A DNA stretch of 64,000 bases from Eledone cirrhosa. Lineage: Eukaryota. Shown in pieces: positions 1-64,000 of this stretch. Position numbers and translations under genes: made by a program. The notes below the pieces were generated by a model. The model did no database searches and was not told where the DNA came from. It saw only the letters and a list, made by a program, of their open reading frames with translations. Each line of letters opens with the position of its first letter. The stretch's first letter is position 1. The stretch covers positions 75,454,001 to 75,518,000 of the forward strand of contig OZ024745.1 in assembly GCA_964016885.1 (NCBI GenBank), written 5' to 3'.

Positions 1-15493: not shown

Positions 15494-15590
15494 TATTTCT
15501 ACTATCAAGCATTAAACTAATATATTTCTTCCATGTACTGTGCCGTATTGTTATTTTTGTTATTTCCACCTATCTTTTACACACACACAC

Positions 15591-15759
<169 letters not shown>

Positions 15760-15823
15760 ATATATGTATATATGTATATATATATATATTTATATATATG
15801 TATATATGTATATGTACATATGC

Positions 15824-15908
<85 letters not shown>

Positions 15909-16237
15909 TTTATATTTATATATATGTATATATGTATATATATATAAATATATACATTTATATACGATATTAATAAATGGAAACTATATTTATAAAACCA
16001 TATTTATTTCATTATACTCAAGGACACCAAGTTAAATTATGGTGTGCTTTCATAAGATAAAATATAATATAGATCAGTTTTATAAATAAATATTGACATA
16101 CCCTTAAAGAATGCAACCATTACTTTTGGAAGCTCCCGGATAGTGTTTTTACTCCAAATATTTGTTGAGTGCTTTATATCAGTTATAAAAAATATTTGCT
16201 TGTTGTATCCCAACAATTTTAATAGAACTTTTACATA

Positions 16238-16307
<70 letters not shown>

Positions 16308-16375
16308 TATTTATTTATATATATGTATATATGTATACATATATATATTTATATATATGTATATATGTATATGTA

Positions 16376-16407
<32 letters not shown>

Positions 16408-16714
16408 CATATATATATGTGTGTGTATTTATATATATATATATGTGTGTGCGTGTGTGGATGTGTGTGAGTGTGTGAGTGTGTGTTTTCCAATATTCCT
16501 GATGTGAGATCGTGTGTTGATATTATTTGGGAGGGTTATGCTGTCAATATAAACACTCGCACAAGTTGAATTTCCACATGGTTAAATTTCTAACGGTATT
16601 TCTAACCGATGTTTTCTATTTGCTATATGCAAATGAGCAACTTCAACAAATGCCCATCAAGCAAAGGTTTACATGGATTCTAGTCTCTTTCGATGCCAGT
16701 ACGTGTTGAGTGAG

Positions 16715-16760
16715 TGTCACTGATGAAAGATTAAACAAATCATGAAACAGCGCTGTCAAC
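16715..16760 (+). ncRNA. Hammerhead, related to the 58223-58269 copy
   Basis: CTGATGA-AAGATT..AATCAT-GAAAC-AGCGCT-GTC; downstream sequence resembles 58270-58385. Confidence 0.65.
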
Positions 16761-16930
16761 CATACTGGCAACTCTCTGTTATACTCACTGAGGTAAATAG
16801 TGAAAAATCCTTTTTTTTTTTCAGTACGAAAAAATATTTTCTTTGATAGTGAGGCTACCCATATGTTTATGTTTTTATATACACATCCCTATATATATTT
16901 CATCTATCTATCTATCTATCTATCTATCTA

Positions 16931-16979
<49 letters not shown>

Positions 16980-16981
16980 AT

Positions 16982-17048
<67 letters not shown>

Positions 17049-17419
17049 AACAAAACATTAAGGTCTTAGTTGATTATGTACAATTACTACCGTTAATTTT
17101 ATGTTAATCAGGCAAAACCAAAATCTCTCTCTCCCCCTCTCTCTATCTCTTTATATATATATATGTATGTATATGTAGAGGTTATATTTAATTTGTTGGG
17201 ATACAACAAGCAAAATATTTTTATAACTGATATAAAGCACTCAACAAATTATTGGAGTAAATATACAATATATCAACAAATGTAAACTATATTTATAAAA
17301 CCATATTTATTTCATTATACATATTTCAAGGGCCACCAAGGCAAACTATGGTGCGCTTTTATCAGATAAAATATAATATAGGTTAGTTTTATAAATAAAT
17401 ATTGACATACCCTGAAAAA

Positions 17420-17537
<118 letters not shown>

Positions 17538-17577
17538 AAATTAACAAATAAGCCTTTAATACATTAAAAATCTTTAT

Positions 17578-17622
17578 TTGCCGACAATATTTCGTCCCAT
17601 TAATTAGGACTCATCAGAGCAA
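17578..17622 (-). ncRNA. Minimal type I hammerhead
   Basis: Minus strand TTGCT-CTGATGA-GTCC taattaatg GGAC-GAAA-TATT-GTC-GGCAA. Confidence 0.8.
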
Positions 17623-17747
17623 GGAAAAAGACAAGAAATATCATCGGCTAGAACAAGCCAAAATTCGGAAGAAAAGCGAATGAATATTTATGAAAATTTA
17701 TGAAAATTGTCATGCACTCAAGTATTTTTATCTTATATATGTATATA

Positions 17748-17825
<78 letters not shown>

Positions 17826-17964
17826 CAGATAAATCCACCAATCAATGGTAGGGTCTAAACCCAATGAAGAACTCAATGTAATCCGTATGTAGAAGATGTC
17901 GTGAAGCAAAGTTTAAAATACAACATTTTCAACGATATAATTCATTGGATACAGTCAAAAATAG

Positions 17965-18436
<472 letters not shown>

Positions 18437-18859
18437 TATAATATATATACATATATATATATATAGGAAAAGAATCCCGACGTCTAAACTCCGGCCGTTT
18501 CGGAGCTCAGCCGTCGGGGTCCTGACTTCTTTCCTATTACCCACTCTACTACCCAGTATCGAGTACTTTGCTGCGTTGTGGTCCACCTGGCTACTTACCA
18601 CACTTCCTATATATATATTGTAAAACGTTTTGATCACTAGTTAATTTTTATTTACTTTTATTAATCGGTTAACTAATACATTCTCTGGTTATTCAACTGT
18701 TAAAGTTCTTTCATACCACATACTGTAACGTTGTCATTGTCTATTTTGGCCTCATGTGTCTCCTCATCGTTTTGATTATGTTTTATTTACTCCTTCTTGT
18801 CATAAAACGAAATCAAAACGAAGGGGACCCATAGTGAGCCAAAACAGATACCGTGTTGA

Positions 18860-19090
18860 AAATATTTTCACACGGTCGCTCTCCAACAGGCTTGTGGTCG
18901 AGCCCGTAGCAGTGGAGACTTCTGGTGTCATTTGCCTTAAGATCAACACCTTACACCCCCCCTCTACTTACTACCATCGGCACGGAGTTGGCTACCCGCA
19001 GGTGTGAGCCTCGCGATCGATCTGGAATGGCTCTTCCAGTGCGTCTACCTCACCATCCTCCGGGAAAACGCCTTCTCTAATCTATTCGCT
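18860..19090 (+). mobile_element. CRE-type LINE C-terminal remnant
   Basis: RSLSNRLVVEPVAVETSGV..WLFQ..ILRENAFS. Confidence 0.65.
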
Positions 19091-19428
19091 AGGGCCGCGG
19101 GGCGACCAGCACTTGGGCTCCCATTTGCTAATAATAGTGAGAGATGGGGAGAGCGAGAGAGACGGAGGCAGTGACAATGGGAATTTCATTCTATCATGTT
19201 CAGTCCTTGTTAGAAACTTTTTATAACCATTAAATAACGACCCAGGTAATAAACTAACTAAGGCATAGATTAGTTGCCTAACTAAGAATAAAACTGTGAC
19301 AAGTGACAAGCGACTAGTGCTTGTGTCTTTATTGGCAGCATAACCCTTCCAAAGTATAACAATATCTATTTCAACCTAGGTCTTCACAACAAGTATTTTG
19401 CAGAACAAATACAAAAAAATCGAAGTAT

Positions 19429-19481
<53 letters not shown>

Positions 19482-20484
19482 CACACACACACACACGCAC
19501 ACACATGAACACACACACACAGACACTGACACACACACACAGACACACAGACACACACACCTATCACACACAGATATTTATGCATGTGTATGTATAAACA
19601 AATATTTTTCCATATTAACATTATAAAAAACATATATTACTAAATCCTTTTATTTTCTCTTTGAAAATGCATCAATTTTGGTGTTTGATATCTTTTTACA
19701 GCAATCTATGACTTATTGAACTTTCACAGACACAAACACACTCAAATATACACATATAGGCACACACAGGCACACACAGGCATACACGTACACTGACACA
19801 CACATACACACGTACACACACACACAGACAAAGACTCAGACGCGCACACACATACACACACACATACACACACACACACACACACATTCACACTGACACG
19901 GACACACAAACACATACACACACACATTCCGGACACACGCTGACAAAGATACGCACACACACACATACACAAACACACAGGCAGAGATACGCACACGCAC
20001 ACTTACATATACACACATGCACAGACACACGCACACACGCACACAAACATACACACATCCATATACATATGCACACATAATTACACACAGAGACACAAAC
20101 GGATGTCCACATGCACACAGAATTACATATAGAAACCTACACGCACACACATATATATATATACACACATAAACACATAGACACATGCACACAGAGACCC
20201 ACAACCATACACAAATACACACATATAGACAGATAAACATAGATACACATAGATAGATGGATAAACACATAAACACACATACAAAGTGACAGTCAGCCGC
20301 ACAGATACATGCATTCACACACGCTTACGCACTTACGTACACAATCATATACACATACATAGAACATAAACAGACTGACATACATACAATCATACATACA
20401 TACATACATACATACATACATACATACATACATACATACATACATACATACATACATACATACGTACATAAAAACATACATACA

Positions 20485-20518
<34 letters not shown>

Positions 20519-20632
20519 GATACATACATACGTACGTACATACATACAGATGTACATACATACATACATACATACATACACACATACACACATACATACA
20601 TACATACATACATACATACATACATACATACA

Positions 20633-20666
<34 letters not shown>

Positions 20667-20667
20667 G

Positions 20668-21145
20668 GTACACAACAAACGAGGAAGAATATATTGAGAC
20701 AGATGGCACTAAGGAATACTGGTGGAACCATAAAATACAAACTGCCACCAAATTAAAGCACAACCGGCCTGATATTGTTGTTTGGGACCACACATTGAAA
20801 ACGTGTTCTGTTGTGGAGATCAGCTGCCCACTTGATATAAACGTTGTCAGAAAAATACAGGAGAAGGAGGACATCTACGATGAGGAGTTTACAGATCCAG
20901 TATCCAAGATACACCTTTAGCTTCATACCCATCATTATTGGAGCTACGGGTTATATAACAACCCGCTTGGACCAAAGTATGACTGAACTTGGATTTGCGG
21001 ACAAAGAGCGCAGCTCCCTAATTCATAGTCTACAAATGGCTGCGATAGCTGGCACCTTCAAAATTTGCAAAACATTCTTGCGATTCAAGGGATGACAATT
21101 TCTTTTCTTTTACAACCATTTCCACCAGGAAGGTGGCCGGTCAAA
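20668..21145 (+). mobile_element. R4/Dong-type LINE 3' fragment (restriction-like endonuclease)
   Basis: EYWWNHKIQTATKLKHNRPDIVVWD..CSVVEISCPLD..EKEDIY; FIPIIIGATG; KICKTFL. Confidence 0.8.
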
Positions 21146-22404
21146 AAAATATACTCGAAATTAAGAGAAAGAGATAAGATACATACCTACATATATAGAT
21201 ACATACATACGTACGTACATACATATACATACATACGTACATGGTGGCTGCCAACTCGTTTTCGAGTACGGCCACTACTTTATATCCATGTAGGAGAACC
21301 CCTACCGATGCGCTGAACGAGTGTGACTTTTTAGTCCAGCCAGCGACTTGAAAACTCTGGTACAAACACTACACCTGTGACAATTATTGACACATAGTGC
21401 TGGGCCCATGGTACCATGTGGCGACAGGTGCAGAGAGATCTCCAGATATAAAGCAATACCTGTACCGTGAAGCTTTTATAGTGAGCAAAGGAACTGCACA
21501 AAGCCAGTCCCACTCTCTTAACCAAGATGATATTTACCAAAAAGAAGAACAAGTCAACATCATTGGATACCATCAGGGTTGCAGGTGCTATATCAGAGTT
21601 TTCCTTCTCCTAGAATTCTGCCTTGACAAAGGCTAAGGGGTCATCTCTCCCGGATGTGTGTATGTATGTGTGCATGTGTGTATGTGGGTATGTGTGTATG
21701 TATGTATATATGTGTGTGTCTGTGTGTATGTATGTACATACATGGTGGCTGCCAACTGGTTTTCGAGTACGGCCACTACTTTATATCCATGTAGGAGAAC
21801 CCCTACCGATGCGCTGAACGAGTGTGACTTTTTAGTCCAGCCAGCGACTTGAAAACTCTGGTACAAACACTACACCTGTGACAATTATTGACACATAGTG
21901 CTGGGCCCATGGTACCATGTGGCGACAGGTGCAGAGAGATCTCCAGATATAAAGCAATGCCTGTACCGTGAAGCTTTTATAGTGAGCAAAGGCACTGCAC
22001 AAAGCCAGTCCCACTCTCTTAACCAAGATGATATTTACCAAAAAGAAGAACAAGTCAACATCATTGGATACCATCAGAGTTGCAGGTGTTATATCAGAGT
22101 TTTCCTTCTCCTAGAATTCTGCCTTGACAAAGGCTAAGGGGTCATCTCTCCCGGTGATTTTGGATGGCCATTGACTCTTAAGAGCTCCTTTGCGCTTTGA
22201 CAGGTTTTGTTTTTAGTCCTGCAGGATGTCCAAAGTCACCCTCCTCACCAAGAAACCTTGGTGGGGTTGCCAGTTTAGTCGCCAACGACCCGACCATGAG
22301 ACTGTTTGTACTGGGATACATGTTACCAGTAGCACCAACTGGTGACCAGTCCGGCTAGCTGTTCGTGTATGTATGTATGTATGTATGTATATATGTATGT
22401 TATG

Positions 22405-23013
22405 TCAGGTCACCAGTTGGTGCTACTGGTAACATGTATCCCAGTATAACCTGTCCCATGGTCGGGTCGTTGGCGACTAAACTGGCAACCCCACCAAGGT
22501 TTCTTGGTGAGGAGGGTGACTTTGGACATCCTGCAGGACTAAAAACAAAACCTGTCAAAGGGCAAAGGAGCTCTTAAGAGTCAATGGCCATCCAAAATCA
22601 CCGGGAGAGATGACCCCTTAGCCTTTGTCAAGGCAGAATTCTAGGAGAAGGAAAACTCTGATGTAACACCTGCAACCCTGATGGTATCCAATGATGTTGA
22701 CTTGTTCTTCTTTTTGGTAAATATCATCTTGGTTAAGAGAGTGGGACTGACTTTGTGCAGTGCCTTTGCTCACTATAAAAGCTTCACGGCACAGGCATTG
22801 CTATATATCTGGAGATCTCTCTGCACTTGTCGTCACATGGTACCATTGACCCAGTACTATGTGTCAATAACTGTCACAGGTGTAGTGTTTGTACCAGAGT
22901 TTTCAAGTCGCTGGCTGGACTAAAAAGTCACACTCGTTCAGCGCATCGGTAGGGGTTCCCCTACATGGATATAAAGTAGTGGCCGTACTCGAAAACGAGT
23001 TGGCAGCCACCAT
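22405..23013 (+). mobile_element. ~610-bp non-autonomous retroposon, RTE-5'UTR-like; other copies 1184-1639(+), 21241-21653(-), 21742-22365(-), 59801-60400(-), degenerate 26912-27213(+), 30746-30972(-)
   Basis: Fixed 3' end (ACTCG AAAA CGAGT hairpin, GCAGCCACCA, (ATGT)n-type tail) with variable 5' truncation; CTAGGAGAAGGAAAACTCTGA resembles RTE 5'UTRs from recall; no conserved coding motif. Confidence 0.8.
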
Positions 23014-24441
23014 ATATGTATGTATGTATATATGTATATATGTATGTACATACATATATACATACATACATACATACATACATACAATCATATCCTCCGA
23101 CACACGAACGGCCAGCCGGACTAATACACACACAAAAAGCTATAGACACACAACCAGGTACACACATATACACACACCGACACACACACACCGACACACA
23201 TACCGACACACACACCGACACCCACACCCACACATACACATCGACACACACATATTGACACACACACTGACACACACGCACACCGACACATCCATACACA
23301 TCAACACATTGATACACCAACACACTGACACACACACACCGACACACACATAAACCGACACACACACACACACCGACACATCCATACACATCAACACATT
23401 GATACACCCACACACTGACACACACACACCGACACACACATAAACCGACACACACACAGACACACATAAACCGACACACACACAAATACACTGACACACA
23501 CACCCATAAACCGACACACACCCCCCCCCCCCCACACACACACACACACCGACACACCGTTCTAACTCCAATCAGTTAGGGAGGACCAGTATATATACCT
23601 CCCACTTAGGAGAGCAACACACTACAACTGTCTGAGTCATATCATACACACAGACACAAAGAAACACACACATACATACATACATACATACATGCACATA
23701 CATACATACACACATACACACTTACATACATACACACAGACACACACATACATACATACATATATACACACATACACATACATACATATATACATACATA
23801 CACATACATACATATATGTATGTATGTATGTATATGTGTGTGTATGTATGTATGTATGTATGTATGTATGTATGTATGTATGTATGTATGTATGTATGTA
23901 TGTGTGTGTGTATGTGTGTATGTATGTAAGTGTGTATGTGTGTATGTATGTATGTGGGTATGTGTGTATGTATGTATGTATGTATGTATGTGTGTATGTG
24001 TGTATGTAGGTATGTATGTATGTGTGTATGTATGTGTGCATGTGTGTATGTATGTGGGTATGTGTGTATGTATGTATGTGTGTATGTGTGTATGTATGTA
24101 TGTATGTATGTATGTGTATGTATGTATGTATGTATGTTTGTATGTGTGTATAAATACACATACATACACACATACATACACACAGACACACACACACATA
24201 CATACATACACACATACATACAAACAGACACACACATACATACACACACACATACAAACATACATACATTCATACATACACACATACATACATACATACA
24301 TACATACCCACATACAAGTATACACACATGCACACATACATACATACACACATACACACATACATACATACATACATACATACATACAAGCATACATACA
24401 TACATACATACACACACATATACATACATACATACAAATAC

Positions 24442-24497
<56 letters not shown>

Positions 24498-24499
<2 letters not shown>

Positions 24500-24920
24500 G
24501 TAGGAGGTGAGTTTTATTGTAGTACAATAAAGCAATGCAGATATCGGATAAGAAGCACTCTACAGTTTGTGGGACTGGAGTATGCATAATATAAGATCAA
24601 AAGATGGTTAAAGGAGTTCAATATATTTTATTATGCGCATTTCAAAAACAAACATCATCAAACAATAATATTTGTGTTTTCATCAGATAAAACAGGAGAA
24701 CATGATATGAAGGCTAAAAAAACACTTGTTGATAGTGCAGTTTTAAATCAATATGTTGATTTAAAACTGCACTATCAACAAGTGTTTTTTTAGCCTTCAT
24801 ATCATGTTCTCCTGTTTTATCTGATGAAAACACAAATATTATTGTTTGATGATGTTTGTTTTTGAAATGCGCATAATAAAATATATTGAACTCCTTTAAC
24901 CATCTTTTGATCTTATATTA
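24498..24920. mobile_element. Fold-back hammerhead mini-insertion (same family as 5428-5840)
   Basis: Near-perfect palindrome ~24588-24920 with apex ~24753; both arms carry CTGATGA..GAAATGCGCATA. Confidence 0.87.
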
Positions 24921-25001
24921 TATATATATATATATATACACACATATATATATATTTATATATATATATATATACATACACATACAAACAGACACATACA
25001 T

Positions 25002-25067
<66 letters not shown>

Positions 25068-25071
<4 letters not shown>

Positions 25072-25318
25072 ATGTAATAAACAACATAAGGCAATTATTC
25101 CATTTACCAGTGGTTTCTTAAAAGCAAAAGGTTTTGCTTTCAATCCTCAGATTTCATTCTGAGGATTGAAAGCAAAACCTTTTGCTTTTAAGAAACCACT
25201 GGTAAATGGAATAATTGCCTTATGTTGTTTATTACATAATAATAATAATTAAGCTCTGTTGCTTACATAGAGCACTCTTTTTTCCTGGACTTTTCCGATG
25301 GAATTACTTCATTCATAC
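25068..25318. mobile_element. Fold-back hammerhead mini-insertion (same family as 3368-3588); hammerhead 25153-25210
   Basis: TTCATT-CTGAGGA-TTGAAAGCAAAA cc TTTTGCTTTTAA-GAAA-CCACTGG-TA-AATGGA; apex at ~25151. Confidence 0.86.
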
Positions 25319-25416
<98 letters not shown>

Positions 25417-25417
<1 letters not shown>

Positions 25418-25806
25418 AAAGAATAGAGGTGTAACACACAAGTTATTATATATTGTTAAACGGAATAGAAAATGCTGACACATTGTTCACAGTTGAAAAT
25501 GGTTTAATTAGGGATAAAAGAGTATTAGTGATTGTATGGGTTAGTATTCAGTTGTGGTTTTAAGTTTTTAAGTTTTTACCGGTTGCGCATTTCTAAATGC
25601 TTTTCAAAAATAATTTTGAGATACTCTATCGGACACTCTATCTCAAAATTATTTTTGAAAAGCATTTAGAAATGCGCAACCGGTAAAAACTTAAAAACTT
25701 AAAACCACAACTGAATACTAACCCATACAATCACTAATACTCTTTTATCCCTAATTAAACCATTTTTCAACTGTGAACAATTTGTCAGCATTTTCTATTC
25801 CGTTTA

Positions 25807-25812
<6 letters not shown>
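25417..25812. mobile_element. Fold-back insertion (~170-bp arms) with a variant hammerhead-like fold
   Basis: Arms 25452-25623 and 25639-25812; TTGAAAA-GCATTT AG AAATGC-GCAA-CCGG-TA at 25655-25685. Confidence 0.7.
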
Positions 25813-25882
<70 letters not shown>

Positions 25883-26080
25883 TTATTAACAACCCCGCTT
25901 TCCACTGATTGACTTCGATGTCACGTGATTGATTCTTTTTGAATTTGCCACAGACGTAGAGGCAGTGATTTTCTCAATGGCTGGGATTTCAGTCCACGCT
26001 TCGCTATTTCCTTTCCACTGAATTATTTTTTAATAAGTTTCCAGAGTCCTCGCTATGCCTGGAAACTTACATGAAAATAG

Positions 26081-26162
26081 ACTTTCCTGACGACGGAATG
26101 CTTTTCAATATATTCTTCTGAAAATATATTTACTCCATTCCAGAAACTAATTAGTTGGAAGT
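26081..26162 (+). ncRNA. Type I hammerhead
   Basis: ACTTTC-CTGACGA-CGGAATG..CATTCCA-GAAAC-TAATTA-GTT-GGAAGT. Confidence 0.85.
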
Positions 26163-26347
26163 GATATTTTAGTAAGTAAGTCAATTTTATAATTTTTTTA
26201 TAATTTTATAATTTTCTTATCTTACGTCTCTCATATTATTGTTCTGCAACCCCATGCATTGAACCACAATGTTACTAAGACAAAACCTATATATTTGCTA
26301 GCATTGATATGCATCTGTATGTATATAAATGTTACTAGATATTAATT

Positions 26348-26410
<63 letters not shown>

Positions 26411-26838
26411 CACACACACATACATATATATATATATGTATGTATTTATTCACAACAAGTGAATGTATAAAGACATAGATGCTTGCATACATATACACAT
26501 ATACGAATACATGCATACATGCATAAACACATACATGCATATATACATTCGTACATACATACATGCTTTCATACACACATACTTAAATACATATATACGT
26601 GCATACACAAACACATACATACACACACACACACATACATACATACATACATACATACACACATACATACATACATACATACATACATACATACATACAC
26701 ATCTTATAATATTAACTTGGAAGAATTTTCTCAACACTTGTTCCAACACTAAATATTGCCAGGTTTATTCTTCCTTTCCTGATTCTTCTTCTTCTTCTTC
26801 TTCTTCTTCTTCTTCTTCTTCTTTTTCTTCTTCTCTGC

Positions 26839-26869
<31 letters not shown>

Positions 26870-27340
26870 ACCACCACCACCACCACCACCACCACCTCTT
26901 GTGGAGCGAGAGACTCCTAGTCTTCATTAAGACATCTATCTAGGAGAAGGTCACTCTGATATAAAACCTGAGACTTCGTTTGCATCCAATGATAGAGAAC
27001 AGTTCGATGTTCAGAGAGTGGGATTGGCCCCGTACAAAGCATTTCCTCACTTAAAAAAGCTTCAAGCACAGGCATCGCTTGATATGTGACATTTTATGCG
27101 ATGCATGGCATTGTCATAAGGGATGTCCCTAGCAGGACCAAAAAGCCACGTCTGAAATGCACATGCTTAAGTATGAAGCGATGGCATTACTCGAAATCGA
27201 GTTGCAGCCATCATGTATGTATGTACGTATGTCGATCGACTTTCGTCAAATCGGACTGAGGAAACAATGTTTCTGTTGGTCTTTCCAATTGCTAATACTT
27301 TCTATCGGTCACAACTCCATATACATATATATATATATAT

Positions 27341-28055
27341 ACTAGCCGAATTACCCGCGCCTTACAGCGTTTCACACATTTTTTTTTTGTAAGAAAATGA
27401 TGATTGATTTTAAATCAGTGATATAATTTATGGAGAAAAACTATGCATTTCAATATTACTCAATGTAAAATGTAATGCATGAAAAATTGGAAAACATTTG
27501 TTTTGTAATATATAAGGCGGTGGATTGGCAGTATCGGTAGAGGGTCGGACGCCATGCTGTCCAGCATAGTTACGTCCCTTAACGATCTGAGTTCAAATCC
27601 CGCCGAGTTGCCTTTCATCCTTACGGGGTCGATAAAATAAAGTACCAGTAATGCACTGGGTAACTGTTGGCCTTGTGCCAAAAGTAGAAACAATTATTTT
27701 TTGTAATATATCAAATCAAAATTACATTATTAAATCTTATTCTTATTTTGTTTCTTGTAAATATTTTTTTCAAAATATCAATTCAAAACTTTTGTGAATA
27801 GGCATCATATCTTATCATTTACCTATGGTCTAAATTTCATATAAATCGAAGGGAAAAAGTTTCAGTGAGGGTTTTGTGCCCCGGAGAACCCTTTGATTAA
27901 AATGAAATATACTTATCCAAGTACCCTGGGCAATGTAGTTTCAGAATGTATATGGTTATGGGGGTCTATCTCCAAAACCATAGGAGGAGTTCGTGAACAA
28001 ACAAACAAAGAAAAACAAACAAGCAGAGATGAATACAACTTTATATATATAGATA
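27341..28055 (+). mobile_element. Non-autonomous Helitron/Helentron-like element interrupted by a SINE
   Basis: End motifs ACTAGCCGAATTACCCGCGC and CTTTATATATATAGAT with a subterminal (ACAA)n run; family assignment from recall only. Confidence 0.5.
27515..27700 (+). mobile_element. tRNA-derived SINE (dominant family)
   Basis: Box A TGGCAGTATCGG, box B GAGTTCAAATCC, body TTGCCTTTCATCCTTACGGGGTCGATAAAATAAAGTACCAG; TSD TTTTGTAATATAT. Confidence 0.88.
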
Positions 28056-28073
28056 TATATAATCAAGAAAACC

Positions 28074-28238
<165 letters not shown>

Positions 28239-28380
28239 TCGGTTTTCTTGATTATAATATATCTATATATATAAAGTTGTATTCATCTCTGCTTGTTTGT
28301 TTTTTCTTTGTTTGTTTGTTCACGAACTACTATATATATATATTATATATATATATATAGAAAGAGAGAGATAGAGAGAG

Positions 28381-28612
28381 GAGACTGAGGTTAGCTGGAC
28401 ATGCTCACCGGCATGCAGAGTTGACATTACACTCAGTGGTCCTGTGAGAGCCCCTACATGGACACACTGGAAGAGGAAGATCACGGTTAACGTATGTTGA
28501 TGCCCTAAAGACAGACACTGGTCTGTTGGAGACGCAGGACATGGCAGAGATAATGAGGGACAGAGACCGCTGGAGAGAACTCGTCCATGGATCTCGGGAA
28601 TTTTACCCGCCC
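28381..28612 (+). mobile_element. RTE-like LINE C-terminal fragment (different family)
   Basis: Hand translation RLRLAGHAHRH..VL*E..LHGHTGRGRSR. Confidence 0.6.
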
Positions 28613-28615
28613 TAG

Positions 28616-29484
<869 letters not shown>

Positions 29485-29671
29485 ATTTGTTTGACCCGAA
29501 TTACTTGGTCGTTTTTATGGTTGTGCGGATGATTGTTTAACCATCGTGTGTTTGGCCTTTAACGTATGTTGTAGCTCTGGTTCATCTGAATCATTGAGCG
29601 CTTGCCACACATCTCGGAAGTTGTTTTTCGTTAATTCCTAAGCCGAAATACGATTCTCGCTAATTTATATT

Positions 29672-29744
<73 letters not shown>

Positions 29745-30335
29745 ACTCAATGGGGTCATTTACAATTATTTTAGCTCTAAGAATCACTTCTGAGCAGTAT
29801 AAGTGACTATAACGTCAAAATGGAAAATATTTAACGTAAGATATGGGAAATAATGCAAACCCAATTAAAAGAAAATCAAGACAGAAATTTTATCCACAGA
29901 TTTTGTGAAATCCAGGGGAAAAACCAACCAATAGAGCCTTAACTCAGAATAAAATAAAGTTTAAATACTCATCCTTCAATTTGTAAAAACTACAAATGCT
30001 CTATATAGTCTTAAAAAGACTATTTCACGAAACTTTTCAGTGGGATTGGTTACGGTTGGAACCGTTCATCAGTAGAGCTCAAAAACACGATAACCAAATA
30101 TCCACTGCTAAAATGTGCCAGAAAGGGAATTTAAAAGCAGGTTAGTTCACCTCGTGCGGAATTATGAAAATAAACACACATGGAGAACATGGCTGGAGAC
30201 ATCAGAATGAGACGAATGTCTGTTTACAAGAAACAGCAGCCAAAACATTCCGAAAAAAACATTCCGAAAAAAACTCAACAAAAATGCATGGAGTTCAGCA
30301 TATAGCAATATTATGTATGCAGTTCAGCATATAGC

Positions 30336-30381
<46 letters not shown>

Positions 30382-31558
30382 TTTCTAGATTAGACATTAA
30401 ATATTTGTTCAATGAATTTGCTTGTCGCTGGATTTTTCAACCTACAAAATGTAGGCCTGTGTCAACAAGTCAATACCCCCCTTGTCTAACCTGCTTGTCA
30501 CTTCAAGACATCGGAGGTTCTAAGGTTAGGAGAATATTACGTAGTCTTCCGTCAGTTTATGATGATGTTTGGTAACTGTGGATGATGTATTTTCTATTGC
30601 ATTTGGTGCTGTCTAAGAACATGAAATAATATAACGTTCTCGAAATTGAAAATAGAGGCTGCTCACATGTTTCTACTATATTACTTAGTTATCTGATTTC
30701 ATGTTTTTCTTATATGCTTTATATATTGTGTCCAAGCATACATACATGATGGCTGCCCCATCGTTGTCGAGTATGACCATTGCATGACATTATTAATAAT
30801 TATGAATTAATGCTACTGTGAAATGCCTGTGCGTGAAGATTTTTTTTTAAAGTGAGGAAAGAAGAAAAGATCAACATCATCGATAACTACTGAGCCGCAG
30901 GTTTTATGTCGGATTTATCCCAGTTTCCTGAGTTGCCTTCTCCTAGAAGAATGCCCTGACAAAGACTAGAGGTCCTTTACTTCCAGTGGTTTAACCGCGC
31001 CGCGCGATTGGGTATCAAGCCCGATTATTTCTATGTCCCGGCGCATATCTATACATTTGCATACAAGTATATACATACATATATATATATATATATATAT
31101 GAAAACAGGGAGAAAATATATTTTTCTTCCTAATAATCGTCTCTTTCTCCCTGTTTTCATATATATATATATATATGTAAAAGTTCTATTTAAATTGTTG
31201 GGATACAACAAGCAAATATTTTTATAACTGATATAAATCACTCAACAAATAATTGGAGTAAAAATACGATATTAACAAATGGAAACTATATTTATAAAAC
31301 CATATTTATTTCATTATACATATTTCAAGGAAACCAAGTTAAATTATGGTGTGCTTTCATCAGATAAAATATAATATAGACCAGTTTTATAAATAAAACT
31401 GCTCTATAATGCACTGGGTAATTGCTGGCCTTGTGCCTAAAGTAGAAACAATTATATTTTATCTGATGAAAGCACACTATAATTTAACTTGGTGTCCTTG
31501 AAATATGTATAACGAAATAAATATGGTTTTATAAATATAGTTTCCATTTGTTAATATC

Positions 31559-31593
<35 letters not shown>

Positions 31594-31869
31594 CATACTT
31601 ACACATTTTTGGATGGCCGTTGACTTTTATGAGTTCTTCCACCCATTGTCAATACATACGGACATAAATGTATACATACATACATGCATATATACACTCA
31701 TACATATACTCACATACATACATATATACATTCATACATACACACATACATGCATATATAAACAATATATATACACTCACATACATACATATACATACAT
31801 ACACTCACATATATATACGTACATACATACAAACACATAAGGTGGAAGGAGATAATCCTTAAAATTAAG

Positions 31870-47225: not shown

Positions 47226-47487
47226 TTAAGCCAGAAGGCTCGTTAGGCCGGTGCTTATCCCGGTTTCGTGGCGTGAAGCGACTGAGAGTACAAGACTCCC
47301 CCCTGGACAGGACGCCAGTCCATCGCAGGGTTAAACCCCCAACTATTGCTGGGACACATATACTGGAGCAACGTGAAATGAAGTATTTTGTTTAAGAACA
47401 CAACACGCAGCCCAGTCCAGGAATCGAACCCACAACATTGTGATCATAAGTCCAATACCCTTACCACAAGGCCACACACCTCCACAA
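47226..47487 (-). mobile_element. tRNA-headed SINE with CORE-like and V-like segments; partial copies 10350-10532, 40250-40430, 56368-56490
   Basis: Minus strand TGGCCTTGTGG (A box), GGTTCGATTCC (B box), TGTGTTCTTAAACAAAATACTT, CCCTGCGATGGACTGGCGTCCTGTCCAGGG. Confidence 0.75.
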
Positions 47488-47764
47488 TGTAGATGAATCC
47501 GGGACAGAAATTTGGCTAAAGTACAGAAAGTAAAAATGTACTATTATAATTTTTCAGTAAAATCACACACACACATATATACACATGCGCACGCACGCGC
47601 GTACACACACACACACACACACACGCACACACACACATATATATATATACTCACACACACACACATATATACACACACATACAGACACACCCGCATGCAC
47701 TAACATACACATACACACACATAGACCAGACATACGCATACACACGCACACACACACAGACCAG

Positions 47765-47815
<51 letters not shown>

Positions 47816-48565
47816 GAGCTATATTTATTTGAAGTCCAGCATACAAAGACTTTTATTGTCATAGCAAATTCTAGATCAATAATAATAATAATAATAGTAT
47901 TAATAATAATAATAAAATCTATGAAAATGATTTGACTTCAAATAAAATATACAAAAAAAAATAACAAAACATTAATTATTCATTGCCTTTTTTTTTTGAA
48001 AGAATAAACTGGCCCTTAATAATAAGAACAACGGCAAAAAAACCGTCATCATCATCAACAACGGCAACAAAAGCAACATTAAAATCAACACCAACAATAA
48101 CAAATATAATTATTATTGCTTCTACTTTTGGCACAAGGCCAACAACACGAAGGGAAGAGGAAAGTCAATTAAATTGACCTCAGTACATTACTGGTACTTT
48201 ATTTTATCGACCCGGTCAGGATGAAAGGCAAAGTTAACCTCGGCGGGATTTGAATTCAGAACGTAAAGGGCCGTAACTATATGCAGCAAAGAATGTTTTC
48301 CGAAGCTCTATCGATAAGGCCAGCTATTTCAAGGAAAGGGTAAAGCCGATTAAATCGAGCCCAGTGCATTACTGGTACTTCAATACATCGTCCCTGTAAG
48401 GATGAATGACCAAGCTGACTTCAGCGAGATTTGAACTAGTCTCAATGTGTAATATCTCATCTATTTATCCCTCGGTCCCGTCTATCTATCCATCTATAGC
48501 CTCGCTCGCTCCCTCTCTCTTTCTCTCCCCCCCTCTTCCCCCTCTCTCTCTCCTTATATATCTAT

Positions 48566-48679
<114 letters not shown>

Positions 48680-48697
48680 TATATATAGATAGATATA

Positions 48698-48802
48698 TTT
48701 CTTTATTAGCCACAGGGGCACAAAAGAAGGGGACAAATACAAAGGGGGAAGTTTACATACAATAAAAACGTGTAAAATGTTATCACAAATGGAATTTAAA
48801 AA
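48698..48802 (-). mobile_element. 3'-end stub of a related Tx1 subfamily (second stub at 55122-55152)
   Basis: TTTCTTTATTAGCCACAGGGGCA..AAAAGAAGGGGACAAATACAAAGGGGG resembles the LINE 3'UTR; adjacent AGAT repeats. Confidence 0.75.
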
Positions 48803-48824
48803 GATAGATAGATAGATAGATAGA

Positions 48825-49215
48825 TTTCTTTATTTACCATAAAGGCATAAAAAGAAGGGACAAATACAAAGGGGGAGTTTACATAAAACCGAGTAAAAAG
48901 GGTATAAAATGAAAATAATCAAAAACAACCTCAAAAGGGAGGGGACGTGATGGGGGTTGCACACACCCCCGAAAAAGTGTGCAATCCTTTGCCCGGGGAG
49001 CACATGGAGAAGGTGCTCCCCTCTCCTTCACTTCTTTACCTACAGGATGGTATACAGAGAAGGCCCATTTACACGAGCCATTCTCGCCACTATCACCCAC
49101 CTTTCATAAAACTGCCTGTGGCCAAGCACCTCTCTCTCCATTCTTATCCTTCTTCCGAAGTGATATCGGAAGAAGTAGACCAGACTATGGCCAGAGAGGA
49201 AGTTGCCTGACCACA
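48825..49215 (-). mobile_element. 5'-truncated copy of the Tx1-like LINE (~390 bp of the 3' end)
   Basis: Near-identical to 49244-49630; bounded by (AGAT)n on both sides. Confidence 0.92.
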
Positions 49216-49458
49216 TAGATAGATAGATAGATAGATAGATAGATTTCTTTATTTACCATAAAGGCATAAAAAGAAGGGACAAATACAAAGGGGGAGTTTA
49301 CATATAATCGAGTAAAAAGGGTGTAACATGAAAATAATCGAAAATAACCTCAAAAGGGAGGGGACGTGATGGGGGTTGCACACACCCCCGAAAAAGTGTG
49401 CAATCCTTTGCCCAGGGAGCACATGGAGAAGGTGCTCCCCTCTCCTTTACTTCTTTAC

Positions 49459-52400
49459 CTACAGGATGGTATACAGAGAAGGCCCATTTACACGAGCCAT
49501 TCTCGCCACTATCACCCACCTTTCATAAAACTGCCTGTGGCCAAGCACCTCTCTCTCCATTCTTATCCTTCTTCCGAAGTGATATCGGAAGAAGTAGACC
49601 AGACTATGGCCAGAGAGGAAGTTGCCTGACCTCAGACCTTTCAATCGTGTCCACCAAACAACCTCTTTCAACATGGCTATTACGCACAGAAAAACCGCCT
49701 TTGCTTCCTTTGTGAAGAGGGGAGGCGGTTTGATTGTCATCACGGACTCGGCTGTCAATTTAATCGGCGCCACCCGCGACAGCAGTTGTTCGGCGTAGCC
49801 CCACAGATCAGCCACGCCCGGACATTGCACCAATGCGTGCGCCACGGTTTCTTCGTGACGCACGCATCTAGGGCAAATCTTTTTTGAGGGATCCCTGCCC
49901 GGGCGCCCGTGTCTGTAGAGCCTCTCTCGAACGGGTAGAGCCCCTCGGTAGCACTGCCAGGCCAGTGACTTCTGGAAGTTGTCCATTGGTCCTGGGCCGA
50001 AAGTCCTACCGAACAGGCTGGCCAGTTCGTCTTCTTCCATGTCCAGTGACTCTCCAAGGGTGTCATCGCCCCTGCTAGCCACCAGCCCTCTATAGAATGA
50101 TGAGGTGGATTCTCCACCGATGGCCCGGCCCGCTTGCCAGAGAGCCCTGAGCGCCTGAGCACACTCAGTGTGCCAGTCTCCCAGTTTTCCGGATCTTTGC
50201 TTGACCCAGGACTGTAGCTCGGTGAGTGAGACGAGTCTCGGAAAGGCTCGTTTCACGAACGGAGCCCACACCGGTTGACCAGTGAGGAATACCTGTAGGT
50301 GCCGTAGCCTTAATGCGTGCCTACGCATCATCAACCACGGCATCCCCAGCCCTCCTTTCGAAGGTTGTTGGCAGCAGATGGATCTTCTCACCATAGGAGG
50401 ACGCTTCTTCCAAAGAAATTGGAAGAGCATGCGTTCCATGGTGGTGAGTGTTTCCTTAGGGCAAGGCACGACAGTCAGGCGGTAGTAAGTGACGGACGCT
50501 ATGTAAATGTTCGCCACCTCCGCCCGGCCTTTTAGGGACAGCTTACACTTGGCCCATTTCTGGGTTAGTGCAAACACCTTGTTCGTAACCTCGTTCCAGT
50601 TCTTTTCCACCTGGAGGTCCGGTCCAAACCAGACCCCAAGCAACTTTACCGGGCCCTCCGTCCAGTGTCCGACGACACCATCGGGAGGCATCGGTCTGCC
50701 TCTCCACGTTCCGAGTTGCAGCCCGATGGATTTTTCCCGGTTCAGTTTCGCTCCTGACAACCTTTCGTACTCCTCCAGTAAGGTACCGATCGCCTCGATC
50801 TCCGAGTCGGTTGATACCATTACTGTTACGTCATCGGCGTAGGCCGACACCGCTTTGCTCAATCCTGGTTCCAGGGGGATACCCTGCAACAACTCCAACT
50901 TCCTCAGTAAAGGCTCGAGAGTCAATACGTACAGAAGGGAGGAGAGAGGGCACCCCTGTCGAATGGATCGTGTGATTTCGAACGGCTTCGAAAGGTAGCC
51001 GTTCACCTTGATCCTAGAACAGATGTGGTTGCTATGTAGGGCAGTGATCCAGCCTCTGAAAACAGGACCGAACCCAGCCGCCGCTAGCACCGCATCCAGG
51101 TAACCATGGTCGACCCTATCGAATGCCTTAGACTGATCCAAGTTGATCAGGGCCCCACCGAAGCCGGGTTTGTTGCCAACCCTCTCTATGATGTATCGCA
51201 TGAGGTGGAGGTTATCGTGAATGGACCTGGATGGGATAGCACATGTCTGCGCATCTCCCACCAGGCCACCCACGACAAGCGCCAACCTCTTTGCTAACAC
51301 CTTGGCCAAAATCTTTAACTCTGTGTTTAGCAGGGTTATGGGCCGAAAATTATTTATACTATCCCCCTTGTTCTCGTCCTTCCTCACCAGCGTGACTACG
51401 CCCTTGGCTACAGAACAAGGAATTCTCCCGTTCTGCTGCCAATTGCAGTAGACCGCTTCGAGGAGTTCGGAGAAGAAGACCGGCATTGCTAAATAAAGTT
51501 CGTAAGGTATACCATCGAGACCTGGAGATTTGCGTCTGCTGCATTGGCTCAGCGCATCTCCGATCTCATCAGCCGAGATTGGTCCCTCGCAGGACTCTGC
51601 CTCTTTGCTCGAGAGACGCGGCAGGCCGTCGAGGTATGGACCGAAATCCACGCCCCGGCCCGGACCCTCGCCTCCCCCGAACAATCGGGCAAAGTGCTTT
51701 TGAAAGGCCTCGCACATCTGCTTAGGCTCCCGGATCACTCGTCCATCTTCGTCTTGCAACGACCGGATGGTGGATCGATTTCCACTTTTAGCTTCTGTCA
51801 CGCGGGCCCATCCAACGGCTTTGGCCCCCTCATTACCTAGAGCACGTATTTTACTTCGAATGACGCAGCCTTCATGCTTTGCATCGAAAAACTGGTTCAA
51901 GGCCGTCCTCGATGCCAGCACTCTGGCCACATCTTCGCTCTTGATTGCCTCTTCTAATTTACCTGTTAATTCTTTCTCGTTTCTATTCCTATTGGCAGCT
52001 AACATCTTGCTATAACTTATTGATTCTGTTCTAATCTCTCTTTTGAGAGATGCCCACCATCGGTTGTTGACGATTGCACCCGTCAACCTCTCCTTAACTA
52101 ATCTGCTAATCCGGTTTCTGTAAGTCTCTTTTGCCGGTAAAGACAAATTAAGTTTCCAGTAACCGGGACCCTGTCTATGTGTTTTCTCGAGATTGACCAC
52201 GCAGGTCACTAATTTGTGATCCGTGTAGCCAACCGTGCGCATTTCTGGACAGCTTAATATGTCCCTATCCTTACTTCTAACTAAGAATATATCTAAGTAC
52301 GATCTAGATTGACCACTGTGGTTTCTCCAAGTCCAGGTAGGCACAGTTGGAAAATCTAGTCGATATCTATCGACCAAGTTAAAACGGTCGAGTAACCCCT

Positions 52401-52896
52401 TGAGGCTGTTACACCCCCCTCTATTAGGACATGCTCCTGCATAGTCCCAACGTGCATCCAGGATGTCATTCCAATCCCCCGCTAGAAGCAGGGAACGCGA
52501 CGTTCCCAGAAAAGTCTCCAAACGCTGGAAGAAGTCGGGCCGTTCAGCTCCGAAAGGGGAGTAGACGGCGACCAGTCTCAAGGCCGCACTTTCACTACTG
52601 CCAACGTCTAGCACCAACAAACGACCCTCCGGGTCCGAGTGCACAACCTGTACGGCAAGACCCAGGTGTTTTTGCAGCAGCACGACAACCCCACCCCCAC
52701 CTCCAGGTTGACAGAGAGATGCATGCACCTCAAAGTCATCGAAGGTGGGGGCCAGCTGCCGCATGACGCTGATTCGAGTCTCACAGATAACCATTACATT
52801 TATACTACATGACCTGAGGTCATTTAGAAGCTTTGCTTGCTTCCAAGTTGAGCCCAGGCCACGTGCATTCAAACATCCTACTCTTAACACATCCAT
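49459..52896 (-). CDS. ORF2p: APE endonuclease + reverse transcriptase + C-terminal zinc finger (1145 aa)
   Basis: GCLNARGL, ICET, GDWND, YLD, TDH (APE); GPGYWKLN; KSPGLDG, FRPITLLN, DQSKAFD, RQGCPLS, YADD (RT); CPRC..ETVAHALVQC. Confidence 0.96.
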   Translation of the reverse strand: MDVLRVGCLNARGLGSTWKQAKLLNDLRSCSINVMVICETRISVMRQLAPTFDDFEVHASLCQPGGGGGVVVLLQKHLGLAVQVVHSDPEGRLLVLDVGSSESAALRLVAVYSPFGAERPDFFQRLETFLGTSRSLLLAGDWNDILDARWDYAGACPNRGGCNSLKGLLDRFNLVDRYRLDFPTVPTWTWRNHSGQSRSYLDIFLVRSKDRDILSCPEMRTVGYTDHKLVTCVVNLEKTHRQGPGYWKLNLSLPAKETYRNRISRLVKERLTGAIVNNRWWASLKREIRTESISYSKMLAANRNRNEKELTGKLEEAIKSEDVARVLASRTALNQFFDAKHEGCVIRSKIRALGNEGAKAVGWARVTEAKSGNRSTIRSLQDEDGRVIREPKQMCEAFQKHFARLFGGGEGPGRGVDFGPYLDGLPRLSSKEAESCEGPISADEIGDALSQCSRRKSPGLDGIPYELYLAMPVFFSELLEAVYCNWQQNGRIPCSVAKGVVTLVRKDENKGDSINNFRPITLLNTELKILAKVLAKRLALVVGGLVGDAQTCAIPSRSIHDNLHLMRYIIERVGNKPGFGGALINLDQSKAFDRVDHGYLDAVLAAAGFGPVFRGWITALHSNHICSRIKVNGYLSKPFEITRSIRQGCPLSSLLYVLTLEPLLRKLELLQGIPLEPGLSKAVSAYADDVTVMVSTDSEIEAIGTLLEEYERLSGAKLNREKSIGLQLGTWRGRPMPPDGVVGHWTEGPVKLLGVWFGPDLQVEKNWNEVTNKVFALTQKWAKCKLSLKGRAEVANIYIASVTYYRLTVVPCPKETLTTMERMLFQFLWKKRPPMVRRSICCQQPSKGGLGMPWLMMRRHALRLRHLQVFLTGQPVWAPFVKRAFPRLVSLTELQSWVKQRSGKLGDWHTECAQALRALWQAGRAIGGESTSSFYRGLVASRGDDTLGESLDMEEDELASLFGRTFGPGPMDNFQKSLAWQCYRGALPVRERLYRHGRPGRDPSKKICPRCVRHEETVAHALVQCPGVADLWGYAEQLLSRVAPIKLTAESVMTIKPPPLFTKEAKAVFLCVIAMLKEVVWWTRLKGLRSGNFLSGHSLVYFFRYHFGRRIRMEREVLGHRQFYERWVIVARMARVNGPSLYTIL

Positions 52897-52929
52897 GTGG
52901 GCGGCAGAGCCAAAGGAGAGTGTAGAGAC

Positions 52930-54807
52930 CTACCTTTCCGCTTCCCGGGGTTCGGGTTGCACGACTTCCATGGGGTCGGGGGTGTTGGGTGAAGGGGTGT
53001 CTTGTGGTGGTGTGGGGTCGTCGGTGTGTGGTGGGGTTGGGGTGTTTGGAGTTGTGTTGGGGAGGGGAAGGGGAGGGGGAAAGCTTTTTAGTAGGACGCG
53101 GTTTATGGGTTTGACAGAGGGTGGTCCTACGTCCTCCTTAAAATCCTTTTTTAGTTTTTGGTAGAGGTTCATTGGGATTTTTATTAGTTTTAAATGTGGG
53201 TGGTTTTCTGAAGAAACAAAGTTTACACCTTCGGTTTGTACCGAAGGATTATTGTATATGAGTTCATTTAATTTATTATTGTTTCTGTTGATGTAAGTAT
53301 AGTGTAGTGTCTTTTTTTCCGATGGTGTGAGTGTTTCGAAGAGGGGAGGGGCAGGTTTGGTTTTGTTTGTTGCTGGAGGGGTGTTTTCTGTTTTGTTAGA
53401 TTGTGTTGCGATTTGGGTGGGGGTTGTTTGTCCTTGTGTGTTTTGCACATGTTTTCTTTTTTTCCTTTTAATCTGTCTGAAGGACTCCGTTTCTTCCTCC
53501 GAATTCGTTGGGTTATCTTCAGTGTTGGAGGGAAGAGGTATGTTTGCTGGTAATGTTTCCGTGTTGGTTTTCTTTGTGGGGGAGATGGATGTCACTATGT
53601 TAGACTGTGTTGTGTGTTGTGTCTGCGGTGGTTGTGTTGTTTTATTGAGTGAGAGGTTGGGTGGGCCTGTATTTTGTTTTGGGGTAATGTGTTGTGACTG
53701 TTTGTGTTGTGGTGGTGTTGTGGTGTTACTGAGGGACGGGTTGGGTGGGACTGAGTTTTGTTGTTTGTTTATCTGTTGTGGTGGTGGTGGTGGAGCTGGT
53801 GTTGGTAGCAGGGTTTTCTTTTTGTTGAGTTGGGGACAAGCGGCCTTCAGGTGCCCTCTGCCTGCACAGATATGGCAGGACGGCCTTCTCCCCTCCACGC
53901 TAATGTTTATATACCCGTGGTCCTCTAATAGGATTCTGTCGGGTATTTGGGCGATGCGTTCAGGCTTCATTTGTACTACCAGCTCTATACCTGTTCCACT
54001 GAACGCATTGCCTGTGGTTTTCCCAATGGAAATCACGTTGTCATTCACTGGATCGATGAAGCCAGCTATGAGCCAGCAGTAGTCCACATCTGGCATCATT
54101 GCATCCAGCCATATGCGTTGAGTTTTTTTTCCCATATAAGATGGATAAAAGGTGAAATTTTTCGAACGAATCGGTGACAAAGCACATTTTTTTGCCGCCG
54201 ATTCGTTCTTCATGATAATTGCTAGGCTTCCATACAGTCTGTCTTTTCTTATGAAAGTTGTTTCATTCAGTACTTCTGCGAGTACTGTTTTGATATCTGC
54301 TTGAGAAGGCTGTTCAGGTTTTTTTGTACTGTTGTTGATGGTCCGAAACTTGACCGTTCGGCTTTCAATGTCTTTCGTGAATTCTTGAGGCATTTTTACC
54401 AATAAAATACCATTCTCACCTTCACTTATGTATTGTTTTGCGTCCGTGATCCTTCGTACCACATCTGAAATGTTTTCCGCTATATAAGTCAAAGATTTCT
54501 TTGTTTTCTGTGCAAATGAAGTCTTGTCGTCTGCTTTGTTTTCTGATATTATGTTATTTTCAACTGTTATTTTTTTGTTTGTTGTGTCTTTGTTTGTGTT
54601 ATTAGTATTGTCATGCAATTTTTCAAATTTTTTTTCTTCGTTGTTTTCGACATTTAATTTTTCCTCCGCAGATTCGTCCGTTTTTATTTTCATTTTTCCT
54701 TCCTTCTCTATGACGTTAGTTGGGAAGGAAGGGAGGACTAAAGCGTGCGAGCTTACAACTCTTACCGCTGTCCCCCCACCACTATTTTCGTTCGCTGCGT
54801 TTAACAT
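52930..54807 (-). CDS. ORF1p: nucleic-acid-binding protein with CCHC zinc knuckle (625 aa)
   Basis: CHICAGRGHLKAAC knuckle followed by a Pro/Thr/Gln-rich region; directly upstream of ORF2. Confidence 0.88.
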   Translation of the reverse strand: MLNAANENSGGGTAVRVVSSHALVLPSFPTNVIEKEGKMKIKTDESAEEKLNVENNEEKKFEKLHDNTNNTNKDTTNKKITVENNIISENKADDKTSFAQKTKKSLTYIAENISDVVRRITDAKQYISEGENGILLVKMPQEFTKDIESRTVKFRTINNSTKKPEQPSQADIKTVLAEVLNETTFIRKDRLYGSLAIIMKNESAAKKCALSPIRSKNFTFYPSYMGKKTQRIWLDAMMPDVDYCWLIAGFIDPVNDNVISIGKTTGNAFSGTGIELVVQMKPERIAQIPDRILLEDHGYINISVEGRRPSCHICAGRGHLKAACPQLNKKKTLLPTPAPPPPPQQINKQQNSVPPNPSLSNTTTPPQHKQSQHITPKQNTGPPNLSLNKTTQPPQTQHTTQSNIVTSISPTKKTNTETLPANIPLPSNTEDNPTNSEEETESFRQIKRKKRKHVQNTQGQTTPTQIATQSNKTENTPPATNKTKPAPPLFETLTPSEKKTLHYTYINRNNNKLNELIYNNPSVQTEGVNFVSSENHPHLKLIKIPMNLYQKLKKDFKEDVGPPSVKPINRVLLKSFPPPLPLPNTTPNTPTPPHTDDPTPPQDTPSPNTPDPMEVVQPEPREAER

Positions 54808-55041
54808 TTCTGTTAGACGATTGAAATTTTTTACACAAAATTTTTTTTAAAACAGGTTTTTCGCCTCTAGGAGGGGTAAAGATGAGCTGACCCACCGCCT
54901 GACAGTTCAGACGGAGGGTCAAGCTACACAATTGTATCAAAATTAAGTTTGAACTCACAAAATTTCCTCAATAAATTTGAACAAAACTTCTGTGCGAAGT
55001 GAATGACATCCACACTGTAGAACAGACGACAGCTAGATTAT

Positions 55042-55119
<78 letters not shown>

Positions 55120-55185
55120 TGTTTCTTTATTAGCCACAGGGGCAAAAAAGAAACAGTTCTAGTCCTGTAGAAGCCATTTATATAT

Positions 55186-55226
<41 letters not shown>

Positions 55227-55378
55227 TGTAGTGAAGTGACACATGAGTTGATATTCCTCCCGAAGTATAGTAATATCTGGTTCAACACATTATTTCACGA
55301 CAAGAATCTTGCAGAACAAATACAAAAACGATGTATATAGTTCAAGGACACACATACACACACACACACACACACCTC

Positions 55379-55417
<39 letters not shown>

Positions 55418-55937
55418 ATAAGAAACGGAGAATCAGTGGTGCGATGAATAACATTTATTAGACCTATTACAATCGTTTCTCTGGCGACCAGCTCGAGGCA
55501 CGATTGATGCAATGATCAAACCTGACTCTGAAATCGCAAGATCTTCGGATATGTCTCGATTCTACGACGCAGATTTTTTTGTTTGGGTGGGGGGGGGGGG
55601 ACACTCTGCTTCGTAGAATTGTTGTTACAACGAAACTAGTTCAATATTCCTTGTCTGGCTTTCTGGAGAATAGAGGAAAGGTGTTTCCTCAAAAACCAGT
55701 ATGACTCTAAAAACCGGTTTGTCTGTGTGTTTACATACAGAATAGCTGGCCACTCACAGTAAAGTGACCAGTGAAAAAACTTGGTACATCTACATATGTA
55801 TACGTGTGTGTATTCATATACATACTAGTATTTCAGTATACATATATGGATGTACATCTTTAACTTAATTGTTTAAGCGTCAGTCATACAAAAGTGAGTT
55901 ACAAACAAAACGAAATTTAATTTCGTTTCGTTATTTG

Positions 55938-55999
<62 letters not shown>

Positions 56000-57702
56000 G
56001 CCAGTTGGGGAATAATGTTAATTAGATGGTACCTGCACTGAATGATTTTACGTGAATTGGTTATTCAGTACTAACAGTAGGAATGAATATATCTTTTTGC
56101 TATTGGCGTAATATGAAGAATGTGAGATATTAAGAAAGTGAGATCGGGGTTTTAGAGATGTACATTCTCAATTCCAATCTCTATTTCGGCTGACGAGCAA
56201 ATCGATCCACCGATTAGATTCGATGATAGATCTATACCAGTCGTGATTATCTTGTATATTTTTATATATATCCTTCTTCTCTAATCGTGTGATTTGGAGG
56301 AGATTTGTCTGCTATTTCTAGCGATTTACATTTGACTATTTTTATGACTGTGATTTAAGGAAGATATGGAAGGCGTGTGGCTGAGTGGTTAGAGAATTGG
56401 ATTCGCAATCGTGAGGTTGTGAGTTCGATTACTGGACCAGGCGATGCGTTATGTCCTTGAGCAAGACACTTTATTTCACATTGCTCCTTCTACCTGGAGT
56501 TGCGACCGATAGATAGTACTAGCAATTGGAAAGACCAACGGAAACATTGTTTCCTCGGTCCGATATGCCGAAAGTCAATCGTTCCTTTAAAAAAATGGTT
56601 GGTATTCCTTGCGGATCAAGTGAAAATCTATAGGTTCCCTTGCTGATTCTTAGAGTTCATTGTTAAATACGTAGGTAGTATAGACTTGCCTGTTGCTACT
56701 TCTATAATATTTGATATAAATGATTTATTCTTTCCTATACCTCCTTAGCAACTTGTTATAAAATATATTTTATAATCTATTATACTAAACGTAATGAGAA
56801 GAAACATCGTGTTGATTTTTGAAATAATAAATCAAAGTCTATTTTATTTGAGATTTTTCTGACGATATATCTTTGAGAAACCGTAAGAATTCCCTTAAAT
56901 TTTTTTATACTTTTTCAGTAACTTTTTTCTTCGTCTCACTTTCCTCTAGATGTGACGTGACTCATCATAGAAGACTGGAAAAAGATTTAAAGTTTCATTG
57001 CCCAGAAGCTAATCGGAAGGATAGCGCTTAAAGAAGCCATGAAACGGGGAACAGAAATAGAAAATCTGGGGCTTATTTAACGTTTGTATTAAAAACAGTT
57101 TCGCTCTGAATTAGACTTGAAGGTAATTCAGTAAACAATATCCGTGTATGACAAAATAGACAACTGCTAATCGCTGCTCAATAATTTCTATTGCTAACAA
57201 TACCCAGCAGTCATAGATAGACCTGCTTCGAGTTTCTTATCACAACAAAGACAGAAATCGTATTAATATCCATTGCACATTTCTCTATTGTCAACAACTT
57301 GGACACTTTTCATGTTCAAGTGATGAATTTGTCATCTTATGGATTCACTGAAACAAATAACCGAAATTTAACCCGAAAAAAAAAATCATTTTTTTCCAAG
57401 AAAGATACATTTAGAAAGAGAGATGATATTGGCAAAGTTAACATTTTTGAGCAAGATTGAATGGGTTCAAGCTCAGTTAACGACGCAAGTAGTTAACTTC
57501 AGTTCGAAACTAGGAATCGAAAGCTGTTTCAGACAATATCAAATGTTTGGATTTTTTGAAACAAGAAGTGTAACTAAATGAAATGCGATAAAATTTACAT
57601 ATTTCTGGCAGACTGTTGGTGACACTTCTGACGTTGTAATACAATTAATATACTGACGCGACCGTCTGTGCCTAAAGTGTCATGGCTATCTGTGTCATAA
57701 CA

Positions 57703-57733
<31 letters not shown>

Positions 57734-57738
57734 GTGTG

Positions 57739-57829
<91 letters not shown>

Positions 57830-57939
57830 GGAGAGAGGAGGGAGAGAGACGCAACAAAAATGAAGGGGTTCGCTTCATGAAATTTGATGGGATCCGATAA
57901 CGCATGTTTTCGTTGATAGCGAGTCCCTCATATGTTATT

Positions 57940-58445
57940 TATAAACCGGTAATGAGATAAAAATAAACTAGTGGCAATAGCACTAACATAGCGTTAAGCC
58001 TAACAGTAGTGCATTACTGGTACTTTATTTTATCGACATCCTTACGGGGTCGATAAAATAAAGTACCAGTAATGCACTGGGTAATTGCTGGTCTTGTGCC
58101 TAAAGTAGAAACAGTTATTTATAAACATATAGTGTATGTTTTAATATGCACTACTGTTAGGCTTAACGCTATGTTAGTGCTATTGCCACTAGTTTATTTT
58201 TATCTCATTACCGGTTCAGTGAATGCCACTGATGAGAAATTAATGAATAGTGAAACAGCTGTCTGACATTCTCAGCGGCTATTGAAATATCTGAGTCTTG
58301 TTCACAGAATGAAAAAAAAAACGAAAAACAATTTTTTCATTACGAAAGATATTTTTTCTTTGATAGCGAGATTATCACATGTTTATGACATACTGACATA
58401 TAGTATATGCTTTCCATGTGCACCCCTATTATGCTTAAAACTATT
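57940..58445 (+). mobile_element. Fold-back insertion with hammerhead at 58223-58269 and a SINE fragment in the spacer
   Basis: Arms 57944-58009 and 58152-58216; ATGCCA-CTGATGA..GAAAC-AGCT-GTC-TGACAT. Confidence 0.7.
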
Positions 58446-58495
58446 TTAGTGTTGCTGCCAATTATGCACACACACACACACACACACACACATAA

Positions 58496-58593
<98 letters not shown>

Positions 58594-58745
58594 CGAAGAA
58601 AATGTGGTAAGGAACCAGGTGGACCATAACGCACCAAAGTACTCAATACTTAGGGTAGTAGAGTGGGTAATAGGAACCAGTAAGACCCCGACAGAATTAG
58701 CCGTCGAAACGGCTTGAGCTCAGCCGTCGGGGTCTTACTGGTTCC

Positions 58746-58771
<26 letters not shown>

Positions 58772-58777
<6 letters not shown>

Positions 58778-58847
58778 GTCCCAAAAAAGGTATCCACACT
58801 TTTATTAGAATGCTGTTGGAGTTTGTATACATTTTTGGGACACCCTA
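58772..58847. mobile_element. Tc1/mariner-like MITE (relatives 899-975, 61471-61555)
   Basis: TIRs TAGGGTGTCCCAAAAA / TTTTTGGGACACCCTA within (TA)n. Confidence 0.75.
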
Positions 58848-59116
58848 TATATATATATATATATCATGCAATGTTACATTGCTTACCAATGGGTGGTGAT
58901 TCCGATTAGTAAACGATGATACATAAATTAAAGCACTCGACGTTATGCAGATCATCCATCGTCGATGTGGTATCCAGTGGTTGGTGCTGGGACTGAGTGG
59001 AATATTCATTAAAAACAACAAAAGGGGCCGGACTGGGAGCTTTATAATATTAATTCCGCGAAAACACTATACATATTTCAATGGCCCAGCTTTAGGACTC
59101 TCTTATATAAACTATT

Positions 59117-59712
59117 TCTTCTTCTTCTTCTTCTTCTTCTTCTTCTTCTTCTTCTTCTTCTTCTTCTTCTTCTTCTTCTTCTTCTTCTTCTTCTTCTTCT
59201 TCTTCTTCTTCTTCTTCTTCTTCTTCAGTGGGTCCTGTCAGAAGCAACTGTCCCCAACTGTTCCAGCTGGATCCTCAAGCAAGACCAGCCGAGCTCATGG
59301 ACGTTATCAAACCATCTTTCTCGTAGTCTACCACAGATTCTTTCCTGAGACATTCTAACCACTTGTCCGTAGTATCGGCACTGTCATCTCTCAACTCGGA
59401 GACATAGTGGCTTAACCAGGAGTGACTCTCTCATCTCCGAACTACGCACTCTATCGAGTAACGTTACTCCAAAGACCCTTCAGGGGAAACCCATTACGGC
59501 AGCTTATGTTCGCGATCGCAGTGTTTCGGCCATTACCCAACGAATATCGAATTGAAGACAGTGAGTTTGGCTTTTACACTTATCACCCTCCTTCTAATGA
59601 CCAAATACTGAAGCTGACGCATTACTACATATGCTCCTGCAATGCTTGTACTTAATTCAGCCAGAGGCTTTCCATTACTTGTGAACAAGGCTCCGAGATA
59701 CTTGAACTTCTA
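59117..59712 (-). mobile_element. RTE 3' fragment with (GAA)n tail
   Basis: Reverse complement of the 32.7-33.3 kb RTE sequence, followed by (GAA)n. Confidence 0.82.
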
Positions 59713-60578
59713 CACCTCAAATACCTCAAGGCCGTGTTAGCATAACACTTATAGGAAGAAAGAAAAGCGTCTTATATATGCATGTACCTACCTACCTACT
59801 TGGTGGCTGCCAACTCGTTTTCGAGTACGGCCACTACTTTATATCCATGTAGGAGAACCCCTACTGATGCGCTGAACGAGTGTGACTTTTTAGTCTAGCC
59901 AGCGACTTGAAAACTCTGGTAAAAACACTACATTTGTGACAATTATTGACACATAGTGCTGGGCCCGTGGTACCATGTGACGACAAGTGCAGAGAGATCT
60001 CCAGATATAAAGCAATGCCTGTGCCGTGAAGCTTTTATAGTGAGCAAAGGCACTGCACAAAGCCAGTCCCACTCTCTTAACCAAGATGATATTTACCAAA
60101 AAGAAGAACAAGTCAACATCATTGGATACCATCAGGGTTGCAGGTGTTATATCAGAGTTTTCCTTCTCCTAGAATTCTGCCTTGACAAAGGCTAAGGGTC
60201 ATCTCTCCCGGTGATTTTGGATTGCCATTCACCCTTAAGAGTTCCTTTGACAGGTTTTGTTTTTAGTCCTGCAGGATGTCCAAAGTCACCCTCCTCACCA
60301 AGAAACCTTGGTGGGGTTGCCAGTTTAGTCGCCAACGACCCGACCATGAGACAGGTTGTACTGGGATACATGTTACCAGTAGCACCAACTGGTGACCTGA
60401 CATACATACATTCATATATATACATACATATTTATATATGTATGTGTGTGTGTGTGTGTGATGTAGGTTTCCTAGTGATGTTCGGGGTTAACCACAGTTA
60501 AATAAGGTACTCAATACGCAGGTAGAGTATAGGGGCAACTTTATTATATATAGTTCTAGTCTTGTAGAAGTCATTTAC

Positions 60579-60609
<31 letters not shown>

Positions 60610-61048
60610 CATACATACATGCATACATGCATACAGGCATACAGGCATACTTACATGCATACATACATGCATACATACATGCATACATACATACATATGT
60701 ATAAATCTGTATCTATATTTATATTTTTATATAGGTATATGTATATTTGTATGCATGTATTTATGTATGTACGTATTTATGTATGTATATATGCATATAT
60801 GTGTGTATATGTGTATGATGTATGTATGTATGTATGTATGTATGTATACATGTATTTAATGGTTTGGCAGTATCAGTAGAGCGTCAGACACCATGTTTTG
60901 CAGCATAGTTATGGCCCTTTGCGTTCTGAGTTCAAATCCGCCGAGGTTAACTTTGCCTTTCATCCTTACGAGGTAGTTAAAATAAAGTACCAGTGGTGCA
61001 CTGGGGTAATGGCTGGCCTTGTGTCAAAAGTAGAAACTCAAATAAAGA

Positions 61049-61115
<67 letters not shown>

Positions 61116-61402
61116 ATATATACTTACATACATGTATACATACATACATACATCATACACATATAAACACATATATGCATATATATATATATATATATGT
61201 TTCTTAATTTGAGTTTCTACTGTTGACACAAGACCAGCGATTACCCCAGTGCACCACTGGTACTTTGTTTTATCGACCTCGTAAGGATGAAAGGCAAAGT
61301 TAACCTCGGCGGATTTGAACTCAGAACGCAAAGGGCCATGGCTTTTTGCTACAATGTTTTCTATACCTTTCATTTACATATATATATATATATATATATA
61401 CA

Positions 61403-61441
<39 letters not shown>

Positions 61442-61561
61442 TTATATATATATTATATATATATATATAAAGGGTGTCCTCAAACCATAATGTTGTACAG
61501 GCAATATCTATTAGAATGCTGTTGAAGTGTATATATATATTTTAGGCATACCCTGTATATA

Positions 61562-61604
<43 letters not shown>

Positions 61605-61792
61605 ACAAAGGAATTATGGTAAGGAACCAGATGGACCATAACGCACCAGAGTACTCAATACTTAGGGTAGTAGAGTGGTAAATAGGAAAAAGTATGACCT
61701 CGACGGCAGAGCTCAAGCCGTTCCAACGGCTATTTCTGTCCAGAAATACCCGTTGAAACGGGTTGAGCTCTGCCGTCGGGGTCATACGTTTT

Positions 61793-61839
<47 letters not shown>

Positions 61840-61962
61840 ACTTGGGGAGGGTCATATTGTTGTAATAATATTGCCAGAATTAATAACAAAACACACTTAC
61901 TGTTCCGACACATATCAAAAACCTCGCAAAACAAATTCATCGCCGTCTTTATATATATATAC

Positions 61963-62056
<94 letters not shown>

Positions 62057-62477
62057 ATGTGTGTGGTGGGGGGGGGGGGGGGGGGGGGGGTATGTACGTA
62101 TATATATATAACAACTCTAGCAATCGTGAGTGACAGATTTTTACGTAGTGTATAAACGACAGGTTTAATCTGTATTGAAAAGCCGGAAAGAAGACAAATA
62201 TTAATAAATCTAATAAAATAAACAATTTTCTTTTGCAATACTATCTCTATATTCCTGGGATTTGTAGGTGAGAACATAATAAAAATAATCTTCGCAGGAT
62301 TTAAAACAGTTAACCGGTATCAAAATATAAGGAAATACAATATTTAATTAGTTTAGAGACGGACTGCGACGAAAGTATGCATATATATATATATCTTGTT
62401 ATATTTGGGGAGGATCGTATTGCTAATAAATACATATATATATATATATATCCATACATATATATATATATGCATAT

Positions 62478-62541
<64 letters not shown>

Positions 62542-62575
62542 ATACATATATATATATGCATATATTCATACATAT

Positions 62576-64000
<1,425 letters not shown>

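Follow-up and report, generated by a model that had tools for sequence, protein, structure and literature searches.

A stack of L1-group LINE copies separated by (ATCT)n runs in a cephalopod genome, possibly formed by insertion into the element's own tails

Several LINE families are known to insert into microsatellites. In the Tx1 clade these include Kibi at (TC)n and Koshi at (TTC)n, which the first-pass annotation of this DNA had named and which PMC4494074 confirms, as well as crocodilian elements at (TTCC)n/(TTTC)n (PMC4494074, PMC3812793). ACAY, AC and TAA (PMC3812793) and TG (PMC4640811) are further LINE microsatellite targets. Does target choice depend on the specificity of the endonuclease or on the pairing of the RNA with the primer? 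This is called not well understood in a review (PMC3812793). No LINE with GATA/ATCT as its target was found by full-text searches of mostly open-access literature, and an earlier description is possible. No GATA target appears in the available parts of PMC6007223, PMC4758252, PMC8967140, PMC10294476, PMC9004415 and PMC3747384.

In human LINE-1, the tail equals the target, and the poly(A) tail pairs with a T-rich primer. LINE-1 also re-inserts into older poly(A) tails. Its nick site is 5′-TTTT/AA (PMC1950540). Tandems formed through serial insertion have been described (PMC2718515, PMC5932611). As for cephalopods, 80 L1-Tx1 families are reported for Octopus vulgaris, 13 of them recently active with 421 insertions (PMC13282606); in an earlier octopus study, the full-length elements were RTE and Dong only (PMC9115989). 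Here I describe a locus of Eledone cirrhosa in which four copies of an L1-group element are stacked in runs of ATCT.

Layout of the locus

The window, that is, the whole 64,000-nt stretch of DNA analysed, is AT-rich (GC 0.22-0.43 per 2-kb block outside the element), with abundant simple repeats (172 TRF rows) and many copies of SINE-like repeats. It contains a stack of one full-length element (A) and three 5′-truncated pieces (A′, B1 and B2), all on the minus strand. The features are as follows.

48555..48686, no strand: host (TA)n run flanking the stack at its 3′ end
48687..48698, minus: variant unit ATAT and (ATCT)2 behind B1, before the host (TA)n
48699..48801, minus: B1, 3′ end of a second subfamily, 103 nt
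48802..48825, minus: (ATCT)6 run between A′ and B1
48826..49212, minus: A′, 5′-truncated sister of 387 nt (173 nt of the ORF2 end and the 3′ UTR)
49215..49244, minus: (ATCT)7 run between the full-length copy and A′
49245..55042, minus: full-length non-LTR retrotransposon of subfamily A, about 5.8 kb, its 5′ end placed to within a few bases
49245..49458, minus: 3′ UTR of 214 nt, ending in AATAAAGAA without poly(A)
49459..52896, minus: ORF2, 1145 aa, with APE endonuclease, RT and C-terminal CCHC zinc finger
52897..52929, minus: 33-nt spacer between ORF1 and ORF2
52930..54807, minus: ORF1, 625 aa counted from the first ATG
54808..55042, minus: 5′ UTR, about 235 nt
55043..55122, minus: variant unit ACAT and (ATCT)19 behind B2, directly upstream of the full-length copy
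55123..55152, minus: B2, 3′ stub of the second subfamily, 30 nt, the outermost piece
55155..55180, no strand: 26-nt piece of another dispersed repeat, flanking B2
55181..55225, no strand: host (TA)n(GA)n run flanking the stack at its 5′ end

Read along the element strand, the order is (TC)n(TA)n, the 26-nt repeat piece, two extra bases, B2, ACAT(ATCT)19 and A, followed by (ATCT)7, A′, (ATCT)6, B1, ATAT(ATCT)2 and (TA)n. Three perfect AGAT runs, 6, 7 and 19 units long (48802-48825, 49217-49244 and 55043-55118), separate the pieces, between which there is no non-repeat host sequence. The stack is nested in (TA)n, and no long GATA array pre-existed there. The outer flanks are (TA)n, no ATCT lies 5′ of B2 and only two units lie 3′ of B1; a free (ATCT)7 at 16902-16931 has no insertion and is not preceded by an element end. 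All this speaks against simple GATA targeting, and the internal units, roughly 32 in number, thus originated together with the insertions or later.

A second copy of the 26-nt flank was found at 60552-60577 (24 of 26 residues identical), and it runs on into (AT)n where the stack sits. At the corresponding site this copy reads AACTATATAT, with 8 of 10 matches to ATCTATCTAT. With this one paralogue as the basis, it is plausible that AACTATATAT represents a near-cognate founding site. Searches of the window with blastn, and with tblastn using both ORFs plus 127 homologues as queries, revealed no further copy of the family and no older relative. The sequence AATAAAGAAAC(AT)n at 61041 was considered as a fifth copy and was rejected, as it ends a SINE-like repeat with many copies in the window.

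The full-length element and its relatives

Neither ORF1 nor ORF2 has an internal stop codon, and the stop codon of ORF1 and the ATG of ORF2 are in the same frame. In ORF2, the APE endonuclease spans residues 1-235 approximately, the RT residues 512-755 (Pfam RVT_1, with YADD at 686) and the CCHC finger residues 1008-1025. The Pfam matches are Exo_endo_phos (E 2e-6) and RVT_1 (E 6e-27); a zf-RVT match (E 8e-6, 26.9 bits) is just below the cut-off of 27.5. The endonuclease motifs CLN, ICET, VYSP, GDWN, LDIF and TDH and the RT motifs up to YADD are kept. Among solved structures, in which few LINE clades are represented, the best sequence match of ORF2 is human L1 ORF2p (E 2e-50, compared with E 2e-20 for R2). 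The first structural match of a predicted endonuclease model (7-row alignment, mean pLDDT 79.9) is L1-EN, with a TM of about 0.7.

A hairpin loop of the endonuclease, which helps set specificity, has 11 residues in Tx1L and TRAS1 and 9 in L1 (PMC1950540). Here it has 9 residues, and in six homologues it has 10-13 (7 sequences aligned); the region, 189-197, is poorly predicted (pLDDT under 50). The length is thus like that of the promiscuous L1 and not like that of Tx1L or TRAS1, which does not decide specificity.

ORF1 has one CX2CX4HX4C knuckle at residue 311 (Pfam E 0.1 for the knuckle), and its C-terminal half is of low complexity, rich in Pro, Thr, Gln and Asn. The whole protein has no Pfam hit at E 0.1 and no Transposase_22, no sequence homologue was found at E 0.001 among 1371 candidates, and fold prediction from the single sequence gave no usable model (pLDDT 32). 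Atlas language-model feature hits (0.89-0.92) are zf-CCHC clusters, one of which has RRM_1 in 10% of its members and one of which is ZCCHC3-like. An RRM-like part of ORF1 is hinted at only by these features. RRM/CCHC variants of ORF1 have been linked with Tx1 (PMC5203782).

As for the untranslated regions, nothing similar to the 5′ UTR was found elsewhere in the window, and it has no Rfam match among the matches listed. The 3′ UTR has two local hairpins, and its folding as a whole is unremarkable (z -1.33; 21 of 200 shuffles as stable). The 59 sub-threshold Rfam hits between 46000 and 62000 all lie outside the element, on simple-repeat or SINE-like DNA.

In summary, ORF2 begins with the APE endonuclease, continues with the RT and has the CCHC finger near its C-terminus; the RT is nearer to L1 than to RLE-type elements. 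The element also has a separate ORF1 upstream of ORF2, no LTRs, and 5′-truncated copies with a common 3′ end. It belongs to the L1 group of non-LTR retrotransposons. The anatomy, the L1-group identity and the recent age proposed in the first-pass annotation are supported by the Pfam domains, the motifs in uninterrupted frames, and the L1 ORF2p and L1-EN matches. Membership of Tx1 is likely. Among named proteins, those closest to ORF2 come from Argonauta hians (61%, ORF2 residues 112-620) and Acanthosepion pharaonis (47% and 42%), and 15 of the 127 collected homologues have 58-77% identity. Such relatives point to a cephalopod host, probably an octopod. An RT tree was made from 88 segments, the query and the 87 of 127 homologues that cover at least 80% of the RT segment. 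The query pairs with the homologue P0001 (support 99) inside a 33-row clade (support 100) that includes one cuttlefish protein. The tree is one without a curated Tx1 or L1 reference, and its sole auto-named TX1 protein, a fungal one, is far from the query.

Junctions and separate insertions

All four 3′ ends read AATAAAGAA and enter the repeat in one common phase. ATCT units adjoin four of four 3′ junctions, and (ATCT)n adjoins three of four 5′ junctions; as all of them belong to one locus, they do not sample target choice independently. On its 5′ side, B2 has the 26-nt piece of another repeat and no ATCT, while the 3′ side of B1 has merely 2 ATCT units before the long (TA)n run. Thus, the (AGAT)n-separated stack of four copies first noted at this locus holds as to its anatomy, with three perfect internal runs beyond chance expectation, but not as to every junction, since B2 abuts another repeat.

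The end of the element follows the poly(A) signal AATAAA at a distance of 3 nt, and the pieces downstream carry signals of their own. No run of at least six A was found within 100 nt after any of the four signals. The ATCT runs behind the two A copies end 27 and 31 nt after AATAAA. At both A copies the primer strand reads AGAT/TTCTTTATT; such a joint would result from a nick at the single TpA step of the repeat, like 5′-TTTT/AA of L1. The phase of the nick is ambiguous by one base, and the element end may be ...AAGAAA. The 5′ joints differ in phase and are ragged by 1-2 nt, and those of A′ and B2 have identical two extra bases. Uniform 3′ joints and ragged 5′ joints are the usual pattern of target-primed insertion (PMC2718515). 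A target-site duplication is unreadable within a repeat.

The joints also bear on the idea of one event with template jumps, in which the RT would have copied B1, then A′, the full-length RNA and B2, and the ATCT runs would be merely RNA tails without any targeting. Such an event would explain why the pieces have one orientation, why tails stand at the internal joints and why the outermost 5′ joint is free of ATCT, and the two extra bases at two joints could be untemplated; template jumping has been described for R2 and template switching for L1 (PMC4494074, PMC2718515). It is nevertheless rather improbable: four source RNAs of two subfamilies and three jumps are required in one event, and poly(A), expected at some joint, is seen at none of the four, unless the RNA was not polyadenylated.

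A composite that was moved or built, either through read-through transcripts (3′ transduction carrying A′ and B1 behind the full-length copy) or through recombination involving the ATCT runs of copies elsewhere, seems very improbable. With AATAAA so close to the end and a signal on each downstream piece, read-through transcripts could be copied as a unit. The source locus, however, would need identical tail-to-head joints, so that the question is merely moved, and the upstream B2 is left unexplained.

Are the pieces separate insertions at all? A′ is 97.8% identical to the full-length copy, and TRF scores the pair as a 419-bp tandem (98%). The two differ by 8 substitutions in the 214 UTR nucleotides and by none in the 173 coding nucleotides (Fisher p 0.0097); 6 of the 8 are transitions, and there are no internal indels, the gap at the boundary being left out of the count. 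The confinement of the substitutions to the UTR points to two source copies under coding constraint and not to a decayed local duplicate or a read error, and on this pattern A′ is judged to be an independent insertion. Its origin as a slippage or assembly duplicate was rejected for the same reason. B1 is 79-84% similar to A, and B2 is identical to B1 at 32 of 34 nucleotides. B2 as a target-site duplication of the 3′ end of B1 was also rejected, because the short piece lies upstream, on the wrong side.

The probability of such a stack under random insertion was estimated from the window. Outside the stack, GATA-type runs of at least 3 units make up 58 bases, and the probability of finding such a run immediately upstream of a random point, on the appropriate strand, is 2.4e-4. 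Adding a family-made tail of 150 nt raises this to 1.6e-3 per point, and the probability that at least 3 of 4 junctions have such a run is then 1.5e-8. Because the locus was picked for its look, a genome-wide expectation was also computed, under the assumption of a 2.5-Gb genome and with local hot-spot effects outside the model: with 100-nt tails, 8e-8 four-stacks are expected at 1e4 copies and 8e-4 at 1e5, and it takes 1e6 copies to reach about 0.5-8. By way of comparison, the 80 L1-Tx1 families of Octopus vulgaris together cover 56 Mb (PMC13282606). Under the stated assumptions, random insertion is excluded as the source of the stack. Thus, the alternative offered in the first-pass annotation, a self-made tail with random insertion, fails, as it cannot yield four copies in one stack (1.5e-8), and some site preference or concatenation is needed. 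Chance or artefact in a broader sense, including random insertion beside self-made tails, local tandem duplication and mis-assembly, is extremely improbable. The richness of the window in simple repeats and the TRF score of A and A′ speak for it; against it stand the estimates above, the UTR-only substitutions without internal indels and the 79-84% similarity of the B pieces to A.

Origin of the stack

I consider it probable that the stack results from successive insertions, in which the element itself supplies the (ATCT)n that serves as the priming site of copies arriving afterwards. The process may be envisaged as follows. Transcription would continue past AATAAA into the repeat, so that the RNA would end in ...AAUAAAGAA(AUCU)n, probably followed by poly(A). 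Cleavage of transcripts occurs 10-30 nt past AAUAAA, which would land inside the ATCT run. The APE endonuclease would then make a nick in the strand with (AGAT)n, probably at the one TpA step that this repeat offers. The freed AGAT-3′ end could pair with (AUCU)n and prime reverse transcription, skipping the poly(A), and out-of-register pairing would add repeat units. For the founding B copy, the insertion site would have been TA-rich and near-cognate, and the tail of this copy would have become the preferred site for B1 and the younger A copies. The preference may come from the endonuclease, from RNA-primer pairing or from both.

Several features fit successive insertion with priming on the deposited repeat. 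All four copies lie on one strand, as a non-palindromic target requires. The lack of poly(A) at the joints fits priming inside the repeat better than priming at the RNA end. The variant unit A(T/C)AT, with which the tails of both B1 and B2 start, fits an inherited, transcribed tail. The order is B-A-A-B, with the intact, young subfamily innermost.

Two observations should be set beside these. The order B-A-A-B arises 1 time in 6 by chance, and the greater age of B is a proposal. The variant unit common to B1 and B2 could equally be a duplicated target.

Repeated insertion at one site not set by the length of ATCT, with a short TA/ATCT boundary or the 26-nt repeat being preferred, is an unlikely alternative. 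Each insertion would duplicate a short target that the next copy uses, as in R1 and SINEU-3 tandems, and the ATCT runs would be tails or duplicated target lengthened by slippage. The outer flanks, (TA)n and a piece of another repeat, and the 12 nt of 3′ flank that B1 and B2 have in common favour such a site. There are also precedents: R1 tandems have a target duplication between copies (PMC2718515), a TSD lies between tandem SINEU-3 copies and other transposons are frequent targets of Tx1 families (PMC4494074), and TE dimers in Drosophila come mainly from double insertion (PMC5932611). On the other hand, there is no non-repeat host sequence between the pieces, both A copies are bordered on either side by pure ATCT that meets them exactly in phase, and the 32 internal units would still have to be made from about 2.

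Returning to insertion primed on the element's own repeat, it bears on the proposal first made for this locus, that the family targets (ATCT)n. Such targeting across the family may exist, and the outer flanks here are (TA)n without a long array; re-insertion into earlier tails, which was also proposed, fits best. A pre-existing host array is absent for B2, and the inner three copies have one only if an earlier tail counts as an array. With regard to the threshold for microsatellite-specific LINEs in PMC4494074, the target repeat in >20% of flanks family-wide, three of four 5′ flanks and four of four 3′ flanks lie in the repeat, at one locus only. As the founding insertion lies in (TA)n without 5′ ATCT, the repeat here is mostly element-made. 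Thus, "target" and "self-generated tail" are probably the same thing and not alternatives.

How does the locus compare with the described systems? Like Kibi, Koshi and the crocodilian Tx1 elements, it has an APE-type LINE with a microsatellite on both sides and a related ORF2 architecture. Unlike in them, the repeat is (ATCT)n/(GATA)n, the host is a cephalopod and the repeat is apparently mostly element-made. Human LINE-1 is the best match in sequence and fold, and has in common with this element the two ORFs, the 9-residue hairpin loop, the predicted TpA nick and a tail that equals the target. In contrast to LINE-1, poly(A) is found at none of the four ends, where the ATCT repeat stands instead, and ORF1 has a CCHC knuckle and no Transposase_22. 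Drosophila R1 arrays and SINEU-3 tandems likewise consist of full-length and truncated copies in the same orientation, serially inserted at one site, but their spacers are fixed, host-derived target duplications, whereas here they are ATCT runs of 6, 7 and 19 units. A fixed duplication of the R1 type is absent between the copies, and a short duplication inside the repeat is possible. UnaL2 (TGTAA), the I factor (TAA) and RTE also have a 3′ simple repeat able to lengthen and to aid priming (PMC3747384, PMC6007223), but they belong to other clades and, in the available parts of these sources, are not described as stacking in their own tails. The L1-Tx1 families of Octopus vulgaris are probably the class in which this element would be filed, and recent activity is common to both; those families were classified by pipeline, and the available part of PMC13282606 is without target-site analysis.

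More tentatively, it is conceivable, though I would not count on it, that in one cephalopod lineage of L1/Tx1 elements (AUCU)n has taken the place of poly(A) and serves as tail and target at once. Each insertion would then make the next landing pad, so that the family would seed and lengthen GATA microsatellites and accumulate without harm in the tails of its own copies. Sister lineages, whose endonuclease loops differ (9-13 residues, 7 aligned), would aim at other repeats.

The locus is a real feature and appears to work like a microsatellite-associated Tx1/L1 LINE, one that possibly has a new target and seeds its own insertion sites. It would leave the known classes of mobile elements as they are. 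If the proposal is true, a GATA-type target would be added to the short list of microsatellite-specific LINEs, and the element would offer a compact APE enzyme directed at a repeat outside genes. There would also be an intact natural element for separating endonuclease specificity from RNA-primer pairing in target choice, and such a family would be a possible source of GATA arrays in the repeat-rich genomes of cephalopods.

Other repeats in the window

I found two compound microsatellites that have the same order of units on the forward strand:
16902-17045, (ATCT)n-(CT)n-(TA)n, + strand order
48453-48686, (ATCT)n-(CT)n-(TA)n, + strand order
The second of these is decayed and makes up the outer flank of the LINE stack, where it runs opposite in orientation to the ATCT runs of the stack itself.

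A Penelope-type element also lies in the window:
6329-9559 (+), Penelope-type element with RT and GIY-YIG endonuclease by Pfam
Since its coding region is split over three frames, overlapping or adjacent, this element is not intact.

SINE-like copies were found in the following arrangements:
60860-61339, two SINE-like copies, tail-to-tail, with one (TA)n/(CATA)n run between them
57944-58216, SINE-like halves, inverted around 58029-58057
41954-42153, N gap of 200 bases within a SINE-like copy
The ends of the tail-to-tail copies are similar to the LINE end AATAAAGAAAC.

The 5′ joints of two truncated copies

The 5′ joints of A′ (the 5′-truncated sister of the full-length LINE, A) and B2 (a 3′ piece of the second subfamily) share an additional dinucleotide, which is GT when read along the element strand:
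49213-49214, extra GT at the joint of A′
55153-55154, extra GT at the joint of B2
At these positions, the longer relatives have other bases.

Coding regions and 3′ UTR of the LINE

ORF1 of A (52930-54807) is strongly A/C-rich, with 40% A and 16% G, in contrast to ORF2 (49459-52896), which is GC-rich and balanced. The contrast could mean that the two ORFs are of separate origin. Two relatives of the ORF2 protein, P0066 and P0056, are labelled as proteins of bacterial or archaeal genome bins; it is likely that these bins contain eukaryotic DNA.

Folding of the whole LINE 3′ UTR revealed nothing out of the ordinary. Shortly past the ORF2 stop codon are the following structures:
49375-49440, two 8-bp hairpins in the 3′ UTR
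One difference between A and A′ in these hairpins changes a G-U pair to a G-C pair. The hairpins are a possible recognition signal for ORF2p.
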